NCBI GenBank assembly: GCA_001179505.1
Contig: CDMY01000179.1
Location: 62,001-126,000 of the forward strand
DNA from: Vitrella brassicaformis CCMP3155
Taxonomy: Eukaryota > Protista > Chromerida
Length of the DNA: 64,000 nucleotides
Direction: 5' to 3'
A program made the translations under genes and the position numbers. How positions within the stretch are numbered: the stretch's first letter is position 1; every line of letters starts with the position of its first letter. Below are positions 1-64,000 of this stretch, in pieces. The notes under the pieces were generated by a model, which did no database searches, was not told the origin of the DNA, and saw only the letters and a list, made by a program, of their open reading frames with translations.

Positions 1-1279
1 TGTGTCTGTAAGTCCTTTTCTGCCGTGTACGCTGTGCATGTGATGGGTGGGTGCATGAGTGTACGTTTTGCCCGGTGCTGTGTGCCTGTCCGCACAGCTG
101 TGCCTATCGCAGTGAGTGTACCGTAGTCCCTCCCCTCCCCCCCCTCACCACTTCGCACACACGCATCGCCCTTGGCCTCCCTACTGACTGACTTTTACTT
201 TGAAGTGCCCCCCAATCGCAACATCCACCCACCGGACCGCCCCATCCCAGCCACCGTGACTAGCCAGACCTATTTGTGTATCTGATGCGCGTGCCTGCCT
301 GCCTGCCTAGCGCTGCATCTTTTTTTTTCCCCACTCAGCGTCTTCTTTTCTGCAGCTTGGGCTGGCCTTTGCTTCTGCAGCATTGGTAGACGCCACACAG
401 ACCTGACCACCCAATTTTGCCTCGAGGTAGAGATAGATTTGCTGTATTTTTGCCCACAGATGGGACAGAGAGAGAGAGATGGAGCAGAGGTGTGTGTGTG
501 TTGGGGGGTTGGTTGGCCTTCGGTTTGGAGGCACACCAATGTGTGTGGGCTGACTGGCAGGACAGGACAGAACATAGGACGGACAGGCAGGCAGGCAGCG
601 AGTGCATAAGTGAGAGGCAAATGTGGTGTGGTGAGGTGTAGTGTGGCGTGCCTGCTCGTGGCGTCTGTTATTACTGCTATCATGCACAAGGAGGTTCAAC
701 GAGGGGAGTGACATTGCGTTGCGTCCGGCAGCCGGTCTTTCAATCAACCGCCTGTTTTCTTTGCTGATGGATCAAGCGTCCGTCCAGCCGTCTGTCTCAC
801 CGTGCAATAAGGCACGCACCAGCTCATTTTAAACCAACCGCATGCACACGCCAGCCAGCCATGTCAGTGTGCCAAGTGCTTGTTAGCAGCTCGACTACGC
901 CATGCAACACCCGTTTCGACGCAGTATGATGGTCGAATCGGTGATGCATCCGCTCGCGAGCTGCTCCCACGCACTGTGACACACTCACGCACACCACAGC
1001 ATTCTCTCCCCGTCTGGCCCAATGAAACCATGCCCCTGCCTCCCCACGTCATCGAGTCGGGTATCGTATCGAGAAAGCTGTGTGGAATTCGGTAGCCCCA
1101 CCACCACCATCGATGCTCTTGAAGGCAGGGAGATTGCTGGCAAGAGCGGCGATACTGAGGAAGAAGCAACGGACCCCACACAGCTCGTCACCAGACAAAC
1201 ACAGCAGACCTCTCTTCTCTTGAAAGCAGCAGACCCACAACCAACGCACGCACACTCAGGCACCCACCCCAGCAGTCGG

Positions 1280-3919
1280 TCACCTGCCGGCTCCCTCCTT
1301 GGCCGCCCCAGCACCCCCTTTGTAGCTGTCATCCATCTGTTCACGGGAGCGGCTCCTGTTGAGGGCCTCCCGCGCCTTCTCGCGCAGCTCCCGCAGCCGT
1401 TCCTCGGCCTCCTCGCCCGTCCGGGGGGACACGTCGTTGCTGCTGTGCGACTTCATCTTACGCAACTGCTCCTTCAACTGCTGCAGACGCTCCTGCACGC
1501 CTCACAAAGTCGGAAAAGATTGATTTCTGGGGCGGGGCAGGGCGGTGTGTGGACCCCCTGTGTGTGTGAGACCAGACCTGGTTGGCTGGTGAGGTCTTGC
1601 CGGCCGTGTCGTTGGCATCGTGGTCGCGTCTGAGTGCGCCGGGGGATGCGCTGTCGCCTCTTCCGCCCACCCTGCGGGGCGACGCGTCGTCCACCATCAC
1701 CACGTCACCATCGCCACCACCCTTGCGCGAATCTGCAAGAGCATCCGCAAGGGCATGTGTACCCCTCCGGCTCTTGCTTTCCTGCCTCGGTTACGTTACC
1801 GTCGTCTGGCGAGTCTCTGCAGCGCTTGGGTGATGGCGGCATGGCGTCGTCGTCTTCGGGGACGTCCTCAGAGCTGGGCGACGGCCGCCGGGGGGCTCCC
1901 CTGTCCTTGTCTCTGTCTTTGTCACGGCCCCTGTCCTTGTCCCTGTGGTGCTTCTTGTCCTTCTTGGCCCGCCGCCCTCGGCTGTCGTCCGAACCATCCT
2001 CATCTGACACACACACACAGATGGACAGGCGATGCGCGTGGTAGATATGTGCAGCCAGCGCGTCTGTCTGTCCTTGCCCTGTGGTGTACCGTCCCGTCGG
2101 CGTTTCTTCTTGTCCTTCCTGTCCTTGTCCTTGTGCTTCCGCTTGCGCTTCCTGTCCCGCTCATCGTCACTCTCACTCGCCTCGGGCTCGTGCCTGAGGG
2201 ACACACCACACCACAGCCACATGCAGGCGCCTCATGTGCGGGTGTGGGCCGCTAGGGTGGATGGATGGATTACCTTGCTCGGTCTCTGTCGTTCCTGCCC
2301 CTGTCCCTGGACCGGCTGCGGTCACGGTCGCGGTGCCGCTCCTTCTCGGCGGCGTCCTCCTCCTCACGCCTGCGACTACGGGGCACCGCATCATCGTCAC
2401 GGTCACGGTGGTCATCTTTGTCGCGCCGCCGGTCATCTGACGACACAATGGAAAGAGAAGCATATGAGCAATGGTTGTGTGCTCTGCGTGTGCCGCGTGT
2501 TGGTTACCGAAGTCTCTGTCTCGGTCGTCTCGCTCTCGAGGGCGGTAGCCACGACGGTCGTCAGGCGGCGGGCGGCTGACACACAGACAAAGAAGGGTCA
2601 AATATGAAAGCGAAGGCCATCCATATGTGGAGTGTGTGTGTTGTGCTTTACTCACCGTCGGTCGTCTCGCCTGTCGTAGTCGCCGTAGTCATCTCGGTGC
2701 CTGTCATAGTCGCCATAGTCGTCACGGTGGCGGTCATACCGACCTGCACAACACAACGTAACACATCAGACATGACACAACAGCATGCACGCCAAAATCA
2801 CCCGTGCCCTCTCCCTCTCTCGAGGGCCTCCAATGCACATGTGCTCGCCGAATGTATTGACATACCTCTATCTCTGAGGTCTCGGTCTCTGTCAGGCCGT
2901 CTGTCGCGGTCCGGTCGCCTCTCTCGATCGTCTCGCTCACGTGGGGCATTCTTGCCCCTCTCCCACCACACCTCACGCCGACCACGGTGGTCGTCACGGT
3001 CACGATCTGACACACATAAGACACAGAGAGGCTGTGGTGTGTGCCTATGGTCTTCTTTCTTACCTCTGTCTCGCTCTCTGTTGGTCTCTCTGTCCCTGCG
3101 GCGGTCGTCCTCCTTGCCGTTCCTCTCCCGCCCCTCCCCGTTAGCCTCCCTCCTCTCGTCAGGGCTGCTGCCACCGCCCCTGTCAGCCTTCTTGTCCCAC
3201 CGACTGCTGCGTCGCTTGACGTCATTGTTCTCTGCTGCTACTGCTGGGAGTGACGTCCCACCGAGTCGGATGCGCTGTGGCAGCATCCCGAGGACGCCTG
3301 ACGAGTCGCCGATGCCGCCGAGAGTGCCTGTGCCCTGTGCGGCCTTCTGCCTGGCGAGCTCCTCGTCGAGTCTGGCCTTCTCCTCCCTCTTTTTGTCGAT
3401 CTCCCGCTGCTTCTCCTCCAGCAGCTGCTTGGGGATGAAGGCGGCGGCCTCGTTCTCGTTAGCCGACAGCAGCAGGCCCCAGAGCTCCTCCACGAAGGGC
3501 GCCGCCTTGCGCTCCATGAAGCCGGTGAGGTTGTACTGCAGCTTGCGGGGGTCGACGTCCTCCTCAGACTCGATCTGCTGCTTGAGCTCCTCGACGGCGA
3601 ACGAGGTGGCGACCTCGTCGTCGACGCCCATGAGCTCGGGGATGCGGCGCCTCATCCAGTGGATAATGATGTCCATCTGCACCCGCTTGAAGTCCACCGG
3701 CTTGGAAAACGAGGCGGGGAACTTGGTCTTCTTGAAAAACTGCATGACATACATGACGTGCGACAGACAGACATCAAGGCGGCATCCAGATCAACGTCTT
3801 CATAGGTGTGGTGTGTCTGTGGTGTGTCTGTCTGTCTGTCTGACCTTCTCGTGGTCCTTGTTCTTGAGCCAGGGCGTCTGCTCGGCACTGACGCCGCGGT
3901 AGCCGCCGTCCATTGCCAT
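1280..3919 (-). CDS. SRRM1: PWI-domain SR-related splicing factor (SRm160/SRRM1-like), multi-exon; 3' end approximate
   Basis: Exon 1 MAMDGGYRGVSAEQTPWLKNKDHEK splices (intron 3740-3844) to FFKKTKFPASFSKPVDFKRVQMDIIIHWMRRRIPELMGVDDEV...LQYNLTGFMERKAAPFVEELWGLLLSA, a PWI domain. Several RD/RS/KD-rich low-complexity exons follow. Confidence 0.85.
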
Positions 3920-4205
3920 CACTGCCGAGACTCAGAGGGGAGGGGTGGAGATTCCAGAGATGGACAGCACCGGCACAACCGCAGATGGAGATGAGACGAG
4001 AAGACTGCCGAGATCTGCACGGATCTCAATCAGCGGATGGTTTCTCGAAGATGCCGGATTTCAAAGTTCTTCAAATTCCAGCTCGCACTTCGATCGTTCC
4101 TCAACAGCCTGTTTCAGCGATTGTGATACCTTCCAGAGGGCAGCAGGAACTCCATTCGACATAACCTGATGGTTGGAACTCATCGTTGAGGCGTTGAATC
4201 GCATC

Positions 4206-7200
4206 ATGGCGGCTGTGACGGTGAGGCGATGAATGCCGCCATGACTGATCAATCAAGAGGTCCTCTGTGTTCGGTTTGTCTGACAAACAGGACGTTAGCA
4301 TGAAATGGCCGCAGCAGAGAGGTACACACAACGCGCACGCAACAGACCACAGATGCACAGAGGTGTGCTGTGCTGTCTGTCATGTGTTGCAGCCGTGTTG
4401 GTGGACGGGATGGTCAAGAGAGCATGGCGGCTGGCCTGCCGCGACGCGACCCTCATGCGGGCGGTGCGGCTGCTGGACGTGTGCCGCGCAGACAAACTCA
4501 TCGACACGAACAACGCCGAACAGGCAAAGAGATCTGAATGACAGACAGAGAGCAGCGACTCACGGGATGTGTGTGTCACTTGGCTGGCTACTGACACACA
4601 GGTAGCAAATGCGTGTGTGGCCGCCTGCGTCGAGCGGCTGGAGCCACACCTGCTGATGGACGACATGCCGGATGACCCGACACACACACAGGCACAGGTA
4701 TTGAAACACAGACACAGACACGCACGCACACCTGCGCAGCGCCGACCTGTCTGTCTGTCTGTCTGTCTGTTTGGCTCTGTGTGTGCAGGTGGTGTGCCGT
4801 GCGGCGGCTGATAGTTCTGTGTGCGGTATTGAGTGTCTGGAGAAGCTGTTCACTGCTGCCGGCATGGACACCCACGGCCGCCTGTTCTCATTCGCCAAAT
4901 ACCTCATGGTGAGTCGGGCAGCCAGCCACACACACACACCGCCAGCCATCGAATGGCTTCTCCCTGTCTGTCTGTCTGTCTGTCTGTCTGTGTGTGCAGT
5001 TCTTGTCGATCTGTGACATCGATTTGGCCGGGTGCGATGTCCCCCTGCTGGCCGCCACGGCCGTCTACATCACACGCAAGACCAACCAGAAGCAGATAGC
5101 GGGCGGCATATGGGTGAGCCAAATTTGAAGCGACACGTGTCATGATGTATCTAAGGCCTGTGTGTGTGGGTTCGTGTGTCCGATTGTTCATTGTCAGAGT
5201 GCGGCCCTTGCGAGTCAGAGTTCGTTTAGCGAGTCGGTGTTGGAGTCGAGCATGACGACGTTGAGGATGCAGCGGCTCATGTGGGGCGACACACAGACCA
5301 CCAAAGGGGTGAGCATGTCAGGAGACCAGCAGCACAGCACCGTATTGATGTCATTGTGTGTCGTTTGTGTGTGTGTGCAGATCGTGACCGATGCAGTAGA
5401 TGAGATGTTCGCCTCGCCCGACCGCCACGGCGTCGCATCGACACACAAACACTCGCAGCAAGAGCAGCAGCAGCAGGTGGGTGGGTGGTGAGACATTGCA
5501 TTCCATGTCTTCGTGTGCAGGTATCTGTCTGGTGGCTGTGGCGCCTCTGCTGTCAAGTGTGGTCATGGTGTTGCGGGCGGCCCTCAGCCGACGAGCAGCA
5601 CCCCCTCGCCCACCTCTTCGCAGAGGATCGGTACCGCATCCCGGACATCAGCACCACAGTGGCGCTGAGGGCAGCCTCACGAGACATCAGAGACGCCTTC
5701 TCGTCAGACCAGCTGCGCAGCCGACTGGACCACTCACTGAGCCGTGATGGCGACGGCATCAACACTCAGCAGCTGCAGCTGGTGCGGTTCGACCCATCGC
5801 TGGGGATGGGTGACCTGCTGGCGGCGGTGTGGGTAGCCGAGGAGGGCGGGCGGTGGGATGAGACGGGGGAGGTGCTGCAGCTGGCCAGCCAGTGCGGCGA
5901 CTGCACGCTGCCTCTCAGCCTCACGGCAGACGACATCAACACACACTGGAGCAAGACGGTGGGGCACACACATAGAGGGGGGGCGAAGAGAAGGCAGAGA
6001 GGCCTCATCCTCTCTCTCTCGCTCTGTGTGTGTGTGTGTGTGTCGTGTAGGTGTACATGGCGCTTCCCCGTGTGTTGGCGCAGCTCATGGTGGTCGGCCG
6101 CCATGTGCGGTTCGAGAACGGCAGCCGCCTGCGTCTCTTCCGCCGTGCCAACGGTGAGGTGCGGGGGCCCATCGAGCCCGGCTTCCAGCTGGTCTTCAAC
6201 CCGCCCCTCGCTGCCGGCCATCTGTATCAGCGGAACCGACTAGAGCATGACCCGCCAGTGCGCAGCCGCATCTACTGGGACAAATTCGGCGGCGGATGGG
6301 TGGTGTCGCACGCTATCGACTTTGGGGCCGATCCGTCGGAGTACACCGAAGCGTCGGTGTCGTCGTTCGCTAAGGGCAAGATCTACGACCACTTCTACAA
6401 GACTCACCCGATCAATCGCACATCGATACGATCCAACAGGTCTCACATCAATGGCACCAATGGTTGAGAGGGGTGCGTGTGTGATTGTGTGTGTTTGATT
6501 CAGGCGGGTTGCTGGCGGCCGTCTGGATGGCCTCCTCACCCAGTCGCCCCACACACCGGTGGCCGGATGCACCACCAATTCAGCAACAGTGCTGCGCGGG
6601 TGCGGTTTCTGGTGCTCACCGACAGCAGCCACAAGTTCGTCGCGTGGATTACCATTGAGGTTTTGGGTGGGTGGTCGACAACCGCACATATGGGAGACGA
6701 CAATGGTCAGGCCGACAGACAGGCAGCTCAGGCGGTGGTCAAATGTCATGTGATTTCTGTCTGACTGTCTGCAGTGAGGGTTCGTGTCGACGTTTGGACG
6801 ACCGAGGAGCCTGTGTGTGCGAGCGGTGCCTTCAAAGACCGCTTCCCCGTCACCACTCGGCTGGCCCGTGTGGCGCTGGCTCGAGTGGCGCCATACGTCT
6901 TCGACGGCCAAGTAGACGACGACAGCGACGATGATGACGGTGCGGTCAGAGGGAGGGAGGGATACACATACATGGTGGCCATGGATGTGTGGATGGATGT
7001 ATGGCATTTCTTCTCTGTCTGTGTTTGTGTGTGGTGTAGATTCCGACGGCCATGGCGGTGGCTGGGATGATCTGGATGACGACAGCGACGGAGAGGACAG
7101 CGGAGGTACACATGAGGGAGGGACACACACAGCGGACGACAGATAAACTCACACCGACCCGCGTCACATCCAGGTATGTGTGGGTGTGTGTCTTCTTGAC

Positions 7201-7225
7201 AGCCGAGGAGGAGAGCGACGACTGA
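4206..7225 (+). CDS. Degenerate cyclin (N- and C-terminal cyclin folds) fused to a lineage-specific hypothetical domain with acidic tail; probable frameshift near 6570
   Basis: Spliced sequence QQRAVLVDGMVKRAWRLACRDATLMRAVRLLD resembles the cyclin box MRAILVDWL...TLYLAVNLLD. FAKYLM|FLSICDIDLAGCDVPLLAATAVYITRK...W|SAALASQSSFSESVL resembles the cyclin C-terminal fold. Exons downstream of 5560 are homologous to the gene at 37142-39027. Confidence 0.6.
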
Positions 7226-8826
7226 TCAACCCAACTCAAATACCGGACCACCACACGTACCCACACACACCACAGTGTGTTCGAATCTTCTGTCTGTATG
7301 GGTGTCACGTCACCTGTTTGTGTGTTTGTCTTGGCAGAGTGTTTGCAGTACCGTCTGTGGCTGCTGGATGCCCGAATCGACTGATGGCTGTGTGTGGTAG
7401 AGAGAGATCGTATACCGCCCACTCTGTGGAGAGACCAGCTGCTGATGTCACCCAATGGCTGTGGGTGGGGGACCTGCCTGCGCAGCGTTGCGCAGGCAGG
7501 TCCCCTCTCTCCCTCCCTCTCTGTTGATATGCGCCTGTCTGGGTGGCTGGCTGCCTGGCTGTGGGGGTGGGGCTGGTGTGTTGCCTTCCACTGCTGGCCG
7601 GTTTTGACCTGGTGGTTCGGCCGGTGTGTGTGTGTGTGTGAGTGTGTGGGTGTGTGAGGCCTGTTCGCCTGACTAGCTGCCTGGGTGAGCCACATGGAGT
7701 GAGACCTTCTTACATGGTATTAGTGGCACACATGCCCCTCTCCAGGTTTCTCCCACCACCCGATGGCTAGATGGATGCCTGGATAAATGGTCTGCCTCTT
7801 CCTCTCCTCGTGATACGTAATGCTCTCACTCGTTTCCTTACACCTCTCTGCCGGTCTGTCTGCCTGTCTGGCTCGCTCGTCCCTTTCTGGCTGTCTGTCC
7901 ACTCCGCCCCTCCCTCCCCTCCGATTGCCCCCACTCATGTGCATTGGCCGACCAGACCGGTGAGGTGTGTGGGTCGGAGAGAGAGGACGGAGGACAGACA
8001 GCACCAGAGGGAGATGGGCGGACAGAAGGCAAGGCAAGGCACACACACGGTGGCCTGATTGAAGTGTGAGGGCTGTAGCTGCCGATGCCCTCGGCGAGCC
8101 CAAACACAGACAGACAGACAGGCCGATCTAAATTTGTGTTTCCATCCATTTATCCATCCATCCATCCATCCATCTGCGACGCATTGTTCGCTCCATGCCC
8201 ACACACATCACAAATACGTACGTGGCCACACATGGCAGTGTGTGTCTCTCTCGCACTCGCGGTCCATCCACTCACACCGTCACACCTAACAGACGTGCAG
8301 GCTGCTCGGATGCATGCGGTGCCAATGCGGTGTCTCCCCCCCTCCTCCGTGCTGGTTGGTTGGTTGGTTAGTGTGTTTGGTTGGTTAGTGTGTTTAACGA
8401 GACTCGTGTCTGTAACCCCGGAGGGATCCTGTTGTCTCACGCACTAAACTAGCAGCATGTACATGCAAAGCATGCATACGGCCTGTCTACCCCTCCCTGC
8501 ACTGGCACCGGCGGACAAACAGATGGCAGCAGAGAGCACTGGCTGCCTTGTAGAACGTTGACAAACACCGATTCCGGCTACATACACAAGAACGGGCGCT
8601 GTCGCCCAGCAAGAGCCATGGCAAGCGTACAGAAGCCAGAAGGGGGAAGTGGAAAAATGAACGCCCTCTGAGCCACCAAAGCAATACACCACCATATACA
8701 CACATGCTCCCCTCGATCCTTTCCCCGTCTGCGAGCTCAAATCCGTCGCGAAACGTAACCCACCCTAAACAGCACACCTTTCTCTGGCGAGCGGCGTGAT
8801 TCGCCGCGTGTGCCTCGCGTAGTAGA

Positions 8827-11726
8827 ATGGCAGTGAGATACCGCTTTGCGCACGCTCAAGCGGACCACATCGGCCGCATTCCGTTTGAGGGTGCTCACAT
8901 CTTCGTTCACGAGCTCAAGTACGCCATAGCCGAGAAGGAGAAGATTCCCGTGCACGAGATAGAGCTGAGGGATGGAGAGGGCGGCAAGGAGCTGACGGGT
9001 GGCGACAAGGTGCCCAACAACTCCACCGTGGTCATCAAGAGGGTGCCTTCGAGGAAGAGGGAGACACTCCACGTCAAGGCCGAGAAGTTTCTGGTGAGAG
9101 GGGAGGCGGGAGAGAAGCCAGGGAGCGAGACACACGTCAGGCAGGGGGCATTCCAGTCAGCGACAGAACAAAGCACAGACTGGTGTGGTGTGCGTGACGT
9201 CATTCGTGTCTCGTGCAGGTTGAGGATGTGCCTGAGAAGGAGGAGGCAGTGGAGCCTCAGGAGGAGGAGAAGCGACCCCTCCCGGCCGAGTACCTCTGCC
9301 CACTCTGCCACAACCCGTACCGGGATGCCGTCCAGGTCAAGTGTGAGCAGTTCGCACAGTGTGGAGGCAAGTCCGCCTGCCGCAAATGTAAGCGTATGGC
9401 AACGACTGAATGACACGATACCGTCAGGGGAAGGAAGGACAGCAGGGTGACCTGATGGTGGCTGTGTCGTGTGCCGTTGTCGCTCAGGTGTTGACGAGTA
9501 CGTCAAGAAGCATCGCAGCTGCCCCTTCTGCAGCTCAGGATTCCGCGGCGCCATCCCCAACAAGGCACTCCGCGACGCCATGAACAAACTCGACCTGAGC
9601 AAGTTCATCCTCCCCACGCCAGACAGGCTCTCGCCGCACGACCCATCCAAGGCTCGCGGCGCATCTTCTGGGCCGCAGGGCAACCACGCACTCCCCACAC
9701 AGCATTTCCCCGCCCATCAGCATGACGTGATGCGTCCATCGCCGGCCGGCAGCACGCCGCACAATGGTGTGTTCGGCCACCAGCGCGGCCCGTCGCCGTT
9801 CATCCCTCCCCCTCCGTCGCATCCCCCGCCCCCCTCCTCCCCTGCCCCCTCTCCCTATGGCGGTGTCGTCTTGGTGGCGGCCATGGACAACCTCAAGATG
9901 GCGCAGCAGATCGACCAGTGGGTCATCGACAGCTCCCAGGCCAGCACCATCCTGGACCTCTTCAAGGGCAAGGGTGGTGCCGGTCGGCTGTTTCTCGCTC
10001 TCGGCCTGTCTGTGAGCAAGGAGGGCAAGCCATCGCCCTACCTGCTGGCCGCCGGCTACGGCACTCTACGCGAGCAGTCAGACCCCTCCCGCGACAGCCA
10101 GCCGCTCATCGAGACGTGGTGCCAGAACGACGGGGACACCACTGGAGATAGCAGTGGTAGGGGGGGCAAGACGGTGGTGGTGCTGGACTGGACACTCAAG
10201 TACGAGTTTGGCGTGCAGATCCCCACCAGTGCGCCCTGTCTAGGCGTGGTGATGCACTCGCAGCTGGCGACGGCCGAGGGGTTGAAGAAGGGTGGTGGAG
10301 AGGTGCTGGCTGACGCGCGGCAGGTCGACAAGATGGCGAGCTACATGAGGAACACGGGCAAGGGGCTGGCCAGGACAGAGAAGCCCGGAGCGGGGGCGGG
10401 GGGAGGGGGAGGGCCATTGCACCCGCCACAAGCACCTGGCGCCTTCATGCATGTGAGAGAGAGGGCGGCACTGCACTGAACCACAAGATTGAAACAAACG
10501 GACATCAGATCAGCTGTCATTCATGTCGACTGTCATCCCGTTTGTGCAGAGTGGTCCTGTTGGTTCGAATGGGTATCGTCCGCCTCCCTATGGCGGCTAT
10601 CACGGTCGCTATCCCCCTCCGCCCCCGCCCCCACCACTCCCGCCACCGCCTCCCCCTCCACCAGACGCAATGCCACAGCAGCCGGCCGCCGCCTACGGCT
10701 ACTCCGGACCGCCCCCGGTGTCCGATGAGCAGCTCAAGGCACTCAAGAAGCAGTATAAGAGGTGAGAACTGAATGACGGGCGAGGGAGAAACACGGCTTC
10801 GTGCATGTATGGTGTTGCGTGTAGGTACTGGCGTGAGATGGCCCGTCGTCAGCGTGCTGAGGATTCTAGTGACAGCTCCAGCTCCAGCGGCGACAGCCAT
10901 GACGAAAAGTGAGCACCAACATGCCCACACATCATCACACCAGAGCCACTCGGCTCACCTGCATCTCTGTGTGCAGGAAGAAGTCCAAGCGTCGCAAGAA
11001 GCGCAAGAAGAGCAGCAAGAAGGGCGACGACGCCCAGCAGCAGGAGGGCGAGGCCGCTTCCCAGGACCCGAAACCCGAGACCAAGGAGACCACTCCCAAC
11101 GGCGTGGCGGTCAAGTCAGAGGAGCGCACGGACGTGGCCATCAAGCAAGAGTACGGTGCTGCTGTAGCTGACCCTGGCCGTCCTGTGTCAGGGTCCAACC
11201 CCCGCAGCCAGTACCCGAGCAATGGGGGCGGCGATGGGGGCTATGGGTATCCCCCGTCTCGGGGTGGATGGGGAGACTCTGGAGGCCATCCGGACAGGTG
11301 GGCAACAGACACGAAACAGGGAGAGGAGAGACAGACAGACAGACGGTGGATGGATGGATGGATGGGTTACCCGCAGGTGGTATGGCCACTACCCGGATCA
11401 GCGAGGTGGCGGGCCGCACTATGGGGGCCCTGACAGGCACGAGTGGTACGTGAAAGCGACCCACTTCACTCCCCACCCTTTACCTCATGTTCATGCTCTT
11501 CTCTTTGGTCGTTTCAATCAGGTCATCGTACGACAATTACGGGTATGGCGGCGGCCCTGCCCCGCCCCCATCGCACCACCATCCCCACCACGGCTATCCT
11601 CAGCACTACGGTGGCCGTGGCCATGGTCGGGGTGGGGGCGGCGGCCACTCGCGTTATCCCCATTACGGCGGCAGTCATCACGAGAGCTACCGAGCGGCGC
11701 CTTACCACACAGGTGTGTTAGTGTAG
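8827..11726 (+). CDS. RBBP6: RBBP6/Mpe1-like cleavage-polyadenylation factor: DWNN ubiquitin-like domain, RING, YTH-like domain, Pro/Tyr/Gly/His-rich tail
   Basis: MAVRYRF...HELKYAIAEKEK...VPNNSTVVIKRVP is a DWNN domain. LCPLCHNPYRDAVQVKC...ACRKC|VDEYVKKHRSCPFC is a RING. GT-AG introns join these exons in frame. Confidence 0.85.
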
Positions 11727-12959
11727 GCTAGACAGGACGTCGTGTGCGTGTCTGTGGATGTGGATGAGTGATAGTAGCGTAGCAGTGCATGTGGTGTGAT
11801 GTGTGATGTGCTATTATGGTGTCGCGGGACCGCTGTCTCGCAAGTGACGCCTGGTCTGGAGGACATCCATGTGTTAGTAGTGAGTGTGGTGCGCATTTCG
11901 TGACTGTGCGAAAGACTGTCATTCCTCTGCGCGGCGACTGAATCGAAAAGAAGGAAACGAACAAGTGCCCAGCCAGCCCACAAGACTGGATGGACGGGAC
12001 GTTGCACTGCACGCTCTATGCTGTCTGGACCTCTCTGTAGACGGATGTCTGTGTGGTCACCCTCTCCCCCTGCCGTGATGGATGGGCCAATTTGAGCATT
12101 CATCATGTGCACAGTCATATATCCTTTTTGCGCACATCCGATCCGCACCATGCCATGCGAGAGACAGACAGACAGGGACACAATCAGTACAGTGGGCTGG
12201 TTGGCATTTGATATATGGGAAGGCAGGCAGGCAGGCAGGCAGGCATGATCAGAGAGGAACACGCCATCGGCGATTTTCTACTGACGTCTCGCGGATGGAT
12301 GGATGGATGGCAAAGAACTCTGAGACATTCATTGATCTGTGGACATTTTGACGTTCTGATGTGATGTGCGCTTCGTTGGTGCTGCCTGACTCTCGTCACG
12401 TCCGAACTCGCGAGCACTCGCACACAGATGCTTCGCGCACCCAGGCTACGCACTCACAGACATCCATACGTAGGGTGCACAGACAGCACACACAGCACAC
12501 GGCTGACAAATTCACACCGAGGGCTGGCATGGCATGGCTGTCCTTCCTTACCTTACCCGTGATATCTATCTATCGTTTTGTGTGCTTTGCGCGTGATTGT
12601 CGCCTGCTTGCTTGCCTGGATGGATGGATGGACGTGTCGTGCCCATTTCAACCGTACATGCAGTGCATACGATGCGGACCGCATTAATTGGCCCTCATTG
12701 TGTTGTGTGTCGTCTGTGTGTGCTGTGGCTGCATGCATGCAGGCCACTACTATGCTGCCAGGTGACGGCGGCGATACCAGACCGCTGAGCAACCGACCTA
12801 GACAAGTAAGCAAAACTTTCCGATGTACCCGGCACACAAGCTCACGCCGAACGAAAGCAGCTGAGACACAAACAGACTCGGCCCATGTTTGTCTATTATC
12901 ATCGTGTCACTAGTGCATGTGTGTGTGCAGCTAGCCTAGCTGGATTGGTGTCGGTGATA

Positions 12960-13145
12960 TTTGATGCTGACAAGGCTGGTGGAGGGGTGCTGGCATGGCG
13001 GGACGGTAGACGGCCTTCTGGTGGTGGTGCAGCTGCAGCTGATCTGCGAGGGAGACGCAGAGCGGGCGGGCGATGCCCGATCGTCCCTCTGCCGTGTGCG
13101 ATCAGTCGGTGGATTGAGCCGACTGACCGAATTGCGTGTGCACAT
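12960..13145 (+). pseudogene. Possible decayed fragment of a lineage-specific family (similar to the C-terminal part of the 35596-36946 gene)
   Basis: An isolated GC-rich coding-like patch, VDGLLVVVQLQLICEGDAERAGDARSSLCRVRSVGGLSRL, loosely resembles VEDPGEHVHAGLSSLIGRIRGLRKL. No start or complete gene structure is visible. Confidence 0.2.
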
Positions 13146-14114
13146 ATCTACCTACCTGCATAGAGCGAATTGGTTAACCTCAGAGAGCGGTGGGCGGACA
13201 GAGCATTTGTATGGATGGATGGACGGACGAATGAATACTGAGAAGCGGACTGGATGGATGCATGGTGGACTCCCATGTAATGGTATGGTGCGTACTCAAG
13301 TTTGATACAAAAGCCTGCCTGCCTGCCTGCCTGACTTCCTCTCTCCCTTGATGTGCGTGGGTGCGTGCAATTCGGAAACACGGCCAATGGTTGGAGGTAT
13401 GTGCGCGTGGATGGATTGAAGGCTGCTCTCCTGTGGCTGGAATTTTTCAAGACAGATAGATGGACAGATGCAACGGACACACTCATCACGTGTATACAGA
13501 TATCAATGTCCGTCAACTCAATGAGATTTTCATACGGGTGTCGCCTTCCATTTCACACGCACCGCATTACACACACACACGCACACACACGAGATGATGG
13601 AAACGTTCGTCCGGCCGCACCCCACTTTCACGAAGCCACACACGTACAGCGGCCTCGACGAGAATGCACACGTGCATTTGTGGGTGCACTTGTGGGTGGT
13701 GATGAGCGATGGACGACTCTCCGCTCACAATGGCCATGGAATTTCATTCACTGAGTCAACGTGCACATGCACACAGAACCCGGTCACAATGCAGCCCCGC
13801 TAAGCAGCCAGCCGGGAGGCTATGGTGTCGATCAATTCACCTAGAGGCAGCAGATAAGCGATGACATCTCTCCACCCATCCCATCTGCCTGTCTGCCTGC
13901 CTGCCGGCTACACCCCTTTCTGTCCATCGCCCCACCACCGCCCTGCCCCTCCATCGAGCCGCACATCTAGAGAGATACACCAGTGACACACACATCATCA
14001 GGATGGACGGGCAGGCAGGAAGCAGAAGCAATCGATCAAAGAGCAACAGCCACCCATACACACAGCAAAATCTCTGAGCCTGCCTGCCCGCCCTCATCCA
14101 CCTGTTTCCCTCCA

Positions 14115-16513
14115 TCACGCCATCCGCAGCGGTCTGAATGTCTCCCTCCCGTCCCGCCCCTTGTCGACCCACCCCACCGCCCCCCACTCGACGGCCGACA
14201 CATCCTTTCTGAAGCCGTTGTCGATCTGCCCCACCAGCCCCCACTTGGCCGCCTCGTCCAGGATGGCCCGCTGCACCACCTCACGCAACTCCATCTTGCG
14301 GCCACCCACACCGCCCACCACAAAGCACTCAAGCTGCGGCGCACGCACCACCTGGCCGCCCACATTGGTCGTCCCGCCCACCACCTCCTTATTGCCCACC
14401 ACATGCAGCGATGCGGCGGCCTCCACGAACCGCGCCATCGCGGTGTTGACGCGGCGGCCGACCTCAGTGACGTTCTGCACGGGGCGGGGGCTCTGCTCGA
14501 GCACCGATGGGTTGACGAAGGACGACGCCACGCGCCAGGCGATGGCCGACATGTCCTGGTTGGCGAAGGGCATGTAGTCGTCTTGCCAGGAGGGCTCCGG
14601 GTCGACGTGTGGGGGGAGGGGGGGAGGAGGCACCGAGGGGCGGGATGGGTCGAATGAGGGGAAGGCGGTCTTGAGCTGCTGGGCGGTGGCATTGTGGAGT
14701 GCCTCGGTTAGCGCGTCGGCCATCTCGCGCTGAGGTCGCAGGGCGGCGTTGACGGCCGACATGACGGCAGTGGGCAGCTCGTTGAGCACCGCCGCATGCT
14801 CCGTCAGCACCGGCTGGCGCTGACGGCGACTCCTCTCTGTGGCTGTGAAGATGCTGCTGATGTCGGCACCCGCCCGCAGCAGTGAATGGATGATGCGCTT
14901 GTACTTGTCAATCTCGCCGCGACACCGCTCCTTGGAGGCCTCGGGAGTGTTGGGGTCCTGCGGCCGTTGGGTGTGGTCATGGTGCCATCTGGCAGCCGTG
15001 GCGAGGGGCGTCTGGCCATTGTTGTCCCGTCTGTCGATCTGGTCAGCGGGCAGCTTGCGGCAGAGGTAGTCGGCCACCTTGAGGGAGCCCTTCCATGCCG
15101 CGATGTGCAGTGGCGTCCGCCCATCATGCACGACGGTCCCTTCCGTCATGTCGGCGCCGTTCGCTGTGATGAGGTCCAGCTAGCTGTCGATGAACCACTG
15201 CAGGTAGTGGCCGCGTGCTTTGTTAGCTGCATAGTGCACCAGGTTGTAGTCGCCGCCTTCGGTGGCGAGGGTGTGGTCTCGTTCGATGAGTTGCCGATAC
15301 ATCGACAGCAACACCTTCAGATACTCGGGGGGAGGCGGACTCAGCGGCTCGGGCAGCGCCATCACTCTGTACCCCTGCAGGCGGATGCCGGGCCGCTTCA
15401 TTAGCAGCTCGAAGGCCGTCTCGTTGCCACATTCAATCGCCATTTGGAGGGGCGGGCTCCTCCGTCGATTGGGGTGGGCTCCTCCGTCGAGGAGTGCAGT
15501 CAGGACGGCCGACTGCAGCCCGTCAGATGACCACTGTGGCAGTGCGATGGGATGGCAGGCATCACCGTCATCGGCTTCGACAGTCTGGATGGTGTAGCCC
15601 GACTTGTTGTCGATGGCGATGGCGAGGAGGGGGTAAATGCACCAGGTGGGGTCTATGTCGCGGCTGTCCCTGACCACCAGCCCAGGCATGACATCTGGGT
15701 CGGCGCCCTGCTGCCGGATGAGGTCGGTCACTTCTCGCGCACTGGTGAAGCGGCGGCCGATGATCCACCGTGACAGCTCCCTGGTGGCGTCGTTGGTGCC
15801 CTTGAGGAAGCGAGCCTCCAGCTCATCGAGTCCGATGTCGCCGTCAGCCACAGGAACAGGAACAGCGGGATCTGCCAGGCCACTGAGAGGATGACCTGCA
15901 CCCCACACAGCCACCATACAACGGACAGTAATTGTGCGCACAGGATCCTCTCTCGCGTCTGTCTGGCGTACCTTCCTCCTCATTCTCCCAGTCGTCGTCG
16001 GAGTATCCGTATCCGTCATCGATATCGTCATCTTGGTCGTCATCACCATCCTCCTCCTGCATGCCATCCTGACACACGACAAAAGAGGCGGGGGGCGGAA
16101 AATGACGTATGTGCATCCATCGCATGGACCAGTGTTGGTGTTTATGAGTGCCTCACCGATTCGTCTCCATCTGCTGCCTGCGGACCATCACCACCATCCT
16201 GCTGCTGCTGGCCGCCTGGAAAGCAACACACACCCTCACCGACTCGGCTCAAGTGTGGTGCTGGTGTGTGTGCGTCCAATGGTCTGTGTGGCAGGTCTGA
16301 TCACTCACCGCTGTCTGCGCTAATGTGATGTCGTCCCTCCGGCTGCCCACTGCCGCCATTGTTATCCTCCTCAGCCAGATCGTCTGCACACGCAATCCAA
16401 GACACACACACACACGTGTGGCGCTGATGCTGTGTGTGTGATGTGTCACATTCATTCGTGTGTGGCGTACCTGCGTCGCCATCGCCACTGTCCGCCATGG
16501 CAGCGGAGGCCAT
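14115..16513 (-). pseudogene. Ankyrin-repeat protein of a lineage-expanded family, interrupted by one in-frame TAG (15180-15182)
   Basis: Ankyrin motifs PPLQMAIECGN, NLVHYAAN, GRTPLHIAAWKGSLKVADYL and GQTPLATAA are present. ORFs 15180-16082 and 14115-15149 are in the same frame (HYLQWFIDS*LDLITANGADM). Short acidic 5' exons start at MASAAMADSG. Confidence 0.75.
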
Positions 16514-17009
16514 GTGGGTGTCGTGACCTCCGGACATCTCACTCACTCAAACCGACACCAACAGCTGCACCGACCACACACAGAGGCAACGAGAGATGGG
16601 CAGACACCTGATGCATGCCTTGTGTGTGTGTTCGCCCACCTAAGTATGAGTCAATGGTATGCAAAGGCGCCCAATCAGTCCGCCCCGTCAACAAGGCCGA
16701 CCTGCACAACACCGACACACAAAGGCAGCAAGGCACATTCATTGTGGCTCGTGGTGAGCCCATCGCGTCGCACTCACTGTCGGTGAGCGCTGCTAAGCCG
16801 CGCGATGATCAATTCGCTCGTCAGGCAGGCCAGCAGATCTGTCTTCACTGCCGCCAGACGAGAAACGTCTTAAGAATGCTGGATGGAGTGGATGGAGGGA
16901 CTCGTCCGCTCCACTGTTTGTCACAGCGCTCACGGCGAGAGCCTCTAAGCAGCAAAGCTCCGCCGTCCGCCTGTTCGTGTTAGAGCTGAAGGAAACAAAC
17001 CCACCTCAC

Positions 17010-17509
17010 ATGGCAAAAAGAGGCCGGGGGATGGATGGCAACGACCCCTTTCCTCGGCACATCTACAAAATCGTGACGAAAAACGAGCTCCCAGCCGCTC
17101 TCAGCGCCGACGGACAGACATTCGTCGGCTCATCTCTCGACCTGCAGGACGGCTTCCTGCACCTGTCGACGGCAAAGGTCATCACCGAAGTGGCCAGCAG
17201 ATACTTCCAGGTGCATGCAGACACTCCGATGCACAGATCAATTCATGGAATGGGTGTTGATCTTCCTTCCTTCAGGGGCAGACAGACTGCGAGTTGATTG
17301 AGTGGGACACCGCACTGCTCGACCAGCCTCCTCTGTGGACAGCTGAAGCGCCGGCCAAAAGTGACGACACCACGAGCAAGACGCCCTTCCACCTGCTATC
17401 GAACGGCTGCGTTCACGTCTACGGCACGCTGCCTATGAAGGCTGTCGCCAGGCACGTCCCACTGCCCTTCGAGAACGGCCTCTTCGTCTTCCCTGACCTG
17501 AGAGACTAA
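17010..17509 (+). CDS. DUF952 family protein (2 exons, intron 17211-17275)
   Basis: HIYKIVTKNEL...FVGSSLDLQDGFLHLSTAKVITEVASRYFQ|GQTDCELIEWD...CVHVYGTLPMKAVARHVPLP...FVFP matches the DUF952 pattern (IYKI, DGFIHLST, HLYGPLP). Confidence 0.8.
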
Positions 17510-17533
17510 CTCAACTCATTGATTGCCGCAGAG

Positions 17534-19295
17534 ATGGGTTCCCGAATCGACAAGCGATGCTTTGCCAACAACCTGCCCGACTATCGAGAAGGCCAAGACG
17601 AGACCATGCCGTCACCCCAGCTGAGGACGCGGCTGCAGGGGCAGTGCACGTCGCTCATCGGTCAGATCGAGACTCATCTATCGCGGACCCACGGCCACGA
17701 CGAGGGCAGCGTGTATGTCGACGCCCCTGGGATGGCCTACATGTTCATCCAGGTGGCCCTGCGGACTCGGAATGGTGACTATTTGGTCAAGGCTGACAGG
17801 GTCCTGGACGCCGCTTCGCATCGAGCAGCGTCTGTGTCGCGGTCCATGCCTGAGCTGAGGCCATCCATCATGTGAGCAAAGCAACCAGAGGATAGACACA
17901 CAGAACACAACACGCCTCCTTTCTGCATCAACGTCAGGTGCGGCCCTGCCGGTGTCCATCTGCTGCAAGCTCTGAGCGCCATAGCTTCCCTCCAGCTGGG
18001 CAGGAGGGGCACATCCAAGGACGCCGTCACGGCTGCCGTGTCGACTTACCTCTCCCACACACCATCGGCCCTCCACCACACGGACAGTGACGAATGGCTC
18101 TACGGCCGCGCGGGTTTCCTCGTCGGCCTCATCTTGATCAAGCAGAGGCTGTCCAGTATCGGTATAAATCGGACCGTCGGCGAGGTCGACACGGCGGTGC
18201 ATCAGGTGGCCGAGCGCATGTTAGTCTCCGGTCGGCACTACGCGTCGCGGCACAGGAGCCGGTCGCCGCTCATGTACGCATGGCAGGGGGACGAGTATCT
18301 GGGCGCGGCGCACGGCGTCATGGGCATACTCTATGTGCTCATGCACGTGGACTCACTCATGGGGGGCACACAAGGGGCCAAGACCGGGGCCAAGCGAGAC
18401 ATCCGAATGGTACGCAGTCGACCAAAGACGCCGAATGCATGCACGCACTTTATGCATGCACGCACTTTACAGACGCAGCGCGGTTTGTTTGTTGTTTAGG
18501 CATTGGAGTATTTGTTGTCGTTGGAGACGGCCCATCACAACTGGCCTGCTGTGGTCGGCGAGACGGCCGATCACCTGGTGCATTTCTGTCACGGGGCACC
18601 TGGAGCTATCCTGATGTTCGTCAAGGCCTACCAAGTATGTGCGCACTCCGACAGATATCACTCACGCCGACCTGATGGGCAGGTGTGATGTTGGCATCAT
18701 GTGTCGACAGGTGTACGGTGATGTTCGCTATCTGCGTGCGGCCGAGCGTGCGGGTGAGTGTGTGTGGCGATACGGGCTGCTGCGGAAAGGCCCCGGGACC
18801 TGCCACGGAATCGCTGGTCAGTGGGGCAGACAGGCACGAGGGATCGGTCTCGTTGTTATTGTCTGCCTGTGATGGTGGCTGTGCTGTATCAATGGATCAG
18901 GCAACGGCTACGTGTTGCTGACTCTATTCCGCTGCACGCGCCACCGCAAATGGCTACACAGGTACAGTACAGTACCCACCTGCGGACGGCAGGCATGAGC
19001 ATCTCTGTTGGGTGCACACACTGCACGTCGATCAGGGCGTGTGAGTTTGCCGGGTTCATGTTCACGGACGAGGCGCGGCAGGGCAGCCGCACGCCCGACA
19101 ACCCTTTCTCACTGTACGAGGTGCCTCCCCACACTCCCGGACACACACTCAGATGAACACATACACGATTGTGTAGCTGAGCTGCGGATGGTGTGTGTTG
19201 GTGGGGGGCAGGGTGTGGCTGGCAGCGTCTGCTTCCTGCAGGATGTCACGCACGACGTGGAAAGCGCTAGGTTCCCTCTGTTCGAGCTATCGTGA
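17534..19295 (+). CDS. LANCL: LanC-like protein (LANCL/GCR2 family), multi-exon
   Basis: Motifs DEWLYGRAGFL, LMYAWQGDEYLGAAHGVMGILYVL, HFCHGAPG, GLLRKGPGTCHGIAG|NG and TPDNPFSLYE|GVAG...FPLFEL; both zinc-binding CHG motifs are present. Confidence 0.92.
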
Positions 19296-20089
19296 TGCAC
19301 TGACCTTTGTGGTGTCCCATGGATGGAGGGATGAGTGGGAGGATACTTCGTTGGGGTTGCGATGAATGCCGTTGACACCTTTACGCGCACACGTATGTCG
19401 AGTCACTCACGTCAATACGAGTAAGTCATTGGAACAGAGAGCGAGGGAAGCCAAGCCCAAAAAGGGGCTGAGTGACAAAACCACGTCAGTCACACGTAGG
19501 TGCTTCCACTCACATCGCACTCAAGTGGCCCACAAATCCGCATACGCACGCATGACGATGTCAGAGGATCCGTCCGCCCGCCGTGCTTGTCTGCGCTGGC
19601 CTATCGTGCCGGCCATCACTGAAGCCAAGACAGCCAGGTAGATGGGGTATCATCCCCTACTCCCGTGCTGCATCTGGTCTCCGTGATGGGCGGCACAGAC
19701 AGTCCAAACCACCACATACAGTCACACGACCCTGATCGATCGACCAAATGGTACGTCGTACGTGTGTGTAAGTCGACGGCTGCGCTCGTCCATTTATGCA
19801 GAGGTGGTCTGATGTGCGACTTCCCTTCCGTGCCCACTTAACCGCCGCCCCTGCCATCGAGCAGAAGCACACAATTTCGTGTGTGTTTCTGCTCGATGAC
19901 CAAGATGGACATGAAGCCGACACAGCAGGAGAAAACGCCTCTTGCCACCGTGCACAGCAGCCACCCATACTGGTCACCAATCCCCCCTCCCCCCCCTTCC
20001 TTCCTTTACAGCCACATGCTGGTGAGAGCAGTGAAAAGGTCAGCCGGTCAGCGCATCACTCGTACATACACGTTCACGTACACGTCACG

Positions 20090-20633
20090 TCATGCAGCCT
20101 TCTTGGCCGCCATTGTCCGGGTCGCCACCATCAGCCCGACTCCCACTGCCATGGTGATGGACGCGGCCGCCAGCCACACCTTGGGGCCTCCCAAGGCACT
20201 CATCGCCGACCAGGACGACTTCACATCAGCACCTGCACACGCAGACGGAGAGATCCCGCAGTGAATGTGCGCATCTCGTGTGCGTGGTTGTCAGTCATCT
20301 GCTGTACCTTCGAGCACACCGACGCAGAGCTCGTCGGCGATTTTCCGTGCGTCGTCGCTATGGCCGTAGCCTTCGAACTCCTCGGTCGCATCCTGACCTG
20401 CACACACCGTCACGCAGACACACACAGCAGGGAGATGAGCACACCCGTCCGCCAGACAGATCTCGTGGCATCCTGTTGATACCGGCGAGATTGACGATGA
20501 CGTCGGGTCCGCCCGGGTGGTCAACCATGTAGTTGCTGACGTCGTAGACCTTGCCCCACATAATGATCCAGCAGTCGTCCTCGGACGAATGCTTCTCCAT
20601 CTCCTCCTTGCTCACGGTGCGCAGACCTCCCAT
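20090..20633 (-). CDS. CYB5: Cytochrome b5 with C-terminal tail anchor (3 exons)
   Basis: VSKEEMEKHSSEDDCWIIMWGKVYDVSNYMVDHPGGPDVIVNLAG|QDATEEFEGYGHSDDARK contains the HPGG and GHS heme-ligand motifs. The hydrophobic tail is VWLAAASITMAVGVGLMVA. Confidence 0.93.
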
Positions 20634-20908
20634 CTTGCTTATCTATTGGCAGGGGTGCAAAAATCAGCTAGATGCACACGTGGAGGATGCTCCTAGGACC
20701 GCTTGCGGTGGTGATTATTGCACGGGAAAAGTTGTGGCGAGCTAAGGGCACTGAGGTGCTGTGAAACGGAGAGATTGCGCGTTTCACGGTGACATTGCGC
20801 ACTCGAAAGATCCCTCGTTGGTTTTCTCACCGGGACACTCTTGTGAGCCTGTTGCGTGTGCTGCCTGTGTCTTGTCGGCTGGAGTTTCGTGATCTCGGTG
20901 TTTGGAAA
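20634..20908. promoter_or_regulatory. Putative bidirectional promoter between cytochrome b5 and ferritin
   Basis: 275 bp with no long microsatellites separates two divergent start codons. Confidence 0.5.
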
Positions 20909-22211
20909 ATGAAGCAGATCTGGGCGTTCGTCTTCTGCGTGTCTATCATCTCGGCGCCCCTCTGTCGGGCCGAGACCCTCGCCGAACAGAACAAGGGATC
21001 ACTGGGTGAGCAGGGCCGACGAAAAAGGGCGGAAGACAGCCGGGGTTATCACCAGTCAGATTCAGGAGGGCATGTGTCCTCGTGCATCAGAGAGGCGGTG
21101 CTGGACTGCATGTCACGCCACAGAGAGATAGCAGCTACCACACGTGCTCATGTGTGCCCCCTGCCTCTGTGTCTCGCTCGCTCGCTCGTGTATGTGGTTG
21201 CAGGTCGCATGGCGCGTTATCCTCAGATGAAGCCCAAGGGCGTGCCGTCGCTGCTGGCAGGCGAGTCGATGAAGCTGGCCCAGCGGCAGAACTACCACGA
21301 GAAGGTTGAGGAAGCCCTTAACGCACACCTGCGGATGGAGTTTCAGGCCTTCTACACATACCGGGCCATCGCCGCCTACTTCGGCCGCTCGGACATCGCG
21401 TGAGCATGACATGTCACACACAGGGCATGGCATGCATTTGGTGGGTACACGTATGTGTGGGTCTTGGTGTCGCTGTGTGGTGGTGCGTGTTCAGGCTGCC
21501 CGGCTTCTACCAGTTTTTCAAGGGTCAGTCGGAAGAGGAGCTGGAGCACGCGCAGCAGTTCATCGACTACATGAACACGTGAGTCAGCACCCGCACACAC
21601 ACACGGGTGCACTGCACGTCATGCGCATGTCATGTCATGTGTGTGTTGCATTTGTATGTGTTGGGGATGGATGTGACAGTCGTGGCGGTATCTTCATTGC
21701 GCAGGACCTGGACGCGCCGCCGTATGACTTCAAGAGCGGCACTGCGGCGCTCAAGACCGCACTCAAGATGGAGAGAGACGTCAACGAATCGCTCCTCAAG
21801 GTGAGAGAGAATGACACACACAGACACAGACATCCACGCGCACCATCACGGGTGCACTCTGCGTGTGTGTGTCAGCTGCATTCCGTCGCTGAGGAGCACG
21901 GCGATCCCCAGTTCACCGACTTTCTCGAAGGCAACTTCCTCAACGAACAGGTACGTGCACACGACACACAGATCCCTCCCTCTAACTCCCCGCTCATATC
22001 CCCTCCCTTGTTCACTGTATGCATGCAGGTTGAGGCTCTGAAGGAGATCGCCGATCTGCTGACCAACATCGACCGTGTGGGCAACGAGGGCCTGGGGCTC
22101 TACGTCTACGACCGACAGCTCCAGGCCAACGGACCCACCGGCGCAGGCGCGCTCGGCATCGAAGTGGGCGGCGGCGGCGGGGGAGGCGCCGACGCGGGTG
22201 CCGCTGCATAG
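20909..22211 (+). CDS. Ferritin with N-terminal signal peptide and Gly/Ala-rich C-terminal extension
   Basis: RQNYHEKVEEALNAHLRMEFQAFYTY...|LPGFYQFFKGQSEEELEHAQQFIDYMNT|RGG...ALKMERDVNESLLK|LHSVAEEHGDPQFTDFLEGNFLNEQ|VEALKEIADLLTNIDRVG; ferroxidase-centre residues are present. The N-terminus MKQIWAFVFCVSIISAPLCRA looks like a signal peptide. Confidence 0.95.
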
Positions 22212-23801
22212 ATGTATATTTATGGATCACGACACTGTATGAGAGTGCTGTGGGTTGTTTTGGATGGACTGGCCGTCGTTTTGGTGTGTCTACCTAACCC
22301 CTCACTCACTCATCAATCCATTGGTGCCCTGCCTGCCTGCCTGCCGGTGGTCAGCCGCTCTCTTCCCATACGTGCGAGTGAGCTCAGCTGGCCTGGCCAC
22401 GTATGGGTGCATATGTTGGTATGTATGTTCGTATGTGTGTATCGCTCGCTGTTTGGTGTGGATGGGGGCCCGCCGGGGTGTTGGTGGGCGGGGGTGGGGG
22501 GGGTAGAAATTAATCGATCTGGGTGGGGTGGGTAGTGTCTGAGTGAGTGAGGTATGGGTGGGTACACAGTCATACATACATCTAACTGGAGAGAGCACAC
22601 CGACCCGGCCCGACGGAGGGGCGACCCGACCCCAGGCCTCATCCTGGTGTCTGTCGACTCGCTGCTTCGGACCATCCACACGAGTGAGTTGTTGTGTGTG
22701 GGTGAGCAAGTGAGTGCCTAGATTTGTGAGAGGTTGGTGCATGCTGATGAGTGGGTGGGTGTGCAGACACCGTGTGGACAACATCATCATGTTTGTGTCG
22801 CCGCGATGCCAGGGAGGGAGGGACACGGCGGCCCATACGTGCCCTGAGAGGTCGGCCGCGGGGGTGGTGTTGTCGATGTGCGCGGGGGGTATTTTCAATT
22901 TAAATATAATGTAGCAGTACAACACCACACCCTTCTGTCTGTCTTGTGTGTGTGTATGTATCGATCTCTCTATGTACGTATCCATTTTGGGGGTGACGGA
23001 GGGAAAGCCTCACAGAGTCGCTCTTCTCTCTTCCCTCGCTCTTTCTCTATCTCAACCAATCATTGTCTCACCTCACCCCGCCCCCCTCTCGCCGCACCCG
23101 GCCCTCTTGACGTCTGCCTGCATCTCTGTATCTGCCTCTGTCTGGTGCTATCTATCCCACACGACTCAACACCCACCCTGAATGTGCGATTTTAGCGCGC
23201 GTGTCTACAAGACTCGAAGACGCGAATGCATGCTTGTGAAGGGGGCGGGGCGGGGGGAGGAGGGAGGACTATCGTCTGTTGGTATGTATCTATCATCTAG
23301 CAGACACTACTACTCACTGGACTCTTCAACACACGGGGATGCACGGGACACACGGATTGGACAAACGGCAGCTGGTGCCACACGCTACATCCTTATGCGC
23401 CTGACGACGTGAATGACACCGTGTGGACACGCACACTTGGTGACATCTATGTCGCTGGGTGTGAAGAATGTGTGTGTGGCTAAGTGGGTGTCGATTCGGA
23501 CGCAACCTCTGTGGCCATCTGATGATTGCAGACTCGAATGGATTTGTCTGGAGTTACTTGTGAACACCAGACACACACTTGGGCGGTGCTATGAACATTG
23601 AACTGACTCACACACACACACACGCACACACACACATGTGCGTCACCGCACTAATGCCACGTTCAGCAGCGCCCAACTGATTCCACGAACATTGATGAAT
23701 GCACTGCAGCTGGCGCAAGACGCCGAGGGCCGTAAACTTCCGCCAGATTTACCTTGGGCCAACCGGTGACGCGCGTCACCGTCGTTTTCCCTTCGAGAAG
23801 G

Positions 23802-25234
23802 ATGGCCCGTCTGGTTACGTCGGTTGTGGACTCCATCTTTGTCCGGGGCTTGGCGGGGAGCCAGCGGCTCGCCTGGCTGTCAGGCCTCCTCGGCGTCATT
23901 CTCCTGGCCGTCGGTCCGCTTTTGCTCGGCCTCTATCTGCAACAAGACCCGCACCTGACGTACGTGTGTGACCAAAGGTGCAGATCCGTCGCAAAAGCTC
24001 TCTTGTGTGTCAGGTACATGACGGACGGTCTGCCTGCGTATGCCTTGTATGCCATCCCCTTGTGCTGTCTGGACGTCATCGCCACTGTGCTGCTCGTCAA
24101 GTGCTGCAGGTGCAAGGCGGCTGCCACCAGAACAACACTGGTGAGCTGAGCGCCATGAAGTCGGCAATGGGATGAGTAGATCTTCATATGGAGGGGCAGA
24201 GGGATGGCGCTTGTTTTGTGTGTGGGTAGTTGATGACTCTGGCGGTCCTGGGAATTCTGCTGACCCTTGTCGGCCTCTTCGCCATCAAAATATGCCTTGA
24301 TGTATGTGGGCACTTTATGGATGGATGGATGATGGACACAAACTTTCTGCGGCCATTCTCTGTCTGTCTTGCTGTCTGTGTGTGCCAGACATCCCACCAC
24401 GTGCTGCACAATTGCGGCGTTGGGCCAGGGAGCGACCAAGAAGCACGCCTCGAGACAATGTGGACAAAGCTGGGGCATTTCCTGGATGGCTGCGACCCCA
24501 CCAGACGAAAGATGCCACGGCAGTGCCCGGGCTTCTCACAGACATTCCCTGCCAAGTGAGATGAGCATATGGGACGTGGGCGAGGAATGGTCGTGCTTGT
24601 TTTGTTCTGGTCAGTGAGATGCCTTTTGTGAATTATCTGGAGGTGCTGGAAAGGGACTTCAAGTGCACCGGTGGGCATGGANNNNNNNNNNNNNNNNNNN
24701 NNNNNNNNNNNNNNNNNNNNNNNNNNNNNNNNNNNNNNNNNNNNNNNNNNNNNNNNNNNNNNNNNNNNNNNNNNNNNNNNNNNNNNNNNNNNNNNNNNNN
24801 NNNNNNNNNNNNNNNNNNNNNNNNNNNNNNNNNNNNNNNNNNNNNNNNNNNNNNNNNNNNNNNNNNNNNNNNNNNNNNNNNNNNNNNNNNNNNNNNNNNN
24901 NNNNNNNNNNNNNNNNNNNNNNNNNNNNNNNNNNNNNNNNNNNNNNNNNNNNNNNNNNNNNNNNNNNNNNNNNNNNNNNNNGGGGGGGGACACGGGCACT
25001 GCAGGAACGTCATTCATTGTGCGTTTCTGTCGGTTATCTATCTCAGGCGTCTGTCGTTTTGGGGCAAGGCCCATTTTTGTGAAGAGCATCAGCACGAGGA
25101 AGGCGCCAAGGTGTGCGACCAGTCTGGCCGCCCACCTGGAGCTGATGATGTATATGACGGGCTTGCCCGCAGCGGCCATGGGGGTGATCTTGCTCGTCGT
25201 CACGGTCTGTCTGGCTGGGTATGACCATCTGTGA
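23802..25234 (+). CDS. Four-pass membrane protein with tetraspanin-like topology, spanning an assembly gap
   Basis: Three N-terminal hydrophobic segments (LAWLSGLLGVILLAVGPLLLGLYL; ALYAIPLCCLDVIATVLLV; LMTLAVLGILLTLVGLFAI), then a Cys-containing loop, then a final TM (MMYMTGLPAAAMGVILLVVTVCLAGY). The canonical CCG motif was not seen. Confidence 0.5.
24682..24981. other. Assembly gap (300 N)
   Basis: Run of N bases. Confidence 1.
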
Positions 25235-26522
25235 GTGAGTATGTGTGTGCGGTGAGGTGAGACCACTTGGGTACCGGTGTTGAATGTGTTGCAATCGTAT
25301 CTCTCTCTCTCTCTGTCCGGTAAGTCCGAGCACACGCAGCACGCAGAACGCATCACGCGTATGCAATGCAGACACACACACACAGCCCCCCAAGTACATA
25401 CGACTATGTAGATGCACTCACTCACACACAGACACACACAGGCACACTTATAAATCGCCATGCCATGCAGACCAGACAGCCAAAACCAATCCACAGACCT
25501 GCGATGGTTGGGGACGTCATTCACGGGGCGGGCGAGAAAACCTGCGATACTAGAGAAAGGGCCCGCGATAGAAGCCTTGGCAGGCAGCGCATGAAGAGGG
25601 AAAGGGATCGGAAAGCTCTCTGTCTGCCTGACTAGGGAAGTGGCAGTGTGCACGTAGGCAGCCCATCCATGTAACTACCTATGTGATGTATATGGCGATG
25701 ATGGACTATGGAATGAATCAGTGGAGCTATGCTCGTGTACTTGAGGATGCGTACGTACGTCTACACACCCCTTTGGATATGACTGACTGGCTGACTGACT
25801 GACGACTGACTCACTGACTAGCTGGCTGACTCGAGCGACAGACAGAGAGACTTCTCTTCTTCAGATATGCGTGCGTACATTGACACAGACAAAGGAGAAG
25901 TTAACACACCCACAGCCCCATACAGCTACTCAGCATATGCATACAGACGCCTCTCCATGTGTGCATCGAAAACCCCACACGCATGTAGGTAGCATAGCAG
26001 CACCTGGCCGTCACGATCGATGTCCCTCAAGCTTCGTGACGGTAAAAAAACAGCGAGCGGCTTTGTACACCTGCCTGGCCTGTACGTGTGCCTGTGTGTG
26101 AAACTTCCATTGCGCAATGCATTGGGAAACTTGACACCCTTCGCCAGCCAGCAGTGCCTGCCTGCGATATAATACAACCATCATCCCCCCTCCACTCCAC
26201 TGACAAATGACAATCCAATCGCAGCAACATCATCCATCCCGTCAATCCATGTACACACGCCACACGCTACGTCACGCACATCTGTTGACATGACATCGCC
26301 GCCGAATTAGCTCACACACACGCACCTGTCTCTCTCGCTCGCTCTCGCTGTGTGAATGGTGTGAGGCTGCCTGTGTCCCCCTCTCCCGTCGCGTCATCTC
26401 TAGGTGCATAAAAGTACATATTCTCACTATCACGACTGACTGACTATCTTGCCGTGCCGCGTATGTGCGCATGCATGGCATGCACCCCCCCTCACCACAT
26501 CATATCATACATCGTCCCTCAT

Positions 26523-29500
26523 TCATCCCAGCTGGGGCAGGTCGGTCGGGGGAGAAGGTGGCGGGCAGTACCGACCGATCGCCGCCCGCAGCGTCTCATC
26601 TCCATCCAGCACGCTGATGCAACCGCTGCTCGTCGTGGCCGTCGGCGACGCGATGGCCTTCTGCGACAATGACAGACTCTCCAGGAGCCCAAAGAGAGAC
26701 GGCGCCGTCGACCGGCCCGTCTGCCCACCAGCTGGGGTGAGCTGATCGCCCTCATTGTCAGCCGCCTTCTCATTGCTGTCGGGGTGGGACGGCTCGGATG
26801 CTCCGGATGGCTCTGTGGTGTCCTCTGCATCGGCTGCGGCCTTCTCCTGCGTCACACAAGGGTCGTTCTGGAACGTCTCGACGTACATGTCGCCATCGCC
26901 CCCCTCCCGCGGCCGCCAGGTGATGCCGGGGGAGACCTGCTTCGTCCTCTGGGCGGCGGCGTGTGTGCGGCTGCGCGTGCTGCTCTTGGCGTTGGTGGCT
27001 TGTCGGTGTCGGCATATCATGCAGGTGCAGAGGACGCCGTCGGCAGCGGCGGCGACCACCACCAGGATGGCAAGAGCCATGACGGCCATGTCAGGGCCGG
27101 CGGGCGGTGTGAAGATCTTCTGCCGACTGTGGTCGCTGGCGAGGCGGCGGAGCCTCCTCTGCCGTTTGTCGCCGCTGTTGGTGGCACTGCCGTCGACGCT
27201 TGACGCCATGAGGACCTCTTCCTCGTCTGTGTTGAGTGGGTTGATGTCGATGGGGACCTGAGGACTGCATGTCTCGGCATCGTTGGGAACCAGGTCCCAT
27301 ATGCAAAACTGCAGGATGCAGGGATGGAGGGTGGGTTGCTCTGGACATACACGTACACACATACACATACACACACACACAGAGGATGTGTCCATTCTGT
27401 CGTTGGGAGGGTAAGCGTACCGATCACTTCAAATCGGATGTACCAGGTGCCGTTGTAGTAGTCGCGTGGCGTCATGAAGTCCTCGGGCCAGCCCTCAGGC
27501 AGCGTCACGTTGGCCTTGGTCTCCTCGCTGCCGTATTTCTCCAGCTCTATCAAGTTGAAATACGAACCTGACCACATACATTTACACCATGAACACAGAG
27601 ACGGTGGGAGTAAGGACGAGCATCCACTCACCGGCCGGGTCGTAGCTTTCGTCCATCGTGATGGTCTCGTCCATGATGAGCAGTACGCCATTGACATTCC
27701 CGTCCTCGGCGTACTTGGCAATGTCAATGGTGGCCTCGTGGCCAGCGGGAGCAGCAAGCACGGTGAGCCGCGCCTTCATGGGGTAGTAGTCGGTGTGTCG
27801 GTCCCAGCAGCGATTTTCAGGATCGGACTCTTTCTGTGTCAGGTGGCAGCCTGGCAGAGGCGACAGGGCTCTTGTCATGGTTGTGTGTGCTGCTGTTGAT
27901 TCTGATAAGCGTGTGTAGTCACCTGGGAATGCCCCCTGGTCGCTGTCGCCCGCCCGGAACGGCACGCCGATCTTGTCCCAGCCGGCGGGAGACTTGAAGT
28001 CTACCTGCAGAAGGACACACAAGTGACAGCTCGTCTGTCTACCTGGTCTCCTTGATTATGCCTCCACTCACCGGCGAGTCACTGTTGTGCTGCCACCATT
28101 CAGCCGGGCTGGTGACGAGAATGCCCACTCCTCCGCCCTTGCCAGCCATCTCTTCCTCTCCCTCTATATCGCTGGGTGGGGCCGTCGACACCAACGCTGA
28201 CGAGACGAAACAAGACAATAAGAAAGGAATGAGGGACCGACAGAGTGCCTGCCTGCCTGCCTGTGAGTGCATACCTGGGTCGTATTCGAGCACGCTGCAC
28301 GACCAAGTCTCTGTGTCGCCATCGGGTGGGCACGCAGCCTCGAGGGGGCGGCACTGGGCATATGTCTAGTCGAAGGTGGAAGCAGGCAGGTCACACGCAC
28401 GTATCCACGTTGCCGGTCGGTTAGCCAGCTGCTTACCTCGTCTTTCTCCATGCAGTAGTGTGTGGGGTCCTGGCAGCATCGAGTGCCCAGACAGTCTTCG
28501 AAGTCGGCAGAACAGTCCATCTCACGATTGACATCTGCCGGCAGGGGCGGCTCCTGGGGAATGTCATTTACCACGGAGCTGCACAAGAAGGAATCATCCA
28601 CAGAACGATCAGTTGTCGGCTTGAGAGACGTTCTTGGCTTACTCAGGGACGATAAGTGTGTCGATGATGTGCACCACACCGTTCCCTGCCAGCAGGTCAG
28701 CCTTGACGACGGCAGCTCTCTTGTTGCCGGCAGTGACGGCCTTGCTCGTGTAGACCATGGGTTCACCGAGCAGAGGCGTCACACTCTCAGCCTCGGCCAT
28801 GGCCGCTGCACAAGAGATAGATAGACTAGACATAAGAGGTGCCTTCTCCTTGTGGGCCATCCCACCGTCTGTGTATGTGTCCCAGATGACGTGGTGGAGC
28901 ATTAACTGATGACACACAGACAGGGCTTGGTTCGGATCGCACATTGCCCCGCCATGTCCCCTCCTCACTCACCTCATTGAGTTTGTCAGACTTCCTGGCG
29001 ACCAGGCGGGCGGTATCGGCGTCCAGCTTGCCGAAGGCATCGTTGCTGGGCGCCAGGATTGTGTAAGTGGAATTTGGCTCCACCAGCAGGGCAGACAAGC
29101 CCGCCACCTTGATCCACTCCCAGAATGTGGACGTCTCCTGACAGACAGAGGGACCACAGCAACGCAACACCCCTTATGTGACGGCTGGCTGGAAGTTTTG
29201 TCCAGGTACCGACCTCTGTTGTGGCCAAGAAGGAGATGACCGTATCATTCGCTGCTGCAACCATGCCTGGTCAGGTGTCCTGTCTTGTATTGTCTGTCTC
29301 CTTACACTTACCACCATCAGCCGTATCGGCTTCGTTGGACAGCACCTGACAGCTCCACTCCCACTCATCTGGGGGACACGCCTCGGCTGCAGGCCGACAC
29401 TGAGCAAACTCCTGAACCCACCACAGACCATTCAACCCCGTGTTGTGTTGGTCATGTCTTCATGTCTGTGTGATCGGGTATTTTGTTTCGTCTACCGCAT

Positions 29501-30554
29501 TTGATTGTTTGCACTGGAAGTCCTTGCTAGCGCAGCAGTGGGTGTGGACGCACCCATCAAAGTCACTAGAGCAGCCGGCAGGGCCATCCACTGGAGCTGC
29601 CACTCTGTTGATCTCTGCAACGCGGACAGAAAGACACACAAGGAACACGGAACACGTCAAGTAACCGCATCGGCCTCCCTCTCATCGCACCTCTGACATC
29701 CCCGTCAGCAGGCGGCCCCGTCAGGACGGCCTCCCAGTAGGGAGCGCATATCTCTCGTTGGAAGTCGTCTTGCCATATGCAGAACTGAAAGGTCGTGCTG
29801 GCGTTGCTCGGCTGCTGATAGACCTCATAGCGGAAGAACCACTCGCCCAGCGTGAAGTTGTGCGGTGACGTCCAGTCCTTCGGCCAATAGTCCGGGAAAA
29901 CGCCTACAGGAACGACGCACACACATCAGCACTCGTGCGTCTGTGCTGACAATGCGTGCATCTATCGGCTGACCTACCGCCTTGGTCGTGGACGGGGTAG
30001 TACCAGAAGCCGTGATCGAAGTTGGGCTTGTTTTGCTCGACCATGGTGATCTCCTCATCGAACGCCAAGAACTGACTGGTGTTCTGCCCGCTGGGCAGCT
30101 CACTCTTGGGCGTGTTCATGTAGTAGGCCCAGCCCCTGAAGCTGTCCCCGCTGGCCACAGCAACCACCGTCGCTCTGAAACTGATCGGTAGATACGCCGC
30201 CCGCCGGTTCCAGCACCCATCAGGACCCTTGGAGAGGTCCGACACGATGCACCCGCTATCGACCAGCTCGGATGTGCCGGCAGACTCCTCTTGCAGCCTC
30301 CTCTTGGTCTCCTGCGCGACGGGGATCCTCAGTTCAAGCTCGGGCATGAGGGCGGCGAGGTCGGATGCGTTCATCATGGAGCGCAGGGGCAGCCCCAGGT
30401 GTTGGAAGGTGTGCGGCCTGTCGAACTGGACGGGGCTGTCAGGGTACTTCTCCCACCACGACGACGGCTTGCTGGAAGTGATGGCCACGCTGCCGCCATG
30501 CACTTGCCACAACCAGCAGCATGATGAGGCCGCCAGGGCCCAGAGGAGGCGCAT
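26523..30554 (-). CDS. Type I membrane protein: signal peptide, unknown domain X1, Cys module, fasciclin (FAS1), Cys module, unknown domain X2, TM, cytoplasmic tail
   Basis: Signal MRLLWALAASSCCWLWQVHG. FAS1 motifs YTILAPSNDAFGKL, LMLHHVI and DLLAGNGVVHIIDTLIVP. TM MAVMALAILVVVAAAADGVLCTCMIC followed by RHR. Confidence 0.8.
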
Positions 30555-30856
30555 GGCGGGGCCGCCGCCCAGCGTTGTCCGTGGTGCTTCTCTTGTGGCG
30601 TGCGCCTGCCCCCCTGCGTGCGAAAGCAACACACGATGCAACCGCCGATCGACACAGCGTTCACTTTTAACGGCTGGTCGTTGGACGAACGGCAGGCTTT
30701 TTGCAAAACCAGCCCAGACTTTTTTCTTCTTTTCCCCTTCCTCTCGCGCCTTGTCCTCTCGCTGCCAAGTGCGTTTTGCTGTGTAGTAGGTGTAGCCATC
30801 AGCCCGTAGGACAGATACCGACTACACACCGGTAGAGTAGACACGGCCGACGAAGG
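30555..30856. promoter_or_regulatory. Putative bidirectional promoter between the two fasciclin surface-protein genes
   Basis: 302 bp separates the divergent ATGs and includes T-rich tracts. Confidence 0.5.
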
Positions 30857-31380
30857 ATGGCAGCGCGACTCTCCCTGTTGCTGCTGAGCTGTCTGCTCGC
30901 CCTCACAGCCCTCCCCTTCACAGGCAAGCACACCACAGCACAGAGCGGCGCAGTCAGGAAAAGACACGGACACACACCCCCTCTTTGTTGCTCTGCCGTT
31001 GCAGTGTGTCAGGAGGCCACTTCGCCTCCCGCCGCCGATGACAGCGACAGCGCGGCCTCTGTGGGGTCTCCCGGTGCGGGTGCGGCCGACAAGAGCGTGG
31101 ACCAGGTGCTGGCTGACCTGAAGAAGGACGAGGAGGCCAAGGCGGCCGAGGGCGATGACGAGGAGACCCCTCTGCCCTCCGGCCCGATGCCCGAGAACTG
31201 CACCACGTCGGGCGTCCAGTATATCGGACAGCTCGTCACCGACTTCGTCCCGCTCTACAAGGAGGAACGGTCAGTCAGTCAGGGTGCGTGGGTCCCCGGG
31301 GGACAGGCACACGCAACACCACACCATCCTTCGCCTGCACTTGTTGTCTGTCTGTCTTTGCTGTCCCTTCCCTCCCTCCG

Positions 31381-31422
<42 letters not shown>

Positions 31423-34355
31423 CAGTACGTGTCAGCAGGCGTGCCAGTCCCACCCGGCGTGCTACTTCTTCAGCTTCTACCACGGCCTCGACGGTGAGCT
31501 GGTCAACGTGCAGGAGGGCGACGAGATCGAGCTCGCCGTCCCCGATTACGAGGAGGAAGAGGAGCTCGACAGACGCGCACTGGCATTTGCCGACTTCGAC
31601 GACGTGTCCAAGCGTCGGTTCCGCGGGCTGCAGGGCAAGATGCCGACTGCCGACGAGGTCATGCTCAACCCCAAGGCCGGCGCCTGCTTCCTCCTGGGCG
31701 CCTACGTCAGGAAGGAGATGAAGGCCAAGTTCGTGTCGGGGCCACGCACATGCGGTGAGTGAGTCGGTGGGAGGGAGGGAGAGGGGTGTGGACGGATGCA
31801 TTGTGTTGTGTGTGGGCTGCTTTATTGTGGTTGGTCGCAGCGAGTGAGTGCGTGAAGATGTATTCGGACAACTGCCTGGCGACCCGTTGCTGCTCGCGCG
31901 CCACGGCCACGTGTGTGTCGAAGGATACCTTCTTCGCCCAGTGCCGCCTGCCAACCGACGCCTGCCCCGGCAAGGGATGGAACTGCTACAACATCTGTGA
32001 GACTACACCCCACCCACACCGAGCACACCAGCAGATCATTTCCCTCACTGTGTACGTGTGTGTGGTGTGTGTGTGTGGTGTGTGTCAGCGTCGATGCCGT
32101 CAGGTTGTCTGGAGTATGACATGGAGTACGCCCCCCAGTCCTTCGCCAACGACATTGACGAGATCCTCGACGTTGAGACGGAGCTGCACTGCCAGGAGCT
32201 CTGCAAACAGCACGACAAATGCAACTACTGGAGCTACAAGTAAGTTGAGTACTCGACGCGGGCAGGCAGGCAGGCAGGGAGGGGCAGTCCACTCACTGTT
32301 GGTGTTGCTCTGTTGTGTTTTGTGTGGTGTTTTGGTTTGGTGTCTGTTAGCCCGTATTACAAGAAGATGTGTCTGCTCAAGAAGAAAAACAAGCCCAAGA
32401 TGCACGTCAAGGGCGTTATCTCGGGCGTCAAGGACTGCGCAGGTGCGTGTCGGCACGGCTCGCCCCAGAAAAGCCACAGCACACCCACCGCATCACAGTG
32501 CACTGCTCACCCTCGTCTGTCTGTGGTGTGCTCGCCTTTCAGGTTTCGAGCAGCCCAACCTGATCGATTACATCGCCGAACAGCCCGTAAGTAACGCGAC
32601 CGAGCCACCCTGCACACCTGCACGCCACTCCTTGTTTTGTCTGTTGTGTGTGGTGTTCTCGACTGTCAGGAGTACAAGGAGTTCTACAAGCGTGTTGAGC
32701 TGGCCGGCCTCGATTCGTTTCTCAACACCAACACGTCTGCCGCCAAGGGCAACTCGACGGGCTTCACGGTCTTCATCCCCGTCAACCAGGCCTGGGAGAA
32801 CCTCGACCCCAAAGTCAAGGAAGAAATCGAAGCCGACAAGTTTAAACTCGGTACCATCATCAAGGGACACATTGTCGAGAGACCCGTCGGGGTCGAGAGA
32901 TACCTCGGTATGTAGGCTGATGGCACCTCCTGGTCGCGTGGAGGTCTGCATTTGTGTGTGCTGTGTGTGGGATGTCAGGTGAGGAGACGGTGAAGGGTTT
33001 GAAGACTGCGTCGGGCGAGACCATTGCGGTGTCCCGCCGCGCGTCCAACGAGGGCAAGATGCAGATCAACGACGCCAACGTCCTCATCCCTGACATCAAG
33101 GCAAAGGTACCGACTGGCGCCCACACGCCCCAGTTTTCCGGTCCCCAGCCCACATTTTCTCTGCTGTTGTCTGTCTGCGTGTCTGTCGCGTCTCAGGACG
33201 GCATGATCACGACGATAGCCAAGGTGTTGCTGCCCGTCGAGATGATGGATGAGGCCATGCCCTCGATAGACGAAGACGACTCAGCGTCTCTCCTCGACAT
33301 GGCCCCTGAGGAGGAGGAGGAAGAGGACGAAGAGAGCACCGAAGAGAAGGACACCCTGATCAGCTCCTCCCTGCCCGACACACCCACGACAGGCACCAAG
33401 AAAACCAACGCGACCACCGGAAGCAGCAAGCTCCCCTCCATCAGCTCGGGCAGCAACACCACCACCACCAAGACGGTCACCAACACAACCACTGCTGGAT
33501 CAGGCAGCACCCCAAGCACCAAGACCACCAAGACCACCAATACCACCCTGTCGACGGGCAACAGCACCGCATCGACCCTCATCGGCAGCGCGGCTCCCAA
33601 GAAGCCCGCCAACGACACCCTGGCCACGTCCAAGAAGTCAACCGACGACTCCCTCTCCAGCTCGTCGCTGGAAGACGACGCATACGGCTCCAGCAGCACC
33701 GGCCTCCTCGATGAGCACGACATCGCCGCCACAGCAACCACCAGAGATACATCCAGCGTCAGCAGCACCAACAGGACCGCAGTAGTGGAGGTCAACACTC
33801 CCGGGCCATCAGCTGACGAGGAGGCCGGCGCTTCCCCCAGAATTGAGGACTTCTACGACACCACATCGACGAGCGACGACAGCTCCATGCAGGAGGGGAC
33901 GGCCGACTCGTCCTTCCAGCCCGGCCAGCCCGCCGAGACGTCAGAGATCGAACACCACGCCACCGAGACCGAGGAGAGCGACGCTGCCGCAGGGTCGTCC
34001 CCCAAGCTGACGGCACCTACGGTTGAGGAGCTGCACGAGGCCGCCAGCAAGAGCAGCAGCCAGGGCGGGTCGGGTGGTGTGCTGGGTCTGCCTGTGTGGC
34101 TGGAGATCATGATGCTCGTGGTCATCGTCGGCCTGGCCGTTGTCGGAGGTGAGACAGGGAGGCACACCTACCTCACCACCAGAGGCACGGAGTGGAGTGA
34201 ATGGAGTTGATTTCTATGTTGTGTGTCATGTATGTATGTCAGGTGTGGCGGCCTTTGTGCTGAAGCAGCGCAGGAAGGAGGAGGAGGGCCCGACGCCCAC
34301 CAGACGCCCTGTCCGCATCGAATACACGCACGGAGGCAACCACAGCAGCAGCTAG
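30857..34355 (+). CDS. Type I membrane protein: signal peptide, PAN/apple, Cys module, PAN/apple, FAS1, Ser/Thr-rich mucin-like stalk, TM, short tail
   Basis: Signal MAARLSLLLLSCLLALTALPFTG. PAN motifs CQQACQSHPACYFFSF and ETELHCQELCKQHDKCNYWSYK...CLLK...VISGVKDC. FAS1 motifs FTVFIPVNQAWENL, IIKGHIV and DIKAK|DGMITTIAKVLLP. TM LPVWLEIMMLVVIVGLAVVGG|VAAFVL followed by KQRRK. Confidence 0.85.
31381..31421 (+). repeat. Intronic (TC)n(TG)n compound microsatellite, one example of abundant SSRs
   Basis: Directly visible tctctc...tgtgtg immediately before a tgcag acceptor. Confidence 0.95.
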
Positions 34356-35595
34356 ACTAGACACAGATGGAGGGAGGAGGGAGGGAGGGAGGGGCTGACT
34401 GAGGGGGTTATGTGATGTGATGCGATGTGGTCGGTCTGTCTGTCTGTCTGTATTGCTTGTTTGTACTGTGACGTCACTGCACTGATGGTTGACGAATGAC
34501 ATGGTGGGTGGTGTGATGGCTAATGCGTGTTACCGCAAGCAATTTTCATCCGTTCATGTCATGTATGTCTGTCATGCGATGGGATGCGTGTCTCTTTATC
34601 TATTTATTCATGGGTGTGATACTTTCATCACATAGCAGCTCAGCTAGATGTCTCTGTGTCTGCAGATATGTAGCCTAGCCGCCACAGCCAGGTGGTTTCG
34701 TTGCCACAACTAGCTCGTCGCGAAATAGTCTCTTGTATGTATGCATGGATGTAACTATTATGTGCTGCCGCATATATATGATATGTATTTGTCGTTTGGA
34801 TTGCAGTCGCTTGGATGGATGGATGGATACACAGATAGACAGCGACGGCTTGTCCACGACGGGCCGAATTTGTCTACTGCCTAATGTGAGTGGACAGATC
34901 CATGTGTCCTTCGAGTGAGTGCACAGAGATAGACACCGACCGGGGCGAGCGCGTGTTCATGCGCTCGCGTGTACAGCCTGGGACAGATGACGATCGCATA
35001 CCTACGTACGTACAAACGCACCGTGTGTCTGCTGTGAACGTAGCCATGGATGGATGGATGGATGGGTGGATCGGCGGATGGGTTAAGACGGTTGGTCGGT
35101 CGGTCGGTGGTCTTTAGGGGACAGAGAGAGAGGGGACGTGGGGTGCACACATCCCGTCGACTACGTGTGTATGCGATGCGTGGCCCATGCTGATTTTACC
35201 GTCACTTTGATGCTAGCTAGTTGGGCTGCGCGGGTGGGGTGCACACACATCGCTTCTGTGACGTGACGATCATGTTGTTCATCTGTCTGTATGTATCCAC
35301 CTATTTATTTATCAGTGCTGGACAAGTAAGTGTTCGATTCAAGCAAGCGTACGCACGTGATTCACTCGATGGAGCACGGCAGTGGATGGATGCATCCAAG
35401 CACTAAGCAATCGACTATTCACCACGGCCGCTGGCCACGGACTTCGGCAAGCCAACCAACTATGCACTACCAGCCTCCAATTCGAATCTATTCCTCTCCT
35501 ACCCGTCCTCATCCTCCTCCACTAGCGGCCCGATCTGTCGCTGACGATGGATAGACACACGCCCATTGACGGAGACAGCGCCCCGCTTGAACTCT

Positions 35596-36946
35596 TCATC
35601 TCTCTTCTTTCACCTGTTGGTCGTGTGTTGCCGTCAACTCAATCTCAGAGTCCGCCTGCCTATCGATGTGGAACTCCCCGATCATCGAGTCACCAGGGAA
35701 GCGATCGAGAATGGACTGGCCGACAGGGCTATCCGCGGCCGCCGAGATGGTCACTTGAAGCTTACGCAGACCCCTGATGCGCCCGATGAGTGACGAGAGG
35801 CCAGCGTGGACGTGCTCACCCGGATCTTCAACACCATCAGGAACTGAACACACACGAGAGAATCAGTATCGTGTGAGAGAACATGTGGGCTCACCGTCAG
35901 CTGCAAAAATTAGCCGCCGTGTAGTCGGGAAATGAGGCGCCGCTTCGACGAGCTGCGTCAGACCCACGCTCCCAAGATCCACGAAACCCACCCTCCTCTC
36001 GCCGCTCCCCAGCTCCCTCACAATTCGATTGCCTCCTCGCCCCGCACCCTTCCTGTGTCAACACCACGTACCCGGCTTGGCATTTTGGCGACCAGCATCT
36101 GGCCCGCAGCGCCACCGAATCGGTTCAACACCTGTAGCGACCTGGCCTCCGGAAAAGGCCGCTGGTGCTCGATGATGCGGGGGTTGGGCGAGGGGGTGTC
36201 TGCAGGGGGGTCGAAGCCATCCCTAGCCTCAATGAATATCTTGGCTGCGCGTGTGAATGTGAGGCTAGAGGCGACGTCGATGGCCGCCGCACTGGGGTTG
36301 TCCACTGGATGGGTGAGGTCATGCTGACTGAGCCGATAACTCACTGCGTACGCCTCCTGCAGGCCAGATACCTCATCCCGCTCTTGAAGACGCGATCGGA
36401 GGGGTTGGGAGGGAAATCGTCGCTGTAGAAGACGGCCAGGCCGAACGCGTAATGCCTCGTGCGAGATCCCCCGAAGGTCACGGCAGCAGTCGGTTGGCAA
36501 CACGTCGACACGAGCTGCTCGAGCGCGACGAGGAGGCGAAGAGTGCCACTGCTCACGTCACGCCTGAGCACTTCCAAGTTGATGTGAAGCTCGGCAAGGG
36601 TATTGCGACAACCGCGCGAAGAGAGCGCTGCCTAAAGACAAGAGAAGAGAAAGCAGCAGGCACAAGAAGTTTGGGCACAGGCGACTGCGGTGTTGTAGGC
36701 GCAGATCATGATTATCTTGCCAACCTGCAGCAGCGCGACCTCCTGCGGGTTAGCAGCGTGCACGGCGCCAATGCTCTCACGCCTCTGCCGCTGCCCATAT
36801 GGTGCCGTCACACATCCGGCGGCCTCCTTGAGCAGCTCATCGCCCTCCTCCCGACCGCATGTGACACTGTGCAGCTGCGATGGGGCGGCGATGGACTCAC
36901 CACCGGCTGCTCCACCGTCGTTGTTCTTCCGCTTCTTTGGCGCCAT
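35596..36946 (-). CDS. Lineage-specific hypothetical protein with apparent frameshift near 36350 (possible pseudogene)
   Basis: Coding-like exons MAPKKRKNN...VALLQ|AALSSRGCRNTLAELHINL...FKSGMRYLACR continue in another frame as AYAVSYRLSQHDLTHPVDNPS...; the final exon is SVPDGVEDPGEHVHAGLSSLIGRIRGLRKL. Confidence 0.5.
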
Positions 36947-37141
36947 TCAACACCGTCGCATTACGAGCTTTGCATTGAAGGCCGCGGCCCTGAACACACA
37001 CATTTGCACACACAGACGTCACACACAGACCTAAGTGTGCTCATGGAGCTCTTAAAATTGTAGCTCCCCTTGCTCGTGCAGTGCTTGTGCTTCGCATACG
37101 TGTGGAGGAAATCGAGCGACTCGTCATGATGGTGGCACCAG

Positions 37142-39027
37142 ATGTCTCTGCAGTGTGGTTATTGCCCATCTTCCGCAGACTCGCTGATGGATGAAATCAG
37201 TTGCTCGGCTGTCACAGGGAGGGGCAGCCTCACAAGGTCTTGTCCTCTTCCTCTGGCAGATCGCTCTTGTCATTTGAGCTCGCCAAGGTTTCGAGGCGGT
37301 GGAGTGATGGGGAATGATGTGACGGTGCCCAGCAGCCGGCAGCCCATCCCGCCGGCAAGAGGCGACGAGTCGATAGATTTCATCCATCGCGAGGACCGAG
37401 ATGCCATTCACGAACACAGGGATGTCGGCATCCTCAGATGCACAGCAACATTCCTCAGGCAGATAGACTTCTCGGTCGCCGTCCTCCGCACTCGGCTGGG
37501 GCGCTCACTCGTGGCCAAACAGCTCGGCGGCATTATCGCATTCGACGCTCAGCTGGAGAGCCCTCTGCTGCTGAAGGCCATCTGGCTGGTGGATACGCAG
37601 CAGTGGACCGAGGTGGTCAACGCGCTGAAGTTAGCGGAGCAGCGCGGCTTCTGCACACTGCCCATCACAATGAGTTTGCAGGACCTGCAGAGACACACCA
37701 CCAAACAGGTGGGCGGGACGAAGGGGAGAGTCGAGGAGGGATGGCTCGATAGCTGTGTTGTGTGTCTGTTGTTGCAGGCGTATTTGGCTGAGCCGCGTGT
37801 TGTGGCGCTGTGGAAGATGATCGGTCGGCACGTCAACTTCGGCGGCAACTACGGCCGTTTTGAGCTGTTCGACCAGCAGGGCGGCGGTGTGCGTGCTATC
37901 AAGGACGAGCCGGGCTTCGAGCTGGACATCAACCCCCCCCACCCACCCATACCACCCACACACTATCAACGACAACCCGCCCGTCAGGTCCCCAATCGAC
38001 CTGCAGGGGGACAGCTGGACAGCGGCTGGTGAGGTGGTCACTTATGCATCAGCGTCGGCGTTCATCATGAACATCATCCTGTGGGGCCCTCTAATGGTGA
38101 ATCGGGGCGCACCTCCTGTAGTTGAGGTTGACCGGTACATGACACACCGACAGACACACACGTCCATCCATCCGAATGGGTATCCGCTCTCTGTGTGTTT
38201 CTTTACGTATGCTCACGGAGGTGTGCTGGACGGCCTCCTGAACCACTCGCCCCACCAGCCGCCCGACGGATGCACAGCCGTCATGGCGGGCAGCTGGGAC
38301 GATGACAATCCCCCTTCAGAGTTTCGGCTTTTGCTGCTGACGTCGTTCGACAGCCCATTCGTCGCACGGGTCGCTCTCGGCAGCCGTGTCGACACCAACA
38401 CAGGCAACAAAGGGATAGCAGGTCCTCTGTGCTGATTGAGCCATTCTTTCGACGTATGCTTTTTCGCTGCCTGCAGCGGATGTGAATGTCGTCACCACCG
38501 AGCCGCCAGTGGGTGGTGCATCTGATGCCTTCAAGGACCGCCGGCCCACTACCGCCCCTCTGGTGCGCGGCCTGCTGAGCAACACCATCGCAGAGATGGC
38601 GCTCACCCAACAGGAAGAAGACGATGGGGGTGAGTGCGCAGCCGGCCATCCCGTCTCTGTGTGTCGGATAAATCGGTGTGTGTGTGTGTGCCTTTGTGCA
38701 GAGGACGATGCGGCCGGTGATGGTGACGACGACAGCGATAGCGATGAGGGTGAGAGGTGGGGATGTGTGTGGCTGGATGGGTTCACCTGTATGTCTGCGG
38801 TCTGTGTGTGATATCTACGCAGATATGGATAGCAATGGCAATGGCGAGGACGATGGCCAGCAAGAGCAGCAGCAGGAGCAGGAGGAAGACGGTGAGATGG
38901 GCGAAGGGAAAGAGCCAGATCAGCATGACACTCGCATTTTGGTGTGCCTTATGGATGGATGGACATGAATGTGTCAGATGAGGGTGTGGAGGAGAGGGAG
39001 GCCAAGAGAAGGAGGACCGCAGAGTGA
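37142..39027 (+). CDS. Lineage-specific hypothetical protein, paralog of the C-terminal part of the 4206-7225 gene; frameshift at C8 tract 37933-37940
   Basis: Shared motifs HREDRDAI...LRTRLGRSL, GRHVNF, EPGFELDINPP, NDNPPVRS, GVLDGLLNHSPHQPPDGCT and VTTEPPVGGASDAFKDRRPTT, followed by an acidic tail. The start codon is uncertain (37142 or 37307). Confidence 0.65.
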
Positions 39028-40248
39028 TCGAGGGCGACACACCTGCGGCCGGTGTGCGGTGTAGATGGTGCACTGATTGAGGATGGCCAGGAGGACAAGA
39101 GCAGTCGTATGCACAGACAGCTAGCGGCCTTCTCTGACGCATCCATGCAGTTTTGACACACGTCGTACGTTGGCATTGATGTGTCCATGTGTGTGTGACG
39201 AACCCTTTTTGTGTGCGCATACGAACGGTTGGATTGGTGCATGGTGGAACGGCTTTCCGTTTTGGTTTTCACGTCCACATTTGATCGGTGTGAATGACTG
39301 GACGGGATGAGACAGCCATTGACCTGATCCATGGGTGCACAGCATCAATCACGTGTGTGTATTGCCTGTCGACAATCAAGTGTCCGTCTCCCCTGACTAA
39401 ACCACACACACTCACACTCACCCACGTTGACTCACCCACCAGAGGACACCGACATGAACGCATACACAGACCAGCAGTCAATCTCTGCCTTGCTTGGGGC
39501 ACACCGACCGACCGACCGACCGACCGATGGACACAAAACCACACCAGCGCAACGATGACCTGTCTGACCATGGCCATGGCTCGCACCCAGTCAAGCCACC
39601 AAAACACTCTTACATGCAGTCGTGTCTGTCTTGCCTGAGCATGTGCCTCCGTCGTGAGACGCACGTCAATGCTCATCGTGCTGGGCGGCTGTTCGTGTGT
39701 CTGTCGCAGAGGCGTGACCTCACCCATGGCCTGGTGTCTCGAGCTAAGACGCCATGGATCAGGTGGCGATCGGCTCGTTGACACACGAAGAATGAACGAC
39801 ACGCGCAGACAGACAGACAGACAGACAGACAGAATGGATGGATGGATGGATTGAATGGAATGAGTGAGTGCCAGGAAGTTTCTGATTGTCGAAGTGACGA
39901 GGCCTCAGTCGATAAAGGTTGACACGCACACACATGATCGTGTCTGCACATGGGAGTCATCCATCCGTCATGCTGTCGGGTCTGAGTCAGTCGCTAGGAA
40001 GCTAGCTACACACTGCGGCCATCAATCAAGCTGCAGCAATGCTCCTCCGCCCTCCGTATACACATACTACCTGCAACACACACACACAAACACACACAAC
40101 ACAGAGAGAGAGAGAGAAGCGTCGGCTTGCCTCCTGTCTGTGATGATGTGTGCTGCAGTGTTGTGTCACCGGCCTCTGCCGCTGTCTATGTGTGCTGTCA
40201 GATCGTATCAGCCGCTCCCCACCTGCACACAGAACACATACAGCAGTG

Positions 40249-42241
40249 CTATCCACAGCCAGCCAACCGTATGTGCCCTCCGTTCCCCTCACCCGCCTGC
40301 CACACTTCCATCTCGCTCGCTGTGAAGTTGTTCGACTGCGCCAAAGTGCCGTTGCCCTTGCGATTGATCGTCCCCGAGTATCCCTCCGACAGCTCATCCC
40401 TGTTGATCCACAGCTGGCAGCTGCTGAGGTCGGCCGCCGGACCAGCCTCGGCCCACCCGAGCCACATACGGCCGCAGGCGATGCACACATTTGCACTCCA
40501 GTCCATATTGTTGGCCTTCGCCGCCCCCTGTGTGCCGGCCACCTCCACCGTCTGCCTCTCCTCAGGTATCTCGATCATGGTTGGCGCGTCATACGCGCCG
40601 GACAGCGAAAAGAAGAAGACGGGCACCTTGTATTGGTTGGCCTTTGTGGGGTCGTCTGGGGGGATGATCTCGCCGTCGATGAAGCACCCGAATCGGTGTG
40701 TGTCGCCATCTCGGAGGGCGAAGAGGAGGCCACTCTTGCCCTCGACGCACTCGAGCATCTTGGGAAACGCATACGTGTCGCGACTGCCCCTAAAAGGATG
40801 ACACACCACAGACGACAGATGCATGCCTTTTGTGGTCTGCCCTGCCTGTCTTGTGTCAGCATTTGGTCTCACTTGTACAGCAGAGATGGCGCCGTTGCGA
40901 TCTTCTTGTCCGTCATCTTCATCACCGCCAGCCACTCGTCGGCCGTCTTGATCACAGCGGATGCCCCCGCCGCCCCACCGACAGGCGGCACTGTGTTGAG
41001 GCCATACATGCCCAACTCGACGCTAAAGATGGCCCTCTCGTTGACCGCCACGACCGGCGGATGCACGAATCGCACAGCCGGCATGACCATGAGGGTCAGG
41101 CGGCGGGCAAAGTCGACGATGAGTTGCAGAAACTTGGGAGACTGACGCACCTCCTGGTCGGGCCCAACTATCTGTGTCCTGCAGGACAGACACAGACACA
41201 TGCAGGCAGATAGGACGCCATGCATAGACGGTCAGTGCAGTGCATGCTTCCATACCGATCGAAACGCTTGACGAGGGCATGGCTTGGACCAAGGGGCGCC
41301 ACAGTGCGGCGGAGGACCGACACGTCCTCTTCCTCGACTGTGAGTGTCATCACCTCGATGTCCTCACTGCTGCTCTCCCCCTTGACGAATGGCCGTGTGG
41401 CCGCCAGGAAGGCCTCCATGGCCTTCTTCTGCTCCCGCAGCTCCTGCCGCACGCGACGATAATTGTTTATGTACTGTTCGATCTTCTCCAACGCCTCGTC
41501 TATGCCCTTCCCCCCCTCCCTCTCCCCCTCTCGACCGCTCCCGTCGGCCATCTCCACATCTCGCTGCTCGCCTCCCCCTCCAACCGCCGTTGCTGCAGCT
41601 GCCCGCGGCGGCTCCTCGAAGGCGATGCCACCGCCCAGCTTCTGCATGAACAGCGAATGATACTCAGCGTATGAGGGATTGTCGGCCTTGAGTGGGGGAA
41701 GGGCGATCTCATCTGCTGGAGGGCTCTCAGGCAGCCTCAACTGGTCGCGGATCTCGAGCTGCGCCAGCTCGTCGCGCAGCCAGCGGAAGTAGGGCGGATG
41801 CGCCTCGAGGAAGGGCAGCTGATTGGCGTCCTTGGGCAGCTGGTCGGCGAAGTGCAGCAGCAGGGTGGAGAGGTAGGTCTGCTTCATCTTGGGCTGGAGC
41901 AGCCGATGAACTGAGATGGAGAAGACCGTGCCGCCCACATTGAGCTTGAGCTTGCCGCTCGTCTGCTGCGGTTGCATTGTGCCGCCATTCGCTGTGATCA
42001 TCTGCTTGATCTCCGCCGCCAGCTGCTCGATTTCGCCCTCGGCCGTAGCTGCTGCCGTCTTCAACACGCCTCGAAGGCCATCCATGCATCCTGCCGCCTG
42101 CACAACCACCGCATCGACCTCCTCACGACTGCTCGTCACGCCATGCAGCCGGGATGGGACAACTGACTCATCATCGGCCGCTTCGCCGACGTTGTTTTTT
42201 CGCTTCTTCGAACCAGCTGGCGCTGCTGCTGCGGCCGACAT
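40249..42241 (-). CDS. BTB/POZ (KCTD-type) plus TLDc domain protein (3 exons)
   Basis: KLKLNVGGTVFSIS...YLSTLL...PFLEAHPPYFRWLRDEL is a KCTD-type BTB. LLYK|GSRDTYAFPKMLECVEGKSGLLFAL...HRFGCFI...FFFSL...NFTASEMEVWQ is a TLDc domain. Confidence 0.85.
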
Positions 42242-42461
42242 CGTCAATGGCTAAGGAAATACGCTATGCTCCAATGATGACTGCGATGCAGCTTCTGCCC
42301 TTCCACCGGCGCTGTGTGAGGGGGGTGTGCAGGGTTTGAAGCCTTGTGCTCAGTAGGGTCAAATGTCCAGGGTTTAAACCCGCCAATGTGCCTCTCTCGA
42401 GTTGATCCTTCCGTCTGCAGCATGAGTCTGCAGCATGAGTATTTCTCCTGAATGACTCGTC

Positions 42462-45400
42462 ATGCTGCATCCTCTCCTCTCACGAGCAAGACGACTGACG
42501 GCAGCGATGACTGACGCTGGAGTTATCTGCAGCCATTCCAGGCTGTCCCGCATCGCATGTGCCCGCCTGATACTCTTCGCTGTGTTACTGCTGCTGGCTG
42601 TCACTCGTTCATTGGCTTCCACAGCGTTCGGCAACTTCTACGACTTGGTACTTACTGAGGCAGTATGACCACTCAACACTCAACACTGCTTGCACATCTG
42701 CTGTGATTGATGTGTATGCTGTTGTTTGTTCAGCTCGGTGTGAAGCATGATGCCACAGAGGCCGAGATCAAGAAGGCGTACAAGGTGCTCGCCAAGAAAT
42801 GGCACCCAGACAAGAACGCGGGAGACGAAGATGCCCACGACAGATTCATCGAGCTGCAGAAAGGTACTCCCTCAACACAATACGCAACGAAGCCAGAGCA
42901 CTGACGCCATTGCCACGTTCTGCTGCTGCCGATTGTATTGATGCAGCATACGAGACGTTATCTGATCCGGCTGAGCGAAAGGCGTACGACGACAAGTTAT
43001 CGTTCGCTGCGGAGGGCATAGAGGGTCTCAGCGAGCGGGAGATGGAGATGCTGCAGCAAGTGGGCGGCAAGCTGGTCACGCACCACGTGCTGGACGAGAT
43101 CGTGGCGTCGAGTAGTGATGAGCTTTGGCTGATCCACGTCTACTCGGACAACACGCACCTGTTCGCCTCATGGATGACGCAGCTCGAGGGCATTGCTCGG
43201 CTGGCGCATCTCAATGTGGATCTGGATTATGTCGATCAGCACCTACTCAGGAGGCTATACATATACAGGTAGGTAGCTCAGACGGAAAGAGAGGACACAA
43301 ATCGGCACATGAATTCACCTACTTGCATCTCCCTCCCTCTCTGTGTGTGTGCTTCAGTGTGCCGATGATCATCCTGATCCACCAGGGGCAGTTGTCGCGG
43401 TATCAGCCGCAGGGATTTGACTACTTTGACATCCGAAGCAACGTCATGAGCCACATCACCAGACACATCCCTTACAAGTACACACGACACACAACACACA
43501 CCGCCGGTGACTGACACACATGCATAGCTCCTGCCTCCTTTACCTTTTCCTCTCTCTCTTTCAGCTCGTTTGTGTCGTCGCTTTACCATTTCGACAAGCT
43601 GAGCGAGTTCATGGCTTTCCATCCCGATGGCAGTGCGCACATCCGCATGCTGCTCGTGGTGCCTGAGCCGCAACGGTCCCTTGGCACCTACCTAGCGGGA
43701 CTTCAGTACCAGGGTTCTCTCCACGTGGCTCAGACGTCACCGTGGGTCGTTCAAAGGTGAGAGGGATGGATGGATGGATCACTCAGTCAGGCACGGACCG
43801 ACGCGTCATTGTGTTGCCATTCGTTGCACTGTCAGGCTGGTGCCAGTTCGGGGATATCCTTGCCTCATCTTCTGGGACCCAATCACGCGTGAGAGACGAG
43901 TCGTCTACAGCTACCCCAGGGCCCCCCAGCAGCTGCTCTCACAGATCCAGGACAACATCTACCCGGGATACCACCTGCCTGAGTACGACCAGCTGTCCTT
44001 CAACTCCCTCTGCACGGGCGAGCATAAGTGCGACACACTCGTGCTGCTGGTGCTGCCCCCACAATCGGCCCACGCGATGCAGCGGGAGGGCGTCTCCATC
44101 CTGGCTCGCGTCTTATCCTCCCTATCGCGTGTCTGCAACACGCTGAGGGAGTCCGATGAGGCGTTTGCCAGCATGAGGTGCTTCTGGATCAGGCTGCCCA
44201 CTGCTCGCCATGCGACCGCTGCAGCACGGAGGGGAGACCACGGACCAGAGCAGCTCCGGCACTACTTTTCTGCTGCCAACATGCAACAGACTGACGGCAA
44301 GGGCGGTCCATTGGAGAAGGGCTCGCCGTCGATTGTGGTGGTTGACGAGCACGGCGTGGATGGGATGGTGATGCGGGAGTATCAATGGGAGCTTCAATGG
44401 CACCCTGACAAGACGCCCCCCAAGAAGCTGGAGACGGTCAGCCTGCCTGAGTACCGATTCTCTACTTGGTTGCGGAAGCTCGTGAGGGAGAGGGATGGGC
44501 CCGACACAGCGGAGGGTGTGCTACTCAAGTCGACTTCATGGCCGCCGGCACTCGCGGCACACTTCTCTATCACAGGGGCACCTGATGCAGGCGAATCCTG
44601 GTACAAAGGAAGGAGAGAGAAAAAGAGAGCGGACGTGCCTCTCTCGTCTTTCTTTGTCAGGTGTTGTCTTGCTGTTGTGTAGGTTTGGCGACATGACCAT
44701 CTTGTCGTCACTTCGTTGGCTGTTGAGTTGGTTCGACCTCACCCAGTTCCCTTTTGGCGGGGCGCTTGTCCTGATGCTGCTAATGTGGTTCATGTCGACA
44801 GTTACAACTGCCGACGACCGCACGGCCAACCAACCACAGAGCAACACCGCTGCCACCACCCAGGGCAGCCAACAGCACCAGCCGCCCACCACTGACATGA
44901 AGCGGGAGTCGTCTTCCAGAGTGAGCCCCATCACTCGCGAGAGGCGGCCAGGGGACTCGCCCACCACTCGGTGCACCCCGCCGTCATCCGAGGCGCACGC
45001 GACGGACGCCAGCAGCAGCCCGAAAGAGGTGGGCGGGAGGACCGATGAGGCATATCCTCATCCAGGGAGTGGGGAGGGCCAGAATGGCGGCAGGAGTGGA
45101 GGCAGTCGATTCGATCGACTGATGCAGTTCCAGCAATTAGTGACGCCCTTGACGTACCACAAGCGACACGATGTCCTGCAGGTGGGCCACGAGCTGGCCA
45201 GCCAGCCAGCCAGCCAGCCAGCCAGAGGAGCAGAGAGGATGCGTCACCCCACCCCACTGCACGTGTAACGCGTATGTGCAGGGGAGGAGGTTTCATATCT
45301 TGTTAGTTGACCGTCACCCGCGTGGCAACCCACGTGCCGACATGTTCTTCTTGGAAGTGCAGCAAACACTGCTTGCGAGATTCAGGTGACCTCAAGGCCC

Positions 45401-45896
45401 ACACACCACACAGGGCCCATCCCATCCACACGCGATATGCCTCCTGTGGGGCCTGGCCTCTTGCACCAGGTCTGATTCGCAGTTCGAGTGGTGGTTCTGC
45501 GGGTCAGCTCGCGGCGACCCGGACGTCAACCGCCTCCTGCCCGACTCGTTCCCCCTTGAGGCCGTCTGCCTCACCATCCCATCACGAAGGCGACTCTTTT
45601 TTGTCGCCAGACAACAAGACACGCCATCGGACCATGGCGACGCCACACACCCTTTTATCAACTCGGCTGGCGTGGCCGTCGGCGAGTGGATCAGCGGCTC
45701 TGTCAGCCACTTCTGCGACCGCATTGGGATGAAGTTGGAGAGGATTCTCGGTGGAGGGTTTGGTGGATTGCCGTCGATCGACCGGCTGCTGGATGAGACC
45801 AAGGGAGGGTCTCGGGAGGGGGGAGGTGGCGAGAGCGAGAGTCCGCGGCGGCCGAGGCCGCTCGCCTTTGAGGATCTGATGACGGTTCTCGCGTGA
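42462..45896 (+). CDS. DnaJ-domain membrane protein with signal peptide and degenerate thioredoxin-like folds (DNAJC16/ERdj-like)
   Basis: Hydrophobic leader, then NFYDL|[43 protein letters not shown]|[15 protein letters not shown] (J domain with HPD). A Trx-like segment [10 protein letters not shown]...SVPMIILI and a [21 protein letters not shown] follow. Confidence 0.85.
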
Positions 45897-46554
45897 CGAT
45901 GATGAGATTTTGGCGATCCCCCTCTCTATGTATGTTGTGTGTGGACGAGAGGCGTGTGGCGAGGTTTGTGTGTCAGTGACGGTCAGGAAGGATAGCCCAC
46001 ACACAGTCAGTGTATGTATTTGTTTGTTTTGACGGTTTTGGTTGAGACTGACGAAACAGACAGACTGTTTTTGACCGTAAGGGTGTCCGTTCCGGTGGCG
46101 ACCGTGTTGACAGCATGGATACATCCGTCAGCCTCTGTGGTCCCAATTCACAGGAATGGGCGGGGCGGCAGCCAGCCAGCAAAAAAAAGCCCGTTCATTA
46201 CCATGCACTCAGCAAGCATGTCTATATCCATGGCCCCCAAAGAGACATTACACATCACACGCACCATGGCATGGCAGCCAATCGTAGACAACAGAGACAG
46301 TCTCTCAAGTCGGTCAGAGACGAGTCAATGTGAGCTGTTCAGCAACCATTCTTGGGAGCCCAGAGTGGCAGCGGGAATGGCACGAAAGCAAGACGACCAG
46401 CAGCAATAACACTGTTCTTCAACCAACCCTGCCCACCTCCCCAATGCAGCAATCCCTACTGCGTTTTCAGCAAGCCTATCCCTCGTCGCTCCTTCACCCC
46501 TCTCTCCTTATGCACACCATCCCCTGACCGCACACCATCCCCTGACCGCCGTCC

Positions 46555-47304
46555 TCATTGGTGACGCGGAAGCCGACACGTCAACCGCAGCGGCCCCGCG
46601 GCCTTGTCGGTTCCCTCACCATCGCCCTCGCCACACTGATTGGCGATCTGCTGGTTGAGCACATCAATGGTGCGGGGGCCGAGCGTGCGGTGCTTGCTCT
46701 CCAGCTCGTCGACCAGGGCCTTGATGAGCCAGTCGATATCAAATCGCCGCGAGAAGTGCAGAAGGTTAAGGCACTGGAACGTCGAGCGACGCCGCAGGAG
46801 GGCACGGGGGTGGCTCATGAACAGCTGCTTGTCAGAAAGAATCTGGGCAAGGACGCAACACAGACAGACAACGCAGACAGACAGACAATGCTGTGTGGTG
46901 CGATTGCTGGCCATGCATGCACACCCACCCACCCCACCTCTACGAGTGTGTTGAGAGTAGCGTTGTCGAAATCGTTTATGTTGACCTCCTGCCACACCAC
47001 ACGCACGAGCACTGCATCTATCCGTCCATCACATCATATCGGCTCTCCTTCCTTTCTGCAGAAAACTCACCTGGCTGTCGCTGAACTGGTCGGCATAGTC
47101 CTTCATCTTTGAACTAGCCTCCTGGAGCATGCGCCTGTCCACAGCGAAGCGATAGTATTTTGTGTCGCCAGGGCTCTCCTGCCGTTCGTCGAACAGGTGC
47201 TCCATCGGCGCATTAACGGCCGAAGGCGGGTCGGCCTCTTTGATTGTCACCAGCAGCACGTCAACGCCCTCTCGTACCACTTCACCGCGCCCTCGAGCAG
47301 CCAT
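46555..47304 (-). CDS. Small divergent BTB/POZ-like protein (3 exons)
   Basis: YRFAVDRRMLQEASSKMKDY...|EININDFDNATLNTLVE|IL...CLNLLHFSRRFDIDWLIKAL follows the BTB pattern (AHR..L...S..F; I.I.D.....F..LL; LL..A..Y.I..L). Confidence 0.55.
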
Positions 47305-48188
47305 GGTCGGGTGTTCACATCATCAGCATAAGGTTTCTGGTTCTTTCGGTACCCAGGCCGCCGCCCCACTGTTGCTGTGAATGGCGTCCTCTGCCTCTCT
47401 AGCCTTCCCCGCCTCCCCCTTCTTCCTTGAGCTCGGCTGCGAGCTTAGCTCGCATCCTCGTTGAGAAAAGCAAAAGAGGGAAAGAGGCAAGGAAGGAGGG
47501 AGTGTCGGCCGCCCGGCCCTTCTCAAAGGCGGCCAGACCAAGATCTGCTGCTAAAGTGGAGGCGTTAGGTCCCGATTGTGTCCGCTGAGTGAGGGCATCT
47601 CGGCGGCACAGCCCCACCAGTGAGCACCGACCTCACCTCTGTCAGCTGAGGAGACAGTCAGCTCCAGAAGCGAAGCACCGCGAGTCGGCGACTGATCGCA
47701 GACCTGAGTGGCGGCGAGGCTAGAGGGAGTTTGGTGGTCGTATCGCAGCCTCGAGGGGGGCGGGGTGGTGTGTTTGATTAAAAATAGGCGGGGAGGGCAG
47801 TGGGGTAGCGTCAGTTTGAGCAGGGAAAAGGGGCGGTCAGGGGTAGCCAGCAGGCGCTCGTTATCGTCTGTTGCTTGTCTGTCTGTCTGTCTGTGTGGGT
47901 GCCTGTCGCCCCGTCTGGTGTGCTGCCTCTCCCTGCTCGCACACGTGTCACGAGAAAGTTTTTGTGCCTTTCTCATACCTTCCTGTCCGGCCGTGTGCCT
48001 GTGAGCGTGTCTGCTGGGGTTTTTCTGACTAGCCAGCTCTTGTGACTACATCTCTCTCTCTCTCTGTGTCTGTCTGTCTGTCTGTGTGACTGTCTGCGTG
48101 ACTGTCTGTCTGTCTGTCTGTCTGCATCTTTTGCTTGCTTCGTGCCGTGTTCTGTGGTGTTGGTGGTGCTGTTGTTTGGAGCGTCTTG

Positions 48189-51100
48189 ATGGCATTGCTA
48201 TTGCGAGAGCCGACAGCAGTCAAGCCGTCTGTGTGTCGTGGCACTGATGATGCGTGTGGTGGTGGTGGTGATGATGGTATGTCGATGTGTGGGCGGTTTT
48301 CCTACCGGTGGCCTACCTGCCGTGCGGTGTCCTTTATGACTTCATGCCTGGTGAGCGACACACACACACACACCACACACACCACACACGCACCACACAC
48401 ACACACATTATACATCTCTCCCTTCTGTGTCTGTGTGTGTTGCAGGTGATATGTTTCGTGCTTTTATTTATCTCTTCCCCGGTGCAGCACTCCCACTCAC
48501 TCGTCCTCCGCCGGCTACAAGTGGAAGAGCCCCTCCCTCAACCCAACAACACCAACGCCACTGGGGCCGCCGACGGTGACGCGCCAATGGACCCCTGCGT
48601 GACCGATCTGCACGACTGTGCGGTTGAGGCGTTGTGCGTGCGGCAGAATGAGACGTACTGGCGCGACAGCGACATCCTGGGCGACACGGGGGATGACGTT
48701 CGGCGGATTGAGATGTACCGGCATGGCTGCGAGTGCCGGAGGGGGTACGAGGGAGATGGCAGGACCTGCAATGGTGGGTGCTTGCTGGAGGGAGGGGCGG
48801 GGCGGATTGGAATGACGGATTGGATGATGCTTGGTTTATGCGTGCCTTTCTTCACTGGCAGATGTGGATGAGTGCCTGAGTGACCGGGGCGGCTGCGACC
48901 ACTTCTGCTCCAACCTCGAGGGCAGCTACGAGTGCGACTGCAGGCCAGGGTACCTCCTCTACATGGGAGACGAAAAGACCTGCAAACGTACGCAACCACG
49001 CACACAATCGCCACCCATAATCTCATCTGTCTGGTCGTTCTGCCGTATCAGCCCGCCGTCCGCGAGTCGAGACGGGATTCGCCCGCGCCAGCAGCAACTG
49101 GACCACCGTGGCACTCACGTCGGCTTTCCGCTACGCGCCCATCATCCTTGCAGGCGCGCCCTACTTCCCGTCAGGCGGCGAGTCGGCGCCCGAGCACCTG
49201 CCGCACTATCCCCCCGTGTCGGTTCGCGTCAATAACGTTCGGCGGGCTGGGACGGGCCAGGGGGAGAAGTGCGATGGGACCTACTGCTTCGACGCGCTCC
49301 TCGTGGCATCTGACTGCGAGGTGGGTGACACAGCATCTTTTGACTCGTGTGTGTCTGTAACCTGTGTGTTTTCCAGAATGCGACATTGCCATCCGTGGGG
49401 TTCGACTGGGTTGCGATTGAGCGGGGAGTGTTCGTGACGGGCTCGGGCCAGCTGCTGCAGGCGGGAGTCGAACGATACAACGGCCGAACCGAAGAGCCCT
49501 TCCAGGTACAGAGCACACCGACACAAGCGACGCATAGCCACTCCCAAACCTCCATCCACGTGTCTTGTCCTCCGCTCTCACCAGTGGCTTGACTTCCCCG
49601 TGTCGTTTGCCGAGGGGGAGGGCAGCAGCAGTGAAGCACCCATAGTGCTGGCTCACAGCCAGTCTGTGGCCAACAAACGGTTCCTGGAGCCACAGGTGCA
49701 GGAGAAAGAGCAGAACGGCTTCAAGGTAGCATTCGCATCCGAGACGGGCGTCGGCAGCGAGCGATTCTATCCTGAAGTGGTCAGTCACATGAGACACACA
49801 AACACACACACACACACACACACATGCACATACACAAACACAAACACAAACACAAACACTCACACACACAATCAGTCAATCATGTGATTGATTGACTGGC
49901 GCTGGTTCACTGATTGATTGATTGACCGTGTATGTTTGTTTTGTTTGTCTTCAGATTGCCTGGGTCGCCATCGATCGCAACGCCGAAGCCCTTCGCGAGC
50001 AGCGCATTCTGGTCGGCACCTCCGGGACCACACAGGCGGGCCCGGCACACCTCCCCAACTTCCTCTCATCACTCGAGCTCACCTACCACGGCACACACGA
50101 CTTCGCCCACGCCCCACACGTCTTCACGACCGTCAACGCACTCGAGAGCCGGCAAAGGACAGTCGGCATGCGCGCAATCGCCGCGAGCAGGAACGGCACG
50201 CACATCGTGCTGCTCGACGGGCTATGCAACGACACGGCAGCTGAGGGGCGCAGGAGGCGTCTGCAAGAAGGCGGGAGCAACGACACTTCAACGCCCGATG
50301 TGGACTTCCTGGTCATCGAGGCACCGTCGCCCATCGACGACTGTCTGCGGGGGACGCACACGTGCGGCGAGCACGGTAAGTGCGTGGCGGCCGAGAACGG
50401 CACCCATGTGTGTGAGTGCGAGGAAGGGTATAGCTTCAACAACGGGACGGCGTGTGGGGACCTTGACGAGTGCGCGGCTGACGAGGACCCATGTGGCGTC
50501 GGCGGCGTGTGCAACAACACGATCGGCTCATACACGTGTGAATGCAAGACTGGCTTCACCAAGAACAACGACACAGGCAACTGCACCGGTGAGACCGTTC
50601 CCCCACATCTCATACGCAGGAGACGCTCACGTGTGTGTTGGTGTGGGTGCCCTTGTCAGACATCAATGAGTGCGAGCAGGAGGGCGGCTCTTCTCTCTGC
50701 CACCGCTACGCCAACTGCGTCAACACCGATGGCACATACGAGTGCAAGTGCCGCGAGGGCTTCGAAGGCGACGGCAGGCGGGACTGCTCAGCCACACGCG
50801 ATTGCAAGGGCGAGTGGTCTGACTGGACCGAGTGCGACGTCGACTGCCGCCGTGAACGGCGGTACAGGGTCACACAGGAGCCCACGGCCGAGGGGGAGGC
50901 GTGCCCGCGGGAGGATGGCGACAAGGAGGCGGAATCGTGTGAAGGAGGCAGCTGCAAGCCTGGTGGTACGTCTGATGTGTGCCAACTGCTGGCTGGCTCC
51001 TTGCAGAATGCTTGTGTGATGTATTTGTGTTGTATGGTATGTGTCAGGAGGCTCAGCGGGCTGTCCTGGCCGGTGGGGTGGGTGGAAGCCATGCACGCTG

Positions 51101-54100
51101 GATGGCGACGGCCAGTGCTCGCGGTCCCGTGACTTCATCATAGAAGTGCCCTGGGACCGCGACGGCCGTCCGTGCGCGGGCAAGCAGCAGACAGAGCCAT
51201 GCGACGCCGAGGAGTGCAGTGACAGCCCGGGCGACCCGGAGGTGTGCAAGGGCAGCTGGAGCGCCTGGTCAACGTGCAGTGAGGAATGTCAGCACACGCG
51301 GACCTTCACACTCGACAACAACGACACATCGGTCGACACGTCTCACTGCCCGCACCAAGATGGCGACACCGACCCCAGGAGTTGCGATGGAGGCGCATGC
51401 AAAAGTGAGGTGTTAGCCCAACCTTTCCTCCCCCTCTCTCCGCCCCACACACCCCTTGTGTTTGTGTTGTGTTCCTCTCAGGTGTGGACTGTGTGGGCGA
51501 CTGGGGTGAGTGGTCCGATTGCAACTCTGCCTGCGACCGCCTTCGCACCTACCGGGTCCTGCAGCCCCCGCAAGAGGGAGGCGAGCCCTGTGAGTTCGAT
51601 GACCTGGAGCAGGACGAGGGCCAGTGCCCACCGGAGCTGTGCACGCCGTCGACCGAGCCGTCTGACGTCGACTGTGAGGGCTACTGGGCGCCCTGGACGG
51701 TGTGTGACTCCAACTGCACGCGGAGTAGGCAGTATGTGGTGGTACAGGAGGCGCAGGGCGAGGGCGACCCATGTGAGGCCAAAGACGGCCAGACAGAGGT
51801 ATATTGAGAGAGAGAGAGAGAGAGAGGGAGAGAGAGGGAGAGAGAGAGATGATCGACCTGTCTCATGTTTTTTGTTGCCTGCAGGACGACAAGTGCGAGC
51901 CGTGTGTGGATGTGGATGAGGGCAGCGCTCCCGTGGTCATCGACTACGACGGCCTTCTGCCCAAGTACTCCAAGGGCAGCCAGATGATCATCACGCCATC
52001 CCTCTTCGCTAACACCAACTACTCCGGCACGGCCGACCCAAAAGAGATCCTCAAGCAGCTCGGTGGCGACACAGACGACTACGTCTGGACGGTGCTTCCC
52101 GCCCTGCCGGCCGGGCTCTCCCTCAACGAGACCACCGGCAGGATCACTGGCACCATCGAGACCACCCAGCCGCCGACCTTCCACACCGTGCTGGTGCGCA
52201 AGAAGGGCGAAGAGGGGCCGGGCATGGCGGCGGGTCGGTTCATCCTCACCACGACCGACGCGGCACCGACCAACCTCAGCTACCCCGGCCCCGACGTGAC
52301 GACTCTGTGTGTCGGAATGCCCATGCCCGAGCGCATGCCGACGTGGGAGGGCGGCCCGCCGTCGCGCTTCGAGAGCGACCCGCTGCCCTTGTCGCTGACG
52401 GTGAACAAGACCACTGGCGTGCTAGGGGGGATACCCAGGGAGCAATCGATCAAGAAGGCCTACCGGATTCAGGTGCGTCTGCGTATACCTGACAGGGAGG
52501 AGAAAGAGAGGATGCCCGATCACTGGTGGTGTTGTGTTGTGTTGTCAGGCGGTCAATGCGGGGGGCCGTGCGTCGGACAATGTAACTCTGGAAGTGAAGC
52601 CAGCCATGCAGCTGCTGGACCCTCTTCGCAGAGACGAGTCCCCCGTTCTCAAGATTGACCTCACGTCGGCGTCGACCACCTACTACACACCCTACAAGGT
52701 TCTGACGGTCGTGGCGCCCTCACAAGTGCCCGTCAACGACATCCTCTGCCAGGCGGTGCCCATCCTCTCGTCCAAGGCCAACCCCATCATCCCGCCGCCA
52801 GAGTGCACCGAGGAGGAGGGAGACAGCGACAACAGGCAGGAGAGAGGCGAGGTCATGTGCTCCGTCGGCCGAGAGGCCACGCCCGGCGAGAAGCAGACGC
52901 TGTACCTCAACCTGCTGGGCAAGGACCCGCCTTGCTACCTGACAGGGAGGAGCTCAAATGAGAGCGAGGAGCTCAAGGTGGTGGGGCTCGTGACGCTGAT
53001 CCCCAACGAGCGGGCCAGGCGGGACGTGCCCATGATACGCGAGTATCTCAACAAGACGACCGAAGACGGCGATGAGGCGCCCAACGTGCTCATGGTGGGG
53101 CTGTCTTCGCCCAAGGAGCGCGCCTTCAAATTCCTGCTGAAAGAGCCCACCGACGCCGAAAAGACCACCCCGTACAAGACCACCATCCAGCTAAGCTTGG
53201 GCAGCCTCAGCATCACCGCTATGCGCAACAACGATGAGTTCAAAGACAAGCTGGAGACCGACGTCGAGAAGCTTCTCGACGTGCCGCCCGCGCGCATCCG
53301 GGTGACGTCGGCCCGCGATCAGGACTGCTCCGGCTCTGACCTCAGCCGATGTAAATCCGAGGCTGATGTCATCTTCATGCCGGAGCAGGGTAGGCCTTCT
53401 GCCCAGGCCAAGTACATCGAGACGCCCTACGTGCTGTTTGAGGACTTCCGGCGGCGCGTCATGGACCCCAGGAACCACCTCTATCAGTTCCCCAATTCAT
53501 ACTGGTTCCTCACATCTATCAGCCGCAGCGAGCCCCTGCTGCCTCAGCGACTCGTGCTCTGTGAGGGCGGGAGCGTCGTAGACGACATCGAGAACTGCCC
53601 ACCCCACGATAATGACAGTGGTGATGAGGTGGACAGCAGGAGTGAGGGCGGCAATGGCGATGACAACCCTTGGTATAAGGAGGAATGGATATGGGGGATT
53701 GTGGGTACGGTCGTCTCGCTGGTGGGCCTCGCGGTCTCCATCCAGATCTGCCACTGCAAACAGATGCGCGAGCAAACCAAGAAGAGCGTGCGGCGCTTCA
53801 TGACCTCGGCGCTTGGCCGCCCCACCTCGCCTGATGACGATGAGGAGCAGGGCAGTAATGGGGACGGCCGCAAGAGGACCAAGATCAGCCGCAGCGACAC
53901 ATCTGAGACACGCGAGGACGACAAGTCATCCCAAGGCAAGAGGCGAGACGGCGACAGCACACCGCCAGGCAGGGCGGTCTCATCTCTGCCGACGTCTGGA
54001 GATGACCGTGGGGTCTCGGTGGCCCCTCGCCGGTCCACGACCACGGCCACTCGAGTGCCCAGCAGCCAGGTGTCGCGCATCACAGCTGGTGACGAAGACG

Positions 54101-55823
54101 CCGACACCATGTACGCAGACGACGAGACACCCACTCCTGCGGGCGCCGGTGGTGGCGGTGGCGGGATGCACTACGGCCACCCCCATGCGCCGCCGTATCT
54201 GGGCTTCCACACCCACGCGCCACACTACCCACCCTCCATGCCCTACTACCCCCCACACCACCACTACGCCCACCCGCCCATGTACCACATGGGCAGCCAC
54301 ATGAGCAGTCTGGGCAGCATGAGCATCGGCATGCCGGCCATGCAGCTGTCGAGGGAACGGTCCATGAGCAGCACCACAGACAAAGCGTCGAGAAGTGGCA
54401 AGGCCGGCAATGGAGAACGAGGAGGACCGGGTAAGTCTGAAGGCGGTCTGAAGGCGCCTCCGGGTGCTGTCCCTCACGCCAACTCCATCCCCCAGCTGCC
54501 GACACAGCACCCTCACTATGCAAGGTACGTGAGCCACCACGAGATAACCACACCGGGTGGTGGTTTTGTCAGTCATCCCTCCCCTCCCCTCCCCTCCCCT
54601 CTCTTCGTATGTTTAGGTCTCGTCCATCAGCACCGGTCCGCAGCAACTCTGGCACATCCATGGGCACACCTGAGCATCGCGACCGCGAGACCTCAGACGA
54701 CGCTCATGACGCACCAACAGTATCACCGGCAGCAGCAAGAGGGGCTCCAAATGGCTTCATTGCCGACACAGAGCGCTCCCGCAGCTCATCAGGTGGTGCG
54801 CACCACAGCATTAGTGCCAGGTCATCGCCCCACGGCCCCGCCCACCAAGACTCTATCGCCCTCGATGACGGTGACAGCTCCGCTGACGAATCTGGTGGCC
54901 ACCACTTGATGCCGGGATACCCCCACCACGGACCCTACTACTCGCCCCAGCCACAGTCCCTCCTCGCTGTGCGGCCGACAGTCCAGGAGTGGCGCTCGCC
55001 GGCCCTGCCACCACGGCCGTCGCTGGGCGAGCCACAGCCCTCCCGGTCAGTGACACGCCCTATGCACATCAATGCCGGCGTCCATTCGAGAGCACCGCCG
55101 AGTCTGCAGTCTGAGGGAAGTCAGGACAGCAACACAGAGGGAGGAGCACTGAGGGAGTCGCCGCCCTATCGCACCAAGAAGGCCATCCGCATCTTGGCGC
55201 CCCCCTCCCCGCCCTCGTGCGCATCGACCGACCTGCCGATGAGCGACCGCCTGGTCTGCCGCGGTCTCGACGCTCCCCACTCGGCCCCACTGCCGCCCTT
55301 GCATCCCGCCACGGCCATCCGGAAACGATCAGAAGACGGTATCGAGTCGGACTGCGGCCGGCCGGCTCTCGCCAGGCAACGCTCTGCCGAGAGCCAGCTG
55401 ACGGCAAGCGAGGATGACGCGCCGCAGATGGCGACTGAGGGGCAGCCGAGGAGGGTGCGGGCGACGGCACACGCGCACCACCGCCAATACCACCACCCTT
55501 CAACAACACGGCGGTCGCGGCGAAGGCATACACATACGTCGCGTGGGTCGTCGGGTCGGCGTCGGCGACGCTCATTGGTTGTCAATCTGGCGTCGATGAG
55601 CACTAGCACATCAGCCGCCCGGCACCACCTCGATGACTCGTCCAGTGAGACGTCGGCGGCCACGGCCTCTGGGCAGTCGCCGCCACTGGCGGCCCTGCTG
55701 CCGCAGAGTGGGCCTGACTCGCCATTGGGCACTGCGTCGCATCACTCAGCGGCCCCTGATCTGACTGTGTCGATGCCGCCGTACGTGGACAGCAATGGCG
55801 GCCGGCGAGAGGGGGACGTGTAG
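48189..55823 (+). CDS. Large type I adhesin-like protein: 5 EGF/EGF-Ca, 3 H-type-lectin-like repeats, 5 TSP1, 2 He_PIG-type Ig, SEA-like domain, TM, long low-complexity tail
   Basis: EGF: [31 protein letters not shown] and DINEC...[23 protein letters not shown]1: [12 protein letters not shown] and [16 protein letters not shown]. Ig: [19 protein letters not shown]: [22 protein letters not shown]. Confidence 0.88.
51806..51849 (+). repeat. Intronic (GA)n microsatellite
   Basis: Directly visible gagagagaga tract with two GG interruptions. Confidence 0.95.
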
Positions 55824-57939
55824 ACACACAGAGATGAGCAGATGGACCGAAGGGGATCAGTGGGTGCATCTGCCTGCCTGTTGTGTGTCTATCCCTATGT
55901 TGTGAATGTCAATCAACGTGATGGTGTTGTGTTCATGTGTGTGTAGTGGTAGCTAGGTCAGTCCGTATCGTATATATATATGTATGTTGCCGGTTTGTGT
56001 GATCTTCGTGGCGTGGCGTGGTGGTTTTGACCGATCTGTGCGTGTGTGAGTGGGTGAGTCGAGTCGTTTTTTCCGACAGATGCGGTGCGTGTTTGTGTGT
56101 TGAGTACGTCCGTATGCCGTGTAAGTCCACATATGCCTGTGTCTCATGCGTGCAGATCAGATGCGGTGCCTGCGAGTGGTCCTCGCCCCGATGGATGGAT
56201 GGTCATGCTGGCTGCATGATGGTCTGTCTGATGGTGACGTGATGGTGACGGTGAGCGGTCGGTCTTTGGTCATTTCGTTTGGGAGGGGGAAGTGTGTGGC
56301 CGGCTAGCTGGATGGCAGGGCGGGTGTGTGAGAAGGCCGGCTCCAAGGCGCAAGGCAGTAGAGTGTTCTCCCTTATTTAACACATTGCCTGTCTACCTGT
56401 CTGTCTGTTGAGTGACGCCCAATTAGCGAACCTCACTCACTGGCTTCACTCACTGCTGACACACACACCAGACACACACACACACCATGTATACAAGTGT
56501 TTTCTCATCATCGCTTGCAATCGCACCCAGCCAACCCCAACACACACGCACTACCGACTTCCCCTCTGGTGAGGTCAGTCGATCTATCTGCCGTATCTAT
56601 CTGTCCATTGGGTCTATCTAATGGTGCCTGCCTGGTCTGCATGCCGTGGTGGCCACCACGCGCCCTTCCTTCTTTTGTGCAAGTCACTCCATCAACCTAA
56701 TCTGCATTACATGTGTGTGTGTGTGTATGTGTGGTGGATCAAAATTTTTCGTGAGGGGAGAGATTGGGGATGGCTGTAGGCGGGCCAGACAGAGACGGCA
56801 AGTAAGTACGTGTTGACGGATAGATGTGGCGCTCTACCTGCATGGCATGACTTGTTCTCCGTTTAGCGTAGCGCGGCGTGCATCATCTTGTTTTTCAACA
56901 CTCACTCGTGGCACTCACTCATCAGCTGTATACCACTGTCGGCAATCCATCCTCTCATCGATCAGCCAGCCTCACCCTCTATAAGCGAGTCGAGTGTGTC
57001 TCATATCCCTACCTGTATGTCAGTCACCTCTCTCTATGCTTAGCTATGTATCGCACCACTCCACCCACTCCAGGTCTTTTGTGTTTCGCGTCGGTCCGTT
57101 CGTATGTGTCTGTTTATAGTCTGTCTGCCTCAGTGCTTTTTTCTCCCCTTCTTCTTTCGTGGGGGGCCTATTCTCGTCTCGCATCTTTCTCCACTCATCC
57201 TCATAACCGTCCGTGTGTGTGAGATCGTGGGATATGATGATATGGGGGCTTTGCACGTCAGTGCCGTGGTGGGGGGGCTGGGCTGCATGCCATGGACGTC
57301 TTTTATGTACAGAAGTGACTGACTGACTGACACGCTTGGCTTGCTCTGCTCGGTGGGCGGCTCGGCTCCTTGGGAGGGGGGTGGGCCACACATCACATCA
57401 CACCGATCGATCGACCTTTATCCATCCTTTGTGTCCGTGTGTTGTATGTATCTATCGTATGTATCAATCTGTCTGCCTATTGATTGTACAACAACAGCAT
57501 TGATTAGATGCATCAATACACTGACTGCATGCTTATCAGTCTATCGCTCTCTTTTCACCCCCAGACACTGACACGCCAACACCCACACACAAGACAGACA
57601 GTACAGTCCATCCACAGCCAGGTGTCGTTTTCTTGCCTCCTTACTTTAGTCGGCCGACAGACACGTTTCTTGGGAACGAACGGGGTGACTGACACCCAAT
57701 GGTCGGATGGATGGATGGATGTGTGCATTTCTGCCCTCTCTCGTAGGGCATTCAGTTATCCGGTTGTGCACACACGAGGGGACATCTCTCTCTTGTATTA
57801 TCGTATTGATTATCGTCTGCCTGTCTCCCTCCTTGTCTGTCTGTCGCTCTCGCTGTGTCTCCTCTCTGTCTAAGTGTCTGCCTGTGTCTGCGTGTCGTGT
57901 CTGCTGGGTGGCTTGCTCACGAACCGTGAGGTGTCCTCC

Positions 57940-57975
<36 letters not shown>

Positions 57976-59399
57976 TGGACACTTGGTGGGTCATCATGCC
58001 ATTGGATGGACCGGACAGATGGACTGAATGGCACGTAATACTTAGTACTGAGTATGCGCTCGGGCCCTGGGGGCAAGTGTGGGCTCCCTCACTCTGCGCC
58101 TGCTATCCCAAGAGAGCGCAAGAGAGCCTTTAAGGCTGAGTGCATCCGAATACACATGCCCATGACGTCAGCCATCTTCAGCCTCTTATCTCGTCGGCTG
58201 GTCCCCGTCTCTCCCGGCCTCCTCTTGACGACGGGCATTGGAGATGCTGCTGCCGGCCCTCCTGCAGTCGAGGGCAGCAAGCAAGGGGTGTGCACCGCCT
58301 CCCGCGTCACCGAACTCAACTGCTTTGTAGTCAGGCATACAAACAACTTCGTGAGAAGGAGCCAACGAGATGAATTGTTTGTGCAGGCGTTGCCAGATGG
58401 TGACAAGCGCACCGATGCCACTGACAGTCTGAGAGCATACGCCGACATGCTGGCCTTTCCTGCAGGCGGCTCCGCGGCAAATGACAGATCGGCGAGAACT
58501 TCTCGACGGCGGAGACGGAGACGCCCTTGAAAACCCGCAAACCCTGATTTCTTTTGTTTTTCCATTTTTCTCAGCATTTCCGCGCCTTCCCTCTTCTGCT
58601 GCATTCTCAGGGCCACAGATCCTTTGTTTCTTCGTCTTTTGGGCTGGTTCTTGTCTTATGTGGCTCGCCTCTGCCTCTCCCAAGCCCCCCCACTTGAGCG
58701 GATGTCGGGCGCCACTTCTTTATTCCGCCCTCTACCTACAGGGAGGCCTCAACCAGTGGTGCCCGGCTGCCTGCGGAATGGCTGCAAAGCGCCTGGCGTC
58801 TGCCTGGCGTAAGCGGTGTTTTCTCCTCAGGCGGCTTTCTAAGGTAAGTGCGGAGACATTTTATGGTGCGTGCCTTGCGTGTGGTGGCGCGCGTGAGGCC
58901 TGTGCGTGTGCGTACGCATCTCGAGGCCACTGCTCAATGCACCTTCTCTCCAATGTTCATCTCAGATGTTTTATCGTCAATTCTTCAGATGGCCGTCTCA
59001 TTTCTCGACAGGTTCTTCGGCAGGTACAATAAGCTTCCAGTAGGTCTGAAATCTACTGCACACAGCAACTGGTCCGTTGCTGCCTTCCCAGACAAAGGAA
59101 ATCATTTCTGAGGAGCTCGAGATGGAATGCATCAGTGCTGTGTGAATGGTTCTGATGGGTACAGACTTAAGCTCTCAGTCCCTCAACGAGCTGCTACGAG
59201 CAGGAGGCCTGCAGGCCGAGAACCTCTGCAGCAACCAATTAAAACAAGGAAGCCATCAATCCGTGCATCAGGGCAAACACGTGTTTTGCGGGTTGTTTGC
59301 AGATCGCGATACTCCAGGGAAAGCTGTTCGACGCAGCAAAAGCGTTTCATTAGGCCGATGCCGAAAGCCATGACCTTATGGAGCGACTGCAGTCAGCTG

Positions 59400-59995
59400 G
59401 TAAGGAATGCCCGGTGAGAAGATACCATTTGCTTGTCTAGAGGTATCAGGCAGCCAGCGGGAAGTATGGAGGGGCCGGCGCTCAACGAGAACAACAAGAA
59501 GAAGCGGAGACACGACTGGGAGGGAGACGACACCTTCCACCCTCGAGTGGGGGTGCACGCCCACGCACATGGGCTGGGGTGCGGCCTCGGCATCAATCGT
59601 CCCAATGAAGAGGTGACTGACAGACAGAAGGAGAGACAAATGCGAGCCTCCAAAGACTGAGGTGCAACGTGCTCAGATCTGCCGTCCGCGTCGAAGACGA
59701 GGCCAAGGACGAGCCATTCTGCACCCCTCGATCGCATACTTGATCAAATCATTAGCTGTCAGGGTCGGCTGCCCAGTCAGACTCCCAGTGTGACTCGCCA
59801 TGGTGAGTTTGCCCCATCCGGCCCTTGGCTTCAAGAAGGACGAACACGCCAAGCATTGGAAGAACTCCGAGACCAACACATGCCTCGGAGCCTTCTTCGT
59901 GGCGTTGTTTGGTTCCTTCGTCACCGGGACCACCAACTCGCTAGTAAGCGCCCGAAGGAGAGGAAACACAACGGATACAGATGTCCTGATGTTTG

Positions 59996-60032
<37 letters not shown>

Positions 60033-61400
60033 TGTTTTCTGCCACAGGGCCGCCAAGGCCTTGAAGGACCACCTGTTCACCACGGGAGAGCTGTGGTACA
60101 TATGATTTTGAGCTGGTGAGCCAAGAGCTGCACTCAACTGACCTGAAGACGGACGTATACACCCATGACGGTCTGCCTGTGTGTGTGCATGTGTATGTGT
60201 GTGTGTATGTGTGTGTGTGTGTGTGTGTGTGTCAGACGGTCGGGTTGGCAGGGCTTTGAGGCAGCATCAAGTGTGCCTTTGCGGGAGGGTACGCTGAGTT
60301 CGAGATGCTGTCTCGACAAAAAGGAGTGGGCCATTGGTAATGACACACAGACAGCATAAAGACGTGTCGATCATTCATTCATCCATCCATCCATCCCTCC
60401 ATCCATTGGTGCTGTGCTGATCTCATCTCAGGTGCCACTGGTTTTGAGATGTTGACCTGTCTGACGCCCATCGAGGCGTGCGAGTTTGATATGGAGGTGG
60501 GTGGGGCGGCACACACACATGCACAACACACACACAAACAATGCAACTTGCTGCTGTATTAATTGCCGCAGAGGTTTCGATTCATCTTCGGCGAGGGGCA
60601 GCATCAGACGACTATCTCCTCTCTCCTCCGACTCCGATTTCGTGCATCGGTACTGCAGATGACAAGGTGGGCGAGACCAAGTGGTCAGCGGCTGAGTTTC
60701 TGGACGAGGGACTGGGCTGGTATACGGTGTACCGCAAAGATGTCGGGAAGCTGCTTCGCTCTCGCACAGCAAGCTGTGACACTTCATTCGAGAGCTCGCA
60801 GCGACTATGCTGGACGCATCACTTATTGGTTTTTAAGTGAGTAACATCGATGGTCGAGCCCTCTCAGCCATCAGATCGGGCGCCAGACGACAGGGGCGGC
60901 TCCCAGAATCAAGGTCAGCCCACACACGGTTATACATGGGTCCTTGTCGAAAGAGGGAGATAATGGATGCTCGTATGTGTCCGTGTGCTGATCGCAGAGT
61001 TGACAGCACAAGATTGGGAGCACCTTCGGCAACTTCGGCAATTTCGGCAACAGCACCCTCAGGCGCAACATGCCGGTATACCATGCAGGAGGAGATGCCA
61101 TGTCAGTGCGCGTGTCTATTTAATGTATGCGCGTCCGTCAGGTCAAGGGCCAGCGGTAGGGTCTCAGCCACAGGTAACCCCAATGAGAGACAATGGCCAC
61201 CGATTCGCATCTCTTCGTCTCATCGATGTCCATGTGTGTGCTTTATTGGTGGAGAGTGCGTCATTCCTGGACAACAAGGGGCCTTACTTACATCCCTCAG
61301 TGCCGCCGAGAAGAAAAAGCGGGCTGCTCGCCTGCTGATTCAGCGGTGGAGACAGCATGAATCTGCAGGCCTGAAAATATAGTTGCCTCTCTGCTGCTGC
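59400..61400 (+). CDS. Uncertain exons of a hypothetical protein, possibly the 5' part of the downstream gene or decayed
   Basis: Coding-like blocks are bounded by microsatellite-rich GT-AG intervals, for example EVSIHLRRGAASDDYLLSPP...WSAAEFLDEGLGWYTVYRK. No consistent frame could be reconstructed by eye. Confidence 0.25.
59998..60027 (+). repeat. (GT)n microsatellite
   Basis: Directly visible (GT)n run. Confidence 0.95.
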
Positions 61401-61549
61401 AGCAGGAGATCAGGAGGCGGATGTGGGAGGTGAGAGAGAAGACGGGAAAGAAGCGGTGAGGAGGGCCAAAGAGGTGAGCAAGTGTGCCGTCACACAATGA
61501 AATGAACCTGCCGTCAGAGAAGTAAAGTGTCTGTTTGTGTCTCTCTGTG

Positions 61550-62435
61550 CTGCAGATTGCTGCCTCCATTTTATATCTGCTGATCCATCTTCTCCTTGGA
61601 ATGCGCACCTTATCCATTCATCAAATTCGGCAAGATGGTGCTGTTCGAGAGAGTATTCTCGGTGCTGTCTTCAGGGCGGGCTGCGCCCTGGTGCCGGCGG
61701 GCAAGGCCAAGTGCCTGGCACACGCCTCGTGGCACCTTGCCATCGCACACGGCCCTCCTCACTGCTGGCCCCCTGCTTCAAGGTCAGAACACACACAGAC
61801 AGCCGGACGGACACCGTACACGAGTGTATTCGTCATCTGTTGTGTGCGCAGTAGCGGTGCGCCACATGCCTGTGCCGGTCACGAAGGCAAGTCAGCACAG
61901 ACAGACACACATGAGAATCTCGATGTACGTCTTTATGTGTCGCACTCATTCAGGTGGTCTGCGGCGACAGCCATCCCGCTGCGGTTGGGTGCAGGGTTGG
62001 TGATGAGGCTGCCGGGGGGTCAAGAGTCAGATGGTATTCGCACAAGGAAGGACACGGCCAGCGGGCGATGGGACGAGGAGCCTGAGCCGGATGCCAAGAT
62101 ACCCAAGGAGCGGCCCCCATTCAGCAAAAGACTGGATGTTCCGGTAGGCTGAATGAATGAGTGGATGGATGCATTACCTATCTCGTGTGTGCATGTTATG
62201 CAGGAGGATAAGGACACCAAGGACCCGATCCCTCTCACCAAGAGGGTCCACCCGGACCGAGGTGTCTATGAGGCGATTGAGGTTGACAAACAGGAGCCGA
62301 GGGTCATCAAGATGCTCAGAGCCACTGAGAAGAGGGCCTCGGGAACCAAGCAGCGGCCTGGCACGGTAAGCCATTCCTTCGCCGTTCATTGAGCATCGGA
62401 CGGATGTGTTCTCTGTGTGTGCATCTTGTGTGTGT

Positions 62436-62466
<31 letters not shown>

Positions 62467-63628
62467 ACAGCCGGACAACGAGATCCATGTGCTGAATCTG
62501 CTGAAACACGAGCGGCGCTTCTTCATAACAGCTGAAGAGACCAAAGTGGACAAGCATTGGTCACTCATCGTCATGAAGCGGGCATTGATGGACATGTCGG
62601 ACTGGCGCTGGTAAGGCAGATCCATGCACGATGGATGCTTAACATGGCGTACGTCATCCATTGTGCATGCAGCCGTTTCCGGGGTTCTGTGGTGCTGGCC
62701 TGTGTCGTTGGCTACGTGGTGTTCTGCCTGCTGCAGTCGCTGGAAAAGCTGGCCCTCAAGTGAGTGAGTGAGGGCGATCTGGCACATCCAGTCGGCCAAC
62801 AGATTTCAGCCACACCGCGGCGTTTCGTTTTAGGTACATCCTTCTTGTCTGTCTGTGTGTGTGTGTCTACCTATCAGACAGACAGGAAGGATCGGCTTCC
62901 CGCGCGGAGAGGTGCTCGTCACCGGCCTGCCCCAGTCTCCCCATGGACGACGAGAACAACGAGAAGTGAGCAATGTGCAGCACCCTGCCTGCTGTGTGTG
63001 TCTTTGTTGGATATTGAAGTGTGTTTGTGTGTTTGTGTGACCTCGAGGACTCACTCACCGGGAAGGTCGCAAAGGAAGAGGTGAGTGAGTGAGCCAGGCA
63101 TCCCCTCCACCCGTATGTCTCTGCTCATCTCATCCACTCTTCCCTTCCTCGTCCGTCATTGATTAGGGTGTTTTGGCCTACTTCGGCCAGTGGAACAAGC
63201 CGACCGGTGATGGCACCTCACTAGAAAGGGGGTACGGCGCACACACATACACACACTCATACAACACGACACGGCATTACACACACCACGATCATACATC
63301 GAGAGTAGTGCGTATATTGTCGCCCACGCATTCTTGATGGAGGGAAGGACAGACAGCCGCAGCTGCTGGGCTCACTCGTCGTTGTGTGGCGGTGTGGTTG
63401 CTTGGTTGGTTGCTTGGTTGGTTGGTTGGTTGGTGTGTCGCAGATTGAGAAGGCTGTTCAGGACGAGTGGAAGGAGCTCGTACAGTCATATTTTAAGTAT
63501 GTCCACCACACACACACAAATGCACACACACACACGGAGATGCCACGTCTCATCCGTGTGATCTCTGTCCGTTGTGTGATGGGTGCAGGCCGATAGAGAG
63601 GCTGCGCAAGGTGTTCCCGCGTGACTGA
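61550..63628 (+). CDS. Probable protein-kinase-fold pseudokinase, multi-exon; 5' end unresolved
   Basis: RGVYEAIEVDKQEPRVIKML (subdomains I-II)|PDNEIHVLNLLKHERR...WSLIVMKRALMDMSDW (III-V)|...VGYVVFCLLQSLEKL (VIa). No HRD or DFG was recognisable. It ends QIEKAVQDEWKELVQSYFK|PIERLRKVFPRD*. Confidence 0.45.
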
Positions 63629-64000
63629 CTAGGTGCGCAGGGCGACCACCGGTGAGCCATCAACACGACTCACACACACACTCACAGATGCAGACAGGCG
63701 CCCTCACCTGGCCCAGATGGCACGATCACGGTGCCTGATCGACGGAAATGCTAGGAGCTCCAATTGTTCATTTCCGTTCGTCAACGACCACATCGTAGCA
63801 TTACAGGGGGCTTGTTTGTTTGTTTGTTGTTTCCCTTGATCCTCAGATTTTCGATTGGTGCCCTGCATAGTGAAGCCGCTTAGCCCACACCAGCCGCTGC
63901 GCCTTCGGCACCACTCTCTCTCTCTCTCCCGCCCCCACTGCACACTGGTGCACAGCGGTCAGGCTGCGGACTGCCTGAACCAGCGCGAGCCCATCTCGTT

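Follow-up and report, generated by a model that had tools for sequence, protein, structure and literature searches.

A transcribed RBBP6/Mpe1 gene of Vitrella brassicaformis with no zinc knuckle and with a candidate, very divergent YTH-like domain after its RING

The window analysed here, a 64,000-nucleotide stretch of the Vitrella brassicaformis CCMP3155 genome, contains a transcribed gene of nine exons whose product, protein P0001 (761 amino acids), is an RBBP6/Mpe1 orthologue in which the CCHC zinc knuckle is missing. Behind its RING, and separated from it by a Pro-rich linker, is a module that we read, with a probability of about 0.5, as a very divergent YTH-like domain fused to RBBP6. The module may bind m6A. 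RBBP6/Mpe1 is the subunit that activates the CPSF73/Ysh1 endonuclease. If the module is of the YTH type, an m6A or RNA sensor would be carried by the very subunit that licenses the endonuclease. In what follows, we describe the gene and its protein, the evidence for and against the YTH likeness, and the related systems with which the arrangement can be compared. Positions are those of the window, and the exons, with the linker that precedes the candidate domain, are these:

8827..9093, forward strand: exon 1, encoding residues 1-89 with the start codon and the ubiquitin-like DWNN domain
9219..9387, forward strand: exon 2, an acidic linker without Cys, then the first half of the RING (C116, C119, C131, C137, C143)
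9488..10452, forward strand: exon 3, the rest of the RING (C146, C157, C160), then a Pro-rich linker, the candidate YTH-like domain and a tail rich in Gly
9610..9861, forward strand: Pro/Ser/His-rich linker from the RING to the domain, approximately residues 187-270, probably disordered as read from the sequence
10550..10761, forward strand: exon 4, Pro-rich; joints 10452 to 10550 and 10761 to 10825 are in transcript contigs, and the exon matches P0001
10825..10908, forward strand: exon 5, Ser/Asp-rich; from contigs and P0001
10977..11297, forward strand: exon 6, a Lys/Arg-rich stretch, then low complexity; from contigs and P0001
11377..11445, forward strand: exon 7; from contigs and P0001
11522..11712, forward strand: exon 8, Gly/Tyr/His/Pro-rich tail; from contigs and P0001
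11775..11782, forward strand: annotated last mini-exon, Val-Ala-stop, which reproduces the end of P0001

The spliced exon model reproduces P0001, and the public annotation gives the identical protein. Intron 1 (125 bases) is spliced out of transcripts; its GT..AG joint (9093 to 9219) is present in transcript contigs of runs X1, X2 and X6. The reading of the ORF at 9469-10479 from which the original prediction was made was matched exactly, and its assumption that the candidate segment is spliced to the DWNN and RING exons is borne out by a 2343-nt contig (run X6, record 22). This contig joins 8763-9092, 9218-9387 and 9488-10452 to the later exons at GT..AG borders, which shows that transcripts connect the segment to the DWNN and RING exons and that no intron lies within it. 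Exon 3, which holds both the candidate segment (approximately residues 271-440) and the second half of the RING, is uninterrupted: record 22 runs through 9488-10452 with no joint, and record 3 of run X1 covers 9858-10387. No joint to the mini-exon at 11775..11782 was found in the transcript contigs examined, and record 23 of run X6 is unspliced across 11684-11800. The Lys/Arg-rich stretch of exon 6 may, from its sequence, be likened to a nuclear localisation signal. Among the long ORFs that adjoin the gene, the sole match was to ankyrin.

Two domains identify the gene as RBBP6/Mpe1, in agreement with the original assignment. The DWNN domain matches Pfam PF08783 (E 6e-10) at protein residues 3-74 and along the full length of the profile (1-74/74). 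Its best PDB match is RBBP6 (2c7h, E 6.5e-4), and its structure neighbours in the ESM Atlas are DWNN/Mpe1 clusters. The RING (residues 104-180) has the RBBP6 RING as its best PDB match (3ztg, E 3.7e-4), flanking motifs included; its eight Cys lie between residues 116 and 160, and its coding sequence is interrupted by an intron. An N-terminal DWNN domain, an RBBP6-type eight-Cys RING with its flanking motifs, and a long, basic C-terminal region of low complexity are thus the features that the Vitrella protein shares with RBBP6/Mpe1 proteins. It differs from them in having no CCHC knuckle and in having, after the RING, an extra domain of ~170 residues, predicted to be globular.

In RBBP6/Mpe1 proteins, the zinc knuckle normally sits between the DWNN domain and the RING. 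P0001 has no C-x2-C-x4-H-x4-C motif in all of its 761 residues, no Pfam match to zf-CCHC, and no Cys from residue 1 up to C116. Some 40 Cys-free residues lie between the DWNN domain and this first RING Cys (the earlier estimate, from DWNN to RING, was about 30). The apicomplexan, fungal, plant and animal relatives in the ESM Atlas clusters mostly retain zf-CCHC. The knuckle is missing, then, as was first proposed, but the candidate YTH-like domain does not stand in its place: the domain lies C-terminal to the RING, and not at the position of the knuckle. The domain and its key residues are as follows:

9862..10371, forward strand: candidate divergent YTH-like/PUA-fold domain, ~residues 271-440 (~170 residues), from its ESM Atlas structure neighbours
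9886..9891, forward strand: D279-N280, columns 27-28 of MAFFT alignment A2
9919..9921, forward strand: W290, candidate first aromatic-cage Trp, in an invariant YTH Trp column by MAFFT, with which the chain tests described below agree
10117..10119, forward strand: W356, candidate second aromatic-cage Trp by MAFFT and chain tests, always placed at 354-357
10189..10191, forward strand: W380, which the MAFFT register makes the third cage Trp and the register of the original prediction a structural Trp in the next strand

The aromatic cage of YTH domains consists of two Trp and a third residue that is Trp, Leu or Tyr, and the base is contacted by an Asp or Asn that lies ten residues ahead of the first cage Trp. 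The two Trp codons that had been singled out, at 9919 and 10117, are indeed there, and encode W290 and W356. Aligned by MAFFT with 21 YTH domains, the segment places W290, W356, W380 and D279 in invariant columns. N280, ten residues ahead of W290 with no gap between, falls in column 28, which is D, N or H in true YTH domains and which we take to be the column of YTHDF2 D422 and YTHDC1 N367. At the third cage position MAFFT puts W380, whereas the register of the original prediction has Gly or Arg there. After W356 comes a long loop with many Gly, Ser and Asp. Identity to the YTH domains in this alignment is 14-21%; several of the RNA-contact positions are not conserved in the segment, and the YTH stretch Lys-Pro-Val-Thr-Asn-Ser-Arg is without clear counterpart in the Vitrella domain.

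The main evidence on the fold comes from the ESM Atlas, one entry of which is P0001, identical letter for letter. The nearest structures to residues 262-448 of the Atlas model are YTH (four family sets), EVE and DCD domains, with TM scores of 0.55-0.61 over 138-154 residues; the matches run from residue 262/269 to 432/448. YTH, EVE and DCD domains are all PUA-like folds. The neighbours are:

CPSF4-YTH (listed first): TM by query 0.60, 153 residues aligned
YTHDC1: TM by query 0.61
Fungal YTH: TM by query 0.58
YTHDC2: TM by query 0.57
DCD: TM by query 0.56
Archaeal EVE: TM by query 0.55, by target 0.69

The pLDDT of the Atlas model, 0.51, is a figure for the whole protein and is not local to the domain. 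Read in the context of the protein, the top three Atlas feature matches are all PF04146 with a score of 0.79, under the 0.9 threshold, and the first of these is a cluster of small YTH proteins that is commonest in Apicomplexa. The Atlas tool counts features and structure as a single source of evidence. As an isolated fragment, the domain gave no usable ESM feature match and a low recognition value. The proposal of a YTH-like fold fares unevenly: the Atlas neighbours favor it, and our own single-sequence AlphaFold2 model of the domain was too poor to use (pLDDT 33), Foldseek on that model returning noise only and no fold match. From the Atlas model we infer a YTH-/PUA-like fold for the domain, which may have descended from YTH and might bind RNA or m6A.

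In sequence searches, the domain is an orphan. No Pfam family matched the segment at E<=10, PF04146 included, so that the match to the YTH profile that had been anticipated did not materialize. A phmmer search of PDB sequences found no YTH chain at E<=10, and when 1.84 billion representatives were searched exhaustively with phmmer, the only matches were P0001 itself and one of low complexity (P0002, a repeat protein), which we rejected as a relative, the match being compositional. A word-index protein search returned P0001 alone, both with the domain and, at E up to 10, with the DWNN-RING region. A scan of metagenomes with the domain found no relative. Neither phmmer nor the metagenome scan gave an orthologue carrying the domain, and the YTH reading thus draws nothing from conservation.

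Direct comparisons with YTH were made against a profile of 21 verified domains (Pfam YTH E ~1e-49). These came from metagenome contigs, which were scanned for a degenerate version of the YTHDF motif Lys-Pro-Val-Thr-Asn-Ser-Arg-Asp-Thr-Gln-Glu-Val, designed to omit the Pro codon that follows the motif in vertebrate YTHDF genes. None of the contigs retrieved was judged to be human; one of them (L055) looks animal-like, yet departs from the vertebrate motif; viral contigs gave 0 matches to the YTH motif. Against the profile, the segment scored a probability of 0.3% with hhalign, and -1.9 bits, inside the range of shuffled sequences, with hmmsearch --max. Three further profile tests were also at chance level: Smith-Waterman gave z -0.5, glocal alignment z values between -0.4 and 1.1, and fixed-block chaining values between -0.8 and 0.9. 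These results are not decisive, because the profile is of the YTHDF type only and is narrow (Neff 1.9).

A different kind of test did give a signal. The seven YTHDC1 fragments listed in the original prediction, when chained in order along the segment, scored 75; shuffles scored 37 +/- 9, and 75 was attained by 4 of 20,000 shuffles and by 0 of 605 control ORF segments. The same chain scores 115-140 on true YTHDF-type domains. Homologous fragments taken from YTHDF-type domains gave z 1.5-3.4, with the register unchanged. The YTHDC1 fragments had been picked post hoc, with this sequence in view, and the sole sequence statistics with a positive outcome depend on boundaries chosen in that way. The parallel with the YTH pattern exceeds chance, then, in the chain test, and does not in any test that is free of those boundaries.

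How well does this evidence distinguish a YTH-like module from other things? The segment might be an orphan, a lineage-specific globular or partly disordered region of another fold with no m6A- or RNA-reader function, whose YTH likeness originates in pattern matching by two language models, the one behind the original prediction and ESM. We consider this possible, though rather unlikely. The uniformly negative results of conventional homology tests are what it would predict, as are ESM feature scores under threshold, an isolated fragment that goes unrecognised, a segment that AlphaFold2 is unable to fold, Gly/Ser-rich stretches, and no known orthologue. Against this, an unrelated sequence would not be expected to give a compact model for which the nearest seven family sets (TM 0.55-0.61) are without exception PUA-like or unannotated. 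Fusions of DWNN and YTH are known elsewhere, moreover, and independent YTHDF-type fragments, and in part MAFFT, put W290, W356, N280 and the closing Asp-x-x-Gln-Val in the same register. Were the domain not YTH-like, the gene would be unremarkable, an orthologue of RBBP6 into which an orphan segment has been inserted.

Alternatively, the fold might be PUA-like and the domain something other than an m6A reader: an EVE-, DCD- or ASCH-like branch, or a degenerate YTH that binds unmodified RNA or protein. Mmi1 of S. pombe is a YTH protein of this kind, binding an unmodified RNA motif. The nearest structures to the segment include clusters of EVE (TM by target 0.69) and of DCD, and the third cage residue is not clearly present; the unconserved RNA contacts, the missing counterpart of Lys-Pro-Val-Thr-Asn-Ser-Arg and the extremely low identity to YTH (14-21%) point the same way. 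We nevertheless regard this as distinctly unlikely, since YTH itself accounts for the feature matches and for four of the seven top family sets by structure, two candidate cage Trp and the Asp/Asn column are in place, and where 3'-end factors are known to carry a fusion, the partner is a true YTH domain. That the segment is non-coding as read, a mis-annotated exon or retained intron, is very improbable: nothing but the lack of homologues speaks for it, and it is contradicted by a 965-base open frame in the spliced contig, in frame with both the RING exon and exon 4, and by a public annotation that yields the same protein.

If the module is YTH-like, as we favor, the protein might work as follows. 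The RBBP6/Mpe1 orthologue of Vitrella has lost its CCHC zinc knuckle and carries a probably globular module after the RING. The DWNN domain would dock on CPSF73, and the appended domain would bind pre-mRNA, possibly at m6A, in a pocket that W290 and W356 would line, N280 standing in the YTH Asp/Asn column. In this way the domain could help to bring the cleavage activator to marked transcripts or to keep it there. The loss of the knuckle from the same protein hints that one RNA-contacting element was swapped for another. Such an arrangement would parallel the CPSF30-YTH of plants, apicomplexans and Chromera, and would represent a fused form of the YTH2-RBBP6 association of Toxoplasma.

In plants and Toxoplasma, m6A-guided 3'-end formation by way of CPSF30-YTH stops read-through and chimeric transcripts. 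CPSF30-L/CPSF4-YTH proteins (plants, Toxoplasma, Chromera) carry a YTH-type module on a core cleavage/polyadenylation subunit (PMC8313237, PMC8354455), a design that the Vitrella protein, from the same broad lineage, would share if its module is of the YTH type; Chromera has CPSF4-YTH (PMC8313237). They differ in that the host is CPSF30 rather than RBBP6, and in that their YTH is recognised by Pfam and has demonstrated m6A binding, whereas the Vitrella domain has no profile match. If the YTH reading is true, the Vitrella domain would be a second m6A sensor of the 3'-end machine, alongside CPSF30-YTH.

In Toxoplasma, YTH2 (TGGT1_204070) immunoprecipitates the RBBP6 homologue TGGT1_268900 (PMC8354455; restated in PMC12905994). 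There, a YTH protein is physically associated with RBBP6 (PMC8354455), and the two are encoded by separate genes. The best feature match of the Vitrella domain, a cluster of small YTH proteins commonest in Apicomplexa, would fit a single Vitrella gene that stands for two interacting Toxoplasma genes. Given a YTH-type module, the fusion would supply a 'Rosetta-stone' argument that the pull-down reflects a direct, ancient functional pair. The stronger proposition, that the domain is a working, m6A-binding YTH and the fused counterpart of apicomplexan YTH2, we regard as tentative and, on balance, unlikely.

The architecture itself, which the original prediction did not know from other RBBP6 proteins, is already represented in databases. 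An ESM Atlas cluster of 94 DWNN/YT521-B-like proteins, commonest in Ciliophora, has Pfam YTH in 100% and DWNN in 96% of its members, and so establishes that the DWNN + YTH fusion exists, and in another alveolate lineage. Like the Vitrella protein, these proteins have a DWNN domain, and what is a candidate YTH-type domain in Vitrella has its parallel in their YTH; they are unlike it in that their YTH is a bona fide Pfam match, the comparison being by cluster annotation alone. No published description of DWNN + YTH proteins was found in the literature searched, where the cluster appears to be undescribed. If the Vitrella domain is a working m6A reader, it would imply, together with the ciliate fusions and the Toxoplasma complex, a direct coupling, in alveolates, of m6A to the activating subunit of CPSF73 cleavage. 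Even if the Vitrella domain is degenerate, the ciliate-dominated cluster makes this idea testable in model ciliates.

The N-terminus of P0001, the 761-residue product of the gene under study, is that of an RBBP6/Mpe1 protein, as the original prediction had it. Pfam matches DWNN across the whole model (E 6e-10), the two best PDB sequence matches to residues 1–200 are the human RBBP6 RING (3ztg, E 3.7e-4, flanking motifs included) and the human RBBP6 DWNN (2c7h, E 6.5e-4), and the ESM Atlas neighbours of residues 1–185 are Mpe1, RBBP6 and DWNN clusters. The RING has eight cysteines, at residues 116–160. Because no cysteine precedes residue 116, and no CCHC pattern occurs anywhere in the full protein, the zinc knuckle is truly absent; most relatives' clusters in the ESM Atlas, the apicomplexan one included, keep zf-CCHC. 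The predicted loss of the knuckle thus holds, but the candidate domain (residues ~271–440; window 9862–10371) does not stand in its place, since it follows the RING rather than occupying the knuckle site. Our preferred reading, to which we give a probability of about one half, is an RBBP6/Mpe1 orthologue in which the zinc knuckle has been lost and a PUA-fold domain, derived from YTH but very divergent, is present. Through this domain the cleavage activator would be tethered to pre-mRNA, possibly via m6A.

Searches with the candidate domain found no Pfam family at E ≤ 10, no meaningful match among PDB sequences, and no relatives in a word-index protein search or among metagenome contigs. Exhaustive phmmer against 1.84 billion representatives returned, besides P0001 itself, only one low-complexity repeat protein; with a library of this size E 0.001 needs ~40 bits and orthologues below ~28% identity would go undetected, so a true absence of relatives is not proven. 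For direct comparison, 120 metagenome YTH loci were gathered by a degenerate pattern for the conserved YTHDF motif (vertebrate form excluded), 30 uninterrupted domains were extracted, and the 21 non-redundant ones were aligned. Three of the metagenome domains were checked, and match PF04146 at E ~1e-49. One locus, L055, encodes at 1318–1812 an animal-like YTHDF-type domain with Ala replacing the vertebrate Pro after Gln-Glu-Val; the other loci resemble plant or protist sequences, and none of the contigs was judged to be human. Against the resulting profile—narrow (Neff 1.9), YTHDF-type only, and in every test compared with a single query sequence—the Vitrella segment scores at chance level: hhalign gives 0.3% probability with only seven columns aligned; hmmsearch --max, −1.9 bits, equalled or beaten by 160 of 3000 shuffles; profile Smith–Waterman, z −0.5; glocal alignment, z −0.4 to 1.1 over six parameter sets; and arbitrary fixed-block chaining, z −0.8 to 0.9. 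Because the profile test failed, PF04146 membership is not established.

The parallel to the YTH pattern, from which the original prediction started, survives in part. When its seven YTHDC1 fragments are kept in order with gaps free, the segment scores 75, against 37 ± 9 for shuffles (75 reached by 4 of 20,000), at most 68 for control ORF segments (0 of 605 reach 75), and 115–140 for true YTHDF-type domains; the test is biased towards a match, because the fragments were picked after the Vitrella sequence had been seen. A less biased chain uses, for every one of the 21 YTHDF-type domains, its own homologous fragments; it gives z 1.5–3.4 and recovers the predicted register (271, ~313, 333/336, 354 and 420). 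When MAFFT aligns the segment with the 21 domains (identity 14–21%), the columns that receive W290, W356 and W380 are invariantly Trp, that of D279 is invariantly Asp, and that of N280 has D, N or H. N280 lies ten residues upstream of W290, which is also the spacing of D422–W432 in YTHDF2 and N367–W377 in YTHDC1. The two Trps proposed for the aromatic cage, W290 and W356, are thus placed as expected, but the third cage position differs between registers: in that of MAFFT it is W380, after a 19-residue insertion, whereas in the predicted one W380 takes the place of the next strand's structural Trp and the third cage position is Gly or Arg. At the level of sequence the YTH likeness appears real, but it lies at the detection limit.

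The YTH-like reading is supported chiefly by a predicted model. P0001 is present, exactly, in the ESM Atlas (pTM 0.29; pLDDT 0.51, a value that covers the whole protein), and its model has the following neighbours.

ESM Atlas structure neighbours of P0001 residues 262–448
CPSF4-YTH cluster, TM 0.60 by query, 153 residues aligned
YTHDC1, TM 0.61
Fungal YTH, TM 0.58
YTHDC2, TM 0.57
DCD, TM 0.56
Archaeal EVE, TM 0.55 (0.69 by target)
Unannotated bacterial family, TM 0.57
Lon substrate-binding domain, below the others, TM 0.41

The last of these is also PUA-like. The three feature matches listed are all PF04146, the first being a cluster commonest in Apicomplexa, with feature scores of 0.79, below the tool's threshold of 0.9. 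By the tool's own count, feature and structure searches form one evidence source, and the output is termed a lead; the isolated candidate-domain fragment gave low recognition and no usable match. The expected resemblance to YTH/PUA-like folds is seen in the ESM Atlas model (TM 0.55–0.61); AlphaFold2, run without an alignment, gave the domain a pLDDT of 33, too low for a usable model, and its Foldseek matches were noise. An orphan domain of some other fold, a possible but secondary explanation, sits easily with these failures and with the empty searches; against it, a compact model with neighbours almost all YTH, EVE or DCD would usually be atypical of an unrelated or disordered segment. A PUA-like domain that does not read m6A has the EVE and DCD neighbours on its side and the aligned Trps against it, and we hold it to be rather improbable. 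That the candidate domain works like a YTH domain is suggested by this one predicted-structure resource and by context; m6A binding, which we infer, is itself doubtful.

The context comes from related lineages. Among the structure neighbours of residues 1–185 is a 94-member ESM Atlas cluster, 'DWNN/YT521-B-like domain-containing protein' (representative 627 aa), commonest in Ciliophora, whose members carry the Pfam domains YTH (100%) and DWNN (96%). A DWNN + YTH polypeptide thus exists in another alveolate lineage, possibly as an Mpe1–YTH fusion, and the original prediction, which knew no such architecture from other RBBP6 proteins, needs correcting on this point; in the searchable literature no paper mentions both 'DWNN' and 'YTH domain'. 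In Toxoplasma the RBBP6 homologue, TGGT1_268900, comes down in immunoprecipitates of YTH2 (PMC8354455; PMC12905994), and CPSF4-YTH, present in Toxoplasma and Chromera, binds m6A (PMC8313237; PMC6117058). Cluster, pull-down and CPSF4-YTH together raise the prior for a YTH-type module on a chromerid RBBP6, and suggest a fusion, in which one Vitrella gene may correspond to two interacting Toxoplasma genes, YTH2 and the RBBP6 homologue. A YTH-type reader fused to a 3′-end factor is already known, on CPSF4, whereas the candidate module of Vitrella is on RBBP6; what is new is the subunit, and the architecture is not unprecedented.

The window is GC-rich eukaryotic DNA (GC ~0.59), and the encoded protein is identical to the annotated 761-aa P0001 of Vitrella brassicaformis CCMP3155.

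Exons of the gene (1–8 from sequence and splice model)
8827–9093, exon 1
9219–9387, exon 2
9488–10452, exon 3
10550–10761, exon 4
10825–10908, exon 5
10977–11297, exon 6
11377–11445, exon 7
11522–11712, exon 8
from 11775, last mini-exon, as annotated for P0001

Exons 1–8 combined reproduce residues 1–759. In public assemblies, one spliced contig of 2343 nt (run X6, record 22) joins all eight at GT..AG borders; two other runs yielded contigs with the same joints. Being spliced, these contigs must derive from transcripts (the run types are not recorded as RNA). The contigs show no break in exon 3, which encodes both the RING's second half and the candidate domain, so the domain's exon is joined to those of DWNN and RING, and the unjoined exon that would have refuted the original prediction is not seen. 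That the segment is a non-coding artefact, a suspicion invited by its want of relatives, is contradicted by these contigs and by the exons' reproduction of P0001, and is highly improbable. Further along, a Lys/Arg-rich run resembling a nuclear localisation signal (window 10977–11060; residues ~565–590) precedes a long Gly/Tyr/His/Pro-rich low-complexity tail. Within 11684–11800 the spliced contig stops at 11713, where the last annotated intron has its donor, and another contig crosses the interval unspliced; the joint to the Val-Ala-stop mini-exon was not seen in the contigs examined. Retention of the intron would yield Gly-Val-Leu-Val-stop instead, and the 3′ end may be alternatively spliced.

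When ten long ORFs of the window were tested with Pfam, the only other match was an ankyrin-repeat ORF (14115–15149, minus strand; Ank, E 4e-9). Tetranucleotide runs, often adjacent, are strongly over-represented: (GACA)n has 31 matches against 0.03 expected, and (TGGA)n 25 against 0.02.

(GACA)n/(TGGA)n runs, which also occur elsewhere
8105–8172
11326–11365, intron 6 of the gene
12159–12310
39808–39853

Contigs cover 11300–11403 at 30–100 times the depth of the flanks, which means that the motif recurs genome-wide; the runs also account for the 'WMDGWMDG' peptides that keep appearing when spurious ORFs are translated.
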